Shown here one piece after another: positions 1 to 64,000 of a DNA stretch of 64,000 bases. Location of the stretch: contig JAKFCY010000002.1 of assembly GCA_036676395.1 (NCBI GenBank), positions 2,464,001-2,528,000 on the forward strand, given 5' to 3'. Every line of letters starts with the position of its first letter. The stretch's first letter is position 1. A program made the position numbers and the translations under genes. The stretch is from Bdellovibrio sp. (lineage in GTDB: Bacteria > Bdellovibrionota > Bdellovibrionia > Bdellovibrionales > Bdellovibrionaceae). The notes under the pieces were generated by a model that saw nothing but the letters and a program-made list of their open reading frames with translations, was not told the DNA's origin and did not search any database.

Positions 1-222
1 GATATTAAATTACGCGGCATGAGTGATTTCGGCGCCACCATCGTGCAAAATCTGCGTCGTATGGTAACAAATTCTGGCGATTTACAAATGACAGCTGGCA
101 GTGTTATTGCCAATGTCACTGTCAGCGGCACACCTGCGGTGTTACGTGGTCGTTTGATTTCATCAGCCGGAGTTACCTCTGGTACAAACTTTATTTTAAA
201 AGCAGCAATCCGTATCAAGTAG
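1..222 (+). CDS. 3' end of a gene truncated by the window edge; beta-rich C-terminus, possibly another fibre/adhesin
   Basis: Frame is open from base 1 (DIKLRGMSDF...) to TAG at 220-222; lies upstream of fibre genes on the same strand. Confidence 0.55.
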   Translation, partial: DIKLRGMSDFGATIVQNLRRMVTNSGDLQMTAGSVIANVTVSGTPAVLRGRLISSAGVTSGTNFILKAAIRIK

Positions 223-269
223 TTGTTAAGAAATTCTCAAATGAATACATTTTTCTTCGAGTAAGGTGT

Positions 270-296
270 TAAACTTTTCGTCTAAAATTCCGATAA
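270..296 (+). promoter_or_regulatory. sigma28 (FliA)-type promoter of fibre gene 1
   Basis: TAAA(270-273)-N15-TCCGATAA(289-296) matches TAAA-N15-GCCGATAA. Confidence 0.7.
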
Positions 297-305
297 ATAC
301 TATGA

Positions 306-3300
306 ATGAACCAGCACGTTGGTAAAAGCAATTTTATTAGAAAATTCACGGCGATAGCATTGTCTTTGCTGTTCTGTAAGCCCACGTTCGCACAGTCTGT
401 AGAAAACCAACAAATTGTTTTTGAAGGAAGCCTAACAGACTCTGGCGGAAACTCAATAGATCTAGCTGGAGCTCAATTAACTTTTTACGTGTCGGCCAAC
501 GGCTGTTACTTATACGGTGAAACTTCATCAGCCAGTGGCGATAGCCAAGGTAACATCGTTCACCGCATTGGCGGAGGGTCACAGGTTGCAGGTTCACCGA
601 ACAGTTTTACCCAAAATATTTTTTTCGGAACAGTTACAGGATCAACAAGTTTTGCCAGCAACAACTGTACAGTTCTTCCTGGGGATACACGCCTTGCTCA
701 GGTTTATTATGCCGCACAAAATATTTCAGCGACAATTAAACTTGGAACTGTTCCTTACGCTCACAATGCCACAATGTTAAATGGTAAAAATGCAGCTGAC
801 TTTGTCGAAGTTTCTAACGACAGCAATACACTTTTATATAGCGGTACTGCTGGACAATTTTTATCAAAATCAGCCTCAGGTAGTTTAACTTGGACAAATT
901 CAAGTATGACAGCTGCTGAAATTTCAACAACACTTGGAACATTACCGGCGGCAAACTTACCCAGTTTTTCTGGCGATATTTCAACAGCTGCAGGTTCTGC
1001 ATCGGCAATCGTGCAAGGACTTCGCGGAGTAACTCTTGCTGCAACGGCGCCTGTATCGGGACAAATTCTTTATTACAATGGTGTTGCATGGTCACCAATG
1101 ACGATTCCCGCAAATGTCGGAACAGTAACAGCTGTATCAAGTGCAAATTCAGATATCAGTGTAGTCTCTGGTTCAAGCTCGCCAATTCTAACTTTAAATT
1201 CTGGTGCCGGAGCTAACCAAATCGTTAAGCTTGATGCTTCTGCTCGTCTACCTTCAGTAGATGCCAGCCAATTAATAGCGATCAATGCGGCAAATATCAC
1301 TTCAGGTACTTTGCCAACAGGTCGCTTACCGTCTTTCAGTGGTGATGTGACTACGGTGACGGGCTCAAGCACGGTGACTGTGACTAAACTTCGCGGCTTT
1401 AATATTTCTGCGACAGCACCATCAGCAAATCAGGTTCTGGCCTTCATGGGTGGAAATTGGACTCCTGCAAATGCGCCTACAGGAAGTGTGACGACTGTCA
1501 TGGCTGGAACTGGTTTATCCGGCGGACCAATCACTTCTTCTGGAACTTTATCAGTAAATTTTGGCACATCCTCTGGAACAGTGGCTGCGGGCAATGACAC
1601 GCGCCTTGTGCAGGCTTTGCAATCAATAAATAATTTATCTGACGTTGCCAATGTTATTACAGCTCGCACGAATTTAGGTTTAGGAGGTTTTGCTACGGCA
1701 AACACTGTAGATTTAGGTTCGGCAAGTGCTACCGGAATATTAGCTAATGCAAGATTACCCGCTTTCACAGGTGATGTGGTAAGTACTGCATCTTCAAATA
1801 CACTGACGGTAACTAAACTTCGTGGAGTCACTATTTCTGCAACGCTACCGACATCATCACAGGTGCTTGCTTACAATGGTTCACAATGGGTACCAACCAA
1901 TTCCACAGTAGGAACAGTCACAAATGTTAATGCCGGTACTGGTTTACTTGGTGGAGTGATTTCTACTTCAGGAACAATATCTGTAAATTTTGGCACAGGC
2001 TCTGGCACTGTAGCTCAGGGTAACGATGCTCGCATTGTGCAAGCTCTACAATCAGCAAATAATTTATCTGATGTGACCTCAAGCGGATCAGCTCGGGCTA
2101 ATTTAGGTTTAGGAACATTAGCTACAAAAAATTCTGTGAATTTAGCAACGGCTGAAGTTACCGGAGTTTTACCTTTAGCTAATGGCGGCTCACCTTGGTT
2201 AACGCATGCAAATGGTTATTACACTGTAAGTAATACCGCGATCGGGACTTCTGCAGTTTTAACGAATATTAAATTATCAGTTGAAGGCAATACACCTTCG
2301 CAAGTCGCTAAATTTAATAATACGGCAACTAACGGCTATGGCGTAAGAATTGATGTGGCTGGTTCGAGCCCTGCACAATATGCGCTGAATGTGAATAATG
2401 CTTCTGGCTCTATATTAATGGTGCAAAACGATGGTTACATCGGTATCGGAACATTATCGCCGACTGCAGGTTTAAATTTAGTAAATGACAATGGTCCTGC
2501 AACAAAAGATGACATTCAGATCAATACATATGGCAGCAACACGCCAGCGCTCGCACTTCAAAAAGCAAAAGGAAATGCGGGAGCTCCGACTCCCCTGCTG
2601 GCGAATGAAAATATCGGAAATCTAAGATGGGATGGCTACACGGGATCTGCTTACGCCAATCTTGTCGCCGTGAGTGGCTATGCAGAAACAAATCTTGGCA
2701 CAGCAATTAATAGTTATTTAACTATTAGCACAAATTCTAACGGCACGATGGCCGAACGGGTCCGAGTGAGTTCTAACGGTAATGTAGGTATTGGCACTAG
2801 TAACCCAACTAGTAGATTGCAAGTTAGTAATGATGATTACGCGACGATTAGTTCAAATGCATATAGTTCTGCTAATTCATATGTTGCCGGAGGCTTTGCT
2901 GGATTCAGAGCCAGAGGCACAGCTTCGTTGCCTTCGTTTCCGCTCGGTGGCGATCGCTTGGCCTATTTCAATGCATCAAATGGCGTTAACCCTGTCGGAT
3001 ACAGCGGCATCGAGATCTTTAGTACAGAAACGCACTCTGATAGCAATCAAGGTTCAGAAATTCGATTAGTTACAGTTCCCAATGCCACGACGACTGGACA
3101 AGTGCGGATGACTGTCACAAATAATGGTAACATCGGAATCGGCACTCCTACTCCACAAGCTAAACTTCATGTTGCCGGCGCCATTGTCAGCAAACCGCAA
3201 ATCATAGCCACTGGCAGCGTACTTGATTTATCACTTTCGAATATGTTTATTTTAAATTCTGTCGGTGGCAGTGCAATCACACTTAATAATATTGTTGAGG

Positions 3301-3491
3301 GTGGTACCTACACAGTTATCGTGACTGACCCTGCGGCGCGCGCTTATACATTTACAGGATGTACGACTTCTTATTATGCTCCGGCGAATTCACTGACAGT
3401 AGCAGGCACCAGAACGATGTTTGGTGTTGTCACTGTGAAAAATGGCGCTAACTGGGATTGTTACATTAGCTGGACACCAGGCTATCAATAA
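306..3491 (+). CDS. Secreted phage-tail-fibre-like adhesin (Bdellovibrio MAT-like), 1061 aa
   Basis: Signal peptide; N-domain ending TVPYAHNA; repeated LPSFSGDV..LRG..GQVL.Y.G..W.P, NNLSDV..AR.NLGLG and GNxGIGT..P fibre motifs. Confidence 0.8.
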   Translation: MNQHVGKSNFIRKFTAIALSLLFCKPTFAQSVENQQIVFEGSLTDSGGNSIDLAGAQLTFYVSANGCYLYGETSSASGDSQGNIVHRIGGGSQVAGSPNSFTQNIFFGTVTGSTSFASNNCTVLPGDTRLAQVYYAAQNISATIKLGTVPYAHNATMLNGKNAADFVEVSNDSNTLLYSGTAGQFLSKSASGSLTWTNSSMTAAEISTTLGTLPAANLPSFSGDISTAAGSASAIVQGLRGVTLAATAPVSGQILYYNGVAWSPMTIPANVGTVTAVSSANSDISVVSGSSSPILTLNSGAGANQIVKLDASARLPSVDASQLIAINAANITSGTLPTGRLPSFSGDVTTVTGSSTVTVTKLRGFNISATAPSANQVLAFMGGNWTPANAPTGSVTTVMAGTGLSGGPITSSGTLSVNFGTSSGTVAAGNDTRLVQALQSINNLSDVANVITARTNLGLGGFATANTVDLGSASATGILANARLPAFTGDVVSTASSNTLTVTKLRGVTISATLPTSSQVLAYNGSQWVPTNSTVGTVTNVNAGTGLLGGVISTSGTISVNFGTGSGTVAQGNDARIVQALQSANNLSDVTSSGSARANLGLGTLATKNSVNLATAEVTGVLPLANGGSPWLTHANGYYTVSNTAIGTSAVLTNIKLSVEGNTPSQVAKFNNTATNGYGVRIDVAGSSPAQYALNVNNASGSILMVQNDGYIGIGTLSPTAGLNLVNDNGPATKDDIQINTYGSNTPALALQKAKGNAGAPTPLLANENIGNLRWDGYTGSAYANLVAVSGYAETNLGTAINSYLTISTNSNGTMAERVRVSSNGNVGIGTSNPTSRLQVSNDDYATISSNAYSSANSYVAGGFAGFRARGTASLPSFPLGGDRLAYFNASNGVNPVGYSGIEIFSTETHSDSNQGSEIRLVTVPNATTTGQVRMTVTNNGNIGIGTPTPQAKLHVAGAIVSKPQIIATGSVLDLSLSNMFILNSVGGSAITLNNIVEGGTYTVIVTDPAARAYTFTGCTTSYYAPANSLTVAGTRTMFGVVTVKNGANWDCYISWTPGYQ

Positions 3492-3493
3492 TT

Positions 3494-4687
3494 ATGAACT
3501 GGAAAACCTCTTTTCATTTTTTAACTGCCACGCTGATCATGCTAGTGAGTCAATTTACTTTCGCCTCGCCAGCAGGCATGCATAACTCGCATCACATCGG
3601 AAAAACAAAAGTTACTAGTTATATGTCGCCCAGTGGTTTATACACCTGTAGTCTGAATGAATTCGGTTGGGCCTACTGTTGGGGTTCTAATTCAGCAGGA
3701 CAAATTGGTAACAACACGACGAGTGGAAGTGTTAGACCAATACCTATTCGCTCGGGCTTTATTCAATTAGATACTGCCCGGTCTGCCGCTGGAAGTTCGT
3801 ACGGAACAACTTATGGAATTACCCTGACCGGCGTGCTGATGAGCTGGGGCGATAACATTTACGGAAAACTCGGAACCGGCGATAGTAGCGGCGGCGCAAG
3901 CTTTACTCCGCAAGTGATCGATCCCACTACGCGCTATAAATTTGTAAAATCTCAGTACCGCCACACTTGCGCCATCACTAAAGACAATGCACTCAGATGT
4001 TGGGGATATAATTTAGATGGCAATTTAGGTGATGGAACTACGGCGCAAAAAAATTCTCCAATCACCATTGATTCAGGTGTTAGTTATAAGACTGTGGCTG
4101 TCGGTGCATTTCATACCTGTGGGATAACAACTGGTCACATTTTAAAATGTTGGGGCCTGAACGACAATAGCCAATTAGGTGATGGCACCTTCACGCAAAG
4201 ATTTTTACCAGTTACGATCGATAGCGGAACCACTTATGCCTCGGTGTCATTGGGGCTTTACCATAGTTGCGCTATTACTATGGCCGGCGTTTTAAAATGC
4301 TGGGGAACTGATGGCAACGGACAACTGGGCGACGGCGGAATATCCAGTACAAGAAGTGTTCCCTACATTATTGATGCAGGCATAACCTATAGCACAGTTT
4401 CTGTCGCTGATGACTCGAGCTGCGCAATTACAACAACTGGTGTATTAAAATGCTGGGGAGAAAACACGAACGGACAATTAGGCGACAACTCAACGACAGG
4501 CCGGATTTCTCCGGTGATCATTGATTCTGGCACGACTTACATTTCTGTTTCTGCTGGTGGCCCTCATACTTGCGGTATTACTACAGCAAAAACGATGAAG
4601 TGCTGGGGCTCAAATAATAATGGTCAACTTGGTATTGGTATTTTCTCAGGAACTTACAGCACGCCACAAATTGTAGTGCCACCTTAA
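3494..4687 (+). CDS. Secreted RCC1-repeat beta-propeller protein
   Basis: About 7 repeats of HTCxIT..G.LKCWG.N..GQLGDG; signal peptide. Confidence 0.9.
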   Translation: MNWKTSFHFLTATLIMLVSQFTFASPAGMHNSHHIGKTKVTSYMSPSGLYTCSLNEFGWAYCWGSNSAGQIGNNTTSGSVRPIPIRSGFIQLDTARSAAGSSYGTTYGITLTGVLMSWGDNIYGKLGTGDSSGGASFTPQVIDPTTRYKFVKSQYRHTCAITKDNALRCWGYNLDGNLGDGTTAQKNSPITIDSGVSYKTVAVGAFHTCGITTGHILKCWGLNDNSQLGDGTFTQRFLPVTIDSGTTYASVSLGLYHSCAITMAGVLKCWGTDGNGQLGDGGISSTRSVPYIIDAGITYSTVSVADDSSCAITTTGVLKCWGENTNGQLGDNSTTGRISPVIIDSGTTYISVSAGGPHTCGITTAKTMKCWGSNNNGQLGIGIFSGTYSTPQIVVPP

Positions 4688-4724
4688 AACATCTCAAAAT
4701 GAAGCATGTAACAGACTTTAGTGC

Positions 4725-4752
4725 TAAACCTTCATCTGGTTTTTACCGATAA
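4725..4752 (+). promoter_or_regulatory. sigma28-type promoter of fibre gene 2
   Basis: TAAA(4725-4728)-N16-ACCGATAA(4745-4752). Confidence 0.6.
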
Positions 4753-4760
4753 GTTATTGA

Positions 4761-6815
4761 ATGAACGTCGGCGGTAATATCACTCATTTGCTTAGTCACT
4801 TTATAGCGATAGCTTTTTCTTTGCTGTTGGCTTTACCGTCATTTGCGCAATCATCTGAAAATCAACAAATCGTTTTTGAAGGTTCATTAACTGATAGCGG
4901 TGGCAATCCCATTGATTTATCAGGTGCTTCTTTAGTTTTTTATATTTCAGCGAATGGCTGTTACCTTTACGGCGAATCAACGGCAGTTGCTGGCGACAGC
5001 CAAGGCAACATCAATCACCGCATTGGCAGTTCGTCTTTGATTCCCGGTTCACCAAATGGTTTTACGCAAAATTTATTTTTTGGTTTTGTTTCTGGCACAA
5101 CGACATTTGCCGGAAACGATTGTTCGGTGACACCTTCAGACACTCGCTTAGCTCAAGTTTATTACGCCGCAGAAAGCCTTACGGCATCAATCAAACTAGG
5201 CACTGTGCCTTATGCTCACAACGCCACTATGCTTAACGGAAAAGTAGCGGCAGATTTTATCGAAGCATCGAATGATTCAGTGATGATATTTTACGGCGGC
5301 AGTAACGGACAAATTTTATCAAAGAGCGCTTCAGGTTTAACTTGGGTTAATCCAAGCGCTCCTGCTGTAACTTCTTCTTCAATTACCACAGCTTTAGGTT
5401 ATACACCGGCAAATAAATCGAATAACTTATCTGATTTAACTTCTGCGACGGCAGCGCGTGCAAATTTAGGTTTAGGAATAATAGCTACAAAAAATTCTGT
5501 AAATTTAGCCACGACTGATGTCACCGGAATATTATCAGCTTCAAGTCTTCCAAGTTTTTCGGGTGATGTTTCTACCACCGCAGGTTCGTCAACGACGACG
5601 CTTCAAAAAATTCGCGGCATTGCTTTGTCTGCAACAGCTCCGGTGTCTGGACAAATTCTTTATTACGATGGTTCAAGCTGGGGACCAATGACTGTTTCTG
5701 CCCCCAGCAGTGATTCTAAATGGGTAACTGGTGTGGGTGGAATTTACACAACCAGTAATACAACGGTAGGCTCATCGACGACTTATTCTAATGTAGGTTT
5801 GACTGCATTTGCTCCAGCTTCAGTTTCGAACTCAATCATCGCTTCATTTAACAACACAAATTCAGATGGGTTTGGATTAAAAGTAAATGTTGATAACAGT
5901 AGCCCGTCTCAGTACGGTTTAAAAGTTTCTTCTTATGGCGCTACTACATTCGTAGTTCGTAACGATGGCAATATCGGAATCGGACTAGGTTCTCCAACGG
6001 CTCGATTACATCTTGCAGCTGGAACTTCTGCCTTAGCTCCTTTACGAGTTTCGAGTGGCACCTTACAATCAACACCGACAGCTGGTGCGATCGAATATGA
6101 TGGCAGCCGTTTATACTTAACCAACCAAGCAAATCTGCGCCAAACAATTCCTATGGGAAATAACGCAAATTCTATTGATAACATCACGCACTTCAATTCA
6201 CCGGCTGATATTAATTTAGTCCCGAATACAGGAAACGCAGTTCGTGTTGCCGGAAGCTTTATCGTTAGTAGTACTATAAACAATGAAATCGCTCGATTTG
6301 AAAGCCCAAACAACCAGTACATGACTTTTGTAAAAGGTGGCGGCGAAGTGGCTAATTTAGGTTTAGGTACTGCAGGTTTTATGGGGGCAAATACAATTAC
6401 TGATGCCATGGTGTTGAACGCAGTAAATGGTGTGCAACTTGGAACAGGCACTGGAGCGCACTTAACTGTAACACCAAGTGGACAAGTCGGTATCGGCACC
6501 ACTACACCAACTACGGCACTGACCGTGAACGGCTCAATTCGCACGACAGCAGGCGGTTATGAGTATGCCGACGGCACTTCACAAACGACGTCTGCGTTTG
6601 GTGGTTACGAACGAATAAGTGCCGCATGCACGCTAACCGCTTCATGTAGCGCCACTTGTTCTGCTGGAAAAAAAATAATCGGTGGCGGATGCGACGCGGG
6701 TGCCAGCGCGAGTAATTTAAAATCGTCTTATCCTCTTAACGATAATCAATGGCAATGCAACTGGACTTCAAGTATTACCGCAGGCGCGGTCTGGGCAATT
6801 TGCACAAAAATGTAA
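4761..6815 (+). CDS. Second MAT-like fibre adhesin, paralogue of 306..3491, 684 aa
   Basis: N-domain near-identical to fibre 1 (QQIVFEGSLTDSGGN..SANGCYLYGE..GDSQGNI.HRIG..TVPYAHNATMLNG); GxxGIG repeats; different Cys-rich C-terminal tip. Confidence 0.8.
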   Translation: MNVGGNITHLLSHFIAIAFSLLLALPSFAQSSENQQIVFEGSLTDSGGNPIDLSGASLVFYISANGCYLYGESTAVAGDSQGNINHRIGSSSLIPGSPNGFTQNLFFGFVSGTTTFAGNDCSVTPSDTRLAQVYYAAESLTASIKLGTVPYAHNATMLNGKVAADFIEASNDSVMIFYGGSNGQILSKSASGLTWVNPSAPAVTSSSITTALGYTPANKSNNLSDLTSATAARANLGLGIIATKNSVNLATTDVTGILSASSLPSFSGDVSTTAGSSTTTLQKIRGIALSATAPVSGQILYYDGSSWGPMTVSAPSSDSKWVTGVGGIYTTSNTTVGSSTTYSNVGLTAFAPASVSNSIIASFNNTNSDGFGLKVNVDNSSPSQYGLKVSSYGATTFVVRNDGNIGIGLGSPTARLHLAAGTSALAPLRVSSGTLQSTPTAGAIEYDGSRLYLTNQANLRQTIPMGNNANSIDNITHFNSPADINLVPNTGNAVRVAGSFIVSSTINNEIARFESPNNQYMTFVKGGGEVANLGLGTAGFMGANTITDAMVLNAVNGVQLGTGTGAHLTVTPSGQVGIGTTTPTTALTVNGSIRTTAGGYEYADGTSQTTSAFGGYERISAACTLTASCSATCSAGKKIIGGGCDAGASASNLKSSYPLNDNQWQCNWTSSITAGAVWAICTKM

Positions 6816-7577
6816 TTAAAGAACGATGTCTAATTTCTTGGTCGTTAATTTTACTTCATCACGAGTAATATCAACAATCAGCGGAGAAATAATTAACCCT
6901 TCTTTGGCAGCTTTTTTTAAAAGCTTCACATATTCAGGGTCTAAATCGCAGGGCGAAAAAAAATCCACGTCATTACGTTGAACGGCAAAAATTAATTCGC
7001 ACTTATGCCCTTGTTGCATCAGGTGCATCATCTCTTGCACATGCTTTTGCCCACGTTCAGTGACCGCATCAGGAAATTGCGCGTGCTGTTTTTTTTCAAT
7101 TTTAGATCTAAAAGTTGTGTTTTTAATTTCGATAAAATGTTTTTTCGCTTTGGGATTATCTAAATCAATTTGTTTAAATAAAAATACTCCGTCTAAACGG
7201 GTTTCTTTTGAAATTTTATATTCTGGTTTATAAAAACTGTATTCAGACCACTCTTTTAAAAATGGCTGACCAGATTCGATGGCATTCTGAATAGCTTCAG
7301 TTACAACACGGTTTGGATTCGAAGTATTCACTCCGACCCATGCGCCTTCTTCAGTTTGCACGGCTTCAAGTGTGCCTTTTAATTTTTTTGTCGCATCACC
7401 GTGAAGCGAAAACCAACATTTCTGTGGTTGCGAAGGATTTTTTTCAATCACCGCTTTTAATGAACCCGTGTTCGGCACGTGGATGGTGAATTTTTCTCCG
7501 TCTAATTCTACATCTGCAAAAAATCTTTTGTAGCGCGAGTGTAAAATGCCTTCGTGTAATTTTTTTTCGAATTTCAT
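6816..7577 (-). CDS. sfsA: DNA/RNA nuclease SfsA (sugar fermentation stimulation protein)
   Basis: RYKRFFADV, HVPNTGS, RLD, EIK and FPDAVTERGQKH motifs; ATG at 7577 preferred over TTG at 7613. Confidence 0.9.
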   Translation of the reverse strand: MKFEKKLHEGILHSRYKRFFADVELDGEKFTIHVPNTGSLKAVIEKNPSQPQKCWFSLHGDATKKLKGTLEAVQTEEGAWVGVNTSNPNRVVTEAIQNAIESGQPFLKEWSEYSFYKPEYKISKETRLDGVFLFKQIDLDNPKAKKHFIEIKNTTFRSKIEKKQHAQFPDAVTERGQKHVQEMMHLMQQGHKCELIFAVQRNDVDFFSPCDLDPEYVKLLKKAAKEGLIISPLIVDITRDEVKLTTKKLDIVL

Positions 7578-7584
7578 GCGGTCA

Positions 7585-7629
7585 ACTGTTCCATACGCTT
7601 GGAACAGTGTCAATTCAGCCTTGGAACAG
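7585..7629. promoter_or_regulatory. Palindromic operator-like box TGTTCCA-N6-TGGAACA plus a third half-site
   Basis: ACTGTTCCA(7585-7593) TACGCT TGGAACAGT(7600-7608); extra CTTGGAACAG at 7620-7629; same core at 34596. Confidence 0.6.
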
Positions 7630-7719
7630 CTGGCCGACCTTTTGCTCTAATGACCCACGTACAGAATAACGAAACAAATGACACCAGTTGATGGTGGCAT
7701 AAATATATAAGGGGAATTT

Positions 7720-8310
7720 ATGAAAACTTTACTTTTAGCAATCATGTTAGTAGCCGGCGTAGCACAAGCTCAGCACTTAGTTCCAGGCAATGGCAATGGT
7801 CATGGCCCAGGTTCTGGCAACGGTGGTCATCACGGCGGTAACGGCGGACATCACGTTCCAGGCAATGGCAATGGTCATGGCCCAGGTTCTGGTAACAATC
7901 CATACGAGCCGGGTTACCCAAGCAATCCTTATGAACCAGGTTACCCTTCTTACCCAGGATATTCTGATTACGGTCCGGCACGCACTTACCGTTGGTTAGA
8001 TATGGGAACAACTAAAGTAGAAAAATTTTCAAACGAAACTATTCATTTACGCGTTGGTCACCGTTTAGTGAATGAAGTTTTATTGCGCTCTTCACAAGCT
8101 GACACCCAAATCATTCGTGCCTACGCTCGCTTATCAAACGGCCGCACAACAAACATCACGACTGGTATCGTAAGAGAAGGCCAAGAAGTGCGTGTACGTT
8201 TAGACTACCAATATTCAGTACGTGTTGAATCAATTGAACTTGTAGCCACGTCGCAAAACCTTATCGGTTCACGCGCTCGTTTACAAATTTTCTTAGGATT
8301 AGCTGAGTAA
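7720..8310 (+). CDS. Secreted protein with Gly/His/Asn and PGYP low-complexity repeats and a C-terminal beta-sandwich-like domain
   Basis: SD AAGGGG; signal peptide MKTLLLAIMLVAGVAQA; VPGNGNGHGPGSGN x2; NPYEPGYPS x2. Confidence 0.75.
   Translation: MKTLLLAIMLVAGVAQAQHLVPGNGNGHGPGSGNGGHHGGNGGHHVPGNGNGHGPGSGNNPYEPGYPSNPYEPGYPSYPGYSDYGPARTYRWLDMGTTKVEKFSNETIHLRVGHRLVNEVLLRSSQADTQIIRAYARLSNGRTTNITTGIVREGQEVRVRLDYQYSVRVESIELVATSQNLIGSRARLQIFLGLAE
7780..7892 (+). repeat. Exact 38-bp intragenic direct repeat (75-bp period)
   Basis: GTTCCAGGCAATGGCAATGGTCATGGCCCAGGTTCTGG at 7780-7817 and 7855-7892. Confidence 0.9.
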
Positions 8311-8339
8311 TTAGTTTTTAGAACCTAGAACACACCATT

Positions 8340-8372
8340 AAGCCCTGATCGAAAGATCGGGGCTTTTTTTTT
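8340..8372 (+). terminator. Intrinsic terminator between convergent genes
   Basis: AAGCCCTGATC-GAAA-GATCGGGGCTT followed by a T-run. Confidence 0.85.
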
Positions 8373-10167
8373 ACATTCGCTCTGGAGTTGGAATACCTAA
8401 TAGCGCCAAGCCTTGCTTAAGCGCCACACCTGTCGAATAAGCCAAGGCCATACGTGCCTTCTTAAGATCAGGTGTTTCAGCAGTTCCAATCGGGCAATCA
8501 TGGTAGAACGAATTAAACTTCTTCGCCGTATCATAAAGATAAGAACACAAAGAAGCTGGCTTGTAGTTTTCAGCAGAGTTTAAAACCACAGTGTTAAAAT
8601 TCATCAAATGCTGCATTAATTTTAATTCACTCGCGTGAGATAAAACATCTCCGGCGAATTCTGCTTTTGCATCGAATGAGAATTTTTTAAGTAAAGAATT
8701 AATACGTGCTGAAGAGTATTGAATGAAAGGACCTGATTCACCATCAAGCTTGGTCCATTCGCTCATATCAAAGACGATTTTTTTATTCGTATCTTGCTTT
8801 AACATTCCGTATTTGATCGCACCTTTTGCCACCTGATCAGCTACAGTTGCCACTTCTTCAGCCGTCCACTCACTTGCGTAGCGGGCTAAGTATTCTGATT
8901 TAATGTGCGCTTTCATTGTATCGATCAATGTCGTCAACGGCACAATGTTGCCTTTACGAGAGCTCATCGCTCCGTCTGGAAGTTCAACGAAATTATATTG
9001 TAAATGGTAACAGTCTTTAGCTTGTTCAAAACCTAAAACTTCTAGTGCTTTAAAAACTTGTTTAAAATGTAAAGCTTGTCTTTGATCGACGATGTAAATT
9101 GATTTTTCAATCTTATGATCTTCAAATTTACGACGAGCCAATTCGATATCTTTAGTTGCATATAGACCTGTGCCGTCCGATTTTAATAATAAGCAAAAGC
9201 CCATGTTTTCTTCAGAAAAATCTAAACCGATCGCACCTTGCGATTCAACAAGTTTGCCTTCAGCTAGGTATTTTTTGATCGTTTTTACAGAGTCAGAATC
9301 AACGTCTGATTCAAAATACCACTGGTCAAATTTAATATCAGCCCAGTTGTAAATTTCTTTCATTAAATCGATCGACCACTCACGAGTTTGCTTCCATAAA
9401 TCGTAGTATTCGCCGTTTTTAGCTTCTAATTGTTTTAAAATTTCAGTCAGAATCTTTCTGTTTTCATCTTCTTGCGGAGTACCAACTTGGTCTTCTAATA
9501 AAAGATTTCCTTTAGAGTACATAGCCCCTAACCAAGTTCCTTTGTTCATCATCGGCGCTGATTCTTTATTGTGAAATTTCATGTACCAAAGACATTTCGC
9601 AACATGAGTTCCGACATCACCAGGAAAAGTTGACGCTAAAATATTGTAACCAGAGTAACGAAGCAATCTTACAATCGAGTCACCTAAACACATATTACGC
9701 ATGTGACCGACGTGTAATTCTTTGTGCGTGTTCGGTTGTGAATACTCGATCATCATTTTAGGCGTTGCTTCAGTTAACTGTGCAGAAAAAGTTTCGCCAG
9801 ATAACAGAGGTTTTAAGATGTAATCTGCTAAACCAGCAGCTGAAAATTTAATATTAATATACGGACCTGCCGCTTCAACAGACGAAATCGCTTTTTTCAG
9901 CACGATATTCTGTGCGACTTCATTTTTTAATTCTTGCGCCAAAAGTTGGGCGACAACTGGCGGACCTTTTTTTAAATTCTTAGCTGTAATGAAACAACCA
10001 AAAGCTAAATGTCCAAGATCAGTATTTGGGGCATCGACTAGAGCTTTATAGACATCACCAACACTCATTGCGTCTTTAGCAACGCCGCCAGCTTCAAGTT
10101 GAACTTGAATTAACGTGATTAGAGATTGAGAAACAAGTTTTCTTAAAGGTTCGTGCAATAATGTCAT
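8371..10167 (-). CDS. argS: Arginine--tRNA ligase
   Basis: EYSQPNTHKELHVGHMRN (HIGH), MSSRKGN, DALR-type C-terminus ending ERM. Confidence 0.97.
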   Translation of the reverse strand: MTLLHEPLRKLVSQSLITLIQVQLEAGGVAKDAMSVGDVYKALVDAPNTDLGHLAFGCFITAKNLKKGPPVVAQLLAQELKNEVAQNIVLKKAISSVEAAGPYINIKFSAAGLADYILKPLLSGETFSAQLTEATPKMMIEYSQPNTHKELHVGHMRNMCLGDSIVRLLRYSGYNILASTFPGDVGTHVAKCLWYMKFHNKESAPMMNKGTWLGAMYSKGNLLLEDQVGTPQEDENRKILTEILKQLEAKNGEYYDLWKQTREWSIDLMKEIYNWADIKFDQWYFESDVDSDSVKTIKKYLAEGKLVESQGAIGLDFSEENMGFCLLLKSDGTGLYATKDIELARRKFEDHKIEKSIYIVDQRQALHFKQVFKALEVLGFEQAKDCYHLQYNFVELPDGAMSSRKGNIVPLTTLIDTMKAHIKSEYLARYASEWTAEEVATVADQVAKGAIKYGMLKQDTNKKIVFDMSEWTKLDGESGPFIQYSSARINSLLKKFSFDAKAEFAGDVLSHASELKLMQHLMNFNTVVLNSAENYKPASLCSYLYDTAKKFNSFYHDCPIGTAETPDLKKARMALAYSTGVALKQGLALLGIPTPERM

Positions 10168-10341
10168 AGCCTATATTGCTAACAAATCGTGGCAGTTTAG
10201 TCTACCTAGGAGCAGCACAACGGCCTGTAATTTTAGCTTGCCTTGGCATACCCCCGTTTTGCCAGTTAAAATGTTTGCCATGACCCCTCTTTGAAGTTAG
10301 AAATAAAGCTCTAATTTTGAGTGATAAATTTGCACTAAAAG

Positions 10342-11361
10342 GTGGCAGTTATGTTGAATGACATTCCTAGTGATAACTCGAGCGAAAATTCAGGTCCAAC
10401 ACCCACTCCTGTGGTTCGTAAACCTGACTGGTTAAAAGTGAAAGCTCCAGCCGGAGAAAATTACGTACGCATTAAAGAAATGTTAAGCGAATTAAAACTC
10501 GCAACTGTTTGCCAAGAAGCCCGTTGTCCGAATATGGGCGAATGTTGGTCTGGCGGAACAGCAACCATCATGATCATGGGTGACACTTGTACCCGTGGTT
10601 GCCGTTTCTGTAATGTGAAAACCGGAAATGCTAAAATCGGTTTACCACCGGTTGATCCTTTCGAACCAGAAAAAGTAGCGTACTCAGTTTCTCAGATGAA
10701 ACTTAAATACGTTGTTGTTACTTCGGTTGACCGTGATGATATGCCTGATCAAGGTTCTGATCATTTCGCAAGAACTGTTAAGGCAATGAAAAAATTAGAT
10801 CCAGATTTAATCGTTGAAATTTTAACTCCGGACTTTCGCGGCGAAGAAAATTTAATTCTTCACTTAGCCGCAAGCTACCCAGACGTATTTGCTCACAATA
10901 TTGAAACTGTTGAGCGCTTAACGCCGAAAGTTCGTGATCCGCGCGCTAAATACCGCCAATCAATGGATGTTTTAAAATTAGTTAAAAAATTCGATTCAAA
11001 AATTTACACGAAGTCTTCAATCATGTTGGGCTTAGGTGAAAAAGACGAAGAAATTCTACAAACTTTAAAAGACTTACGCGAAGTGGGCTGTGACGTTGTG
11101 ACTTTTGGTCAGTACTTACAACCGACGCCAAAACATTTAAAAGTTGTTGAATTCATTACTCCGGATAAATTTAAACACTGGCAAGAAACAGCTGAAAGCT
11201 TAGGATTTTTATACGTAGCTTCTGGTCCGTTAGTGCGCAGTTCTTACCGTGCCGGTGAATTCTTCATCGAAGGCATGATTAAACAAAATAGAGAATTAAA
11301 TAAAATTGAAAGAATTGGCGGACAAGTTCTTGCCGAAGACACAGCGAAAGGAAGCAACTAG
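10342..11361 (+). CDS. lipA: Lipoyl synthase
   Basis: [20 protein letters not shown] and RSSY motifs; start may be ATG 10351. Confidence 0.97.
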
Positions 11362-11362
11362 C

Positions 11363-13003
11363 ATGGCTGATGTAAAATTACCTGAATTAGGTGAAGGCGT
11401 AACCGAGGGCGAATTAGTTAAATGGTTAGTAAAACCAGGAGACTCTGTTAAGGCCGATCAAACAGTTTGTGAAATGATGACTGACAAAGCCACTGTTGAA
11501 GTTCCAACTCCAATTGCTGGTGTTGTAAAAGAATTATTATTCAAACCAGGCCAAGTTGTTAAAGTTGAATCTGTACTTTTAAAACTTGAAGGCGGAGCAA
11601 CCGCTACGGCTTCAGCTTCTGTTCCAGCAGCAGCTCACAAACCTGCTCCACAAGCAGCTGCTCCGGCACCTGCAGCAACTGGCGGCGGATCAACTGATGT
11701 AAAACTTCCTGAATTAGGTGAAGGCGTTACTGAAGGCGAATTAGTTAAATGGACTGTAAACATTGGTGATGCTGTTAAGGCTGATCAAACTGTTGCAGAG
11801 ATCATGACTGATAAAGCCACTGTTGAAGTTCCAACTCCGGTAGCAGGTGTTGTAAAAGAATTTAAATTTAAAAAAGGTGATGTGATCAAAGTTGAATCTG
11901 TGATTCTAACTTTATCAGGTGCAGCCAGCGCAACGGCTTCAGCTCCGCAAGCTCACTCTAACGGCGCTCACGCTCCGAAAGCTGCAGGTCCAGTACCAAG
12001 CGCACCGCAAGCAGCCGCTCCACAAATGTCAGCTTCAGCAGCTGGTGGTATTTACCCTCCTGTGGCTGAATCACGTGTATTAGCAACTCCAGCAACTCGT
12101 CGTTTAGCGCGCGAGATGGGTGTTGATATCAATGGAATGACTGGTTCTGGTTTAGCCGGCCGTGTAACTCGTGAAGACGTATTAAGCTCTAAAGGTGGAA
12201 AAGCTACAGCTGCGACATCGACTGGTGCTGGTGCAACTTCTGCAGGTGCTCCTTCAATGAACTTCCCGAAACCAGAATACAAATCGATAAATGCTCAACT
12301 AGAAGAGCGTGTTGATCTTTTAGGAATTCGTAAAAAAATCGCGCAAAACATGCAAATGTCTAAAGCGATTATTCCACATTTCACATTGATGGATGAAGCT
12401 GATGTAACTCAGTTAGTTGCATTACGTGAATCGTTAAAAGATTACGCCGAGAAAAATGGAACTAAAATCACTTACTTACCGTTCGCAATGAAGGCCATGA
12501 TTGCAACAATCAAAGAGTTTCCACAGTTCAATGCTTCAATTGACGATGCCAATTCACAGATCGTTTACAAAAAATATTTCAATATCGGTTTTGCCGCTGA
12601 CACACCAAATGGCTTAATGGTTCCAGTGATTAAAAACGCTGACCAAAAATCTATTTTAGAAATTTCAAAAGAAATTATCGATCTCTCTCGTCGTGCCCGT
12701 GACGGAAAATTAAAACCAGACGAAATGAAAGGTGCAACGATCACGATTACAAATATCGGATCTGTTGGTGGAACATACGCAACACCAATCATCAATCACC
12801 CTGAAGTTGCCATTCTTGGTATGTATAAATTGTCTGATAAACCAATTCTTAAAAAAGATGGTTCAATCGGCTTTATCAAAGCTATGAACTACACAATCAC
12901 TGCAGATCACCGTTTAATCGATGGCGCAGTGGCTGCGAACTTCTTAAAATCATTCTTCCAGAAAATTCAAAACCCTGGCGTATTGATGATGGGAATGTCG
13001 TAA
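11363..13003 (+). CDS. 2-oxoacid dehydrogenase E2 (dihydrolipoamide acyltransferase) with two lipoyl domains
   Basis: Two MTDKATVE lipoyl domains, E3-binding ATPATRRLARE, catalytic DHRLIDG; ATG at 11363 just after the lipA stop. Confidence 0.95.
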   Translation: MADVKLPELGEGVTEGELVKWLVKPGDSVKADQTVCEMMTDKATVEVPTPIAGVVKELLFKPGQVVKVESVLLKLEGGATATASASVPAAAHKPAPQAAAPAPAATGGGSTDVKLPELGEGVTEGELVKWTVNIGDAVKADQTVAEIMTDKATVEVPTPVAGVVKEFKFKKGDVIKVESVILTLSGAASATASAPQAHSNGAHAPKAAGPVPSAPQAAAPQMSASAAGGIYPPVAESRVLATPATRRLAREMGVDINGMTGSGLAGRVTREDVLSSKGGKATAATSTGAGATSAGAPSMNFPKPEYKSINAQLEERVDLLGIRKKIAQNMQMSKAIIPHFTLMDEADVTQLVALRESLKDYAEKNGTKITYLPFAMKAMIATIKEFPQFNASIDDANSQIVYKKYFNIGFAADTPNGLMVPVIKNADQKSILEISKEIIDLSRRARDGKLKPDEMKGATITITNIGSVGGTYATPIINHPEVAILGMYKLSDKPILKKDGSIGFIKAMNYTITADHRLIDGAVAANFLKSFFQKIQNPGVLMMGMS

Positions 13004-13332
13004 TGAAAAAAATCTTTTTGTTTTCAATGCTTGCGATGGCCGTTCATTTTACAGGTTGCAGTTCTGCACCTAAACTTGTTCCATCAACTGATTGGGAACA
13101 AAAAAGTGTCAGCGAATCTAAAGCCACTGAATCTGCTGTTCCATCTACGCCTTTGAATCCAGAAAAAAATGAAAATTTATTCTGCAGTTACAATGGCGGT
13201 TTAGAATTCGGGCGTCACGGTGGAATTTACACAGGCAACTGCCCTAAAACTTTAGAGCGCACATTTAAAAAAGGTTATCTCAAAGGAAAAGCTGAGTACG
13301 ACAAGCAGCAAGCTGAAAAAGGAAATAAATAA
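13003..13332 (+). CDS. Small lipoprotein, DUF2799-like C-terminus
   Basis: Lipobox FTGC; FC..NGG..G..G..Y.GNC..F..GY..G pattern; TAATG stop/start overlap with E2. Confidence 0.6.
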   Translation: MKKIFLFSMLAMAVHFTGCSSAPKLVPSTDWEQKSVSESKATESAVPSTPLNPEKNENLFCSYNGGLEFGRHGGIYTGNCPKTLERTFKKGYLKGKAEYDKQQAEKGNK

Positions 13333-13335
13333 TTT

Positions 13336-14778
13336 ATGCAAAATTTTGACGTAGTAGTTATTGGTTCTGGTCCTGGTGGTTATGTAGCGGCTATTCGCTC
13401 TTCGCAGTTAGGTTTCAAAACAGCGATCATCGAGCGCGAAGCTCTAGGCGGTGTATGCTTAAACGTGGGTTGCATCCCTTCAAAAGCGATGATCACAGCG
13501 ACGCACATGTTACACCGTGCCCAGCATGATTTCAAAACTATGGGTTTAAATATCAAAGGCGGAATCGACGTTGATATGAAAACTTTAGTTAAATGGAAAC
13601 AATCTGTTTGCGATAAAATGTCAGGTGGTGTGAACCAACTTTTAAAAGGTAACACGGTTACTATTATTAAAGGTGAAGCGACTTTTAAAACGACTAAAGA
13701 ATTAACTGTTAAATCTTCATCTGGAATAGATTCAATCACAGCCAAACATTTCATTATTGCGACTGGCTCTCGCCCGATTGAAATTCCAGGCTTCCCGTTC
13801 GATGAAAAAGACATTTGTTCATCAACAGGCGCATTAAACTTCGACGAAATCCCTAAACGTGTTGTTGCCATCGGTGGTGGTTACATCGGTTTAGAAATCA
13901 CTTCTTACTTACGTAAATTAGGTTCTGAAGTTATCGTTGTTGAAGCTCAAACTTCATTATTAGCTGGCGTTGTTGATCCTGAGTGCGCAGCTGTTGTAAC
14001 TCGTAAAGCTGAAAAAGCCGGTATCCAATTTAAATTTGGCGCCAAAGCTAAAGGCCAAAAGAAAACCAAAGACGGTTACGAAGTCACTGTTGAAATCAAC
14101 GGTAAAGACGAAGTGATCAAATGTGATAAAATTTTAGTGACTGTTGGTCGTCGTCCAAACGGAGATCAAGCTAACATTAAGGGTGCAGGCATTGCAGTTG
14201 ATGAACGCGGCTTTATCAAAGTGGATGCCCAGCGCAGAACGAACATTGCGCACATTTTTGCAATCGGTGATATCTGTGGCCAACCAATGTTAGCACACAA
14301 AGCTTCGCACGAAGGCGTAATGGTTCCAGAAATTATCTCTGGCATTAACCGTGTGTACGACGCAAAAACAGTTCCTGCGGTGGTTTTCACAGACCCCGAA
14401 ATCGCATCTGCCGGCATGACTGAAGCTGAGTGCAAAGCCAAAGGTTTTAATGATTTATTAATCTCGAAATTTCCGTTCGCAGCCAACGGCCGTGCCGTAA
14501 GCATGATGGAAACTGATGGTTTCGTAAAAATGATCGCTGACAAGAAAACTCACGTTTTATTAGGCGTTCATATCGTCGGCCCAGAAGCTTCGAATTTAAT
14601 TTCAGAAGCGGCCTTAGCGATCGAAATGGGAGCGCGCATTGAAGATGTTGCTTTAACAATCCATCCTCACCCAACTTTAGGTGAAACAATGATGGAAGCT
14701 GCAGAAGCAACTCTTGGACATGCCATTCATATTATTCAAAAACCTTTAGGTGGCGCGAGCAAAAACGCTCACGCCTAA
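13336..14778 (+). CDS. lpdA: Dihydrolipoyl dehydrogenase (E3)
   Basis: GSGPGGY, GGVCLNVGCIPSK, GGGYIGLE, HPHPTLGE. Confidence 0.97.
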   Translation: MQNFDVVVIGSGPGGYVAAIRSSQLGFKTAIIEREALGGVCLNVGCIPSKAMITATHMLHRAQHDFKTMGLNIKGGIDVDMKTLVKWKQSVCDKMSGGVNQLLKGNTVTIIKGEATFKTTKELTVKSSSGIDSITAKHFIIATGSRPIEIPGFPFDEKDICSSTGALNFDEIPKRVVAIGGGYIGLEITSYLRKLGSEVIVVEAQTSLLAGVVDPECAAVVTRKAEKAGIQFKFGAKAKGQKKTKDGYEVTVEINGKDEVIKCDKILVTVGRRPNGDQANIKGAGIAVDERGFIKVDAQRRTNIAHIFAIGDICGQPMLAHKASHEGVMVPEIISGINRVYDAKTVPAVVFTDPEIASAGMTEAECKAKGFNDLLISKFPFAANGRAVSMMETDGFVKMIADKKTHVLLGVHIVGPEASNLISEAALAIEMGARIEDVALTIHPHPTLGETMMEAAEATLGHAIHIIQKPLGGASKNAHA

Positions 14779-14803
14779 GCGCCAGCGCGCAGGATTTAAT
14801 CCT

Positions 14804-15490
14804 ATGATGTTTGAAGACTGGGGCCTCATCTCTTATGAAGAGGCCATGAATAAACAGCTAGAATACGTTGAAAAACTTGATCAGCTATTATCACAGGGCG
14901 AATCGCACCCAGGCTATCTCATCTTTTGTTCTCACCCCGCAGTTGTTACGACCGGAAGACAAACTCAGCCCTCAGACATCTTTTCTTGGCAAGGCCCAGT
15001 TATCGAAGTTTCACGGGGCGGCAGAGCCACATACCATGGCCCTTCACAAATCGTAGTCTACCCGATTATCAGTTTAAAAAATTCTCGTGGCAAAAAAGCA
15101 GAATCTGATGAACCACGTGGTGTGCAAGATGTGCGCGGTTATTTACGCACATTTGAAAGTGCTATCGTTAAAACCTTAAAAGCATTCGGCATCACTGCTG
15201 AAGGTAAAACCCCACAAAAAATGCCCGGCCAACAAGTTGAAACCGATGAAACCGGCGTCTGGATGGGAAACCAAAAGATCGCTTCACTTGGCATCGCGGT
15301 AAAAAAATGGATCACCTATCACGGCGCTGCGATTAATTTCTTTAATGACCCTACAGCGTTCACAGGCATTAATCCTTGCGGCTTCAAAACTGAAACAATG
15401 ATTTCGGTTGAGAAAGTATTAGGCCAAGGCAAGCTCACCGCAGAACAATTCAAAAATACTCTTAGAAAAAATTTAGAATTATCTCTTTAA
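14804..15490 (+). CDS. lipB: Octanoyl(lipoyl) transferase
   Basis: RGGRATYHGPSQ, KIASLG, HGAAIN, INPCG; ATG 14804 preferred. Confidence 0.93.
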   Translation: MMFEDWGLISYEEAMNKQLEYVEKLDQLLSQGESHPGYLIFCSHPAVVTTGRQTQPSDIFSWQGPVIEVSRGGRATYHGPSQIVVYPIISLKNSRGKKAESDEPRGVQDVRGYLRTFESAIVKTLKAFGITAEGKTPQKMPGQQVETDETGVWMGNQKIASLGIAVKKWITYHGAAINFFNDPTAFTGINPCGFKTETMISVEKVLGQGKLTAEQFKNTLRKNLELSL

Positions 15491-15573
15491 ATATTTTGCT
15501 TATAAAACGGCGCTCTGTAGTTCAGTCAGCAATGTTGACTGAAACCCTGAGTGATGAAATTGCGTCACGAATT

Positions 15574-16038
15574 TTAGAAACAGCTTTTTTGTAGCCAGAA
15601 AGCGAATTTCAGCAATTGAAAATCGAAGATTTCTTTTTTTGCGGCGAATTTAATGTGGCGTTGATCAGAATCTGGCAAATTGCAGAATTTATTTTCTGTG
15701 TAACAGTGCTTATGCGTTTCGACAGCAAACTTTTTTATTTTACTGCATTTTGGCAGTTCACCGGCACGCGTATATTCACGTTCTAATTCGTCTTGCAGAC
15801 ACACTCTGATTTTATTTAAAAATTCTTTGCCACGCTCTGTGTATTTGTATTCTTCGACTTGGTATTTATGGCAGTAATGCGAACCGAACTGAATGTAATA
15901 CCCGTCGGTGCCGCAGTTTTCTTGCTTTTCTAGGCATTGATAATATTCACAGGTTCCCACAGCCATGGCGCAGTTGCTGGCGTGCAAACTGAGCACACCA
16001 AATATTCCAATGATAAAAATGACTAATCCCCGACCCAT
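15574..16038 (-). CDS. Secreted 10-Cys protein with stanniocalcin-like cysteine spacing
   Basis: Signal peptide; C-x6-C-x4-C-x6-C-x13-C-x23-C-x17-C-x13-C-x6-C-x33-C. Confidence 0.65.
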   Translation of the reverse strand: MGRGLVIFIIGIFGVLSLHASNCAMAVGTCEYYQCLEKQENCGTDGYYIQFGSHYCHKYQVEEYKYTERGKEFLNKIRVCLQDELEREYTRAGELPKCSKIKKFAVETHKHCYTENKFCNLPDSDQRHIKFAAKKEIFDFQLLKFAFWLQKSCF

Positions 16039-16141
16039 AGACAAGCTTGTACCCGAGAGAACATAGTGAATGCAATAACGATCCCTTCACCGAGTGAATA
16101 CTGCAAGATCGTCTAATGTTTTTACATGTATTTTACCGGGA

Positions 16142-16612
16142 TTATTCAGCGCTAGTAGAAGCTTCGCCCTGAACGTTGCTGGCCATTACGATCGTTGCTT
16201 CGCCCTTAGCGACGACATCGCCATTAGCTTTTTTTGCAATCGTTTCAATAACGCCTAAACCACGGGTGCGGTGAAGTTTCGTGATTGTTAGTTCAAAAGT
16301 GATTTCATCGTCGATGAAAACCGGGTTGTAAAACTTTAACGTTTGGCCACGATAGATACCGCCTGTGCCAATCGCTGTGTTTAAACATCTAGAAATAATC
16401 GCGCCCAAGATCATCCCGTGCGCGATACGTTGTTTGAAAATTGTGTTTTTAGCGTACTCATCATCAAGATGGATCGGATTAAAGTCTCCAGACACTTCGG
16501 CAAATTGGCGAACCATTTTGTCGGTAATCACTTGTTTGACGACGGCTTTGTAGCCGACGTCTTTCGCGTTTTGTCTTGCTTTTTCTTCTTCTAAAAATTT
16601 TGATGATGACAT
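16142..16612 (-). CDS. MaoC-family (R)-specific enoyl-CoA hydratase
   Basis: FAEVSGDFNPIHLD..IAHGM hydratase-2 motif. Confidence 0.9.
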   Translation of the reverse strand: MSSSKFLEEEKARQNAKDVGYKAVVKQVITDKMVRQFAEVSGDFNPIHLDDEYAKNTIFKQRIAHGMILGAIISRCLNTAIGTGGIYRGQTLKFYNPVFIDDEITFELTITKLHRTRGLGVIETIAKKANGDVVAKGEATIVMASNVQGEASTSAE

Positions 16613-16619
16613 CTTATTG

Positions 16620-17960
16620 TTATAGAATATTTGCCGCTAATTCGGCAAGTGCTGATCTTTCACCTTTAGTCAGCGTGACATGGGCCGCAATAGTTTGGCC
16701 TTTGAAACGCTCTACCGCATGGGTTAAGCCAGAATTTGCTGAATCTACGTACGGATTATCGATTTGATAAACGTCACCCGTTAAAATCACCTTAGTACCG
16801 CTACCAGCACGGGTAATAATCGTTTTAATCTCGTGCGGAGTTAAATTCTGCGCCTCATCCACGATTAAGTATTGCTTAGGAATACTGCGACCACGGATAT
16901 ACGTTAAAGGCTCAATATTTAACATGCCTTGATTGATAAGCTCTTGAGCGCGGCCAGCTGCTTTTTTATCAGCACCCATTAAGAACTCAACATTATCAAA
17001 AATTGGCTGCATCCACGGATTTAATTTCTGCTCAATATCACCTGGTAAATAACCGATATCACGGCCCATCGGAAAAATCGGGCGCGAAACTAATAGTCTT
17101 TGAAAACGGCCTTCATCAAGAGTTTTAAATAAACCCGCTGCGATCGCCAGTAATGTTTTACCAGTTCCCGCTTTACCTACTAAAGAAACCATCATGATTT
17201 CATCGTTTAATAAGGCATCTAGGGCAAAAGATTGCTCAACATTGCGTGCATGGATTCCCCAGATGCTGTCTGGTGGGTTAATCAATGGCACAACTGCTTT
17301 TTCTACTCCAGAAAAACGGCCGATCGCCGAATGATTTGGATTTGAAGCATCTTTTAAAATTACGTATTGGTTAATATATAATTTGTGATCAACAACTAAT
17401 TTTTTATCGCGGTAAAAAGTATCGATAGCATCAGGCTTAACTTCAATTTCAAGGTAACCTTCGTAAAGATCGCCCTGAGTAATATCTGAATTATCGTAAT
17501 CTTTTGCATTCACACCGTAAACATCAGCTTTAATACGTAAATTGATATCTTTAGAAATCAATTCAACTTTGTGGCGAGGAAACTGTTTTTGTAAAGCCAG
17601 CGCCGTACTTAAGATACGGTTATCTGCTTTGTTTTGGTCTAATTCAGAAGGAACACCGGCCAAAAACATATCTGTCGTGATGTAGACAATAGTTTCGTGG
17701 TTATCGATTTGTACACCTTGAGCTAAACTTCCTTTTGATCTTAGAACGTCAACGAAACGGCTGAACTGACGCGCATTGCGCCCGTTTTCACCTTGGTCAC
17801 GTTTAAATTTATCGATTTCTTCGATCACCGCAAACGGAATATGTAAATCAGCATCGCCAAATTTCAACAACGCAAAAGCGTCGAATAAAATAACGTTGGT
17901 ATCCAGAACAATTTTACGACGTTTAGGTTTTGCTTCTTTAGGTGTAGGATTAGAACTCAA
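16620..17960 (-). CDS. PIN-domain + PhoH ATPase (PhoH2-like)
   Basis: VLDTNV PIN start, SKDINLRIKA, GKAGTGKT, GYLPGD, RGRS, DEAQNLT; TTG start after GGAGG. Confidence 0.92.
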   Translation of the reverse strand: MSSNPTPKEAKPKRRKIVLDTNVILFDAFALLKFGDADLHIPFAVIEEIDKFKRDQGENGRNARQFSRFVDVLRSKGSLAQGVQIDNHETIVYITTDMFLAGVPSELDQNKADNRILSTALALQKQFPRHKVELISKDINLRIKADVYGVNAKDYDNSDITQGDLYEGYLEIEVKPDAIDTFYRDKKLVVDHKLYINQYVILKDASNPNHSAIGRFSGVEKAVVPLINPPDSIWGIHARNVEQSFALDALLNDEIMMVSLVGKAGTGKTLLAIAAGLFKTLDEGRFQRLLVSRPIFPMGRDIGYLPGDIEQKLNPWMQPIFDNVEFLMGADKKAAGRAQELINQGMLNIEPLTYIRGRSIPKQYLIVDEAQNLTPHEIKTIITRAGSGTKVILTGDVYQIDNPYVDSANSGLTHAVERFKGQTIAAHVTLTKGERSALAELAANIL

Positions 17961-18067
17961 TTAGACCTCCGTTAAAGGATTGATGTGCGGCGCGTATAGC
18001 ACCTATGTAAATTGCACATCAAACCCTAACGAGAGTCAAAAGAGATTCAAAAATTTATTTTTATTTT

Positions 18068-18604
18068 TTATGCGATGGTTGGCCCTGCGACCATATCACC
18101 TTCATCAATTTGTAATCCTTCATTCAGAGAAATGATGAAATTTACGAAATGCTGAAGCGCAACATCTGAGGCAGAGCCCTTCATGTATTCAACACCGTGA
18201 CGAACGATTTCTTCGCTGTCATCGACAGTTGTGTGTTTCACTTTTACGTGAAGAGGAAAATAAGTTTTAGAATTTAAATAAACACGTAAAGCAATTTCTT
18301 CACCTACAGAGAATGAGCCCATGTGCTTTTCTAGCGAGAAAGATAAACCATCACCAGAAATGTCATACATCGAAACTTTGTATAAACCCTTTTCAGGCAA
18401 AACAAGCATGCCACTAATTAAGTCAGAAAGAATAGTTCTCTCAACTTGGCGACGTTCTTTTAAAAGAATCGGCTGAAACTTGCCTTTAAGCTCCTGCATA
18501 TTAAGCAAATTCTGATCAGCTGAGCCACCCGTTTGAATTGGATTAGTATTTACAGTTTTCAGACGTGATGTAATATCGATCACTTTTGACACTTCTTTTG
18601 CCAT
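18068..18604 (-). CDS. PilZ-domain c-di-GMP receptor
   Basis: RRQVER (RxxxR) and DISGDG (DxSxxG); ATG 18604 with GGGGG SD. Confidence 0.85.
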   Translation of the reverse strand: MAKEVSKVIDITSRLKTVNTNPIQTGGSADQNLLNMQELKGKFQPILLKERRQVERTILSDLISGMLVLPEKGLYKVSMYDISGDGLSFSLEKHMGSFSVGEEIALRVYLNSKTYFPLHVKVKHTTVDDSEEIVRHGVEYMKGSASDVALQHFVNFIISLNEGLQIDEGDMVAGPTIA

Positions 18605-18630
18605 TGGTATCCCCCATATATGCAGAATAC

Positions 18631-18658
18631 CTATCGGCAAAAAATTGTCTTAACTTGA
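18631..18658 (-). promoter_or_regulatory. sigma28-type promoter of the PilZ gene
   Basis: Minus strand TCAA-N16-GCCGATAG. Confidence 0.6.
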
Positions 18659-18687
18659 GATCCAGAAATGATACAGTTTAAAGCATT

Positions 18688-19491
18688 ATGTTGCGTTTAG
18701 CATCGCTTCTGGCGATCAGTCTCTTTATACACTTTCTCATGTACGAAGGCGTTTGGCTTCTGCCCGCGACACCTAGACTTTCGACGAGTGAAACAGAGAT
18801 CGAAATCATTGAAGAGAAAACTGCCGATCAGCGCGAAAAAGAATTCGATAAACCCGTCGTTAAAAATTCAAACGCGCCTGAACCCAAAGACATGTCAGAC
18901 CCGGCGCAGTTTATGGCTGAAAAAAATCAGCGTTTTGATAAACAAACTCGCGCGACAAAACTCGGTGCTTTTGAAAATCGCCAACCTTCACAAGGTGCTC
19001 CCAAACAAAAAACTCCAGCCAGTCAAGATGACGGAGACGTACCTGAATTTGCCAGAGAGATGCAGCAGCAGATGGCGCGCGTGCAAGAATCAACGGTTCC
19101 CTATGAATTACCCCGAGAAATTCAAAGCGGCTCGGCAACAAACTTAAATGCCGATGCTCATGTTTACGCTTCGTTTTACAATCGTATTTTAAATTTATTT
19201 TACGTGCGCTGGAGCGAGCGATTAAATGCTTTATTTGAACGTATGCCGACTGATGTTTACAAAACTTTGGCCGGTAAAAGTTGGATCACTGAAGTTGAAA
19301 TCTGGCTGAATGCCGATGGTCTGTATCAAGAAGGTTTAATTATGACCAGTTCTGGGTTTAAACCTTTCGATGACGCAGGAATATATGCGTTTAAGAGTGC
19401 AAAGTTCTTCCCGAACCCACCACGAGCTAAAGTCCAGGCCGACGGCGGTCGCGTTCGTCTTAGGTACAGAATTCGCGTCAACGTCTACTAA
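18688..19491 (+). CDS. TonB/TolA-like energy-transducer protein
   Basis: N-terminal TM with S-x3-H (SLFIH), Pro/charged linker, C-terminal SSG...DDAG...FPNPP TonB_C-like domain. Confidence 0.75.
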   Translation: MLRLASLLAISLFIHFLMYEGVWLLPATPRLSTSETEIEIIEEKTADQREKEFDKPVVKNSNAPEPKDMSDPAQFMAEKNQRFDKQTRATKLGAFENRQPSQGAPKQKTPASQDDGDVPEFAREMQQQMARVQESTVPYELPREIQSGSATNLNADAHVYASFYNRILNLFYVRWSERLNALFERMPTDVYKTLAGKSWITEVEIWLNADGLYQEGLIMTSSGFKPFDDAGIYAFKSAKFFPNPPRAKVQADGGRVRLRYRIRVNVY

Positions 19492-19531
19492 GGCTCAAGC
19501 CTCTCCTCTAATTTTGAGTTAAAATATTAGA

Positions 19532-20086
19532 ATGAAAATAGCATTATTCCTGACTCTTATTTTTGCCCATATGACAGCTCATGCCCTGACCACAGAAATC
19601 GGCTTAAGCTACAGTTTTTCAAAGAAAAATTTCAACGCCACTAATTACTATCAATCTGAATCTAAATCGGCGTCGTTATCTTTTTATATGTTTGAAAAAA
19701 TTGCTCTCGAATTAAGTTACACCGAATCGTTTTATGAAAATCAGGAAAACGACACGACTTCAGCGCGTGTGATTCAACAGACTTCAACGATTGCAGGTAC
19801 GGATTTAATTTTTATTCTTACAGACCAGCGCAGTGACTTTCAGCCCTATATTAAAGGTGGCGCCGCTTATATCCACAAAAAAGCTGTGATCAAGTACGCC
19901 AATGCCAATGCCTACGAAATTCCGACCAAAGATGGCGTGGCTCCTAGTTACGGTATCGGTTTAAAATATAAATTAACCGAACGTTTTTCAGTACGTGTGG
20001 GTTACGACATCTGGAAAACACCTATGGATGATGGTACAAAAACTGATGATACGGCTTTTAAAGCTGGGCTTAACTGGTTTTTATAA
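19532..20086 (+). CDS. Outer-membrane beta-barrel protein
   Basis: Signal peptide, amphipathic strands, QPYIKGG, terminal AGLNWFL. Confidence 0.75.
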   Translation: MKIALFLTLIFAHMTAHALTTEIGLSYSFSKKNFNATNYYQSESKSASLSFYMFEKIALELSYTESFYENQENDTTSARVIQQTSTIAGTDLIFILTDQRSDFQPYIKGGAAYIHKKAVIKYANANAYEIPTKDGVAPSYGIGLKYKLTERFSVRVGYDIWKTPMDDGTKTDDTAFKAGLNWFL

Positions 20087-21123
20087 TGCGATCTGTATTA
20101 GGTTTCACCGCCCTGACTTTACTCTTATCAAGTTGCCAGCTGGGCTATTATTTTAAATCTGCTAAAAATCAAATTTCGATGATGGCCAGCCGCGAAGATG
20201 TCGAAAAAGTTTTACAGAAATCTGATTTAACAGAAGCCCAAAAAAGAAAACTGGCACTGAGCCAGCAAGCGCGTGAATTTGCCTTTAACGAATTGCATTT
20301 AAAAAAAACTAAAAACTACGAAACCTATATAGATCTAAAACGCCCCTATGTAACCTGGGTCGTAAATGCTGCCTACAAATGGGAGTTGAAAAACTTTGAA
20401 TGGTCATATCCTATTGTTGGAAAAATGCCCTATAAAGGATTTTTCAGCGAACAAGAAGCTTTGGATGAAGCTGCTGAATTAAAAAAAGAAGGTTTTGATA
20501 CTTTCGTGCGCGGTGTATCTGCCTATTCAACCCTGGGCTGGTTTAAAGATTCTGTCTTATCATCAATGCTTCGTTATAAAGATCACGATCTTGTAAACAC
20601 CATTATCCACGAAATCGTCCACACGACGGCTTACATTAAGAACAATGCAGATTTCAACGAGCGCATGGCCGTCTTTATCGGCAACAAGGGCACTGAAATG
20701 TTTTACAAAAAACTTGAAGGTGCCGATTCTGCGACTGTAAAAGTGATTAGCGCTGAAAATGCCGATGATAAATTATTTTCTGCATTTATTTCTGCACAAA
20801 TCAAAAATTTAGAATCTTGGTATAAATCAAATTCAGAACAAAATGAAAAAATTCGCCAGGAACAATTTCAAAAAATAAAAGATGCGTTTACTCGCGAGCT
20901 TAGCGGTAAGTTAAAAACAACTTCGCATGAGAATTTCATCAAAAAAGATATCAATAATGCCACATTGGGACTACTGCGTACCTATATGGAAGACTTAAAT
21001 GACTTTGAAATCTTGTATAACAAGTGCGACCAGAACATGGATTTGTTTATTGAAAAAATTAAGACTCTTGAACAATCTGAAGATCCGGTCGCAGACCTAA
21101 AAAAATTATCTGTCTCACTATAA
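20086..21123 (+). CDS. Zn-dependent aminopeptidase-like lipoprotein (DUF2265-type)
   Basis: Lipobox LSSC; PYKGFF, AYSTLGWF.D, HEIVH...FNE. Confidence 0.85.
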   Translation: MRSVLGFTALTLLLSSCQLGYYFKSAKNQISMMASREDVEKVLQKSDLTEAQKRKLALSQQAREFAFNELHLKKTKNYETYIDLKRPYVTWVVNAAYKWELKNFEWSYPIVGKMPYKGFFSEQEALDEAAELKKEGFDTFVRGVSAYSTLGWFKDSVLSSMLRYKDHDLVNTIIHEIVHTTAYIKNNADFNERMAVFIGNKGTEMFYKKLEGADSATVKVISAENADDKLFSAFISAQIKNLESWYKSNSEQNEKIRQEQFQKIKDAFTRELSGKLKTTSHENFIKKDINNATLGLLRTYMEDLNDFEILYNKCDQNMDLFIEKIKTLEQSEDPVADLKKLSVSL

Positions 21124-21201
21124 GACCCAGCACAAATAACTAGACCTTTTTCTGCGTCATTTTCCTTTGAAAACACAATTCATGTTTCCGAATAGAAACA
21201 T

Positions 21202-23712
21202 ATGAAATCTGTGTCTTTAAGTTTACTTATTTTAATCGCCTTTTCTTACTCGCTCGGAATCTTTGATTTTTCACGAACACCCGTGCAGGGAAGTTATGAG
21301 TTAGCTTCGAATGCAGATGCAAACTTGAGCGAAAAAGAAATTTATTACAAACACGTGATTCAACCCATCTTAAATAATCGCTGCGCGGTTTGCCATTCGT
21401 GCAACAATGCTGCCTGTCAGCTAAACTTAACTTCATATGAAGGATTTTTACGCGGAGCTAACAAACATCATGTTTATCAGTTTGAAGAAAAAGCTGCGCC
21501 ATTAACCCGCTTGGGAATCGATGCTAAAGATTTATATTCATGGCGAGATAAAAAGTTTTTTCCGGTATATGATGCAAAAAATCCAGAAGCTTCTTTAATC
21601 ACATCGATGATTAACATGAAAACAAACTCTGACCTTCTGCCTGATGAAATGCCTGAAGAAGCCAGAAGCTGCCCATCGAATCAAAAAGAATTACAGGTTT
21701 ATTTAAAAGAAAAACCAAATGCCGGTATGCCCTTTGGTTTACCGATGTTAGATAAATATGAAAAAGACAAATTAAGCAGTTGGTTATCACAAGGCGCCCA
21801 AGGCCCGGCTTGGGAAAAAATCCAGCAGGCCAAAATTCCAAGCGGCAATAGACTTTATCTTATTCGCAACTGGGAAAAATTCTTAAATGCCCAGAATCTG
21901 AAGCAAAAATTAGTTTCTAGATATATCTATGAACATTGGTTTTTAGCCCATCTGTATTTTACTGAAGAACCGACTCAATTCTATTCATTGGTTAGATCTA
22001 AATCAGAATGTTCGCGCGGTGTTGATGTGATTTCAACGCGTAGACCAAATGATGACCCCGGAGCCAGGTTTTACTATTGTTTTCAAAAAGTTACGGCTCA
22101 GATTGTTAATAAAACGCATTTACCGTTAGAAATTTCTACCGAAAAACTAAATCGTTTTAAAAATTTGTTTTATATGACTGAGTGGCAAGTTAAAGCCCTG
22201 CCTGACTACAGTGAAAAACTATCTGCCAATCCATTTATTGTTTTTCACGATATACCCGCGAAAGCACGCTATCGCTTTTTATTAGAAGATGCTCAGTACC
22301 ACATTAATACTTTTATTCGCGGGCCAGTGTGTTTTGGCAATAATGCTTTAAATTCAATTGATGAACAATTTTTTACTTTATTTTTAAATCCTGAAAGCGA
22401 TTTTGCTTCACGTGATGCCAATTTTGAAACCGAAGTATCACCCAATTTATTTTTACCATCGTATTACAACGGCAGCGATGCAAAAATGGGAAGCATCTTA
22501 GGAACTTACGGCGACATGGTCGATAAGCGTGAAGACTACCGAAAAATTATTGCAAAAAAATATAAAAAAGATTTTCCACAAGGTTATGGTATCAATGATC
22601 TATGGAATGGCGATGGTCATAACGACAACGCGGCTTTAACGATCTTTCGTCACAAAGACAGTGCTACGGTATTAAAAGGCTTTCGCGGCGATTTATCTAA
22701 AACCGTGTATGTTTTAGATTACCCGCTTTTTGAGCGCCTGGTTTACAACTTAGTCGTTAATTATGATGTCTATGGCAACTTAACCCATCAGGCGATCAGC
22801 CGAATCTATATGGATTTTATCCGCATGGAAGCTGAAGAAAACTATTTACTTTTTATGCCTCCAGGAAAAGAACATCGCAAACAAATTCGTAAATATTGGT
22901 ATCGCGGTGTATTTGCGCATTTGAAAATGAAGTTCTGGTACAAACATCATAATATCGATGCGCCCACACAAATGAAATACAATAACCCTTACCGTGCGCA
23001 GACTGAATTTGTCGAACAAGTAGCTTTTAATTACATGAGCCCACAAGTGCGCGGTCCAGTAGATTTAATCAACTGGAAGCGGATTATTCCGACTATGACC
23101 AATGTGCAATGGCAACAAAGCCAGTTAAGTAAAGCTGAACTTAATTATGCCCATCAATTTAAACGTATCGCTTCGGTTAAGGCGCAAGAAAAGCCATTTC
23201 CTGTGTTCTTTCCCGATCTGGCATTCGTGTTAGTGCAAGCCCCGCTCAATCAAAGTAAAGCTTTTACAATCGTGCATCATCGCGAACACTACAGTTTAGC
23301 GTTTATCACGAATGAAGACGGAAGACGCGATCCAGAAATTGATTCGTTAAGTATATTTCCGGGGTATGTGGGTTCTTTTCCGAATCTTTTCTTCTCGGTG
23401 CAAGAAAATGAATTAAGTGATTTTGTAACGGCGATTGAAAATATTCGCACGCAAGCTGATTATGAAAAGCTTAAACAACGCTGGGCTATTTCACGAACAA
23501 ATAAAGATTTCTGGCGATTTTCAGATTGGTTTTATTACAACGCTCAAGTTGTTAATCCTTCAGATGCTGGATTATTTGATCTTACAAGATATGATAATAA
23601 TGTTCCTGAACGCAAAGTGAACAGATACATCAAAGAAATTACTGAAGACGCGGTGAATGAAGATGACGAAGATCGTGATTACCGTTATCAATCCAGCCGT
23701 CGCGGGAAGTAA
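21202..23712 (+). CDS. cti: Fatty acid cis/trans isomerase (c-type haem)
   Basis: RCAVCHSC..CQLNL, FIRGPVC, NAALTIFRH.DSATV, DYPLFER..Y.LV. Confidence 0.88.
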   Translation: MKSVSLSLLILIAFSYSLGIFDFSRTPVQGSYELASNADANLSEKEIYYKHVIQPILNNRCAVCHSCNNAACQLNLTSYEGFLRGANKHHVYQFEEKAAPLTRLGIDAKDLYSWRDKKFFPVYDAKNPEASLITSMINMKTNSDLLPDEMPEEARSCPSNQKELQVYLKEKPNAGMPFGLPMLDKYEKDKLSSWLSQGAQGPAWEKIQQAKIPSGNRLYLIRNWEKFLNAQNLKQKLVSRYIYEHWFLAHLYFTEEPTQFYSLVRSKSECSRGVDVISTRRPNDDPGARFYYCFQKVTAQIVNKTHLPLEISTEKLNRFKNLFYMTEWQVKALPDYSEKLSANPFIVFHDIPAKARYRFLLEDAQYHINTFIRGPVCFGNNALNSIDEQFFTLFLNPESDFASRDANFETEVSPNLFLPSYYNGSDAKMGSILGTYGDMVDKREDYRKIIAKKYKKDFPQGYGINDLWNGDGHNDNAALTIFRHKDSATVLKGFRGDLSKTVYVLDYPLFERLVYNLVVNYDVYGNLTHQAISRIYMDFIRMEAEENYLLFMPPGKEHRKQIRKYWYRGVFAHLKMKFWYKHHNIDAPTQMKYNNPYRAQTEFVEQVAFNYMSPQVRGPVDLINWKRIIPTMTNVQWQQSQLSKAELNYAHQFKRIASVKAQEKPFPVFFPDLAFVLVQAPLNQSKAFTIVHHREHYSLAFITNEDGRRDPEIDSLSIFPGYVGSFPNLFFSVQENELSDFVTAIENIRTQADYEKLKQRWAISRTNKDFWRFSDWFYYNAQVVNPSDAGLFDLTRYDNNVPERKVNRYIKEITEDAVNEDDEDRDYRYQSSRRGK

Positions 23713-24204
23713 TTACTTTTCTTCGATAATTTGCGGTGGTGGAAGCTTAGCAGGTTTTGCTTTAGACTCTTCACCTAAAACCAGAGATTTAAGCTTAAGA
23801 TTGATGTCTTGCTTGATCGCCAGGTAATCCAAAAACTTTTTATCGCCCAAAAGGGCTTTCATTTTATCAAGCTCTTGCAAGCTTAAATCATTATAAGCGA
23901 TCAGGGTCTTTTTATAATTTTTGATAATATTAGAAGCCTGGCTTTGCGGTAACTGAGGATTTTCTTTACTTTGAAATGACAGCTTTTGCAATTGGGTCGC
24001 AAATTGCAGTTTTTGCTTATTGAGATCGCGATGAATATCAGCGAACTTTTTTTCTTCAGCGGCAGAGAGCTTTAACTCATCACTGACTTTCCAGATAAAA
24101 ATGTCTTCAACTGAGTTTTTCTTTACGGTCGGTGCTGCTGCACTCTGAGCTGCCACCGGCAGACAAAAAAGAATGGGAATAAGAAGAATTGTGAAAAAAG
24201 ACAT
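23713..24204 (-). CDS. Periplasmic helical protein, Spy/CpxP-like
   Basis: Signal peptide; ELKLSAAEE helical pattern; third gene after ECF sigma and putative anti-sigma. Confidence 0.55.
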   Translation of the reverse strand: MSFFTILLIPILFCLPVAAQSAAAPTVKKNSVEDIFIWKVSDELKLSAAEEKKFADIHRDLNKQKLQFATQLQKLSFQSKENPQLPQSQASNIIKNYKKTLIAYNDLSLQELDKMKALLGDKKFLDYLAIKQDINLKLKSLVLGEESKAKPAKLPPPQIIEEK

Positions 24205-24289
24205 TAAGAAATTATGTCTATATTTGGGTAACTAAACAAATGAATTTGGACATCCGTTTCCAAGATTCATCTTATCTGTGTGTTCTAGA

Positions 24290-24760
24290 TTAAAGTTGTA
24301 AGTCCGCTCCTTGGCTTGCACTTAATCTTTCATTCATAACATCTGCGTAAAAATCAGAGTCATTTTGTACTGAGGCCGCCATTTCTACCCAGTCCTGTGG
24401 GTTTTCTAATGCTTGCTCGATAATGATCTGCCTGTTTGAGGCGATCTGATTTTGTGAACTCATATCAAATAATTTAAGACTCATTGTAGCCAGACCTAAG
24501 CCTAAGGTTAAGCTGACACCAACTAATCCCATTTTCACGACGTGAAGGGTGCGCACATTATTCGACGGTCGATAATAATGCGCCTGACGTTCTAAGAATT
24601 CCCACGACTTTGATAGCCGGCTTGTAGCTGGCTTGATTTCTGTTTTTGCGACATCTGCCATGATTTTGTCATGAAGTTTGTCAAAAAACATATCGTCCAT
24701 GGGAAGTTCAATCGGATCTTCCCGTCTTAATTGTTCTCTCAATCCCTGATTCGGTTTCAT
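24290..24760 (-). CDS. Single-TM protein, probable anti-sigma factor
   Basis: Directly follows the ECF sigma gene; FFDKLHDKIM motif; one TM; GGAGG SD before ATG 24760. Confidence 0.55.
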   Translation of the reverse strand: MKPNQGLREQLRREDPIELPMDDMFFDKLHDKIMADVAKTEIKPATSRLSKSWEFLERQAHYYRPSNNVRTLHVVKMGLVGVSLTLGLGLATMSLKLFDMSSQNQIASNRQIIIEQALENPQDWVEMAASVQNDSDFYADVMNERLSASQGADLQL

Positions 24761-24761
24761 G

Positions 24762-25376
24762 TTATTCTGCCTCCGCATATTTAGTATTTAGTTCTGTGAA
24801 GAATCCACCAATCTCGTTTGTCCAAGATTTTAATTCTGCACGATCTTCAAAAACTTCTTTTAACTTCAATAGTGCATGTCTGTAATTCGCCTTGGCCGTG
24901 TCGTACGGACACTCCATAACTTCAGCGATTTCAGAAAAGCTCATATCTTCGTACACGCGTAACACCAGAGCTGTTTTTTGTTTGAAAGGAAGCTTCTCAA
25001 CTTCTGCATTCAGAATTTCGCCGACCGCTCTGTGAACAAGTGATTTTTCAGCTTGAGCATCTACGCCCAGTTGAACATCTTCAATGTCAGAGTAGTCATA
25101 ACGATCTTCACGCAGTTTATTGCGAGCTGTATTGACTGTAATTTGATACAACCAACTTTTGAAAGACGAGCGCCCTTCAAAAGAATTTAGTTTCTCAAAA
25201 GTCTTAATAAAAGACTCCTGCACCACGTCTTGTGCAATATCTAGGTCCTTCACAAATCTCATACTTAACCGTAGCAATCCTTTTTGATGTCGTTTCACAA
25301 GTTCTGAGAATGATGACCGCTGACCGTTGCGGACTTCATCGACTAACTGTAGATCAGTCTTCTCCACTTGAATCAT
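24762..25376 (-). CDS. ECF (RpoE-like) sigma factor
   Basis: AQDVVQESFIK, FKSWLYQITVN, MSFSEIAEVMECP; ATG 25376 with AGGGG SD. Confidence 0.93.
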   Translation of the reverse strand: MIQVEKTDLQLVDEVRNGQRSSFSELVKRHQKGLLRLSMRFVKDLDIAQDVVQESFIKTFEKLNSFEGRSSFKSWLYQITVNTARNKLREDRYDYSDIEDVQLGVDAQAEKSLVHRAVGEILNAEVEKLPFKQKTALVLRVYEDMSFSEIAEVMECPYDTAKANYRHALLKLKEVFEDRAELKSWTNEIGGFFTELNTKYAEAE

Positions 25377-25399
25377 AAGACACACCCCTGTCCAACTTC

Positions 25400-25480
25400 G
25401 GTTAGTAAAACTTATGATCGCTTACTAACCTTTTTTCATGCTGCCCCCTCCAAGAACCTATTTTCTTAGATCTCAGCATG
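25400..25480 (-). promoter_or_regulatory. Structured leader with a 4-codon uORF (MKKG*) upstream of the ECF sigma gene
   Basis: GGAGG SD, then ATG AAA AAA GGT TAG (25439-25425); stems CATGCTG/CAGCATG and GGTTAGTAA/TTACTAACC. Confidence 0.4.
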
Positions 25481-25598
25481 CTTGCTAAATATTAGAGCAA
25501 AGGATGGGCCAATCCGAAAGAGTCAAAATGGCCTAACATATTGAATTAATTAATCTTTTCGAGGTTTAGTAATACTATGTATAAGAGAAAGTTATGAG

Positions 25599-26282
25599 CT
25601 AACGACGCTGTTTGCGATTAGCTTGGACAATTAAACGACTTAGATCTTCGCACACATTTAAAATGCGGCTCTTTTTGATTTCAGTCAGATTTACGAATTC
25701 TAAGCCAAGCTCTGGATTTTCTTTGGGTTTACGGCTAACAAAGCGAATTACGCAGCCAACTAAGAACACGGCGCGCTTGCCAACCTTAACAGACAAAATA
25801 ACACCACTGCCTTTTTGGAACAGGACCAAATCGGCCATCACGATCATTTTTGCGCCTGACTCAGAAAAGTTCGATAATTTGGCTTCTACGCGGGCATTCT
25901 TATTTAAAGAGGTAATCACATACACTTCATGCGAAAAATCATCTGTTACTTCAAAGCGCACATGACGGCGACGGCGAAGCTCAAGCATCTCCATATTGGT
26001 TTGCACATAAAAGCCTTTACCATCCATCAAAACCTTAGCTTTAAAAAAGAAAACACGCGTGCCAATACGAAAACTAAAAGCGCACATGCGATCTTTTAAT
26101 TCGTAGACTTCGAGCGGAAGAATATAAAGTTTACCGAATTTTTCAACCTCAGAAGAAGTTAAATTCACACGAATAACATCGTTCACTTTTCCATCAATGG
26201 TAATTTGGCATTTATCGAATATATTTTTTCTAAAAATAGATTCGACTTCTGATTTAGGTAACTTTTCAAAAAAGTTTTGCAT
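25599..26282 (-). CDS. PilZ-domain protein (YcgR-like architecture)
   Basis: RRRHVR and NFSESG motifs; starts 1 nt after the dgcB stop. Confidence 0.8.
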   Translation of the reverse strand: MQNFFEKLPKSEVESIFRKNIFDKCQITIDGKVNDVIRVNLTSSEVEKFGKLYILPLEVYELKDRMCAFSFRIGTRVFFFKAKVLMDGKGFYVQTNMEMLELRRRRHVRFEVTDDFSHEVYVITSLNKNARVEAKLSNFSESGAKMIVMADLVLFQKGSGVILSVKVGKRAVFLVGCVIRFVSRKPKENPELGLEFVNLTEIKKSRILNVCEDLSRLIVQANRKQRR

Positions 26283-26283
26283 A

Positions 26284-27204
26284 TTAGCCAGCTACAGTGA
26301 CCTTGTTGCGGCCGTTTTGTTTACTTGAGTATAAAGCTTTGTCTGCGCGATCATAGACTGACTCCCAAGTGTCGATGCTATTGAATTGCGCCACACCAAT
26401 TGAGATTGTTACAGGAACTTTACGACCATCAAAAATAAATTCATGAGCTTCTACAGTTTGACGAATACGTTCAGCCACTTCTGCAGCGGTTTTGATGTTC
26501 GTAGCTTGCAATAAAGTTACAAACTCTTCTCCGCCGAAACGCGCAAAGTAATCATTGGCGCGAACCAGGCGCGCTTGCATAAGCTTACCTAATTCACGTA
26601 ATACATAATCCCCGCCTGGATGGCCGAAATTATCATTCACCTTTTTGAAAAAATCGATATCAAAAGTAATAACTGATAAAGGTTCACCTAAGTTTTTCGC
26701 ACGCTGAATAATCTCGGGGCCTTTTTCTAATAATGCGCCTTTAGAGTAAGCTCCGGTAAGAGCATCTTTTTGCGCTTTTTCTAAAGTCCTTTGATTGGCA
26801 ATAATTTCAATACTGCCTTTTTCTAAGAATTTCAAAATTACATTACCAGCTTTGATTCTGTCGCTGTTATGTAATTTTCTTTGCACCATCGGAACTGCAA
26901 TTTGATCGTTTACCGAAGTTTTATTTGTTGAATTCATATCCATGATCACAACATCAAAACCGGCCTGCATAATTTTTGCGTGCGAGCGGCTTAAAGAAGT
27001 ATCGTTGATATAGATGTCACAATCCGGAGAACGACCGATTGTCATGTCAGGTTTTGTGACCAACCACTGTTTTCCAACAGCTTCAGTCGGACCAACTAAA
27101 CACACAAGAGCCGGAGGCGCATCATCAGCTTGTTTAAGCGCACCCCTGAAAGTGTCGCTCAAAGCTCCCATCACCGTTGCTTCTTGTTCGTTATTTTTCG
27201 ACAT
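26284..27204 (-). CDS. dgcB: FHA-GGDEF diguanylate cyclase (DgcB-like)
   Basis: FHA (IGR, SRSHA, NSTN), GGEEF, RxxD I-site (RAND), N-terminal tail; ATG 27204 with GAGGTG SD. Confidence 0.8.
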   Translation of the reverse strand: MSKNNEQEATVMGALSDTFRGALKQADDAPPALVCLVGPTEAVGKQWLVTKPDMTIGRSPDCDIYINDTSLSRSHAKIMQAGFDVVIMDMNSTNKTSVNDQIAVPMVQRKLHNSDRIKAGNVILKFLEKGSIEIIANQRTLEKAQKDALTGAYSKGALLEKGPEIIQRAKNLGEPLSVITFDIDFFKKVNDNFGHPGGDYVLRELGKLMQARLVRANDYFARFGGEEFVTLLQATNIKTAAEVAERIRQTVEAHEFIFDGRKVPVTISIGVAQFNSIDTWESVYDRADKALYSSKQNGRNKVTVAG

Positions 27205-27311
27205 GTTGTAACTCACCTCTATTAAGAAAGTATGCTCGAGAAAATATCATTGATCAATCAAGGACTAGACTTAAGAAAGGCTAAGTTTACCTCTAGAAAC
27301 GAGACAAAGTA

Positions 27312-28427
27312 TTATGATACAGCAACGTCTTCTTCGATACGGTGAAAACCCTTCCACTCTTTTAAACGTCCGTGCGGACGAGTGTCAGATTCTGTATATT
27401 CAAAAAGAACGTAAGTTAATTTAGTGATCCGGCCAAGTGATGTAACATCTAAAGATGTCAGCTCGGTCCAGGTTCCGGTATTAAAATATTCTTTACGGGT
27501 TCCCCATTTACGGTATTCATAAACATGGGTGTGGCCAAAAACCACTGAATGGACGCGCTCATCAGCCAAAATTCTTTTAGCAGCCAGACTTAAATCCGGA
27601 AAGATCGCGCTCTCTAAGAAAATTTTTAAAAGTTTTTTTAACGGCCACTTATAGCGAGGGTCTGCCGAAAATAAAATTTGATAGATATATTTAGACAACA
27701 AACCAATCGATTTGAACATAACGGCTGTTTCATTAAACAACGCCCAGCGAATCATTGCACCAAAAGGGCGAATTTTATCTACATGTGGGTAACGTTCTTT
27801 AATCTTTAAAACTAGCTCTACAAAAAAATGTGAACCAAAAGGTAAATTTAAAATTGGTTCTGGCACACCTTGTTTGATAAAAAATTTGCGCGGGTCCATG
27901 CGGTTGGCCGCTTCATGCATATGACCGTGTTCGATATGAATGCCATCGATATAATAAATAATACTTTTATATTGTAAGGGTTTACCCACGAACTGATCTA
28001 AATAATCGCGACAGGCCTGAAACATCATGCCTTGATCATGGTTGCCGATCACATAGGTAATTTGACGAAATTGTTGCGCTAAAAAATCGCCCATTGCTTT
28101 AAACACCGGGGCATGCGCTGAAATAATAGTTTTTAAAACTTCTAAGGCAATTGTTTCTGTAATCGCAGTTAGATAATGACCTTTATAATCAACTTGCAAG
28201 AAATTTAAAAAATCACCGTTGATAATCACTTCGACTTCGTAATCACGGTAAGCACCAGATGAATAGTACTGAAAAAATTCAACTAACTTATCTGCGTAAT
28301 AGAATTCTTCTAATGAATTCAGGCCGCCATCTTCTAAAAGACGCCCTTTACCCAAATGCAAATCGCTGATCACTAGCTTGATCTTCTTTGCTGGTCTTTT
28401 AACGTCTTCCGTGATCGTTCCTGCCAT
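27312..28427 (-). CDS. Calcineurin-like metallophosphoesterase
   Basis: SDLH, GDFL, GNHD, EHGH, GHTH, NTGTW. Confidence 0.88.
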   Translation of the reverse strand: MAGTITEDVKRPAKKIKLVISDLHLGKGRLLEDGGLNSLEEFYYADKLVEFFQYYSSGAYRDYEVEVIINGDFLNFLQVDYKGHYLTAITETIALEVLKTIISAHAPVFKAMGDFLAQQFRQITYVIGNHDQGMMFQACRDYLDQFVGKPLQYKSIIYYIDGIHIEHGHMHEAANRMDPRKFFIKQGVPEPILNLPFGSHFFVELVLKIKERYPHVDKIRPFGAMIRWALFNETAVMFKSIGLLSKYIYQILFSADPRYKWPLKKLLKIFLESAIFPDLSLAAKRILADERVHSVVFGHTHVYEYRKWGTRKEYFNTGTWTELTSLDVTSLGRITKLTYVLFEYTESDTRPHGRLKEWKGFHRIEEDVAVS

Positions 28428-28432
28428 TAATA

Positions 28433-29749
28433 TTAGTCTACTTTTTTAAGTGCTGGTTTATTCTCTTCTTGTAATTCTAAGTTAGCCATCGCTAATCGCA
28501 GCGCTCGTGTAGTACGTTTGAACGACTCTTGATTAGTATCAATAACCTTATTCAATTCTACACACTTCTGACGGTAGCTTTCAACTTCCAGTTGAACTTG
28601 ATCTAATTTACGACGTACATCAAGGATTTGTTCGTCTTTAGTCTTAACTAACGCATTCTTTTCTGCACGAATTAACTCTAGACGATTTTCTAGTTCGCGC
28701 TCACGCACGCGAATTTTCTTTAAATCAAATTTCATTCTTGACTCAAGCTCTTCGATTTTCATCGACGCTTTGACGATCTCGGCATCTTTACGCATGATCT
28801 GGCTTTTTAAAATGCCATTTTCATTTTTGAATGATTGCTCTAATGAGTCACGATCAGCTTTAAATTCATGTAACTGACCCGTTAATAAATCTGCGCGCTC
28901 TTTTACGATTTCAGACGCAGCGATTAATTCTTCATTTTGTGAACGTAATTTTTCATTGTCTTTTTCTAAATCTAAAATCTTTTCTTGCGCGATACGTAAA
29001 TTTTCTGACTGCGCTAAGTTTGAATCTGAAGATCCCCACGCCGCATAACCACTCGAAAAGGCATTGCCGCGCATTTGTCCGACAGAAACTTTGACTTTAT
29101 CACCGTAATCTTCAGACGCACGCTGAGAAAACCCTGCAACAGCAACTGTCTTTTCACCATCACCGCTATCAACATTACCAAAATCTTCCATCGCTGGCGG
29201 CATATCAGATTGAATTTCTGTTGCTGCTGTTTTTTCATCTGCACCCAAACTTGAATAATCGGAACGTTGCGGGTCGGCACCTGAACCAAATAAACTTGGT
29301 TCGCTACCTGGTAAAGCCGTCGGAGGCTGTGGTACAACTTCAGGTGCTGCAGCTGCCGCAATTGCATCCTCATTATCAAATAAGCTGACTTCTTTTTTTG
29401 GAGTTTCAGGAGTTTGAAATTGTGCGAAAGCATTCGCATCAGGCTCAGCTGGTACTTCGAAGATATCGCCAACGATGCCTTCTAAAGAATCTTCATTATC
29501 TAAATTAATATTAATTGCGTCAGGAGAAAACAACCCTGAAATCGAGCCATCTTCAAGTTGAATAATATTTTCTTCGCCATCTTCTGATGCCGAAATATTT
29601 TTTAATAAATCAGGATCTAAACCTAAATCATTGCCGAAAGAATCATCCGAGATGGCTTTATCGACATCTTTTAAATCTTCCATCAACGATGATAGAATAT
29701 CATCCGCTGTTTGCGATTTTTCTTGTTTCGGTTTTTGGCTTTTGCTCAT
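28433..29749 (-). CDS. Acidic disordered N-terminus plus long C-terminal coiled-coil protein
   Basis: D/E/P-rich first half, heptad-rich second half; sigma28-like promoter upstream. Confidence 0.7.
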   Translation of the reverse strand: MSKSQKPKQEKSQTADDILSSLMEDLKDVDKAISDDSFGNDLGLDPDLLKNISASEDGEENIIQLEDGSISGLFSPDAININLDNEDSLEGIVGDIFEVPAEPDANAFAQFQTPETPKKEVSLFDNEDAIAAAAAPEVVPQPPTALPGSEPSLFGSGADPQRSDYSSLGADEKTAATEIQSDMPPAMEDFGNVDSGDGEKTVAVAGFSQRASEDYGDKVKVSVGQMRGNAFSSGYAAWGSSDSNLAQSENLRIAQEKILDLEKDNEKLRSQNEELIAASEIVKERADLLTGQLHEFKADRDSLEQSFKNENGILKSQIMRKDAEIVKASMKIEELESRMKFDLKKIRVRERELENRLELIRAEKNALVKTKDEQILDVRRKLDQVQLEVESYRQKCVELNKVIDTNQESFKRTTRALRLAMANLELQEENKPALKKVD

Positions 29750-29780
29750 CTTGACCTAACCCGTTAAATTACCTAAGTAT

Positions 29781-29807
29781 TTATCGGTCTAAAGACGAGC
29801 GAACTAG
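29781..29807 (-). promoter_or_regulatory. sigma28-type promoter
   Basis: Minus strand CTAG-N15-ACCGATAA. Confidence 0.5.
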
Positions 29808-29925
29808 AGTGATCTTGTATCAAAATGTTAAATCAGCAAAAATCGCTGAAGAGTGTCTTAGAATGAGATTATTTTAGACTGAAGTCGTGAAATATCAAAC
29901 AGGTCCTGCTAGCTGCCGACTGAGC

Positions 29926-29949
29926 TCTGCTCCATCAACTTGAAGCAGA
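29926..29949. promoter_or_regulatory. Palindromic box TGCTCCA-N6-TGAAGCA
   Basis: TCTGCTCCA TCAACT TGAAGCAGA, one mismatch; same geometry as 7587, 30820 and 34596. Confidence 0.45.
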
Positions 29950-30028
29950 ACCTACAAAGCAAGGCTTAACTAAACAAAACACATGGCGATAAGTAATTAC
30001 ATTCAAATAAAGACACAGCGTCTTCACA

Positions 30029-30736
30029 CTAAGGGGAGGTTACGAAAGTAATCTCCCTTTTTTTCATTTCATTTTGTAAAACAAAATATTTAACTTCATT
30101 GTATTCTTTCTTAGACATTCTATTAAATTCGCCAGAAATAATATAAGCATTAAAGTATCTGACACTATCTGAAGTTTTAATGTTTGGGGTAGCGTGAAGA
30201 ACAAATCTGTATAAAACTTCGTGTAAAATCGCATGGGCCTGATCAGCTTTAGTCATCAATAGCCACAAATCAGTTGAGATAAGGTATCGCTTATCTTTTA
30301 CTGTGATAGGTTCTGTTTGTATAACCAATTGTTTTAGTTCTGAAGAATACGGAATAAAAGAAATGCCTGTATCCGGCACCGGCAACAAAACAATTCCCGA
30401 AACAAAGTTTGCTTCGGCTTCAAAGTCTTCAACAAATCCAGTTAGCTCAGCAGCAAGCTCAAGATCATGTTTTTTTACAGAGTCTAAAAGTTGAACCGCG
30501 TAATCGACTGCCGAAGCTGGCTCAACGAAATTATCTGCCATCGAAAGAGGCTTCATTTGATAGCGAATGTCTGCCTCATAAGTATCATAGAAAGCTCCTG
30601 CATAGCCCTGGCGGCCATAACAGTGGCCTGATTCGGGCTTTAGGCAAACGATGATGTTTCCACCATTACCAACACGGCCTATTGCTGCAAGATCTAATGA
30701 AAATAAAAGCACTAAAATAAATAGTTTTTTAAACAT
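30029..30736 (-). CDS. Secreted hypothetical protein with VGNGG motif and HExxY degenerate zincin-like motif
   Basis: Signal peptide, GRVGNGG immediately after it, AILHEVLYR. Confidence 0.7.
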   Translation of the reverse strand: MFKKLFILVLLFSLDLAAIGRVGNGGNIIVCLKPESGHCYGRQGYAGAFYDTYEADIRYQMKPLSMADNFVEPASAVDYAVQLLDSVKKHDLELAAELTGFVEDFEAEANFVSGIVLLPVPDTGISFIPYSSELKQLVIQTEPITVKDKRYLISTDLWLLMTKADQAHAILHEVLYRFVLHATPNIKTSDSVRYFNAYIISGEFNRMSKKEYNEVKYFVLQNEMKKREITFVTSP

Positions 30737-30819
30737 GCTTTATTTACTAATACTTTTTTTTGACAATCAAACATTAACTAAAAAATTTTAAGCTTTATTT
30801 TCTAGAACATTTACTCGCT

Positions 30820-30839
30820 TGCTCCACTTTTAAGGAGCG
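30820..30839. promoter_or_regulatory. Palindromic box TGCTCCA-N6-AGGAGCG in the divergent region next to the TIGR02147 gene
   Basis: GCTCC(30821-30825)-N8-GGAGC(30834-30838). Confidence 0.5.
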
Positions 30840-30892
30840 CCTGCATTTCCTTTTGACAGCGCACAGACAATATCAATACCCTTAAGTTATCA

Positions 30893-31648
30893 ATGAAGAA
30901 TAATCTCCTAATTAAAATAGTTAATGATCACTTTCAAAAGCTTTCTAACAAAAACAAACGTTTTAGCAAACGTTCGTTTGCCTTAAAGATCGGTCTTAGC
31001 TCTGGGGCTTTAACCGACTTTCTTTCTGGCAAACGTGGTATTTCCAAAAAGAAAGCTCAAGAAGTTCTTGAAAAAATCGGCTACTCTGAAAAAGAACAAC
31101 TGCAGATTTTAAATTATAATCCACTACTTACCGAGTCGAAACCACGCGCATTCAAAAAAATAGAGCACGATATCTTTGATGTGCTTTTATCTTGGGAGCA
31201 CTTAGCTATTCTATCCTTAACTAAAACTAAAAATTTTAATTCATCAGCGCACTGGATTGCTAAAAAACTTTCATTAGAGATCGAAGTGGTTGAAAAAGCC
31301 TTACTTAACCTTGAAAATCACAACTTAATCAAACGCGACAATGAAACAATCACCATTAATAACGAAGACGTCGAAACTTTTGATAATATTCCTTCAGCTG
31401 CCATCAAAAAATCGCATCTGCAAGATCTTGAAATTCATAAAAGGAATTTAGCCGAAATACCCGTCGAACTACGCGATATGTCTTCAATCACGTTATCTTT
31501 AGATGTGCAGCAAATGGAACTATTAAGATCAGCGATTCGTCTTTTTCAGGAACAAGTCGCTGAAATAGCAGAAACCAGCAATGCCACAGAGGTCTATAAG
31601 ATGTCGATCTATCTAGGCCCCTTAAGTAACTTTAGTGTTTCAACTTGA
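30893..31648 (+). CDS. TIGR02147/DUF4423 family HTH protein
   Basis: N.RFSKRSFALKIGLSSGALTDFLSGKR HTH; WEHLAILSL, AIKKSH, RDMSSIT, EVYKMSIYLGPL. Confidence 0.85.
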   Translation: MKNNLLIKIVNDHFQKLSNKNKRFSKRSFALKIGLSSGALTDFLSGKRGISKKKAQEVLEKIGYSEKEQLQILNYNPLLTESKPRAFKKIEHDIFDVLLSWEHLAILSLTKTKNFNSSAHWIAKKLSLEIEVVEKALLNLENHNLIKRDNETITINNEDVETFDNIPSAAIKKSHLQDLEIHKRNLAEIPVELRDMSSITLSLDVQQMELLRSAIRLFQEQVAEIAETSNATEVYKMSIYLGPLSNFSVST

Positions 31649-31716
31649 GAATGGTTTTTAATAAATCCCACCTTAAGGCCATCCTGCCTTAAACTGAATT
31701 CGCGGGGATATTATAC

Positions 31717-32367
31717 ATGAAATCAATTTTAGCAATTGCTATTGCTTCTCTTTTTTCAATTCAAAGCCCGGCTCAAAGTGGCGGAAGCGGCCGGATAAAC
31801 CACGAGACTATAATTCACCTGGCTGTAAAATCAAAATGTAAGGCCTCGGTCTTAAGCGTTAGATGCGCAGGTGGAATCAAATTCGACGAACTGAAATTAA
31901 CTGGGTGGAAAAAAGATGCTGTCCTTGCAAATTATTATGAATACACCGGTGCTGTTGAGCCTGATTTATTTAATTCACATCACGATAAAAGAAATGCTTT
32001 TTTAAAAACTGCCTGCGTAAGTGATCACTATGAAGTCGACAATTGGCGCGAAATTTTCACCTGCGTTGAAGATGGCAAAAAACAAGAAATCAAATTTGAA
32101 CTCCACCCAAAAGATGGCGGTTACAGCCTGGTTTGCGATGCCGAAGGTGGCAAAGCTTGGCTTAAGCTGATTTACCCAAAGGCCACTTGGGAAGAGGCCC
32201 CGAAGACACCACATTATTACACGTTCTATGGTTTTGCAGAAGATAAGCGTAAAGAGCTCGGTGAATTTATACGACAAAGTGTTGTAAATCCGCCAGCTGG
32301 TTGCCGACGACTTGATTGTCCGCTAAATGTACCTCTGCCGGATGGTTGCGAACGAGAGAAGCCGTAA
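31717..32367 (+). CDS. Secreted Cys-containing hypothetical protein
   Basis: GGGGA SD, signal peptide, 216-aa ORF. Confidence 0.6.
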   Translation: MKSILAIAIASLFSIQSPAQSGGSGRINHETIIHLAVKSKCKASVLSVRCAGGIKFDELKLTGWKKDAVLANYYEYTGAVEPDLFNSHHDKRNAFLKTACVSDHYEVDNWREIFTCVEDGKKQEIKFELHPKDGGYSLVCDAEGGKAWLKLIYPKATWEEAPKTPHYYTFYGFAEDKRKELGEFIRQSVVNPPAGCRRLDCPLNVPLPDGCEREKP

Positions 32368-32392
32368 ATATGGCTTCTCTGTCACAAGAAAA

Positions 32393-33316
32393 TTAAACAG
32401 TGATCATTTTAACAAGCTCAGCATTCATCTTAGCGTAAGATGTTTTATCAATCTTAGCTAAAGCTTTAAGACTGAAATCCTGGATAGTTTGCGAAGACAT
32501 AACTGTTCCCGCAAGAGTTGCTTGTTTTAACTCTGTCCAAGTTGGTTTTTGATCTTGGCCAGCAGGACGTAAACTTGCTAAGTAACCAAAAAAGCCACCC
32601 GCGAAACTGTCGCCAGCTCCTGTAGGGTCCACAACTTTTTCAACAGGTAAAGCTGGACATTGAAAGAAGCCATGAGTTTTTGAATAAACTGTTGAGCCGT
32701 ACTCACCACGTTTAACAACAACGTACTCAGGACCAAGTTCAGCAACTTTTTTGATCGCAACAATAGCGTTATCAACTTGAGTTAACATTTTCGCTTCTGT
32801 TTCATTAACGAAAACGATATCAACTTTTTTAATCACTTCAATTAAATCAGACTGTTTAGAGTTGATCCAAAAGTTCATTGAATCCATTCCTACGAAAACC
32901 GGATTTTGGATTTGCGCTAAAACTTTTAATTGTAAAACCGGATCGATATTAGCTAAGAAAACAAAGCGCGTGCCTTTGTATTTCGCAGGTAATTCGGGAT
33001 TAAAATCAGCAAAAACGTTTAATTCTGTTTTTAATGTAACGGCTTCATTTAAATTATTTTCGTAAGTGCCTTCCCAGTGAAAAGTCTTACCTGGAACAAC
33101 TTGCATACCGTCTAAATCAACGCCACGTGAATTTAAAATTTCACGATCAGCATCTGAATAATCAGAACCAACAACGCCAACAACTTGAACTTTAGCAAAT
33201 AAACTAGACGAAACTGAAAAGTAATTCGCTGAACCGCCTAAAGATCTTTCTGCTTTTCCTGTTGGTGTTTTTACTGAATCATAGGCTAGGCTGCCCACTA
33301 CTAAAACTTCTGACAT
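32393..33316 (-). CDS. PfkB-family carbohydrate kinase
   Basis: GSLAYD, GGSANY, VDPTGAGDSFAGG; ATG 33316 with GGAGGA SD. Confidence 0.92.
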   Translation of the reverse strand: MSEVLVVGSLAYDSVKTPTGKAERSLGGSANYFSVSSSLFAKVQVVGVVGSDYSDADREILNSRGVDLDGMQVVPGKTFHWEGTYENNLNEAVTLKTELNVFADFNPELPAKYKGTRFVFLANIDPVLQLKVLAQIQNPVFVGMDSMNFWINSKQSDLIEVIKKVDIVFVNETEAKMLTQVDNAIVAIKKVAELGPEYVVVKRGEYGSTVYSKTHGFFQCPALPVEKVVDPTGAGDSFAGGFFGYLASLRPAGQDQKPTWTELKQATLAGTVMSSQTIQDFSLKALAKIDKTSYAKMNAELVKMITV

Positions 33317-34457
33317 TCGTTCCTCCGATTTTTGAATTTGAAGTATCCATTCTTTCAGGACGTTCAATATTTTTTGTAGTTAATTGACCACAAGCTGCGA
33401 AAATATCGCGACCCATAGTACGGCGTAATAACGTCTGCGCTCCAAGTTTTTGTGTCTCAGCGTGAAAAGCTTGAACAGCTTCATCACTTGGACGTTCAAA
33501 GTCAGAACCCGGATGTTCATTAAATGGAATAAGATTAATTTTGCATGGAACATCTCGCAAAAGTTTAACTAATTGGCGCGCGTGATCGATTTGATCAGTC
33601 ACACCTTTTAATAAAACGTACTCCATCGTGATTTTCTCACCCGTTGCACGGTAATAACGTTTACATTCTTCTAAAAGATCTTTTAACGGATATTTTTTGT
33701 TAATTGGCATAACTTGCGAACGCACTTCATCACTATAAGCATTTAAACTTACTGCTAAACGCACTTTCGCTTCAGCCACTTTATACATTTCAGGAATTAA
33801 ACCTGATGTTGATACCGTAATTTTTTTACGAGATAAATTCACACCCCATGGCGAATGAATCACTTCGATAGATTTAAACACGTTATCTGAATTATCTAAT
33901 GGTTCGCCCATGCCCATGAATACGATATTTGATAATTTGCGGCCTTGGCCTTCGCGCGCTAGTGAATCTTGCACCACCATAAATTGACCAACGATTTCGT
34001 CAGCCGTTAAGCGACGTTTTAAATTTTGTTTGCCGGTAAAACAAAATTTGCAGGCCATGTTACAGCCAATTTCTGAAGATACACATAAAGTTAAACGGTC
34101 GTCTGAAGGAATCACAACCGCTTCGATTGAATTGCCTTGGCCCACATCAAATAAGAATTTTTGCGTGCCATCAACACTGATTAAATGTTTGATTACTGGA
34201 GGTAAGTTAAAAGAAATTAAGTGTTTTAATTCTGCACGTAAATCTTTTGATAGATTTAACATTTGATCAAAATCAGTTACGCGCGATTCGTAAACCCATT
34301 TAAATATCTGCTGGGCACGAAATTTTTCTTTGCCGTATTTTTTTAGAAAAGCTTCAAGATCTGGAAGCGTAAAAGAATAAAAGTTAGTTAATACAGGTGT
34401 AACAACAGTTGTGTTGTCCACAGCGTTAGCTGCTTGCGAAGTTTCAGATAGCGTCAT
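33279..34457 (-). CDS. rlmN: 23S rRNA/tRNA m2A methyltransferase RlmN
   Basis: CNMACKFC, MGMGEP, INLIPFN, DIFAACGQL. Confidence 0.96.
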   Translation of the reverse strand: MTLSETSQAANAVDNTTVVTPVLTNFYSFTLPDLEAFLKKYGKEKFRAQQIFKWVYESRVTDFDQMLNLSKDLRAELKHLISFNLPPVIKHLISVDGTQKFLFDVGQGNSIEAVVIPSDDRLTLCVSSEIGCNMACKFCFTGKQNLKRRLTADEIVGQFMVVQDSLAREGQGRKLSNIVFMGMGEPLDNSDNVFKSIEVIHSPWGVNLSRKKITVSTSGLIPEMYKVAEAKVRLAVSLNAYSDEVRSQVMPINKKYPLKDLLEECKRYYRATGEKITMEYVLLKGVTDQIDHARQLVKLLRDVPCKINLIPFNEHPGSDFERPSDEAVQAFHAETQKLGAQTLLRRTMGRDIFAACGQLTTKNIERPERMDTSNSKIGGTNVRSFSSGQPSL

Positions 34458-34595
34458 TGGCCGTCCTTTTTGTGACTTATTACAGTCGATTAATTTTGAG
34501 AACCTAGAGATAGTCGAACAAGACGTAAAAGTCTATAACTAGCTGCTTTTAAACCTAAATCCACGGATTTTGCCTGTAAAAATTTTGCTTGCCTT

Positions 34596-34625
34596 TGTTC
34601 CAAATGCTTGGAACACTTTGTTCCA
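34596..34625. promoter_or_regulatory. Palindromic box TGTTCCA-N6-TGGAACA plus a third half-site
   Basis: TGTTCCA(34596-34602) AATGCT TGGAACA(34609-34615); TGTTCCA again at 34619-34625. Confidence 0.6.
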
Positions 34626-34710
34626 AAATCTGTAGACTTAGACCATAAACTTGTTTAATTCTAGTTTCAGGCAGCAAGATACTCTTTCTGCCTAAACCAA
34701 GGGGATTTAA

Positions 34711-35331
34711 ATGAAAACACTACTTTTAGCTCTTATCTTCAACATGGCAGCTCTACTTTTCTTCTCAACCGCTTTCGCACAGGCTGGCCAAATCATTGCC
34801 GGCGGTAACGGCTGCCCCAACGGCGATATCCAAATTGAACAAGACGAATTCGATCCTGAATCACTGGTTGTAAAATACTCTGATCAAATGCAAGCAGGCG
34901 CTGATTCTTCTAAACGTTTAGAAAGAAAAAGCTGCAATCTAAGAATTCCGTTAGATATCCCTAAAGGCTTACGCCTAACAGTTGAAGTGGCGACAATTGG
35001 TTTTGCTTCTGTTGACCGCGACCGTGTGTCAGCTAGCCAAGAATTATTCTTAGCCGGTGATCAAGGCATCGTTGATGAACAACAACTTGAATCAGGTTAT
35101 GTGTTATTAGGAATTCCTGCTGGCCAAGTGGTGCAAACGGCTTGTGGCCAATCAACGATTTTAGCTCTTAACTTAAACGGCACTGTGATTAAAAAAGCAC
35201 AAAGCTTAACTGATTCATTCTTATCGTTTGAAAAAACAGTTTTGCGTTTTCACTGGGAGCAATGTGACCTTCCAGATGATGGAAATGACGACGGAACAAT
35301 CGGTTTAAGCGGTTTACAAATTGCACAGTAA
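34711..35331 (+). CDS. Secreted DUF4360-like protein
   Basis: Signal peptide; GNGCP..RKSCNLRIP..P.G..T.CG...W..C pattern. Confidence 0.7.
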   Translation: MKTLLLALIFNMAALLFFSTAFAQAGQIIAGGNGCPNGDIQIEQDEFDPESLVVKYSDQMQAGADSSKRLERKSCNLRIPLDIPKGLRLTVEVATIGFASVDRDRVSASQELFLAGDQGIVDEQQLESGYVLLGIPAGQVVQTACGQSTILALNLNGTVIKKAQSLTDSFLSFEKTVLRFHWEQCDLPDDGNDDGTIGLSGLQIAQ

Positions 35332-35380
35332 GCATTAGTTACAGCCTTCGGGCGCAAAATGTAACCAGAAGGGAGCGGAT

Positions 35381-36202
35381 ATGACTGAACAATTAGCCAT
35401 ACAAGATAAAATTCGCTCTCACTTTGCTAACCTTCAAAGAAAAAATCCAGCCTTCTCGCTTCGAGCCTTCGCTTTAAAATTGGACATCAGCCCAAGTGCT
35501 TTAAGCGAGATCATGGCTGGTAAACGTAAAGTTTCTAAAAAAATGGCGGTTAAACTTTTAGACCGTATGTATCTTGACCCTAAAGAAGCCGAAGCCATCA
35601 AACTTTTATTCGATGGCAAAGGTAACGGTCATGACCAAGAAGCCGATTCTGAAAAAGGTCTCTTACAAAAATACAAAAAAAATATCAATTACCTAAAATT
35701 AAGCTCAGACCAATTTAACATGATCAGCGAATGGCAACATTTCGCTTTGTTGTCGTTAATGGAGACCGTGAACTTTGTTTCTGATATTCCGTGGATGGCA
35801 AAACGTTTAGCTTTATCAGTGACTGATGTGCAAAAAACTCTGACTCGCCTGACAGATCTAAATTTAGTTTCTAGAAAATATAACCGCTACGCACCAACGA
35901 ACGAACCATTAATCACATCCGACGATGTAGCTAACCAAGCCGTGCGCAAATCGCATTATGAAGATTTAAAGCTAGCTGAAAAAGTTTTAGACCACTGCCC
36001 TGTTGAATTACGTGATTTCACGGCTGTTACTGTAGCTGTTGATAAAAGTAAAATTCCTGAAGCTAAAAAGATGATTCGTGAATTTCAGGATTCGCTGTCA
36101 CAATTTTTAGAAGATGGCAAAAAAGATGAAGTTTATAAATTAACGTTTTACATGTACCCGCTCTCGACCTCTGAAACACCAGGAGAAACCAATGAGAACT
36201 AA
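35381..36202 (+). CDS. TIGR02147/DUF4423 family HTH protein
   Basis: KNPAFSLRAFALKLDISPSALSEIMAGKR; WQHFALLSL, AVRKSH, RDFTAVT, EVYKLTFYMYPL. Confidence 0.88.
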   Translation: MTEQLAIQDKIRSHFANLQRKNPAFSLRAFALKLDISPSALSEIMAGKRKVSKKMAVKLLDRMYLDPKEAEAIKLLFDGKGNGHDQEADSEKGLLQKYKKNINYLKLSSDQFNMISEWQHFALLSLMETVNFVSDIPWMAKRLALSVTDVQKTLTRLTDLNLVSRKYNRYAPTNEPLITSDDVANQAVRKSHYEDLKLAEKVLDHCPVELRDFTAVTVAVDKSKIPEAKKMIREFQDSLSQFLEDGKKDEVYKLTFYMYPLSTSETPGETNEN

Positions 36203-37364
36203 CCACCTACACCTACTTGTAATCGGCCTATGTTTTAGCGTATCCGCAAACGCGCTAAATCTACTTAAAGCCTTAGAAGTTAAACTTCCGCAAGTGATTC
36301 AAGTCGGCAACAGAACCGTAACGATTCCTGGAAGCATTTCTTTAGTTAAGCTTTTAGATGGCCGCTACGCGGTTGAAAACAAGTTCAGCACCGAAGGCCA
36401 CAAGGTCGGCAACGGTGGCGATTATATTCGTTCGGTATTTATCCAGATGGGTGAAAACGTAAATGAGTATTTAGAAACAACTGAAGCTGGAAGCCAAATT
36501 GTAACAACTCATAATTTAGACCTAGTCAGTCTTAAGACAACTTTAACAACTGAAAGTATTGTTTTAACAAATGATATCTTAATCGATAACACAGGTTCAG
36601 TAGTTGATGCGATCGGTGTTCCAGGGTTAATTATTTTAAACAGTGCTAGCTGGTTAGATCATTTCGAAAAAGAAAGAAATGTTTATTACCTGGTATTGCA
36701 CGAAATGTTACGCAGCAGTGCTGTGGATGATGATGATTTCGTAATTTCTAAAAATATCTTTAATTTTCCGAGCCAATTTAAAATGTCGACGCGTTTATTA
36801 CCGTTAATTCCGATGTTAGAAGCTGATTCAATCACAGAACTTGTGACTTTAGATAAAATCACAGTCTTAGGCACAGGTTGTTCAAACAAGTCACCTGCTT
36901 ACACTGAACTTGATTTAACTAAAAATGTTATTGATATCACATTGAAAAGTTTTATCACGGTAAACTCTGATGCACGTAAAATGGATTACAAATCTTGTAA
37001 TGTAACGGTTCCGTTAAAATTACCTGCTGGAAAACGTTTAACGATTTCATTAATCGATGTCTCTGGCGAAGTTAGACCACAAGCTGCTGATTTAAAATCA
37101 ACAAGTACATTAAAATTTGAAGCATTCTTAGCTGGTAGCACGGGCAAGCTTAATGCAAAAGTCGTGACTTTAGGTTCTGAAGCGCGCACGGTTTTATTTA
37201 GAAAAACTGATGCGATCACAACAGGCTGTGGAACTTCTGAAATTTTACGTTTAAATGTGAATAATGCACTATCTTCAAAAGGCACAGCCGCAGAAGGTTT
37301 AACCAACCAATCCCAAGTGAAAAAGATTTCAGTTTATTTAAATCTTGAAGACTGTAAGAACTAA
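36192..37364 (+). CDS. Secreted fusion of a VGNGG/HE domain and a C-terminal DUF4360-like domain
   Basis: Signal peptide; KVGNGGD; LVLHEMLR; GTGC..KSCNVTVP..P.G..TGCG..C. Confidence 0.7.
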   Translation: MRTNHLHLLVIGLCFSVSANALNLLKALEVKLPQVIQVGNRTVTIPGSISLVKLLDGRYAVENKFSTEGHKVGNGGDYIRSVFIQMGENVNEYLETTEAGSQIVTTHNLDLVSLKTTLTTESIVLTNDILIDNTGSVVDAIGVPGLIILNSASWLDHFEKERNVYYLVLHEMLRSSAVDDDDFVISKNIFNFPSQFKMSTRLLPLIPMLEADSITELVTLDKITVLGTGCSNKSPAYTELDLTKNVIDITLKSFITVNSDARKMDYKSCNVTVPLKLPAGKRLTISLIDVSGEVRPQAADLKSTSTLKFEAFLAGSTGKLNAKVVTLGSEARTVLFRKTDAITTGCGTSEILRLNVNNALSSKGTAAEGLTNQSQVKKISVYLNLEDCKN

Positions 37365-38392
37365 GCCTGAATTGTGGCTTTAAGTTCTGAAAGATCACAA
37401 GGCACGCACCCGATTTTACCAACCACAATGCCTGCAGCGTAATTCGCTAATACGCAGGCTTGGGCTAACGGTAAACCAGAAGCTACACCTAATGCTAACG
37501 CAGCGATTACGGTATCGCCTGCTCCAGTCACATCAAATACTTTTTTAGCAAACGTAGGCACTTGCACGACATCTTTATCGCTTGTAAAAATCGACATGCC
37601 TTCTTTACCTTGAGTTAACACAACATCACGCGCACCCGTCATTTTTTGTAAGGCGCGGCCAACAGTGTAAACACGCTCATTAAAATTTTCGATGTCTTCT
37701 TCGTGAATCTTAGTTAAAGCCAGAGCTTCGTTGTAATTGGGTTTGATTAAATCTACACCTTTGTAAAATTCAGCGAATTTTGTTTGGTGGGGATCAACCA
37801 TTAAGTATTTTCCAGATTTTTTAGCTAACGCGATGATCTTTTCAACTAAACCTACAGAAAAAATTCCTTTAGCGTAATCTTCTAAAACCACAACATCCAT
37901 TGACGGGATTAAATCTTGAACACGCTGTAAGATTTTGCTTTCAGTTTCTGCGGGTAAATTTCTGCGAACTTCGTAATCGACGCGAACGAGGTGATGGTGC
38001 CCTGTCATCACGCGAGTTTTGCGTGTGGTTGGGCGTTTTTCATCAACGATTAAGTGCTCTGATGAAACTTTTGATTTAGTTAATAACTCTTTTAAGATCT
38101 CGGCACCGGTATCTGCACCAACAACTGAAACTAAGTTTACATTTCCTGACAAACTTACCACATTTTGGGCCACGTTGGCTGCTAAACCTAAACGTTTATC
38201 TTCGCCGTCGACCTCTAAAACCGGTACCGGAGCTTCAGGGCTAATGCGTTTAACTGCCCCCATAATGTACTCGTCCACTCCCACATCGCCGATTAAAAGA
38301 ATCTTTTTGCTCGAAAAAGCAGAAATCTTTTCTAGGATATTCTTTTTAACTGTACCGTCGACGTTGAAATGTATAATAGAGTTTGTATGCAT
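37361..38392 (-). CDS. D-glycero-D-manno-heptose-7-phosphate kinase (RfaE/HldE kinase domain, stand-alone)
   Basis: RISPEAPVPV, AANVA, DYAKG, FDVTGAGDTV; start uncertain. Confidence 0.9.
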   Translation of the reverse strand: MHTNSIIHFNVDGTVKKNILEKISAFSSKKILLIGDVGVDEYIMGAVKRISPEAPVPVLEVDGEDKRLGLAANVAQNVVSLSGNVNLVSVVGADTGAEILKELLTKSKVSSEHLIVDEKRPTTRKTRVMTGHHHLVRVDYEVRRNLPAETESKILQRVQDLIPSMDVVVLEDYAKGIFSVGLVEKIIALAKKSGKYLMVDPHQTKFAEFYKGVDLIKPNYNEALALTKIHEEDIENFNERVYTVGRALQKMTGARDVVLTQGKEGMSIFTSDKDVVQVPTFAKKVFDVTGAGDTVIAALALGVASGLPLAQACVLANYAAGIVVGKIGCVPCDLSELKATIQA

Positions 38393-39226
38393 AAGGCTTC
38401 CAGAAAACCACAATTTCAGCAGAATCTCAATCTGATTTACGAGCCAAGCTATATCACTGCTACCGAGAAAAAAGACATCATTAAGTACTTAGAGAGCCTA
38501 TATCCTATCTGGGAAAATCGCTTCTCGAAGAGCAATCCTCCTCCGGAAGGTGAACCAAATCGTCCATTACTTCGCCCAGTTTATTGGTTAGGTAACTGGC
38601 AGTTTGCTTGTTTAGATTATTATCATCCACCTAAAGGAATTCAAAATCGCTGCGTCGAAGCTGAAAACTACCCGCCGGTGTTAGAAAAAATCGTGAAAAA
38701 AATTGAACAAATGGTTCACGAAAAATTCAGCGACAGAGATATTCCGCGTGGCTGGCATTTGAATACTTGTTTGATCAATTATTACGGCAATAAAATTTTA
38801 CCTGACGGAAAAATTTTAGATACGGCTCGTGTTGGCGAACACAAAGATTTTGAACCGGGTCCGGTGGCTTCAATTTCGTTTGGCGAAAAAGCACTATTTC
38901 AATTTATTAAAAGCGAAAGTAAAGCGCAAAAGTCTCAGGTGATTTTGCAACAGTGGCTAGAAGACTCAAGTTTACAGATTTTTGGCGGCGATAAATTTAA
39001 AAAACAACTTTTTCACCGCGTTCAACGGGTCGAAGAAAAAGGAATTTTATTTTCTGAAATGAAAACGACGAATTTTGAAACTCGCCGTATTAATTTTACT
39101 TTTAGGTTTGTGCCGAATGAACATATTAAAGCGTTCAAGGATCTTCCGCCAAACCTGCAAGACGATGTCGCAGGTTATGTGCGTGAACTGGGTGAAAAAT
39201 CTAAGTTCTGGAAAGAACAGCTTTAA
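38387..39226 (+). CDS. AlkB-like 2OG-Fe(II) dioxygenase
   Basis: NTCLINYY, HKD (HxD), HRV, RINFTFR; start uncertain (38369 or 38387). Confidence 0.85.
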   Translation: MHKASRKPQFQQNLNLIYEPSYITATEKKDIIKYLESLYPIWENRFSKSNPPPEGEPNRPLLRPVYWLGNWQFACLDYYHPPKGIQNRCVEAENYPPVLEKIVKKIEQMVHEKFSDRDIPRGWHLNTCLINYYGNKILPDGKILDTARVGEHKDFEPGPVASISFGEKALFQFIKSESKAQKSQVILQQWLEDSSLQIFGGDKFKKQLFHRVQRVEEKGILFSEMKTTNFETRRINFTFRFVPNEHIKAFKDLPPNLQDDVAGYVRELGEKSKFWKEQL

Positions 39227-40260
39227 TATAGCTTATAAATCTTCCCGTTATCAGTTGAAAAATACAGGGCGCCATCAGGGCCTTCTTTAGCTTGACGAAA
39301 ACGCTCTTTTAAATCTGCAAATAATTCTTCTTCTTTAACGACTTTATCTTTATCCAACACCACTCGGCGTACGTGCTGGCCACTTAAGTTAGCTAGAAAA
39401 ATATTATCTTTAAATTTCTTTAAGCGTGTTCCTGCATAAAAAGTTAAACCTGATGGGCTAATTGATGGCACCCACTTAATCAGAGGTTGCTCTAAGCCAG
39501 CTTTTTCTTTTTTGCCGATCGGCGGCCCCCAGTACTCTTTGCCGTAAGTAATAATCGGCCAACCGTAATTAAGCCCTTTGGTGATTAGATTTACTTCATC
39601 CCCACCGCGCGGGCCCATCTCGGCAGCAAATAATCTTTCGTTCGCATCAAAAGCCAACCCTTGTGGGTTGCGATGCCCTGATGTCCAAATTTCGGCTTTA
39701 CCGTCTAGTGTTAAGCGCAGGATTTTACCGTGATGTAATTTTTGATCTTGGGCTTTATTGCGAATGTTACGCTCACCAATACTCATGAATAAAAAATCAT
39801 TTTTATCAGCAACTACGCGTGAACCAAAATGCATGCCGGTGTCTGCATCCGCATTAGACTTAAAAATCACCGAGCCATTTTGTAATTTCGTCTTATCAGA
39901 TGCAAGATCTGCACGAAATAGACTTGTTGTGGCACCTTCGTCAGTTTTTTCTGAAAACGTAATATAGATTTTTTTAGTTTTAGGATGAATCATGACATCC
40001 AATAAGCCCCCCTGATCTTTGGCCACCACCGCAGGAGCGCCAACAACGGGTTTCGCAGTTTTAGTTTTCGTATCACAAATTGAAAGTTTGCCACCACGTT
40101 CAGTAAATATAATTTCATCCGCACTTGGCGTTAAAAAATCAAAACCCCAGATCACATCGTTTGTTGTGCAAAGTGTTTCGAGAGTGAATTTATCACCCTC
40201 GATGGTGTAAGTTTTTGTCTGGGCGTGAGCTGCAAATATTAAGATAAAAAGTAATTTCAT
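39223..40260 (-). CDS. PQQ-dependent soluble sugar (aldose) dehydrogenase
   Basis: QGGLLD, HFGSR, GHRNPQG, GPRGGDEVN, NYGWP. Confidence 0.92.
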   Translation of the reverse strand: MKLLFILIFAAHAQTKTYTIEGDKFTLETLCTTNDVIWGFDFLTPSADEIIFTERGGKLSICDTKTKTAKPVVGAPAVVAKDQGGLLDVMIHPKTKKIYITFSEKTDEGATTSLFRADLASDKTKLQNGSVIFKSNADADTGMHFGSRVVADKNDFLFMSIGERNIRNKAQDQKLHHGKILRLTLDGKAEIWTSGHRNPQGLAFDANERLFAAEMGPRGGDEVNLITKGLNYGWPIITYGKEYWGPPIGKKEKAGLEQPLIKWVPSISPSGLTFYAGTRLKKFKDNIFLANLSGQHVRRVVLDKDKVVKEEELFADLKERFRQAKEGPDGALYFSTDNGKIYKLY

Positions 40261-40415
40261 ATCTTTAGCTAACTGAAGTTTTTAAGCCTGGTAAATGTCT
40301 AATGCACACGATCGACTAACAATATTCGTAAACTTGGGGCATTTGTCTCAGAATGAAACACTGCGAAGCAATAGGTTCACTGTGTAGCGGCATAATTCTG
40401 GCTGATAGGAATATG

Positions 40416-41207
40416 ATGTCTATTAAGCTTCTTTCTATATTTCTAATCACCTTTGCTGTCACTGCACAGGCCTGGATCATTCAAAGCGGCGATAGCAAGC
40501 AGTGGCTGGCTAAGCAAAAGGCCGTGCCTTCGGTTTACGAAGAAATGAACAAATACTTTTTAGAAACTGATCCTAAAAGCCACGCCATGCCTTACGTAAA
40601 AAGTTTTATCCCTTTTATGCATACTCAGATAGTTAATGAAGCTGAAATATCATTAGCAAAAAAACTAAATAAGCCCACCTGCTCAGCTGAAACGAATATA
40701 TCGTACCCTGGAATCCTGACAAAAGAATTTGATTTTCAAAGCAAACGTGATTTTGAAAAAGAAATTCTTAAAATTCAATCTTATGATTGCTTAGGAAAAT
40801 TAAATTTAGACAGAGTTTTTGCTACCTTAATGTCTGAAAAATTTCAAAAAGAAGCTGTCGATGGGTTAAAACAGATCAAAACCAACCAACAAACTAACCA
40901 AGTTTGCCAAATCGTCTCGATTTTTCCGTTTGGGACAACAAACTTTTGCTTTACGCAAAATGTCCTAGCGACAGGCAAGCAATACCTAATTCATTCTTAT
41001 AACGAGCAGAATATAGAAAACCCGTCAGCACCGGCCTATTACCGCGAAGCCATCACTGTGATTTCACAGCTACAAAATGGTGAAATCAGTATTTACAACT
41101 TAGCCTATGCTCGCGGCCCTGATTTGCCGTTTCATAGCGTTGTTAAAAGTATGATTGCAACAAAACAAGAACTTTTTATTCAAAACTTAATAGAAAACGC
41201 AAAGTAA
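40416..41207 (+). CDS. Secreted hypothetical protein, tandem paralogue A
   Basis: Signal peptide ending AQA-W; collinear with the next gene. Confidence 0.7.
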   Translation: MSIKLLSIFLITFAVTAQAWIIQSGDSKQWLAKQKAVPSVYEEMNKYFLETDPKSHAMPYVKSFIPFMHTQIVNEAEISLAKKLNKPTCSAETNISYPGILTKEFDFQSKRDFEKEILKIQSYDCLGKLNLDRVFATLMSEKFQKEAVDGLKQIKTNQQTNQVCQIVSIFPFGTTNFCFTQNVLATGKQYLIHSYNEQNIENPSAPAYYREAITVISQLQNGEISIYNLAYARGPDLPFHSVVKSMIATKQELFIQNLIENAK

Positions 41208-41215
41208 GGTTTAAG

Positions 41216-42007
41216 ATGAAAAAATATTTACTTCCACTATTAATTCTTACGACAACGGCTTCGGCCCAAGCTTGGCAAGTGCAAACCAACGCCAATGAAA
41301 ATTGGTTACTGCAGCAAAAAGCTAAACCTTCGGTTTACAGTGAAATGAATAAATATTTTATTGAAAATGACCCTTCTAGCAATGCGCTAGGGTATGTGCT
41401 AAGTTTTGTGCCGGCATTACATAAATTAATAGTCGGTGAAACTAAAGCTGCGATCGCATTAAAATTAAGTGCCTCAGGTTGTAATTCGTCGACCGAGGTT
41501 AGCTTTCCTGAAACACTGACAAACCAGCATAATTTTTCGAGTAAAAAAGAATTTGAAGGAAGCTTTTTAAAAGTTCAGTCCTACGCCTGCTTGGGCAAAT
41601 TAAACTTAGATAAAGTTTTTGAAACCCTGATGTCAGAAGCTTTTCAAAGAAAAGCCATTAATGGTTTAAAAGATATTTCTGTAAATCCAAAAGATAACCG
41701 GGCCTGCGTTGAAACTTCGATTTTTGGATTAGGCACTTCACGTTACTGCTTAACTAAGAATGTATTACGCACCAAAAACCAATACATCATCCATTCATTC
41801 AATGAAGAAAATGTTTCTGAGCCATCTGCACCGATTTATTTTAAAGAAACGATCAATGTTCTTACACAATTACCAAATGGCGAAGTCAGTATCTACAATT
41901 TGATGTATGCGCGCGGCCCTGATTTATCATTTCGCAGTATTGTAAAAAGCAAAGCCACCCAACAACAAGAAGCTGTCACTAATATTTTGATTGAAATGGC
42001 TAAGTAG
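41216..42007 (+). CDS. Secreted hypothetical protein, tandem paralogue B
   Basis: Shared PSVY.EMNKYF, CLGKLNLD.VF.TLMSE.FQ, NGE.SIYNL.YARGPDL. Confidence 0.72.
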   Translation: MKKYLLPLLILTTTASAQAWQVQTNANENWLLQQKAKPSVYSEMNKYFIENDPSSNALGYVLSFVPALHKLIVGETKAAIALKLSASGCNSSTEVSFPETLTNQHNFSSKKEFEGSFLKVQSYACLGKLNLDKVFETLMSEAFQRKAINGLKDISVNPKDNRACVETSIFGLGTSRYCLTKNVLRTKNQYIIHSFNEENVSEPSAPIYFKETINVLTQLPNGEVSIYNLMYARGPDLSFRSIVKSKATQQQEAVTNILIEMAK

Positions 42008-42009
42008 TT

Positions 42010-43341
42010 TTATTTTATTTCAAAACCGCGACGAACCAGTTCGACCAGAAATGGCCACTGGTATTCGGCAGCCAGCGCACAATGCATGCCCTTTAAATCC
42101 GTAAATCGCACTTTGTTAAACACACCGGGTTGTTTTTTATTACGGATCAAATCACTATTTAACGTCGACATCACCAGTGGATCATTCGGCGTTACAAAAA
42201 TGTGAATCGGTGTTTGTTCATTCTTATAAAAATTCCAGAACTGATTTAATTCAAATAGCGTCTTACTTTGAGCGACATGGTCTACAAATTCTTGCGGTAA
42301 TTTTAAATCGGGAAATTCTTTGAAATTTTCTAAATTAAAAACTGGTTTTCCCCGCTTAACATTTAAATCACCTAAGGCTTGCGGCATAAACCGGGGGGTT
42401 AAATCAAAGATTGTCTTCCACCACGGAATATCTTCTAACTTTTTATCACGCAAGCGTAAGGCCTGAAGTCTTACACGATTCCAGACATCGGCTGAAGCTG
42501 AAAACAATCCGGGTTTTGCATGCTCTTTGTAAGTTTCATCAAAATTCACCAAAGGACAAAATAATTCAATCGCTTTTAAATCAGCTTTTTTATTTTTTCC
42601 GTTAATCTTTGAATGTTCATCTAAGTAGTTCGCAACAAATGCGCCCGGGCCTGAAAGGCTTAAACCCATCAAATAAATATCAGAAACATCTTTAGCCCAA
42701 GAAATTTTGTTATGTGTGATTAAATTTAAAATATAAAATGTATGTAGGCCTTCTTCGATGCCGCCAATACTGTATTCATCATTTAAAGTTAGATAGCCAT
42801 GACTGGTTAAACTTTCGATGATCAGCAAGTGATAACCTAAATCCTGATAAGCTATGCGCGCTAAAAAACGTTCGGCTAAAACCTCATCGACATTACCGTA
42901 GATGCCCATGCGCACGATAATTAATGGCTTCTTCTGAATAACGCCATTTTCAGCCTGCAAGCCCAAAAGGCCTCGAATTTTCAAACCTGCCTGCGGTTCG
43001 AACTGAATACGTTGAAATTTTGTTTGATCGGTGAAATCAAAAGCCACGTAAAGTTTGCTTAAAAAAGTCTCCCAATACGACAAATTGTAATTTGCTTCAC
43101 ATTTCTCAGGTACGAGCTCTGGTGATGAAAAACTAAGCTTACATTCGCTAGAAACATCTAAAGAGGGTTTCCACCCTTGCGTGGCCATCATTCTTGAGTA
43201 AATCCACTCGGGATAAATCGACAATTTCGGTGTATCATTGATCACCGAATAGACTGCGAAGGCTGGACTAACAGCTATAATCATAGCCACAACAGTTAGA
43301 CGCATCAGAGTCACAATTAGAGTTTTAGCTCGACAGTTCAT
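42010..43341 (-). CDS. Secreted alpha/beta-hydrolase-like protein
   Basis: GLSLSG elbow, NDPLV and GMHC candidate triad; signal peptide. Confidence 0.55.
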   Translation of the reverse strand: MNCRAKTLIVTLMRLTVVAMIIAVSPAFAVYSVINDTPKLSIYPEWIYSRMMATQGWKPSLDVSSECKLSFSSPELVPEKCEANYNLSYWETFLSKLYVAFDFTDQTKFQRIQFEPQAGLKIRGLLGLQAENGVIQKKPLIIVRMGIYGNVDEVLAERFLARIAYQDLGYHLLIIESLTSHGYLTLNDEYSIGGIEEGLHTFYILNLITHNKISWAKDVSDIYLMGLSLSGPGAFVANYLDEHSKINGKNKKADLKAIELFCPLVNFDETYKEHAKPGLFSASADVWNRVRLQALRLRDKKLEDIPWWKTIFDLTPRFMPQALGDLNVKRGKPVFNLENFKEFPDLKLPQEFVDHVAQSKTLFELNQFWNFYKNEQTPIHIFVTPNDPLVMSTLNSDLIRNKKQPGVFNKVRFTDLKGMHCALAAEYQWPFLVELVRRGFEIK

Positions 43342-43392
43342 AGAGGTTTTTCTACAATACTCTCATTCAAAAGTCACTTAAGGAGATAGCTC

Positions 43393-44685
43393 ATGGCAGC
43401 TCAAGACAATTTAAATCCGCACGCAGAGTCACATTTACAAGGTCCTTTATTTCAAAATGCTTTAAATACAATTAAAGAAGCAGCGAAATTAATTAACTGC
43501 GATCCAAATATTTTAGAGCGTTTACAACAACCTCGTCGTTGTGTAACGGTTTCAATTCCAACTCGCATGGATGATGGCTCAGTAAAATGTTTTACGGGTT
43601 ACCGCGTTCAGTACAACTCAACATTAGGTCCGTACAAAGGTGGAATTCGTTATCACCAAAACGTAGATCTAGCAGAAGTTGTGGGTTTAGCTGCGTTAAT
43701 GACTTTTAAAAATTCAGTTTTAGGTCTTCCGCTAGGTGGAGCTAAAGGTGGAATATGTGTTGATCCAACTAGATTATCACGCACTGAAAAACAAAACTTA
43801 ACTCGTCGTTACACTTCTGAAATTGCTCCCTTCGTAGGCCCAACAAAAGATATTCCAGCTCCGGATGTGGGTACTGATCCACAAACTATGGCTTGGTTCA
43901 TGGACACTTATTCGCAAGAACAAGGTGGTTATGCACAACCTGGTGTTGTTACTGGCAAACCTGTAGAAATCGGTGGATCTTTAGGTCGTAACCATGCAAC
44001 TGGTTTAGGTGTAATTTACGTTTGTGAACGCGCAATGGAAATGAAAGGCAAATCAATGAACGGAGCTAAAATCGTTATCCAAGGTTTTGGTAACGTAGGT
44101 TCGTTCGCTGCTAAATTTGCTCATGACCGTGGTTCTCGTATCATCGCTGTATCTGATGTTTCTGGTGGTTACTTCAATGGTGACGGCTTAAACGTGCAAG
44201 AAATGATGGATTACGTAAAAGAAAATAAATCTTTAAAAGGTTACACAAAAGCTCACCCAATTTCGAATGCGGAATTATTAGAACTTGAGTGCGATGCTTT
44301 ATTACCATGTGCTTTAGAAGGTCAAATTGACGTTCACAACGCAGAAAAAATCAAAGCTAAATTTATCATCGAAGGTGCAAATGGTCCTGTGACATCTGCA
44401 GCTACGAAGATTTTAGATCAACGCGGTATTCACTTAGTTCCTGATGTTATCGCCAATGGCGGTGGTGTTATCGTTTCTTACTTTGAATGGGTTCAAGATA
44501 TTATGTCATTCTTCTGGGATGAACATGACGTAGATGCAAAACTTAAAGGTGTTATCCTTAAAGCTTTTGATAACGTAAACAAATTCAAAGAAGAGAAAAA
44601 AGTTGATATGCGTTCAGCGGCTTTAGCTGTTTCGATTCAACGTTTAGAAAGAGCGATGTTACTTCGCGGATTGTACCCTCGCTAA
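43393..44685 (+). CDS. gdhA: Glutamate dehydrogenase (Glu/Leu/Phe/Val family)
   Basis: KGGIRYH, GGAKGG, DIPAPD, GFGNVG, EGANGP. Confidence 0.95.
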   Translation: MAAQDNLNPHAESHLQGPLFQNALNTIKEAAKLINCDPNILERLQQPRRCVTVSIPTRMDDGSVKCFTGYRVQYNSTLGPYKGGIRYHQNVDLAEVVGLAALMTFKNSVLGLPLGGAKGGICVDPTRLSRTEKQNLTRRYTSEIAPFVGPTKDIPAPDVGTDPQTMAWFMDTYSQEQGGYAQPGVVTGKPVEIGGSLGRNHATGLGVIYVCERAMEMKGKSMNGAKIVIQGFGNVGSFAAKFAHDRGSRIIAVSDVSGGYFNGDGLNVQEMMDYVKENKSLKGYTKAHPISNAELLELECDALLPCALEGQIDVHNAEKIKAKFIIEGANGPVTSAATKILDQRGIHLVPDVIANGGGVIVSYFEWVQDIMSFFWDEHDVDAKLKGVILKAFDNVNKFKEEKKVDMRSAALAVSIQRLERAMLLRGLYPR

Positions 44686-44687
44686 TA

Positions 44688-45722
44688 ATGAGTCTTCGCA
44701 AACCTTGGCTATTTTTACCGTCAAAGTTAGCGCATGATCTAAGCCCCTACGGTTTAGAATTATATTCTCTTTTAAAGGGTTCCGACACCACACCGGTTTG
44801 GAACCCTTTTTCTTTTAAAAATATCATTTTCAAAAATAGATTAGGTATCGCTGGTGGCGTTGATAAAAATGCTGACCATCTTGAAGCTTGGCGCCGTGTC
44901 GGCTGCGGCTTTATTGAAGTTGGTACCGTGACACCACAACCACAAAGCCCAAATCCTGGCGTGATTATGAATCGTGATATTAAGGCAGAGGCTGTGTGGA
45001 ATAAAATGGGCTTTCCGTCAGAGGGTGCCGCCGAAGTTTATTTTAATATTAAAAAATTCAAATCACATGCATCGACTCCGGTATTCGTAAATATCGGCAA
45101 AAACCGCGTCACTGATAATGCTGATGCTCACAAAGACTATTCACAACTGATCACTCATTTTGCTGATGTGGCCGATGCCTTTGTAGTTAATATCTCAAGC
45201 CCGAATACAAAAGGTTTACGTGATTTAGCCTCACGCGAAAACTTTAATGCGTTTATCGCACCCATTCGCAAACACTATGACGAATTGAAGCTATCAAACC
45301 CTTTATTCTTAAAATTAAGCCCTGATTTAGACAGTGAAGGCCAAGAAAACGTTCTTAAAGGCTCAATGGATCATGGTTTTGACGGATTTATTTTAACCAA
45401 TACTACTTTAGATCGCACCCACACCCCAAATTTCCCTGTAGAAGGTGGCGTTTCTGGCAAACCGCTTAAAGAAAAATCAATTCAAGCGTTAATGCAGGCG
45501 AAAAACATTATTCTTAAACAAAATGAGAAAAAATGTCTGATTTCTGTCGGTGGAGTGATGACAGCAGACGATGTTTTTGAAAGAATAAACCTCGGGGCAG
45601 ACTTAGTTCAGGTTTATTCGACCTTAGTTTTTGAAGGCCCAGGTTTTTTTAGAAAGGTCCACAAACTTGCCAAACTCCAACAATCGGGCTCAGAATCCAA
45701 ATCAGATCGCACTACCCGTTAA
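44688..45722 (+). CDS. pyrD: Quinone-dependent dihydroorotate dehydrogenase
   Basis: GGVDKN, NIGKN, NISSPNT, KLSPD, TNTT, GGVSG. Confidence 0.95.
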   Translation: MSLRKPWLFLPSKLAHDLSPYGLELYSLLKGSDTTPVWNPFSFKNIIFKNRLGIAGGVDKNADHLEAWRRVGCGFIEVGTVTPQPQSPNPGVIMNRDIKAEAVWNKMGFPSEGAAEVYFNIKKFKSHASTPVFVNIGKNRVTDNADAHKDYSQLITHFADVADAFVVNISSPNTKGLRDLASRENFNAFIAPIRKHYDELKLSNPLFLKLSPDLDSEGQENVLKGSMDHGFDGFILTNTTLDRTHTPNFPVEGGVSGKPLKEKSIQALMQAKNIILKQNEKKCLISVGGVMTADDVFERINLGADLVQVYSTLVFEGPGFFRKVHKLAKLQQSGSESKSDRTTR

Positions 45723-46143
45723 CGGCAAGAAGACCACTCGTTCTAAAAAGAACTGGATTCCCGTAGTTGCCGGTATCATTAAAAAAAATAATATGATCCT
45801 TGTAGGCCAACGCCCCGAAACTCATACCTTAGGTGGTTTATGGGAATTTCCTGGCGGAAAAATCGAAATGGGCGAATCTCCTGAATACGCTTTACAGCGT
45901 GAATTACGTGAAGAATTAGGCATCGAAGCTGAAATCGGCGATCTAAAAATTGCCTGCACTCATTCGTATGGTGACGTTGGAATTTTAATTTTATTTTATG
46001 AAGTTTTATTCTGGAAAGGCGAACCTAAAGCCCAACATCATACAGGCTTAGACTGGGTTGTGCCTGCCGAGCTTACGAATCGCAATATTCCAGAAGCGAA
46101 TCGTAAAAACTTACCCCGCATTTTTAAGGCGTTTAATCTATGA
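45667..46143 (+). CDS. mutT: MutT-like Nudix hydrolase
   Basis: WEFPGGKIEMGESPEYALQRELREELG Nudix box; start uncertain (TTG 45667 after AAAGG, overlapping pyrD). Confidence 0.85.
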   Translation: MPNSNNRAQNPNQIALPVNGKKTTRSKKNWIPVVAGIIKKNNMILVGQRPETHTLGGLWEFPGGKIEMGESPEYALQRELREELGIEAEIGDLKIACTHSYGDVGILILFYEVLFWKGEPKAQHHTGLDWVVPAELTNRNIPEANRKNLPRIFKAFNL

Positions 46144-47162
46144 AAGTCTTGATCGTTTGTCCGCAAATAAACGATCAGGTGCAATTTCTGGCTTCAGAGC
46201 TAGAAAAAATGAGCCTTCATATTGAAATTACAGATAGTGTTCACCCCTTACGTTTAGTTTTAAATAAATATGATTTAATTCATTTTATTCATAACGATCC
46301 AAACATTAATTTAAAAACGGTCTTGTCGGCTTGGTCGGCCAAAGCTTTAGGTGCAGCCACCCTACTTACAACTTACTGTCGTTTAGAACCAGGTTTGCTG
46401 CAGGATTTTGAATTTAATTTTTTTGATGCAATCACTTTGCCGTATATTTCTGAACTTAAAAAAATGCGTTTTTACCGTGGGCAAAAGTTAATTTTACCTT
46501 CGTTTCCGGCCAACAACATTGTGGCTAAAAAAGATTTTTCAAATGAAGTGGCGCAATTTATTTTTCCGGTATTAAAAAGTTTTGATGACCTGCTAAAAAT
46601 TAATTTTCAGGCACTGCCTTCCTTAAAAGAACATCAGGGTCTTTATGTTGATGCGCACTTATTGCGTTCAAAAAAAGAAGGCGGCCAAAGTTCAATGGTC
46701 AGAAAAAACTGGTCAGCTTTTGTTCAAAAAAATCCCCAGTTTAGCAATTTTAAATTATTCACTGAACTGACAACATTAAATGAAGTTTTAGATGAAAATT
46801 CTTCGTACACGTTTATTCATCATTTAGATTTATCCAGCGAACAAGTTGCTTTTTGGATTGAATCAGCTTTAATTTATAATAACTTTTTAATTCTGCACGA
46901 AGACCAAGGCACAGGCTTTGCCAACTTCTGGAAAACCGAAAAAAATTGTTTTATTTATTCACCGCGTGTATCAAGCGCTATACAACTTCATGCTATCGAT
47001 CAGTTTATTTCAAAACAAATTGTCGAACAAAAAAGTCCAGCTAAACTTAGCTTCGATTTTAAAAGCTCTTTAGATGTAAAACTGAATGAGCTAGCTAGAC
47101 TTTACACCAAAATCGTTTCGCAAAGGGCTTCCTTAATCCACCCGAGATCCGCTAAACTATAG
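46140..47162 (+). CDS. Hypothetical protein, possible degenerate GT-B fold
   Basis: MKVLIVCP..YDLIHFIH resembles a GT4 N-domain; coupled to neighbouring genes. Confidence 0.55.
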   Translation: MKVLIVCPQINDQVQFLASELEKMSLHIEITDSVHPLRLVLNKYDLIHFIHNDPNINLKTVLSAWSAKALGAATLLTTYCRLEPGLLQDFEFNFFDAITLPYISELKKMRFYRGQKLILPSFPANNIVAKKDFSNEVAQFIFPVLKSFDDLLKINFQALPSLKEHQGLYVDAHLLRSKKEGGQSSMVRKNWSAFVQKNPQFSNFKLFTELTTLNEVLDENSSYTFIHHLDLSSEQVAFWIESALIYNNFLILHEDQGTGFANFWKTEKNCFIYSPRVSSAIQLHAIDQFISKQIVEQKSPAKLSFDFKSSLDVKLNELARLYTKIVSQRASLIHPRSAKL

Positions 47163-47164
47163 CT

Positions 47165-48448
47165 ATGGAAAAACTAAGAATCTGCCTCATTGGTCAAAAA
47201 ATCCAAGTGCAAAGCCGCTCTTCGGACACAGGATTACTTTGGCCTTTAGCGCGTGGACTTTCAAAAAAAGGTCACGAAGTAACGATTCTTTCATCGACGA
47301 CTCCGTTAAAAAAATCTGAAATTTATCGCGATGGCGTGCGCGCTTATTACCTATTCGAAGGTGCTTCGCACTATAAAACGCAGCGTTTTGTCGATGCGGT
47401 TCATAAAAAATTTACTTCACTTCACTTAGATAAACCTTTTGATATTGTTCACTGCTTAGATGACGGCGGTTACAAAATTGGCCGTCATAAGAATAACTTT
47501 AAAACTTGTGTGGCTTACGACGTACAGGCCACTACGATGTCTGATCTATTTTCAACACTAGCTGAAAATGACGGAAGCTTACAATCGCAATTTAAAACTT
47601 CAATTAAATTAGGTTATCGCTTTATTCATAACTTTTTTGCAAAAGACAGATCACTCCTTGATACTGCTGATGGGATATTTGTTACGACTCCCCAACAGCG
47701 CACGATTTTAGAAAGATATTTTTTATATCCTGATTATCATACTTACACTGTTCCGTACGGGATTAATTTAGGGGATTTAGCGCCCCGCCAAGAATCTGCG
47801 AATTTTAAATTAAAAATGCAGATTCCTGAAGAGGCTCAAATTATTTTAGCTGTTTCAGATTTTTCAAATGCACTAGAGCTTCGCCCGCTCTTAAAAGCGT
47901 TTGAAAAAATCATTATGAAAAATTCGAACGTTTATTTATTTTTAGTGGGCGATGGCCCACGCTGGAAAGACGTTGAGTACGACATGCTCAAATTAGTCTT
48001 AGGCAGTCGCGTGATCATGACCGGATCAATGACCGCCGAAGACCTGTTAGAATGTATTGCGGCCTCTAGTATTTATGTTGATTTAAGCTCAAGATCGACG
48101 GGTCTAGAACCCAGTTTGATCGAGGCCATGGCTCAGAAAAAAATCGTAGTGGGTTCAGAACTTAGCCCGATTGCTGAAATTATCGAAGACGGACTTGATG
48201 GATATCTAGTCAGACCAGCCGATGATCTAAATATTGCTCAATTATTAGAGAAAGTTCTGAACGAACAAGATGCTTTTGCGCTTATTGGAGAGGCAGCCCG
48301 GGATAAAGTATTGAAGTTTTTCAACCGTGAAAAGATGATTGATGCTTTATTGGCAGCCTATTTCCAAATAATCGAAAAATCGCCCTATTTTAAGCGCCGC
48401 AAAAAGATCGCTGGGCCTTTGCAAAGTCTATTTGCAAAAGACAAATAA
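47165..48448 (+). CDS. Glycosyltransferase family 4
   Basis: GHEVTILS, FDIVH, VPYGI, VGDGP, EAMA. Confidence 0.85.
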   Translation: MEKLRICLIGQKIQVQSRSSDTGLLWPLARGLSKKGHEVTILSSTTPLKKSEIYRDGVRAYYLFEGASHYKTQRFVDAVHKKFTSLHLDKPFDIVHCLDDGGYKIGRHKNNFKTCVAYDVQATTMSDLFSTLAENDGSLQSQFKTSIKLGYRFIHNFFAKDRSLLDTADGIFVTTPQQRTILERYFLYPDYHTYTVPYGINLGDLAPRQESANFKLKMQIPEEAQIILAVSDFSNALELRPLLKAFEKIIMKNSNVYLFLVGDGPRWKDVEYDMLKLVLGSRVIMTGSMTAEDLLECIAASSIYVDLSSRSTGLEPSLIEAMAQKKIVVGSELSPIAEIIEDGLDGYLVRPADDLNIAQLLEKVLNEQDAFALIGEAARDKVLKFFNREKMIDALLAAYFQIIEKSPYFKRRKKIAGPLQSLFAKDK

Positions 48449-48488
48449 CCAGCCATAATATCAGTAGTTTCGATAACTTAGAGGCCCT

Positions 48489-48764
48489 ATGACTAAAGCT
48501 GATCTGATCAATCTTGTTTCTGATAAAGCCGGCATTACTCGCGTAAAAGCAGAGGCCGTTGTGAATACTATTTTTGATACTATGGTTGAAGCTTTAATGA
48601 AAGATGACCGTATCGAAATTCGTGGTTTTGGATCATTTGTAAATCGTGAATATGATTCTTACAAAGGCCGCAATCCAAGAACCGGCGAAGTGATTTCTGT
48701 CGATGAAAAGAAATTACCGTTTTTCAAAGTCGGCAAAGAACTAAAAGAATCTTTAAATAAATAA
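48489..48764 (+). CDS. IHF-beta/HU-family DNA-binding protein
   Basis: IEIRGFGSF, GRNPRTGE, PFFKVGKEL. Confidence 0.95.
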   Translation: MTKADLINLVSDKAGITRVKAEAVVNTIFDTMVEALMKDDRIEIRGFGSFVNREYDSYKGRNPRTGEVISVDEKKLPFFKVGKELKESLNK

Positions 48765-48787
48765 TGTCTATTTGCTTACAGCAAAAT

Positions 48788-48821
48788 AAAAAAAGCGAGG
48801 AAGGAACCTCGCTTTTTTTTT
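48788..48821. terminator. Bidirectional intrinsic terminator between IHF/HU and flagellin
   Basis: A7-GCGAGG-AAGGAA-CCTCGC-T9. Confidence 0.9.
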
Positions 48822-48845
48822 AAGTTCTAACTATCTAACTAACGA

Positions 48846-49679
48846 TTAACCAATAAGTTTTAAAGCTAAATTCGGTTGCATATTAGCTTGTGATAACACT
48901 GAAGTCGTACCTTGTAATAATACAGAGTTACGAGCTAAATCAGAAGTTGTCTGAGCGATATCCGCATCACGTAGACGTGAATTTGCTGCACTCATTGATT
49001 CAGACATTGTACCGATAACATCTACTGTTGAAGTTAAACGATTTTGTAATGAACCTAAGTTTGCGCGCGAACCAGAAACCGCTAATTGAGCATTATCTAA
49101 AGCTGATAAACCATCACGAGCGCCGTCTTTAGTTGTGAAATCTAAGGCCCCGATGCCCAAGTGATCAATCGTTACATTTGTATTTGAAGCATCATAACCA
49201 ATCCAGTCAGTTGCTGCATTTGCAGATGTACCTACATGGATATCATATGTTCCACCAGTGCCATCTAATAATTTACGCGAACCGAAAGTTGTTGATTCAG
49301 CCACACGCTGAACCTCTGCCTTAAGAGCATCAACCTCAGATTGCACGAAACCACGTTCTTGATCGCCAATCGTATCAGAAGAAGCTTGGATACCTAATTC
49401 ACGGATACGAGTTAAAATATTTGATACTTCACCCATAGATTGCTCTGCCGTCTGAATCATCGAGATACCATCATTAGCATTTCGTGAAGCTTGTCCGTAT
49501 GAACGGATTGTTGATTTTAAATTTTCAGAGATCGCTAAGCCTGCAGCATCGTCTCCCGCTTTAGTGATACGAGAACCAGTTGATAATTGCGCCATTGATT
49601 TTTGCATCTCACGAGTATTTACACCCATTGTTTTTTGTGCGTTGATCGATGCCACGTTTGTCGAAATTCTTAAACCCAT
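48846..49679 (-). CDS. fliC: Flagellin (short, 277 aa)
   Basis: RISTNVAS, LSTGSRI..AGDDAAGLAI, NANDGIS..QTAE, RANLGSLQNRL, SRLRDAD. Confidence 0.96.
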   Translation of the reverse strand: MGLRISTNVASINAQKTMGVNTREMQKSMAQLSTGSRITKAGDDAAGLAISENLKSTIRSYGQASRNANDGISMIQTAEQSMGEVSNILTRIRELGIQASSDTIGDQERGFVQSEVDALKAEVQRVAESTTFGSRKLLDGTGGTYDIHVGTSANAATDWIGYDASNTNVTIDHLGIGALDFTTKDGARDGLSALDNAQLAVSGSRANLGSLQNRLTSTVDVIGTMSESMSAANSRLRDADIAQTTSDLARNSVLLQGTTSVLSQANMQPNLALKLIG

Positions 49680-49842
49680 TGTCTTAACCTTTGCATGAAC
49701 TACTTTGTAGTTCTGTTGTACGTAATTGGTGACCCTGCACTTAGTACTTTGAATTGTTCATCATCGAATTTCTTAAAACAGTCACATCTTAAGAGTTCTC
49801 CGAACAAGACTTTCGTAAGTCTCGAATCGTTTTGTTACTTAC

Positions 49843-49869
49843 CTTTCGGCTAGTCTAGGAAGCACTTTA
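49843..49869 (-). promoter_or_regulatory. sigma28 promoter of flagellin
   Basis: Minus strand TAAA-N15-GCCGAAAG. Confidence 0.8.
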
Positions 49870-49996
49870 GTCTGGTCGAGTTAAACTAGACCATGGTCGT
49901 AGTCGAACTAGACTTAAGTGTTGAAATTAGGACCAAGAACTAGGTTTTTACTAAACCTTAGTCTAGGTAGGTTATTTGAAATTTTAGAAATAAAAT

Positions 49997-50920
49997 TTAT
50001 TTTGGAGCTTGGCCCCATTGAGCCATAACTGGAGTAATCCAACTCTCTAGATAGTGATACACAACAACAGTTCTTGCACCGTTATTACATAGATCACCTG
50101 AGGTATCATCCTGACCAATAAAAACTTCTGAATTGACGGCGGCGATGACTAATTCACCATTATCATCCATCAACACGGCGCCACCAGAATCACCGCTGCA
50201 TAAGCCCGGTCCATCTTTTTGGCCAAAAATTAAATTCTTATTAATAAAGTATGAATTTGGATCATCGTCGGCGAATTTGCGCTTCACGGTAGCTTTACGC
50301 AATAACAATGAATCTTTTTGAAAAGTTCCAGTAATACCAAAACCATATAAGAATAATTCTGAAGTTAAAGCTTCAGGTGCTTTAGAAATTCTAAAGATCG
50401 GAAAACTAGCCGGTGCCGGACGTGATAAATGCACTAAACCTAAATCGTTATTATCATCAAGAACTGTTGAGCCCTCGACGATATCTGTATATTCAGGATG
50501 AAAAATCATTTTATCTACAGGAATTGCATGTTGCGTGCGTTTGTAACCGCTACCGCAAGAAACATCTGTGTAGAACACCGCTTGCATTTTTACGGCATCA
50601 TTTACACAATGTGCGGCAGTTAATAATGTCTGATTATCAATTAATGATGATGAACAAAGATGTTGTTCACCGTTTTTGTCTTCCCAGATTAATAGGACTG
50701 AACGAGTTGCATCTGGATCAGATTGTTTTACAACTTGGCCGTTAACAATACCGGCCCGTTGTCCTGGATTACACTCTGCTGAAAAATAATCGAATCCCTG
50801 TTCTTGTAAATCTGAATCAGTGGCCTGCGCTCTTTTTTGTTCAGCGCAGGCACTGATCATGACCACCAGAATAAGCAAACTTAAAGTTCCCCAACCCTTT
50901 TGCTTATTTGATGTCCCCAT
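49997..50920 (-). CDS. S1 (trypsin-fold) serine protease lipoprotein
   Basis: Lipobox ISAC; IVNG; TAAHC; DLGLV; GDSGG. Confidence 0.93.
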   Translation of the reverse strand: MGTSNKQKGWGTLSLLILVVMISACAEQKRAQATDSDLQEQGFDYFSAECNPGQRAGIVNGQVVKQSDPDATRSVLLIWEDKNGEQHLCSSSLIDNQTLLTAAHCVNDAVKMQAVFYTDVSCGSGYKRTQHAIPVDKMIFHPEYTDIVEGSTVLDDNNDLGLVHLSRPAPASFPIFRISKAPEALTSELFLYGFGITGTFQKDSLLLRKATVKRKFADDDPNSYFINKNLIFGQKDGPGLCSGDSGGAVLMDDNGELVIAAVNSEVFIGQDDTSGDLCNNGARTVVVYHYLESWITPVMAQWGQAPK

Positions 50921-51014
50921 ATCATAACCCCATGACGTATCTTTAACCGTCTTTTAATAACTCTTGTGGAACTACTTTTAGCGACAATTTCAGTCACTTT
51001 CCACTACAATGTGA

Positions 51015-52220
51015 TCACGATGAATAATCAACAAGACTGTCTATAGACTTGACGTTTTTGAGGGCCATATAGAGGCGTTCAACGCCTAAAGCAATACCGG
51101 CGCTCGGGGGCATGCCGTACTCAAGTGACTGGAAAAATTCTTCATCAAGAGTGACAGTTTTTTTCCCTAATTGTTTCTTTTTTTCTAAATCTTCATTGGC
51201 ACGTGCGCGTTGTACGCTTGGATTATTTAACTCGTGAAAAGCATTCGCAAGCTCTAGGCCCTTCCAGTACACTTCAAAACGCTCGGCCCAGCCATCTTTA
51301 TCAATACGCGCAAGAGCTGCCTGATAGGGAGGGTATTTTTCAACAAATACTAATCTATCCTGTGGCCATTTATTTTCGATTTTTTCCATGAAGATTAAAT
51401 AGAAATAATCATCAATACTAGTGGCACTTTGCACATCGACATTAAGCTTCTGGGCTAAGGCTTTTAATTCTTCAGGCGTTGTCGTGGGTTTAAAATCAAA
51501 TTGGCAGTAGGTTTTAAATAGGTCTGCGACAGAAAAAGTTAAAACTTCTTTCGGGCGCTCGACACGCAATTTATCTGAGATATATTCAATAAGTTCGATG
51601 GTGTCGTGTTTCATATTCGCTAAATACGACATCGCCCGGTACCACTCTAACATTAGAAATTCATGATGGTGGCGTTCAGTTTTTTCGTTATTACGAAATA
51701 CGGGAGCTATTTCAAATACCCGATCGGCGCCTAGGCTTAACAATTTTTTTAAATGTAATTCTGGCGAAGTTGGCAGAAAGTATTTTTTTGTTTTAGAACC
51801 TAAAACTAATTCGGTTTCAAAAACATCTAAACTGGGTTCTGTTCCGGGGCATTCAACAAGAGTTGGTGTTTTAACTTCTAAGAAACGTTTTTCATGAAAA
51901 AACACGCGTAAGTGATGCAGATATTCAAAAAAGCCTTTTTTACGTAACCAAGGGTCTTCATCGGCTTTATAGAATCCAGGGCGTGTCGTTAAATTCGGCG
52001 CCAGTAACACAAACTGGCCTGCTCCCATGATGGCGATGAGATCTCCATCAACTAAGACTTCAGAACCTTTATATTGGGGAGCATCTTTGGCTTTAAATTC
52101 ACTGACGTTATTTACGCCAACTCTAAGCTGGTTTACTCTGCCATACTGCAGAAAACCGCGTGGACAATCAGGGTATGCCGTCCAGTGTTGTTGAAGATAT
52201 TCATCTCTTGTTTTGCCCAT
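51015..52220 (-). CDS. epmA: EF-P lysine aminoacylase
   Basis: FLPTSPELHLKKLL, FRNNE..HHHEFLMLEWY, ERFE, ELANAFHEL, GIALGVERL; no anticodon domain. Confidence 0.9.
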   Translation of the reverse strand: MGKTRDEYLQQHWTAYPDCPRGFLQYGRVNQLRVGVNNVSEFKAKDAPQYKGSEVLVDGDLIAIMGAGQFVLLAPNLTTRPGFYKADEDPWLRKKGFFEYLHHLRVFFHEKRFLEVKTPTLVECPGTEPSLDVFETELVLGSKTKKYFLPTSPELHLKKLLSLGADRVFEIAPVFRNNEKTERHHHEFLMLEWYRAMSYLANMKHDTIELIEYISDKLRVERPKEVLTFSVADLFKTYCQFDFKPTTTPEELKALAQKLNVDVQSATSIDDYFYLIFMEKIENKWPQDRLVFVEKYPPYQAALARIDKDGWAERFEVYWKGLELANAFHELNNPSVQRARANEDLEKKKQLGKKTVTLDEEFFQSLEYGMPPSAGIALGVERLYMALKNVKSIDSLVDYSS

Positions 52221-52249
52221 GGCTAAAAGATGACTTATAAACTAGGTCT

Positions 52250-53722
52250 ATGCAAACACTATCTCTTTCTCAAGAATTACCAAAAAGATTCAGTTCTTTT
52301 TTCGAACAACAATTTAATCATTACAAAAATAAAGCGGACTTCGTCGCGTTTAAAATGATTTCTGAAACGACACGGGATTTCACTGTGCGTAACGGTAAGC
52401 CTGACATGATGCACACGTTTCATGATATCGGCGTATTAATTGAGATTATGAAAGATGGTCACATCGGCTACGGCGCCACTTGCGAATTAACGGCTAACGG
52501 TATTGCCCGCGCATTTACTATGGCCGAAAAAATGACCGGCATCAGCAGTAAATATCCTGTCGCTAAATTTGATATGTCAGTTCGCCCTAAATCGATTGGC
52601 AAATATAAATCCTCTCGCCAAACAGGATTAGATCAATTATCTGCGGCTGAAATTTATGATTTCTTAAAAAAGACATCTAACAAATTAAAAGTGAACGATA
52701 AAATCATTAACGCTTCAGCTGAAGCCATGGTGATTGAATGCCGTCAGCATTATTTATCTTCGCAAGGGGCTAACTTTGAACAAGATTTTAATATTATCGT
52801 CAGTGCTTTTTCTGCGACTGCACAAGATGGCACTGAAACCCAAACTCGCTCATTACATGGTGGCCGCGGTATTTGTTTACAAATCGGTTCTGAATTTTTT
52901 AATTTAGAAAACACTTTAGCTGATTGCGAACAAACATCGGCTGATGCTTTAGAATTATTAACAGCTCCAAACTGCCCGACTGAAACTTGTGACGTGATTT
53001 TAGCGCCGGATCAAATGTTATTACAAATTCATGAATCAATTGGTCACCCGTTAGAATTAGATCGCATCTTAGGAGACGAGCGAAATTTTGCTGGCTGGAG
53101 CTTCGTGCAACCGCAGGATTTCGGCTCATTAGAATACGGAAGCCCAATGATGAATGTAGTGTTTGACCCGGCCACTTCAAATCAAATGGCCAGTTACGCC
53201 TTTGATGAAGTTGGAAATCCAGCCGAGAAAAAATATTTAATTAAAGATGGTATCTTGCAAGCTGGTCTTGGCAGCTTAGAAAGCCAATTCAGAAGCAAAC
53301 TATCAGGTGTAGCAAATTCCAGATCAAGCTCATGGAATCGCGCTCCGATTGATCGTATGGCTAATATTAATCTTGAAGGTGGATCGCAATCTTTAGAACA
53401 AATGATCAGCTCTATGGAAAATGGCGTAATCATGTATGCTAACCGTTCGTGGTCAATTGATGATTACCGTCGTAAATTTCAATTCGGCTGTGAATTAGCC
53501 AAACAAGTTAAAAACGGTAAGATCGTTGGCACATTAAAAAATCCAAATTACCGCGGCATTACAGTGCCTTTCTGGAAAAGCCTTGCAGGCCTAACCAGCA
53601 CTGATACCTGTGAAACATACGGATCACCTTACTGCGGCAAAGGCGAACCAAGTCAGATCATTCGCGTTGGCCATTCATCGCCGTACGCTCTATTTAATAA
53701 TATCGAAATTTTTGGTGGTTAA
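52250..53722 (+). CDS. tldD: TldD-family metalloprotease
   Basis: HESIGH, PIDRMAN, CGKGEP. Confidence 0.9.
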   Translation: MQTLSLSQELPKRFSSFFEQQFNHYKNKADFVAFKMISETTRDFTVRNGKPDMMHTFHDIGVLIEIMKDGHIGYGATCELTANGIARAFTMAEKMTGISSKYPVAKFDMSVRPKSIGKYKSSRQTGLDQLSAAEIYDFLKKTSNKLKVNDKIINASAEAMVIECRQHYLSSQGANFEQDFNIIVSAFSATAQDGTETQTRSLHGGRGICLQIGSEFFNLENTLADCEQTSADALELLTAPNCPTETCDVILAPDQMLLQIHESIGHPLELDRILGDERNFAGWSFVQPQDFGSLEYGSPMMNVVFDPATSNQMASYAFDEVGNPAEKKYLIKDGILQAGLGSLESQFRSKLSGVANSRSSSWNRAPIDRMANINLEGGSQSLEQMISSMENGVIMYANRSWSIDDYRRKFQFGCELAKQVKNGKIVGTLKNPNYRGITVPFWKSLAGLTSTDTCETYGSPYCGKGEPSQIIRVGHSSPYALFNNIEIFGG

Positions 53723-53726
53723 GATT

Positions 53727-55046
53727 ATGAAGACTTATATTAAAAAATTCTCTGAAGATCTATTCGCAACTTTAAAACCTCAGGAGCAACTTGGTTTATT
53801 TTTGCACTCTGAAGATTCAACGTTTATTCGCTTTTCGCAAAGCAAAGTGCGCCAAAACACTTCGGTGCACCAGCATGAAGTGACTTTGCAGTTTAATAAA
53901 GAACAACGCACCTTAAAAATGCGCTTTAATTTAACGCTGGATTTAACTCATGACCTGCAAAGTGCAAAACACTTATTAGATGATGCGCGCGTTCAGTTAA
54001 TGCAAATGGATCCACACCCGCAATTTATCGCGTTTAAGAATAATGGACAAAGTGAAACTTTTAAAAAAGTAGACCGCCCTGCGGATTCTGAAATCCCCGG
54101 ATTAATTTATGATACCTACAAAGACACTGACCTTGCCGGTTTTTGGTGTTCAGGCCCGCTACGCCAAGCTTCGATCAATTCTGAAGGTCAATTTCATTTT
54201 TTCGAAACAGATTATTTCTTTTTGGATTATTCGTTATACAATGGCCCAAAAGCCGCTAAAGGCTATTATTCAGCCGAGAATTTCTTGCTGGCTGAATTTG
54301 AAGCGCAAGCCCAGGCGACCAAAAATAAATTAAATTTATTAAACCGCCCGACACAGACCATTCCGCGGGGCTTACACAATGTTTATCTTGAACCAATGGC
54401 TATGGCAGAAATTATGGGAACATTAGCCTGGGGCTCATTAAGCCAGGGCACATTTAACAAAGGTTATGCGCCATTAAAAAAATTAAAAGATAAAGAAGTA
54501 AAATTATCTTCGAAATTTTCTTTAACTGAAAATTTTGATTTAGGTTATTCGCCGTTGTTCAATTCAATGGGCGAGTTAAGTCCGAATAAAATTGAATTGA
54601 TCAAAGACGGCGAATTAAAAACGATGTTAACCAGCACTTCAACTGCGAAAGAGTACAATATTGAAACAAACTTCGCAGACATCTCTGAAGCTCCGCGTAG
54701 TCTGGAAGTTAGAGCCGGCACTCTAGAAACAAAAGATATTTTGTCAAAATTAGGTCAAGGACTCTATCTTTCAAACTTACATTACATCAACTACTCAGAC
54801 GTGCAAACTGCGCGCATGACAGGAATGACTCGCTTTGCATGCTTTTACGTAGATAAGGGCGAAATCGTTGGTCCTATTCAAGACTTACGCTTTGACGAGT
54901 CGATTTTTAATATCTTCGGTGATAACTTGGTCGAACTTACAAAAGAGTCGTCAGTTTACGTCAGCACGATGACTTACCTGAAACGTGATCTTGGGGCATT
55001 CAAGACGCCGGGTGCGTTGATTAAGAATTTTAACTTTACTCTGTAA
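53727..55046 (+). CDS. TldE/PmbA-family protein
   Basis: FIRFSQSKVRQ, LHYINYSD, TGMTR; no HExxH; follows tldD. Confidence 0.85.
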   Translation: MKTYIKKFSEDLFATLKPQEQLGLFLHSEDSTFIRFSQSKVRQNTSVHQHEVTLQFNKEQRTLKMRFNLTLDLTHDLQSAKHLLDDARVQLMQMDPHPQFIAFKNNGQSETFKKVDRPADSEIPGLIYDTYKDTDLAGFWCSGPLRQASINSEGQFHFFETDYFFLDYSLYNGPKAAKGYYSAENFLLAEFEAQAQATKNKLNLLNRPTQTIPRGLHNVYLEPMAMAEIMGTLAWGSLSQGTFNKGYAPLKKLKDKEVKLSSKFSLTENFDLGYSPLFNSMGELSPNKIELIKDGELKTMLTSTSTAKEYNIETNFADISEAPRSLEVRAGTLETKDILSKLGQGLYLSNLHYINYSDVQTARMTGMTRFACFYVDKGEIVGPIQDLRFDESIFNIFGDNLVELTKESSVYVSTMTYLKRDLGAFKTPGALIKNFNFTL

Positions 55047-55107
55047 ATGTTTTTGTATTTAAGTTAGGATAAGACTATATAACGAGTAACTCTTTAAGGA
55101 GACTTTT

Positions 55108-55539
55108 ATGGCTTTAACAAATATCCAAAAAATCGTACAAAAACTTTCTGAACAAAAAGGTGTAAAAAAAGTCATCGCTGACGTTCAAGCGGTCACTCAT
55201 GATTTACAAACTAAGATCCAAAAGATCTCTGCAGACAAAGCAGTAAAAAAATATAAAGACTTAGCTAAAAAAGTTGTAGCTGCTGAAAACGAACTTCAAA
55301 GAGAAGTTCATAAAGTTGTGGCACAAGTAAAACGTTCAGCAACTGATGTTGAAAAAAACTTAGCAGCTTATAAAAAGAAAGCTGAAGCACAAAGATCTAA
55401 AATCGAAAAAGCGATCAAAGCCAAAGCTTCTGAGTACGGTGTGAAAACTAAAAAAGCGCCGAAAGCGAAAGCCAAATCAAAAGCCAGACCTACTGTGCGC
55501 AAAGCGAAGAAAAAAACTTCAGCTCGCAAAAAGTCTTAA
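55108..55539 (+). CDS. Very basic coiled-coil protein with a Lys/Ala-rich histone-H1-like tail
   Basis: AAGGAG SD; helical N-part; KAPKAKAKSKARPTVRKAKKK tail. Confidence 0.7.
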   Translation: MALTNIQKIVQKLSEQKGVKKVIADVQAVTHDLQTKIQKISADKAVKKYKDLAKKVVAAENELQREVHKVVAQVKRSATDVEKNLAAYKKKAEAQRSKIEKAIKAKASEYGVKTKKAPKAKAKSKARPTVRKAKKKTSARKKS

Positions 55540-55629
55540 GACCTAAGTAGGAATTGTAAAGATTTGGTCCTGAAAAGCTCCAGTCAATTTACTATTATGT
55601 CGATCCTACTGCCATGAAATGGAGCTTTC

Positions 55630-56886
55630 ATGGCAAAGCAATTTAAATTAAAAAATCTTCGCAGCTTAGCACTGATATCACTCCTGGCCTTATCGGCCTG
55701 CGAAAAAAGCGCTGACGAAATTTTAGCCGCAACTAATTCTAAAATTTTATATGTTTCAACTGGTTCATGCAATTCGGGACAAGGTATTACAACCTACACC
55801 ACGACAGCTACGCGTACCGTAGAAAGATACTTATCTTCAAACGGCGTAAATTTAGGATACCTACTAGATTATAATATTTTTGGTCTATTTACCACAGCCA
55901 CACACCCGCGCACTCTGATCGATAATGGCACTCACCTCTTAATTCTTAATGAACATGCGACAGCCTCTGAACGTCGGATTATCAAAGTTCCTAAAACTGA
56001 CCCTCTTTCATTCACTAATTATTACGCCAACGCCACAGCCCTAAGTGGCGTCTTAAGAGGAATGGCCATGGATTCTGAAGGCAGCCTTATTGTTGGCAAA
56101 TCCACTGCTATTGAAAAAGTTGGCGCCAATCAAACACGCGTGCTGGCCGGAGCTGCGCCCTGGATCAATGCCCCCGCAGGCACCTGCGCCACAGCAACAA
56201 CCGCCATGAGTTCTGTAGTTACTCTTCCTCCTGTTTCAGCCGGAGTACCCGGAAAAATTGTATTCGCACACCAAGGAGCCACAGCAGCTCTTAATCGACT
56301 GGGATTAATTTCAGGAACTGGATATTTCGCTGCAGGCGACTGTTTAAATGGAGTTCAAATTTCATCAGTAACTCACACTAAAGCTGCAAATCTTGCTGTA
56401 AATACCGTGGCTTTTAATGCCGCCGGAACCTCGCCGACTTCTATGCTGTTGATTCCTTTCGTTAGCGGATCTGTTACGGCAAAACTTATTGTTAGCTATT
56501 CTAATGGTCAGACCAGCAATAGCGCTGCGGGCACTTACAATTTGAACCATGGGATTGTTTCATGGGATGTTACCGAAACATCTTCAACGGCAGGTACATT
56601 ATCTAATCCAGTCGTACTTTATGACAACCCGACTTATTTATTCGGCGTCTCGGCGATGGCTTACGATAGTGACACGCAATCACTTTATGTCGCAACAGCC
56701 GGAGACCCAGGCGTTGTAAATCAAACAACAAACAATTATGGCTATAATATTGAAAAGTTCAGCGTAAGCTTCACCAATGCCCAAACGACAGGCTTAGAAC
56801 TGACTCGCCAAGCGAGCAACAACTTGCCTTTTATTCGCGGTGGAGCGAATACAAAGTGCATTAGTGACATCACCTTAGGCTACTAA
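55630..56886 (+). CDS. Lipoprotein, probable beta-propeller
   Basis: Lipobox LSAC; T/S/G/A-rich beta repeats (MAYDSDTQSLYVA). Confidence 0.65.
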   Translation: MAKQFKLKNLRSLALISLLALSACEKSADEILAATNSKILYVSTGSCNSGQGITTYTTTATRTVERYLSSNGVNLGYLLDYNIFGLFTTATHPRTLIDNGTHLLILNEHATASERRIIKVPKTDPLSFTNYYANATALSGVLRGMAMDSEGSLIVGKSTAIEKVGANQTRVLAGAAPWINAPAGTCATATTAMSSVVTLPPVSAGVPGKIVFAHQGATAALNRLGLISGTGYFAAGDCLNGVQISSVTHTKAANLAVNTVAFNAAGTSPTSMLLIPFVSGSVTAKLIVSYSNGQTSNSAAGTYNLNHGIVSWDVTETSSTAGTLSNPVVLYDNPTYLFGVSAMAYDSDTQSLYVATAGDPGVVNQTTNNYGYNIEKFSVSFTNAQTTGLELTRQASNNLPFIRGGANTKCISDITLGY

Positions 56887-57004
56887 TCAAGATCGACCAC
56901 AAAATAAGCACTTAGCTATACGGCGCAAGCGCTCCGTGTAGATCATTGTGCCCTTAATCCCCCCGTGATAGCGTGTTTTCGAACAATTACATACGGGGAT
57001 ATAC

Positions 57005-59860
57005 ATGGATTTAAATACGTCACTTTCTACCCTTCACACGAACTCGGAATTTACTGGCCGCCATATTGGCCCAACACCCGCAGATCAACAAGACATGCTA
57101 AACACTCTTGGTTTTACAAACTTCGATGAACTGATGACCAAGGTCGTTCCGAAAACTATTTTTTCAAATGAAAAACTAAATGTGGGCGACGGAATTTCTG
57201 AATTTGAAATTTTAAACCAGCTTAAAAAAACAGTTTCTGAAAATAAAGTTTTCAGAACTCTTATCGGCATGGGCTTTCACGATACGATCACGCCGTCTCC
57301 GATTTTACGTAACGTGTTTGAAAATCCAGTGTGGTACACGGCTTACACGCCTTACCAACCAGAAATTTCGCAAGGCCGTTTAGAAAGTTTATTAAACTTT
57401 CAAACAATGATTGCTGACCTTACAGGAATGGAAATTTCAAATGCTTCGTTATTAGATGAAGGCACTGCTGCTGCAGAAGCTTTAATGATGGCCCATTCAT
57501 TGTGTAAGAAAAAAGACTGCAATGCTTTTGTGGTTCACCCACAAGCTCATCCGCATGTAATTGAAGTTTTAAAAACTCGCGCTGAGCCGTTAAAATTAGA
57601 AATGATCATTGCTGATCCTTCGACTTACGATTTTAAAAAAGAAATCTTTGCAGCGATTTTTCAATACCCGACAACAGAAGGTACACTTGAAGATTACAGC
57701 GCAATCACGACAAAACTTCATGATCACGGTGCTTTAGCGATTGCTTCAGTTGATTTATTAGCACTAACGCTATTAACACCTCCGGGTGAATGGGGTGCGG
57801 ATATCGTTGTGGGTAACTCGCAACGTTTCGGCGTGCCATTGGGCTTTGGTGGCCCTCACGCTGCTTACTTAGCAACTAAAGATGCTTACAAACGTTCGTT
57901 ACCAGGCCGTCTAGTAGGAGTGTCTGTTGATAGTCATGGTAAAAAAGCCTTACGCTTAACTTTACAAACTCGTGAACAACATATTCGTCGCGAAAAAGCG
58001 ACTTCAAACATTTGCACCGCGCAAGTGTTGTTAGCCAATATCGCAGCGATGTACGGCATTTATCACGGACCACAGGGTTTAAAGAAAATAGCGTTACGCG
58101 CTCACCGCTTAACTCAATTAGCCGTAGCTGGTTTAGAAAAATTAGGCTTTAAAACAACGACTACGCAATTTTTTGACACTGTAAAAATTAAAACTGATAA
58201 AACAGCTGCCATTGTAGCTGCCGCTGAAAAATTAGAAATCAACGTGCGCGTTTACAATGACGGTGTTGGTTTTTCTATTAACGAAACTTGCAACCACAAA
58301 TTAGTTGAAGATTTATTAATCGCTTTCAACAACGGTCAGGCATTAACTTTCAAATTGGCTGATCTTGAAGCGGGATTAAAAAATCAATGGAACAAAGAAT
58401 TTGTTCGCACCACTGATTTCATGACTCACGCGACGTTTAACAGATATCACTCTGAAACAGAGTTGATGCGATACATTTACCAATTGCAAAATAAAGACAT
58501 CACTTTAACTCACTCAATGATTCCACTTGGATCGTGCACGATGAAATTAAATGCGGCCACCGAACTTATTCCGGTTTCTTGGCCAGAGATTAGCAAAATG
58601 CATCCGTTCGTTCCAAGCAATCAAACACTGGGTTACCAAAAATTAATTAAAGATCTTGAACAAAAACTTTGCGCGATCACGGGTTTTGCCGCTGTTTCAT
58701 TACAACCAAACTCTGGCGCCCAGGGTGAATACACTGGATTACTTGTAATTCGTGAATACTTTAAAGCCAGAAATGAATTACACAGAAACGTATGTTTGAT
58801 TCCCTCTTCGGCTCACGGAACAAACCCCGCATCGGCAGTGCTTGCAGGTTTTCAGGTTGTGGTTACGGCGTGTGATGAAAACGGAAACGTTGATTTAAAT
58901 GATTTACGTGCAAAAGCTGAATTACATAAAGATAAATTAGCGGCAATGATGGTGACTTACCCGTCAACTCACGGAATCTTTGAAGAAGCGATCACTGATA
59001 TTTGCGAAATCATTCACAAAAATGGTGGCCAGGTTTACATGGATGGCGCAAATTTAAATGCGTTAGTGGGCGTTGCTCAACCAGGAAAATTCGGACCAGA
59101 TGTTTCGCATATGAATTTACATAAAACATTTGCGATTCCTCACGGCGGTGGCGGACCAGGTGTTGGCCCGATTGGTGTTGGCGCGCATTTAGCTCCGTAT
59201 TTACCAAAACATTCATTAGTTAAAGAAGCAGGCCCAGCAACGGGTATAAGCTCTACCACATCAGCGCCATGGGGTTCAGCTTCGATTTTACCAATCAGCT
59301 GGAGCTACATCACCATGATGGGTGCTGCAGGCTTAAAACAGGCGACAATGACTTCAATCTTATCAGCAAACTACATCGCTAAGAAATTAGCGCCTCACTA
59401 CCCGATCGTTTACAAAGGTAAAGAAGGTCTAGTAGCGCATGAATGTATTATTGATATTCGCCCGCTTAAAAAATCTCATGAGATTGATGTGACTGATATC
59501 GCAAAACGTTTAATGGATTTCGGTTTTCATGCGCCAACAATGTCTTGGCCAGTGATCGGTACATTGATGATCGAACCAACTGAGTCAGAATCAAAACGCG
59601 AGATCGATCGTTTTTGTGAAGCCATGATTCAAATTCGCAAAGAAGCGGACGCCTGCCCTGATGTGATTAGAAATGCTCCCCACACGGCTGAAACGCTTTT
59701 AGCGACTGAATGGAACCATAAGTACACTCGTGAAGTTGCGGCTTACCCTGCATCTTGGGTGAAAACGAATAAATACTGGCCACCAGTAGGTCGTGTAGAT
59801 AACGTTTACGGTGATAAAAACATCGTGTGCTCTTGCCCTCCGTTAGATTCATACACCTAG
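57005..59860 (+). CDS. gcvP: Glycine dehydrogenase (glycine cleavage P protein)
   Basis: YTPYQPEISQG, PLGSCTMK, SHMNLHKTF, HGGGGPG. Confidence 0.97.
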   Translation: MDLNTSLSTLHTNSEFTGRHIGPTPADQQDMLNTLGFTNFDELMTKVVPKTIFSNEKLNVGDGISEFEILNQLKKTVSENKVFRTLIGMGFHDTITPSPILRNVFENPVWYTAYTPYQPEISQGRLESLLNFQTMIADLTGMEISNASLLDEGTAAAEALMMAHSLCKKKDCNAFVVHPQAHPHVIEVLKTRAEPLKLEMIIADPSTYDFKKEIFAAIFQYPTTEGTLEDYSAITTKLHDHGALAIASVDLLALTLLTPPGEWGADIVVGNSQRFGVPLGFGGPHAAYLATKDAYKRSLPGRLVGVSVDSHGKKALRLTLQTREQHIRREKATSNICTAQVLLANIAAMYGIYHGPQGLKKIALRAHRLTQLAVAGLEKLGFKTTTTQFFDTVKIKTDKTAAIVAAAEKLEINVRVYNDGVGFSINETCNHKLVEDLLIAFNNGQALTFKLADLEAGLKNQWNKEFVRTTDFMTHATFNRYHSETELMRYIYQLQNKDITLTHSMIPLGSCTMKLNAATELIPVSWPEISKMHPFVPSNQTLGYQKLIKDLEQKLCAITGFAAVSLQPNSGAQGEYTGLLVIREYFKARNELHRNVCLIPSSAHGTNPASAVLAGFQVVVTACDENGNVDLNDLRAKAELHKDKLAAMMVTYPSTHGIFEEAITDICEIIHKNGGQVYMDGANLNALVGVAQPGKFGPDVSHMNLHKTFAIPHGGGGPGVGPIGVGAHLAPYLPKHSLVKEAGPATGISSTTSAPWGSASILPISWSYITMMGAAGLKQATMTSILSANYIAKKLAPHYPIVYKGKEGLVAHECIIDIRPLKKSHEIDVTDIAKRLMDFGFHAPTMSWPVIGTLMIEPTESESKREIDRFCEAMIQIRKEADACPDVIRNAPHTAETLLATEWNHKYTREVAAYPASWVKTNKYWPPVGRVDNVYGDKNIVCSCPPLDSYT

Positions 59861-60816
59861 TGAAAAAAATCGTTCTGATCCGTTTAGATAAAATCGGCGA
59901 CTTGATCTGTACACTACCTACAGATCAAGTGTTGGATCAGAGCGCCTACGATGTCACCTGGGTCGTGCAAAAAGGCATGGGTCGCATTGTAGAATACGGC
60001 GAAAAAAAGCGCCGCTACATCGAACTTGATAAAGAAAATCCTGAAGCTTCCAGAAAAATATTTGCTGAATTCTTAGAGAAAAGTAATTTTGATTACGCCG
60101 TTAGTTTTCAATGCCCTTGGTGGATCAATTACGAATTATTTAAACATCGTATTCGCCATCGCATTGGTGTTTTAAGCCAGTGGCATAGTTTTCTGTTTTT
60201 AAACGAAGGTGTTCGTCAGAAACGATCACGTGCTATCAAGCATGAATTTGAATATAACTTAGAACTGATCGAAAAAATCACTGGGCCGATCACACAAGAT
60301 CCGAAAAAAATTCTTTTCAGATTTAAAAAACCACAATCAACCGCAACGCTTGATAAGTTTGGTCTTAAACCAAATTATATTGTAGTTCATCCGGGAATGA
60401 TGGGTTCAGCACTGAACTGGCCACAACAAAAATACATTGAATATATTGCTAAACAAATTTCGTTAAATCGTATCATTGTGATCACCGGAACAGATTCTGA
60501 CGAACCCTATTTGAACGAAATAAAATCTGTTTACGTAAACCACCCCCAAGTTAAATGGCTGCAAAGTAAATTAAATTTCAACGAACTTTTAGAAATTTTA
60601 AATTATTCTGAAAAAATAATTGCGCCCTCGACAGGAGTCGCGCACATCGCTTCTAGTTTAGACAAAGAAGTGCATGCGATTTTTTCGCATATTCGTGTTC
60701 ATCACCCGATACGTTGGGCACCACGCGGAGAAAACATTCATATCTATTTACCAAAAGTTACCAATCCCGAGACGTGCGATCACACTGATTGCATGACTAA
60801 GATCGAGCTTCCTTAG
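59860..60816 (+). CDS. Glycosyltransferase family 9 (heptosyltransferase-like)
   Basis: IRLDKIGDLI, VHPG, STGVAHIA, RWAP; GTG start overlapping the gcvP stop. Confidence 0.88.
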   Translation: MKKIVLIRLDKIGDLICTLPTDQVLDQSAYDVTWVVQKGMGRIVEYGEKKRRYIELDKENPEASRKIFAEFLEKSNFDYAVSFQCPWWINYELFKHRIRHRIGVLSQWHSFLFLNEGVRQKRSRAIKHEFEYNLELIEKITGPITQDPKKILFRFKKPQSTATLDKFGLKPNYIVVHPGMMGSALNWPQQKYIEYIAKQISLNRIIVITGTDSDEPYLNEIKSVYVNHPQVKWLQSKLNFNELLEILNYSEKIIAPSTGVAHIASSLDKEVHAIFSHIRVHHPIRWAPRGENIHIYLPKVTNPETCDHTDCMTKIELP

Positions 60817-60922
60817 GACGTAAGTCCTGTAAAAATCATCTACAATTCATAGGCAATTCATTCTTGTTTCTAACCTGAATTTAGCAGGTTCGTGTCCAAT
60901 TTTTCTACAATTTCTACGTCTC

Positions 60923-60950
60923 TAACGTTGCTGCAAAACCGCGCCGATAG
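60923..60950 (+). promoter_or_regulatory. sigma28-type promoter
   Basis: TAAC-N16-GCCGATAG. Confidence 0.6.
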
Positions 60951-60976
60951 AGCCTTTGCAAAAAAGAGGACTCAAC

Positions 60977-62473
60977 ATGAAAATATTTTCTAAATCACTT
61001 TTACTAGCATCAATCGCACTCTCGGTTGGTTGCATGAACAACAAGCCTAGGATAGTTGAGTCAAGCCAAAAGGCTGCCGAAGCTATCGGTTGCGACAGCT
61101 TTAAAAGTAAAGTCTACGATTCGATGTATGACTACTTAGATAACGAACAAGAAGCTCCTGCCTTAGCTGATTTTTCTTCTTCCTTAAGTGAAAAAATCGA
61201 CGCGATTGTATTAGCGCAAAAAATTGATAACCCAGAAGCCGTCGCAAGTTTGAAATTAAATATTTCAGATCTATATAAAGTGTTAATTGAAAAAGCAGCT
61301 GAATTAAAACAAACAAAGACTGCAAAAGAACACTTACAAACAATTATCGAAATGGAAATGGAAGACGTTTCGACTCCAGAAAACGTTCAGCTAAATCAAG
61401 TGGCTTCAAAGTCATTTGCTAAAGTTGATCAAGCGGTAAAAGAATTAGATGTTCAATGTGGCGCCGGAACCGGCGAAACTGAAGAACCAAATGATCCAAT
61501 AACTAATGAACCCACAGAACCTACAACCGACCCAGGAACAGTCACTGATGCGCCACCAGCTGTCGGGCAAAAAAATGTTTTGGTCGGTTCACATAACGTA
61601 TTAGCAACAGCTTATCAAAGCTGTGCGGTACTAGAGATTCCAGAAGTTTCAGCTGCGACGGCTGATGTTCAAGGAATCGAACGTTACGGCACCCACACTG
61701 ATGGTGTCGGCGGGTTACGTCGCGTATCTAGCCTAAGTGCAGTCCAAAACACTCATCCTTATATTAAGGTTGCCGGTGGTTCACAGTCAGGTTGTTTCAA
61801 TGTAAGAAGTAATCCATTAATTTATGATTACGGTGGACAAGCCGCGATCTCAAATAACATCTTAGACTTTTCTAAAAACTCGGGCTCTGGAACTTCAGCA
61901 TTAGGTATCGACTGTTCGGCTTACGTGTCAGCAGCGGTTGCAGCTGGTGGCTTACGCTACAAACCAGGTGTTGAAAATAAAGCGGTTTACACGCGTCAGA
62001 ATTCATCAAAATTTATTAATGCATCAAGCTCTGGCTTTACTTGTTTTAGTAACGTAACTGCAACGCCAACAGCATCGATTAAAGCTGGTGATATCGTGGG
62101 CGTAAGTGGTCACGTGGTGATCGTTGATAAAGTGGGCGCTGATCCATTCGGATTAAAACGTTTAACATCAGCGACGCAGTGTAATTCATTGTCTACGACT
62201 TACTGGGATTTCATCGTCAGCCAAAGTTCGCCGTCAAAAGGTGGAATCGGTCTTAACAGATACATCGCAAAAGATTACTTACGTGAATCGACTAAAATGA
62301 TGACAGCATTTATGGGTATCGCTAAAGCCTCTTGCCAAGCTTACTTTGGTGGCAAAAATGTAGCTACGCCTAGCTCGTCTTACGGCATTTTACGTCATAA
62401 AGGCACAGCAGAATGTTTATCGCCAAAAATTCAGATGGCATATCAAAGTTGCGTTAGCACGTGTATGAAGTAA
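60977..62473 (+). CDS. Lipoprotein with a helical N-domain and a C-terminal NlpC/P60-like cysteine peptidase domain
   Basis: Lipobox SVGC; YDYGG..GIDCSAYVS..KAGDIV..GHVVIV; GAGGA SD. Confidence 0.65.
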   Translation: MKIFSKSLLLASIALSVGCMNNKPRIVESSQKAAEAIGCDSFKSKVYDSMYDYLDNEQEAPALADFSSSLSEKIDAIVLAQKIDNPEAVASLKLNISDLYKVLIEKAAELKQTKTAKEHLQTIIEMEMEDVSTPENVQLNQVASKSFAKVDQAVKELDVQCGAGTGETEEPNDPITNEPTEPTTDPGTVTDAPPAVGQKNVLVGSHNVLATAYQSCAVLEIPEVSAATADVQGIERYGTHTDGVGGLRRVSSLSAVQNTHPYIKVAGGSQSGCFNVRSNPLIYDYGGQAAISNNILDFSKNSGSGTSALGIDCSAYVSAAVAAGGLRYKPGVENKAVYTRQNSSKFINASSSGFTCFSNVTATPTASIKAGDIVGVSGHVVIVDKVGADPFGLKRLTSATQCNSLSTTYWDFIVSQSSPSKGGIGLNRYIAKDYLRESTKMMTAFMGIAKASCQAYFGGKNVATPSSSYGILRHKGTAECLSPKIQMAYQSCVSTCMK

Positions 62474-62482
62474 TATATAAGA

Positions 62483-63490
62483 ATGTCTGAACAGCATTCT
62501 AAAATTTTCGATCTTATCCATCAGCCAGAGTTGAAAACCTTAACTCTGGCTGATTTCATTAAAACACTATCAGACTATTTCGTAAATAATCCCGATGACC
62601 TGACCCCGTGGGATAAAGAGTACTGCCAAAAAGCTTACCGTTATTATTATTTACCGCTGAATTACATCAGAAATGAAAATGTGATTCGTCGTGGCCTTGA
62701 AGTTGATTTTTTCAAAGACATTCAATCTACGGTGGATTGGGGCACAGGCCCGGGCACTGCAAGTTTAGCTTTGTCGCAAACGCTGCCGCAAAGTTTAAAG
62801 AAGCAAATTCTGATCGATCAATCCCCTGTCGCTTTAAAAAACTTTACTGATTTAAAACAGTATTTAAAAAATCCAGAATATTCGAACGAATTAAAATTAA
62901 AAAACCTAGATGTTGATTATAGAAATTCATTATTAGTTTTTTCGTACAGTTTAACCGAGATGCAAGAACTTCCGAATGGTTTTTATGATTTTGATTCGAT
63001 TATGATATTAGAACCATCGACCCAAGATGATGGCCGAAAGCTTTCTGAGCTTCGCCAGAAATTGATCGATCGTGGTTATTACAGCTGGGCCCCCTGCACG
63101 CATCAAGCTGCTTGCCCCCTACTAACACAATCAAAAACTGATTGGTGTCATGATAGATATCACGTGCAAGCGCCAGAATGGTTTTGGGAAACTGAAAAAC
63201 ATTTGCCGTTTAAAAACAAAACGATCACGACTAGTTATTTATTAGCTAAAAAAACTCCGCCGCCAGAAAAAATTAAAAGCATGGCGCGTACCGTGGGTGA
63301 TTCGTTAAATGAAAAAGGCAAAACCAGACAACTGGTTTGCAGATCGACCGAACGCGAATTTTTGGCGTGGATGCATAAAGCAAAAAACGAGCAAACGATT
63401 CCACGTGGTGAATTGATTACGATTCCTGATGATGCCGAGAAAAAATCGAACGAACTTCGTATTAAATCTAAAGTTACGAAGCTTTTTTGA
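62483..63490 (+). CDS. Rsm22/METTL17-family SAM-fold protein
   Basis: DWGTGPGTAS, SYSLTE, ILEPST, APCTHQAACP..WCH. Confidence 0.82.
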   Translation: MSEQHSKIFDLIHQPELKTLTLADFIKTLSDYFVNNPDDLTPWDKEYCQKAYRYYYLPLNYIRNENVIRRGLEVDFFKDIQSTVDWGTGPGTASLALSQTLPQSLKKQILIDQSPVALKNFTDLKQYLKNPEYSNELKLKNLDVDYRNSLLVFSYSLTEMQELPNGFYDFDSIMILEPSTQDDGRKLSELRQKLIDRGYYSWAPCTHQAACPLLTQSKTDWCHDRYHVQAPEWFWETEKHLPFKNKTITTSYLLAKKTPPPEKIKSMARTVGDSLNEKGKTRQLVCRSTEREFLAWMHKAKNEQTIPRGELITIPDDAEKKSNELRIKSKVTKLF

Positions 63491-63785
63491 TAATCACTTC
63501 ATATTTTAAATTTGCTGCGCGGAACAAATCTCGTATAGCTAGCATCACAAAATATTCTTCAGGCCATTGTAAAAGTTTTGCAAATCGAGCAGCACGCTCA
63601 ACACTAACTAACTTTCGGCCTTTTTCGATATCGCATAGATTTGCTTTCGAGATTTTTAGTTTTTTGGCAAAGTCTACTTGAGAAATTTCATCTGCCATGC
63701 GGTTGGAACGCAAGCACATCGCCATTGTCATGACACCATGTTTTTTTTGTAAATCTTCAAGCCCATATTTTCTTTTAGTACTCAT
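63474..63785 (-). CDS. XRE-HTH antitoxin (HigA-like)
   Basis: SQVDFAKKLKISKANLCDIEKGRK; start overlaps the toxin remnant. Confidence 0.8.
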   Translation of the reverse strand: MSTKRKYGLEDLQKKHGVMTMAMCLRSNRMADEISQVDFAKKLKISKANLCDIEKGRKLVSVERAARFAKLLQWPEEYFVMLAIRDLFRAANLKYEVIIKKAS

Positions 63786-63931
63786 GCTTATTTACCTCTA
63801 TAACCTGAATGACTCTTAGCTCACCATTTTCAACTTCAAAATAAATCGCTCGATAGGCTTTGTTCGGGCAGCCTATCAAGTTGCTTACCAACTCGATCAG
63901 ACCAATTAACTTGATCTCCAAAGTACTCCAT
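63775..63931 (-). pseudogene. Internally deleted, frameshifted RelE/HigB-like toxin
   Basis: MEYFGDQVNWSDRVGKQLDRLPE in one frame, NKAYRAIYFEVENGELRVIQVIEVNKHEY* in another; the middle is absent. Confidence 0.7.
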
Positions 63932-63948
63932 TGTGGAGTACTTTTCAA
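63920..63948 (-). promoter_or_regulatory. TA-locus operator palindrome overlapping a sigma70-like promoter
   Basis: AAAGTACTCCA-TTG-TGGAGTACTTT (63920-63944); minus strand TTGAAA-N17-TACTTT. Confidence 0.6.
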
Positions 63949-64000
63949 CTAGCTTATTTTTACGACTGATTTTTCCCATACGAAGGCCCTTGCAAAGCGC

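Follow-up and report, generated by a model that had tools for sequence, protein, structure and literature searches.

Paralogue-specific candidate operators next to TIGR02147/DUF4423 regulators and their exported partners in Bdellovibrio

The window, a stretch of 64,000 nucleotides from Bdellovibrio sp., contains two loci in which a regulator of the TIGR02147/DUF4423 family (T1 and T2) lies among genes for exported proteins. From sequence comparisons, we consider it likely that the two loci represent paralogue-specific, autoregulated cassettes, in which each regulator homodimer would bind its own operator upstream of its own cassette promoter. This arrangement of regulator, operator and cassette would be a system not yet described. 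Full-text searches with both family names found no published function, the mention of DUF4423 being an entry in a proteome table, literature searches with Fsuc_second or the full family name returned nothing on the family, and nothing relevant on Bdellovibrio, XRE and palindromes was present among the matches listed. The features of the two loci are the following.

29928-29947, no strand assigned: second T1-type box, TGCTCCAT-caac-TTGAAGCA, a candidate auxiliary-type dyad with one core mismatch
30029-30736, minus strand: V1, exported protein of the GNGG...HE family, 235 aa, with VGNGG and HEVLY, divergent from T1
30820-30850, plus strand: predicted T1 operator region, auxiliary half TGCTCCAC (30820-27), N4, half AAGGAGCG (30832-39), cct (30840-42), degenerate third half GCATTTCC (30843-50)
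30853-30882, plus strand: putative T1 promoter, TTGACA (30853-58), 18-nt spacer, TACCCT (30877-82)
30893-31648, plus strand: T1, TIGR02147/DUF4423 regulator, 251 aa, helix-3 sequence SSGALTD
31717-32367, plus strand: Cys-rich exported protein, 216 aa, no family, 68 nt 3' of T1
34596-34626, plus strand: predicted T2 operator, auxiliary half TGTTCCAA (34596-603), N4, canonical 8-3-8 site TTGGAACA-ctt-TGTTCCAA (34608-34626)
34711-35331, plus strand: D1, exported DUF4360 protein, 206 aa, heading the locus-2 operon
35381-36202, plus strand: T2, TIGR02147/DUF4423 regulator, 273 aa, helix-3 sequence SPSALSE
36192-37364, plus strand: V2, exported protein with a GNGG...HE domain (VGNGG, HEMLR) and, fused to it at the C-terminus, DUF4360

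A first-pass annotation had named T1 and T2 as TIGR02147-like HTH genes, which is borne out by the profile searches. Pfam DUF4423 matches T1 with E 8e-35 (120.5 bits) and T2 with E 7.1e-42 (143.5 bits; cut-off 30), and NCBIfam TIGR02147 (Fsuc_second) gives 94.4 and 133.2 bits, respectively, at a curated cut-off of 50. Fifteen TIGR02147 genes of this genome score above the curated cut-off, and the eight genomes searched hold 12 to 31 matches to the family model each. The HTH_3 model recognises T2 (25.7 bits, cut-off 23), with T1 under the cut-off at 18 bits. In the family profile, residues 26-90 resemble HigA/XRE chains (E 6.7e-8, best match 2icp HigA) and residues 99-177 resemble ArsR/CzrA (E 8e-5 to 1.7e-4). 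T2, whose AF2 model has a pLDDT of 88.2, carries an N-terminal XRE HTH and a central winged helix, for which Foldseek returned OhrR and SlyA at E about 0.02 and no match at E ≤0.001. A homodimer model of T2 reached an ipSAE of 0.74 compared with 0.00 for the best control, with at least 93% of contacts shared between runs, a partner pLDDT of at least 75 and an interface formed by residues 185-264; of the proteins used to calibrate the tool, 20/30 with a structure solved as a pair reached the mark, as did 1/23 of those solved as single chains. Judging from these models, T1 and T2 are most likely paralogous homodimeric TIGR02147/DUF4423 transcription factors that combine an N-terminal XRE HTH with a central MarR/ArsR-like winged helix and dimerise through their C-terminal region.

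The four boxes reported in the first-pass annotation are all present where it had placed them: TGCTCCA-N6-AGGAGCG at 30820-30839 and TGCTCCA-N6-TGAAGCA at 29928-29947 at locus 1, TGTTCCA-N6-TGGAACA at 34596-34615 at locus 2, and an additional TGTTCCAA at 34619-34626, 23 nt past the first. GCTCC-N8-GGAGC occurs as a single copy in the 3.4 Mb genome, upstream of T1, GGAAC-N5-GTTCC likewise has one copy, and the sole intergenic one among three copies of GTTCC-N8-GGAAC is that of locus 2. There are four intergenic GNTCC-N8-GGANC sites in the genome, three of them directly upstream of TIGR02147-type genes; the looser pattern of the annotation has 15 genome matches, 4 of them intergenic and 3 of these 4 at loci 1 and 2, counts that are partly circular because the pattern was derived from these very sites. 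Conservation across species lends support independent of these counts, the boxes at both loci being conserved islands within the diverged intergenic DNA of two genomes of related species, G018 and G016. The T1 operator region is kept in both, as is the 29928 box amid diverged surroundings, while 22 nt of the T2 operator are invariant in G016, its left half-site having moved by 1 nt. The core of the T2 operator is also found upstream of the operon of the G004 orthologue.

The operator survey covered 97 TIGR02147 family members from 31 genomes and 973 control upstream regions, all controls being taken from this one genome and gene starts being crude and ORF-based. N6-spaced palindromes, whose enrichment near the family genes the first-pass annotation had made the test of its reading, were not enriched as a class (arm 7/spacer 6 in 10/97 versus 78/973 controls). 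What is enriched in the family is an odd palindrome of the form 8-3-8, TTnnnnCA-ctt-TGnnnnAA, whose 4-nt core is specific to the paralogue. The boxes of the annotation are real, but its N6-spaced geometry is not that of the family operator. Perfect inverted repeats with arm 8 and spacer 3 precede 16/97 family genes compared with 16/973 controls, spacer 3 being about 10-fold enriched, and sites centred on the canonical C[AG]NNNTG were found in 33/97 and 26/973 upstream regions, respectively. The canonical site is present in about a third of the family genes; the rest have different palindromes or none recognised, and several further paralogues of this genome have unrelated palindromes. With H denoting TTnnnnCA, an added upstream H' copy (at least 7/8) was found in 18/34 cases versus 1, 1 and 0 in three internal controls. 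The operator is therefore pictured as three half-sites, H'-N(3-7)-H-N3-H', which would share a constant frame around the paralogue-specific core. The palindromes reported earlier combine the auxiliary half-site, upstream, with the left half of the canonical site. A canonical third half-site is absent at the T1 operator, where it may have decayed, leaving H'-N4-H as the surviving dyad and a second copy 892 nt upstream by a promoter-like site. The T1 layout is repeated upstream of two more paralogues with an SSGAL helix (L030 and L039). In G031, a paralogue repeats the layout of three half-sites with GATCC as its building block.

The operator core follows the XRE recognition helix, a covariation that the first-pass annotation had put forward for checking, having read the helix strings SSGALTD (T1) and SPSALSE (T2) exactly. 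SSG helices pair with GGAGC half-sites, which occur in 3/3 SSG-helix proteins, and SPS/SPG helices pair with GGAAC. Distances between operators rise with those between helix-3 sequences (r 0.30, permutation p 0.0005), also once the remainder of the protein is taken into account (partial r 0.32, p 0.0005), while no correlation was observed with the α3 segment of the winged helix (r 0.004, p 0.47); since the family sequences are related and operator distance also correlates with the whole protein (r 0.215, p 0.004), these permutation p-values overstate independence. A dyad-symmetric site that tracks the recognition helix of the regulator is found in the regulator's own predicted promoter. We infer that the XRE HTH is the domain contacting DNA and that the first residues of its helix 3 would read the 4-nt core.

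Canonical sites are centred at -50 to -53 in 24/33 cases, around 52 nt before the ATG, and the centre of the T1 operator, cct, likewise lies 52 nt before the ATG. Family-wide, -35/-10-like hexamers follow 3' of the palindrome, with 4-12 nt left between them and the ATG; TTG occupies the expected -35 place in 19/26 genes, and an SD-like motif was detected in 1/26 family genes versus 410/981 control genes. The centre of H-N3-H' precedes the ATG by about 52 nt and the -35/-10 pair by about 5 nt, from which the mRNA is predicted to be leaderless or nearly so. At locus 1, where TTTTGAC of the putative promoter is retained in G018 and G016, 10 nt separate the end of this promoter from the ATG, which would leave a leader near zero. 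The site abuts the -35 box without covering it, and for this reason we slightly favour activation, or else a mixed circuit of the controller-protein type that switches both on and off. The orientation of the central triplet is fixed, with CTT in 17/34 sites, and a simple symmetric dimer does not account for this.

As the annotation had proposed, the regulators have secreted-protein neighbours: a hydrophobicity heuristic and inspection by eye revealed signal-peptide-like N-termini on the products of 30029-30736(-), 31717-32367(+), 34711-35331(+) and 36192-37364(+), and its VGNGG and HE strings were recovered in V1 and V2. This holds beyond the window, because a co-directional gene with a signal-peptide-like start follows 81/99 family genes. 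A single partner family, which is without a Pfam model, takes in 53/81 proteins examined, V1 and V2 included; V1 itself has no match in Pfam or NCBIfam. All eight strong partner-profile hits in this genome have a TIGR02147 gene no more than 157 nt away, although the HMM was seeded partly with members from this genome and just 1 of the 8 hits is independent of the seed. The H and E of the HE motif are near-invariant in the family, as is GNGG, which directly follows the signal peptide in most members and for which we know of no counterpart. Fold comparisons with the AF2 model of V1 (pLDDT 87.5) gave weak matches, the best being 1eb6 (Z 4.5, rmsd 3.7, 108 residues), 1g12 (Z 4.4) and 2x3a (Z 4.3), with every row at Z <5; zincins dominate these top matches, all below the trust level of the tool. 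Foldseek returned no match to the partner fold at E ≤0.001, and among sequence profiles projannalysin comes closest (E 0.11). As in the zincins (the minigluzincins selecase and jannalysin, and the M35 aspzincin deuterolysin), HE is carried by a long helix that follows a small sheet, again in weak matches. Unlike zincins, V1 and V2 lack the second zinc-binding histidine of HExxH (HEVLY in V1, HEMLR in V2), a motif that some partner paralogues retain (HEVGH, HEFGH). The partner family is probably zincin-derived.

At locus 2, the operator would head an operon D1-T2-V2, in which the first 11 nt of V2 coincide with the end of T2. D1 matches DUF4360 with E 1.6e-12 (48.1 bits, Pfam gathering cut-off 27), and residues 218-376 of V2 match the same family with E 1e-14 (55.2 bits, cut-off 27). 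The T2 orthologues of G018, G016 and G004 also have D1 upstream, and a fragment is present in G017. A clear operon behind an operator exists at locus 2 only; for V1 at locus 1, the control by T1 that the earlier reading implies may or may not apply. The spacing from the T1 box to a conserved promoter-like segment of the divergent V1 varies by 30 nt between species. The 29928 box sits between the 3' end of V1 and the start of gene 28433-29749(-), out of canonical frame relative to any start codon and followed by a sigma-70-like site (10/12) on the minus strand at 29898-29871. The proposal of paralogue-specific dimeric regulators with secreted cassettes agrees with the operator differences, the homodimer model and the family-wide exported partners.

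We propose that T1 and T2 each bind their predicted operator just upstream of their own promoter and thereby autoregulate the cassette and its exported proteins. Controller (C) proteins such as C.AhdI, C.Esp1396I and C.BclI offer a close comparison by layout. These are single-domain proteins of ~80 aa, tied to restriction-modification genes, which bind as XRE dimers to adjacent palindromes upstream of their own gene; their transcripts lack a leader, and activation and repression are mixed through a distal and a proximal site. T1 and T2 share with them the XRE-type HTH, own-promoter palindromes and predicted near-leaderless transcripts, and C.BclI is a weak sequence match to the regulator family profile (E 0.013); they differ in the added winged helix and C-terminal dimerisation region, the three half-sites and the exported partners. 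No restriction-modification genes were found near T1 or T2. An identity as restriction-modification C proteins was rejected, given the extra domains of T1 and T2 (251 and 273 aa) and neighbours that are exported proteins, rlmN and sugar kinases. As for lambda cI/434 at OR/PRM, the HTH is lambda-repressor-like (Foldseek probability 1.00 to 1lmb and 1lli over 84 columns, E 0.05-0.09), the operators are paralogue-specific in a shared frame, and the sites abut the own -35 box. Unlike in that system, the context is not that of a phage, an S24 peptidase domain is missing, and the site is an 8-3-8 palindrome with an extra half-site and a fixed asymmetric centre. The central domain matches ArsR/CzrA and, weakly, MarR repressors, which are dimers on palindromes; in contrast to MarR, the winged helix is fused to an XRE HTH and its α3 segment shows no operator covariation (r 0.004).

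The palindromes could instead act in RNA, with mutually exclusive hairpins of H'/H and H/downstream H' forming an attenuator or a stabilising leader. The three half-sites would permit such alternative pairings, the central triplet is fixed relative to the gene, and G-T is the commonest mismatch (15/58, plus 1 T-G), the inner pair often being G-T. We regard this as very unlikely, however, because the -35/-10-like hexamers lie 3' of the palindrome and thus leave it outside a transcript from that promoter, 12 A-A and 11 C-A mismatches are unable to pair in RNA, and the hairpin loops would have just 3 nt. A hairpin also predicts no link between the core and the recognition helix of the neighbouring protein, which the core tracks. 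Still less probable is that the boxes belong to another, shared regulator, or reflect chance or promoter shape, and that the adjacent TIGR02147 protein has a different role. Two thirds of the family genes lack the canonical site, and AT-rich promoters yield weak palindromes, as the 26/973 controls that pass the canonical test illustrate. Yet a shared regulator needs one motif, and here the core varies by paralogue at fixed frame and position, the two arms varying in step. The exact boxes have no second copy in the genome and are kept across species inside diverged spacers.

The least probable alternative is a toxin-antitoxin or immunity-like pair, in which a HigA-like HTH protein would neutralise its partner and repress the operon. 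HigA-type antitoxins are the best N-terminal sequence matches (E 6.7e-8; TIGR02607 E 8e-6, below cut-off), the two genes are tightly arranged and overlap, and own-promoter palindromes with autoregulation, here predicted from the operator position, are shared with that class. What distinguishes T1 and T2 is the lack of a toxin partner and a larger protein of the 250-270 aa type, with a second DNA-binding-type domain (the winged helix) and a dimerisation region. Their partners are exported, with signal-peptide-like N-termini (81/99) that would take them out of the cytoplasm, the weak partner fold matches are zincin peptidases and not HigB-type RNases, and the regulator precedes the partner in gene order. 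A HigBA-like type II toxin-antitoxin identity was rejected on these signal-peptide-like partners and on the absence of a toxin family match.

On the preferred reading of autoregulated cassettes, TIGR02147/DUF4423 gains a predicted DNA-binding role, with an operator sequence for each paralogue, a promoter architecture that leaves the mRNA hardly any leader or none, and an obligate exported partner family. If confirmed, this would explain how predatory bacteria link many lineage-specific secreted proteins to dedicated switches, and would provide a set of naturally orthogonal regulator-operator pairs. A bolder extension, which we hold as tentative and rather doubtful, is that the family forms such an orthogonal set with a readable recognition code, in which the frame is constant and the core is set by 2-3 residues where XRE helix 3 begins. 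Every pair would be tied to one exported zincin-like protein, so that predatory Bdellovibrio-group bacteria could switch members of their secreted arsenal independently. Were this true and autoregulation positive, bistable switches might generate cell-to-cell variety of the secretome.

The Cys-rich protein at 31717-32367 is no conserved part of the T1 module: it is missing from the syntenic locus of G016, and one paralogue is encoded elsewhere in this genome.

The two TIGR02147/DUF4423 regulators of the window, T1 and T2, are ~34-36% identical to each other, and both score above the curated thresholds of the DUF4423 (Pfam) and TIGR02147 (NCBIfam) models. Signal-peptide-like N-termini were found on all four of their neighbours by a hydrophobicity heuristic and inspection by eye. 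The genome carrying the window (C2:2464001-2528000) measures 3.4 Mb with ~39% GC, and a homologue of one gene (58% identical) is labelled in its source as Pseudobdellovibrio sp. Loci 1 and 2 comprise the following genes.

30029-30736, minus strand: V1, exported protein with the GNGG...HE motifs, divergent from T1
30893-31648, plus strand: T1, regulator of 251 aa
31717-32367, plus strand: unrelated Cys-rich exported protein, 68 nt 3' of T1
34711-35331, plus strand: D1, exported DUF4360 protein, 49 nt 5' of T2
35381-36202, plus strand: T2, regulator of 273 aa
36192-37364, plus strand: V2, exported GNGG...HE protein with DUF4360 in its C-terminal half, overlapping the T2 end by 11 nt

The gene at 31717-32367 is absent at the syntenic locus of the related genome G016, and its one paralogue lies elsewhere, at C2:1581541-1582194; the gene appears to have been inserted recently and to lie outside the T1 module.

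A first-pass annotation had placed palindromic boxes at 29928, 30820 and 34596, with an extra half-site 23 bp beyond the last, and all four match the window sequence exactly. At locus 2 the element consists of three 8-mers, TGTTCCAA (34596-34603), TTGGAACA (34608-34615) and again TGTTCCAA (34619-34626), which with TTGGAACA as half-site H and its reverse complement as H' gives the layout H'-N4-H-N3-H'. We then analyzed 99 non-redundant full-length TIGR02147 genes from the source genome and 30 relatives, whose starts were refined with a purpose-built HMM. Perfect inverted repeats within 150 nt 5' of the start were strongly enriched with odd spacers only: arms of 7 nt occurred with spacers of 3, 5 and 7 in 23, 26 and 18 of the 99 regions, against ~1 in shuffles, and with spacers of 4, 6 and 8 in 10, 10 and 7. 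Real upstream regions of 973 other source-genome genes served as a control set. Against these, arms of 8 with spacer 3 were found in 16/97 family regions versus 16/973 controls, and arms of 8 with spacer 4 in 4/97 versus 37/973. The first-pass annotation had set enrichment of N6-spaced palindromes near TIGR02147 genes over background as a test of its inference. In its original wording this test fails, at 10/97 versus 78/973 (arm 7, spacer 6), whereas another geometry clearly passes it.

Common to the enriched sites is the frame TTnnnnCA-ctt-TGnnnnAA with a variable core, as in TTGCTCCActtTGGAGCAA, TTGGTACActtTGTACCAA, TTGCCCCActtTGGGGCAA and GGATCAaaaTGATCC and, from a paralogue in the source genome, TCGGGACActaTGTCCCGA. 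C[AG]NNNTG-centred sites with 7/8 pairs or better occur in 33/97 family upstream regions versus 26/973 controls, one of the latter being the T2 operator itself, 5' of D1. The site centre lies 50-53 nt 5' of the ATG in 24/33. An extra H' (at least 7/8) is present within 40 nt upstream in 18/34 operators (internal controls 1, 1 and 0), mostly at a spacer of 3-7 nt. Because the operator has the form H'-N4-H-N3-H', the palindrome originally described at locus 2 corresponds to the auxiliary H' plus the left canonical arm, and the supposed extra half-site is the canonical right arm.

The boxes of locus 1 were placed in the same frame.

30820-30827: T1 auxiliary H', TGCTCCAC, followed by N4
30832-30839: T1 half-site H, AAGGAGCG
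30840-30842: T1 operator centre cct, 52 nt 5' of the ATG, the canonical position
30853-30858: TTGACA, after the T1 third half-site
29898-29871, minus strand: promoter-like site (10/12), 3' of the 29928 box and facing the gene 28433-29749

The third half-site of T1, GCATTTCC, is degenerate. Two paralogues from the same genus with an SSGAL helix (L030 and L039) likewise carry GCTCC-N6-GGAGC ahead of a third half-site that has decayed; as far as the auxiliary dyad is concerned, the earlier statement that both loci have the same geometry is therefore correct. The box at 29928 forms a further H'-N4-H dyad, in which one core position is mismatched, and it lies outside the canonical frame.

Elsewhere in the source genome, two TIGR02147 genes (upstream of C3:532323 and C2:2078204) have long AT-rich palindromes in place of the canonical frame, TTAAATAATCAAA-N9-TTTGATTATTTAA and AAAGTTATACT-ttt-AGTATAACTTT, so that the family has more than one operator class. 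Two short genes, C2:1072180-1072623 (minus strand) and C2:1114225-1114617 (plus strand), comprise just the N-terminal HTH portion of a TIGR02147 protein, and the former has GGTCC-N8-GGATC 46 nt 5' of its start.

Genome-wide, GCTCC-N8-GGAGC has one copy, 5' of T1; GTTCC-N8-GGAAC has three, of which only the locus-2 copy is intergenic; and GGAAC-N5-GTTCC has a single copy, at locus 2. The loose pattern of the first-pass annotation matches 15 times, with three of its four intergenic matches at loci 1 and 2. With the second base free (GNTCC-N8-GGANC), 11 matches were obtained, the four intergenic ones lying at T1, at T2, 46 nt 5' of C2:1072180-1072623 and on a small contig; intergenic calls rest on a crude gene map in which ~94% of the genome is ORF. 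As these patterns were derived from the same sites, conservation is a stronger argument than the counts. In the syntenic region of G016, the T2 orthologue has 83% amino-acid identity and the genes ~74-82% DNA identity. The spacer between rlmN and D1 has diverged, yet TTGGAACACTTTGTTCCAAAAT is invariant there, and the left half-site is kept with a 1-base shift. The T1 box retains TGCTCCA and GAGCA in G016, and the 29928 box forms a conserved island in G016 and G018, another relative. Compared with both genomes, the 30737-30892 spacer has a 30-nt insertion between a conserved promoter-like segment of V1 and the T1 box, so that the box stands at a non-conserved distance from V1.

Other readings of these sequences were considered. 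A sigma-54 promoter in TTGGAACActttGTTCC was rejected on inspection by eye, since the GG/GC spacing departs from the consensus. The stretch 34596-34615 appeared terminator-like in a scan; it lies between divergent gene starts, and its apparent T-run is the next half-site, which speaks against an intrinsic terminator. At the 29928 box, both strands lack a T-run, and a terminator reading was dismissed here as well. A search of 29500-37600 against Rfam returned no family, its sole row being a chance-level snoRNA match (E 0.58) below gathering.

For the sites clustering near -52, a TTG stands at the expected -35 place in 19/26, and the operator abuts the -35 box from the upstream side without covering it. 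A TAnnnT hexamer ends 4-12 nt 5' of the ATG in 11/26 versus 223/981 control genes, and a Shine-Dalgarno-like motif is present in 1/26 versus 410/981 (crude starts for the controls), which points to leaderless or near-leaderless mRNAs in this cluster. T2 differs in that it has a Shine-Dalgarno sequence (GGGAGCGG) and is located behind D1, consistent with its co-transcription with D1 from the operator-bearing spacer. For the D1 operon, no -35/-10 pair stood out convincingly.

To relate the variable core to the proteins, we examined their domains. The family profile matched HigA/XRE HTH proteins over residues 26-90 (E 6.7e-8) and ArsR/CzrA winged-helix proteins over residues 99-177 (E 8e-5). The AF2 model of T2 (pLDDT 88.2, pTM 0.65) gave weak MarR and lambda-repressor matches with Foldseek against the PDB, none at E <= 0.001. 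Covariation of half-site and helix residues, a check put forward in the first-pass annotation, is borne out for the XRE helix 3: across 32 operator-protein pairs, half-site distance correlates with that of helix 3 (r 0.30, permutation p 0.0005), also as a partial correlation given the rest of the protein (r 0.32, p 0.0005). The recognition segment of the winged helix shows no such correlation (r 0.004, p 0.47). Because the compared sequences are kin, the p-values overstate independence. For the whole protein, r is 0.215. Helices of the SSG type (T1, L037, L039 and also L030) pair with GGAGC, SPS/SPG helices (T2, L023, L048, L061) with GGAAC, the SAG helix of L025 with GGATC and the VPS helix (L074, L112) with GGTAC. 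Modelled as a homodimer, T2 reached an ipSAE of 0.74 versus 0.00 for the best control, with interface residues 185-264, and three runs agreed in at least 93% of contacts with a partner pLDDT of at least 75. In calibration, the mark was reached by 20/30 proteins solved as pairs and 1/23 solved as single chains. The modelling thus supports dimerisation of T2.

A co-directional ORF follows 82/99 TIGR02147 genes, often with a 4-nt overlap, and 81 of these 82 ORFs have a signal-peptide-like start. Iterative profile searches were run among the 79 downstream partners that reach 150 aa, to which V1 and a nearby protein of the source genome were added; of these 81 proteins, 53 form one family, V1 and V2 included. 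V1 and V2 are not significantly similar by BLASTP and phmmer, which return only a VGNGG 9-mer (E 0.28); their kinship is visible only via the iterative search among partner proteins. In an alignment of 50 members, the Ala at the signal-peptide end, both Gly of GNGG and a His-Glu on a later helix are near-invariant. GNGG directly follows the signal peptide in most members; in V2 and a few others, ~50 inserted residues come first. An HMM of the N-terminal part has eight strong matches in the source genome (E <= 9.4e-18, one outside the seed), all no farther than 157 nt from a TIGR02147 gene; three further matches are weak (E >= 6.6e-4) and distant from such genes. C-terminal domains vary widely.

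The GNGG...HE domain itself matches no Pfam or NCBIfam model (Pfam run on 50 partner proteins); the only Pfam matches were to accessory C-terminal domains, namely DUF4360 in four, FGE-sulfatase in one and PhageMetallopep in one (E 2.7e-4). The V1 model (pLDDT 87.5, pTM 0.85) has no Foldseek match in the PDB at E <= 0.001. Its best VIA-align match is deuterolysin (1eb6, Z 4.5), the top rows being mostly zincin peptidases and all below trust level, and the best PDB sequence match of the partner profile is projannalysin (E 0.11). HExxH is kept in some paralogues of the source genome (HEVGH, HEFGH) and absent in V1 (HEVLY) and V2 (HEMLR). As a lead, we interpret the family as zincin-derived, with classical zinc binding improbable for V1 and V2. 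The nearest ESM Atlas clusters are unnamed Bdellovibrionota proteins. In the partner of L025 (G031:C3, 29-1468, minus strand), the GNGG...HE domain is fused to a formylglycine-generating-enzyme-like FGE-sulfatase domain (E 5.5e-43).

Several TIGR02147 genes adjoin giant exported proteins of 1683-2395 aa, possibly a second kind of regulated cargo. The N-terminal motif TTYQA[KR]II[KQ]P[DN]G is common to three of the four.

C2:639160-645261: giant exported protein
C2:1287086-1292137: giant exported protein
C2:1297329-1304516: giant exported protein
C2:1912936-1917987: giant exported protein

In our working model, each regulator dimer would recognize its own operator via the XRE helix 3 and control the promoter immediately downstream, which would drive the regulator together with the exported protein(s) of the same unit. 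In substance this is the interpretation of the first-pass annotation; its operator geometry was wrong, the enriched spacer being the odd 3 and not N6. The operator adjoins the -35 box without covering it and includes a third half-site, an arrangement reminiscent of restriction-modification controller proteins or of lambda cI at PRM. By this analogy, a circuit combining activation with repression seems more probable than simple repression. The proposed mechanism belongs to an established type, autoregulation by a dimeric HTH protein at a palindromic operator, here in an undescribed family with three half-sites, a code in the variable core and an obligate exported partner.

The single paper found in full-text searches for TIGR02147 and DUF4423 (PMC12546842) reports the DUF4423 protein Bd3700 to be up-regulated during growth within prey. 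Searches for Fsuc_second or the family's full name found nothing concerning the TIGR02147 family. Matches for DUF4360 were fungal, algal or CASP papers, and those for Bdellovibrio XRE proteins, palindromes and autoregulation comprised, among the matches listed, general XRE work only.

Within the window, the translated ORF at 26284-27216 (minus strand) combines an FHA-like N-terminal region with a GGEEF motif, and its product is probably a diguanylate cyclase. A strong terminator-like hairpin (13 pairs, T-run) lies on the plus strand at 30031-30060, overlapping the 3' coding end of V1, and no plus-strand gene was called upstream of it. The segment 29984-30028, conserved in G018 and G016, is the start of a 22-codon ORF with its ATG at 29984; 29984-30064 could give rise to a small plus-strand transcript antisense to the V1 end.
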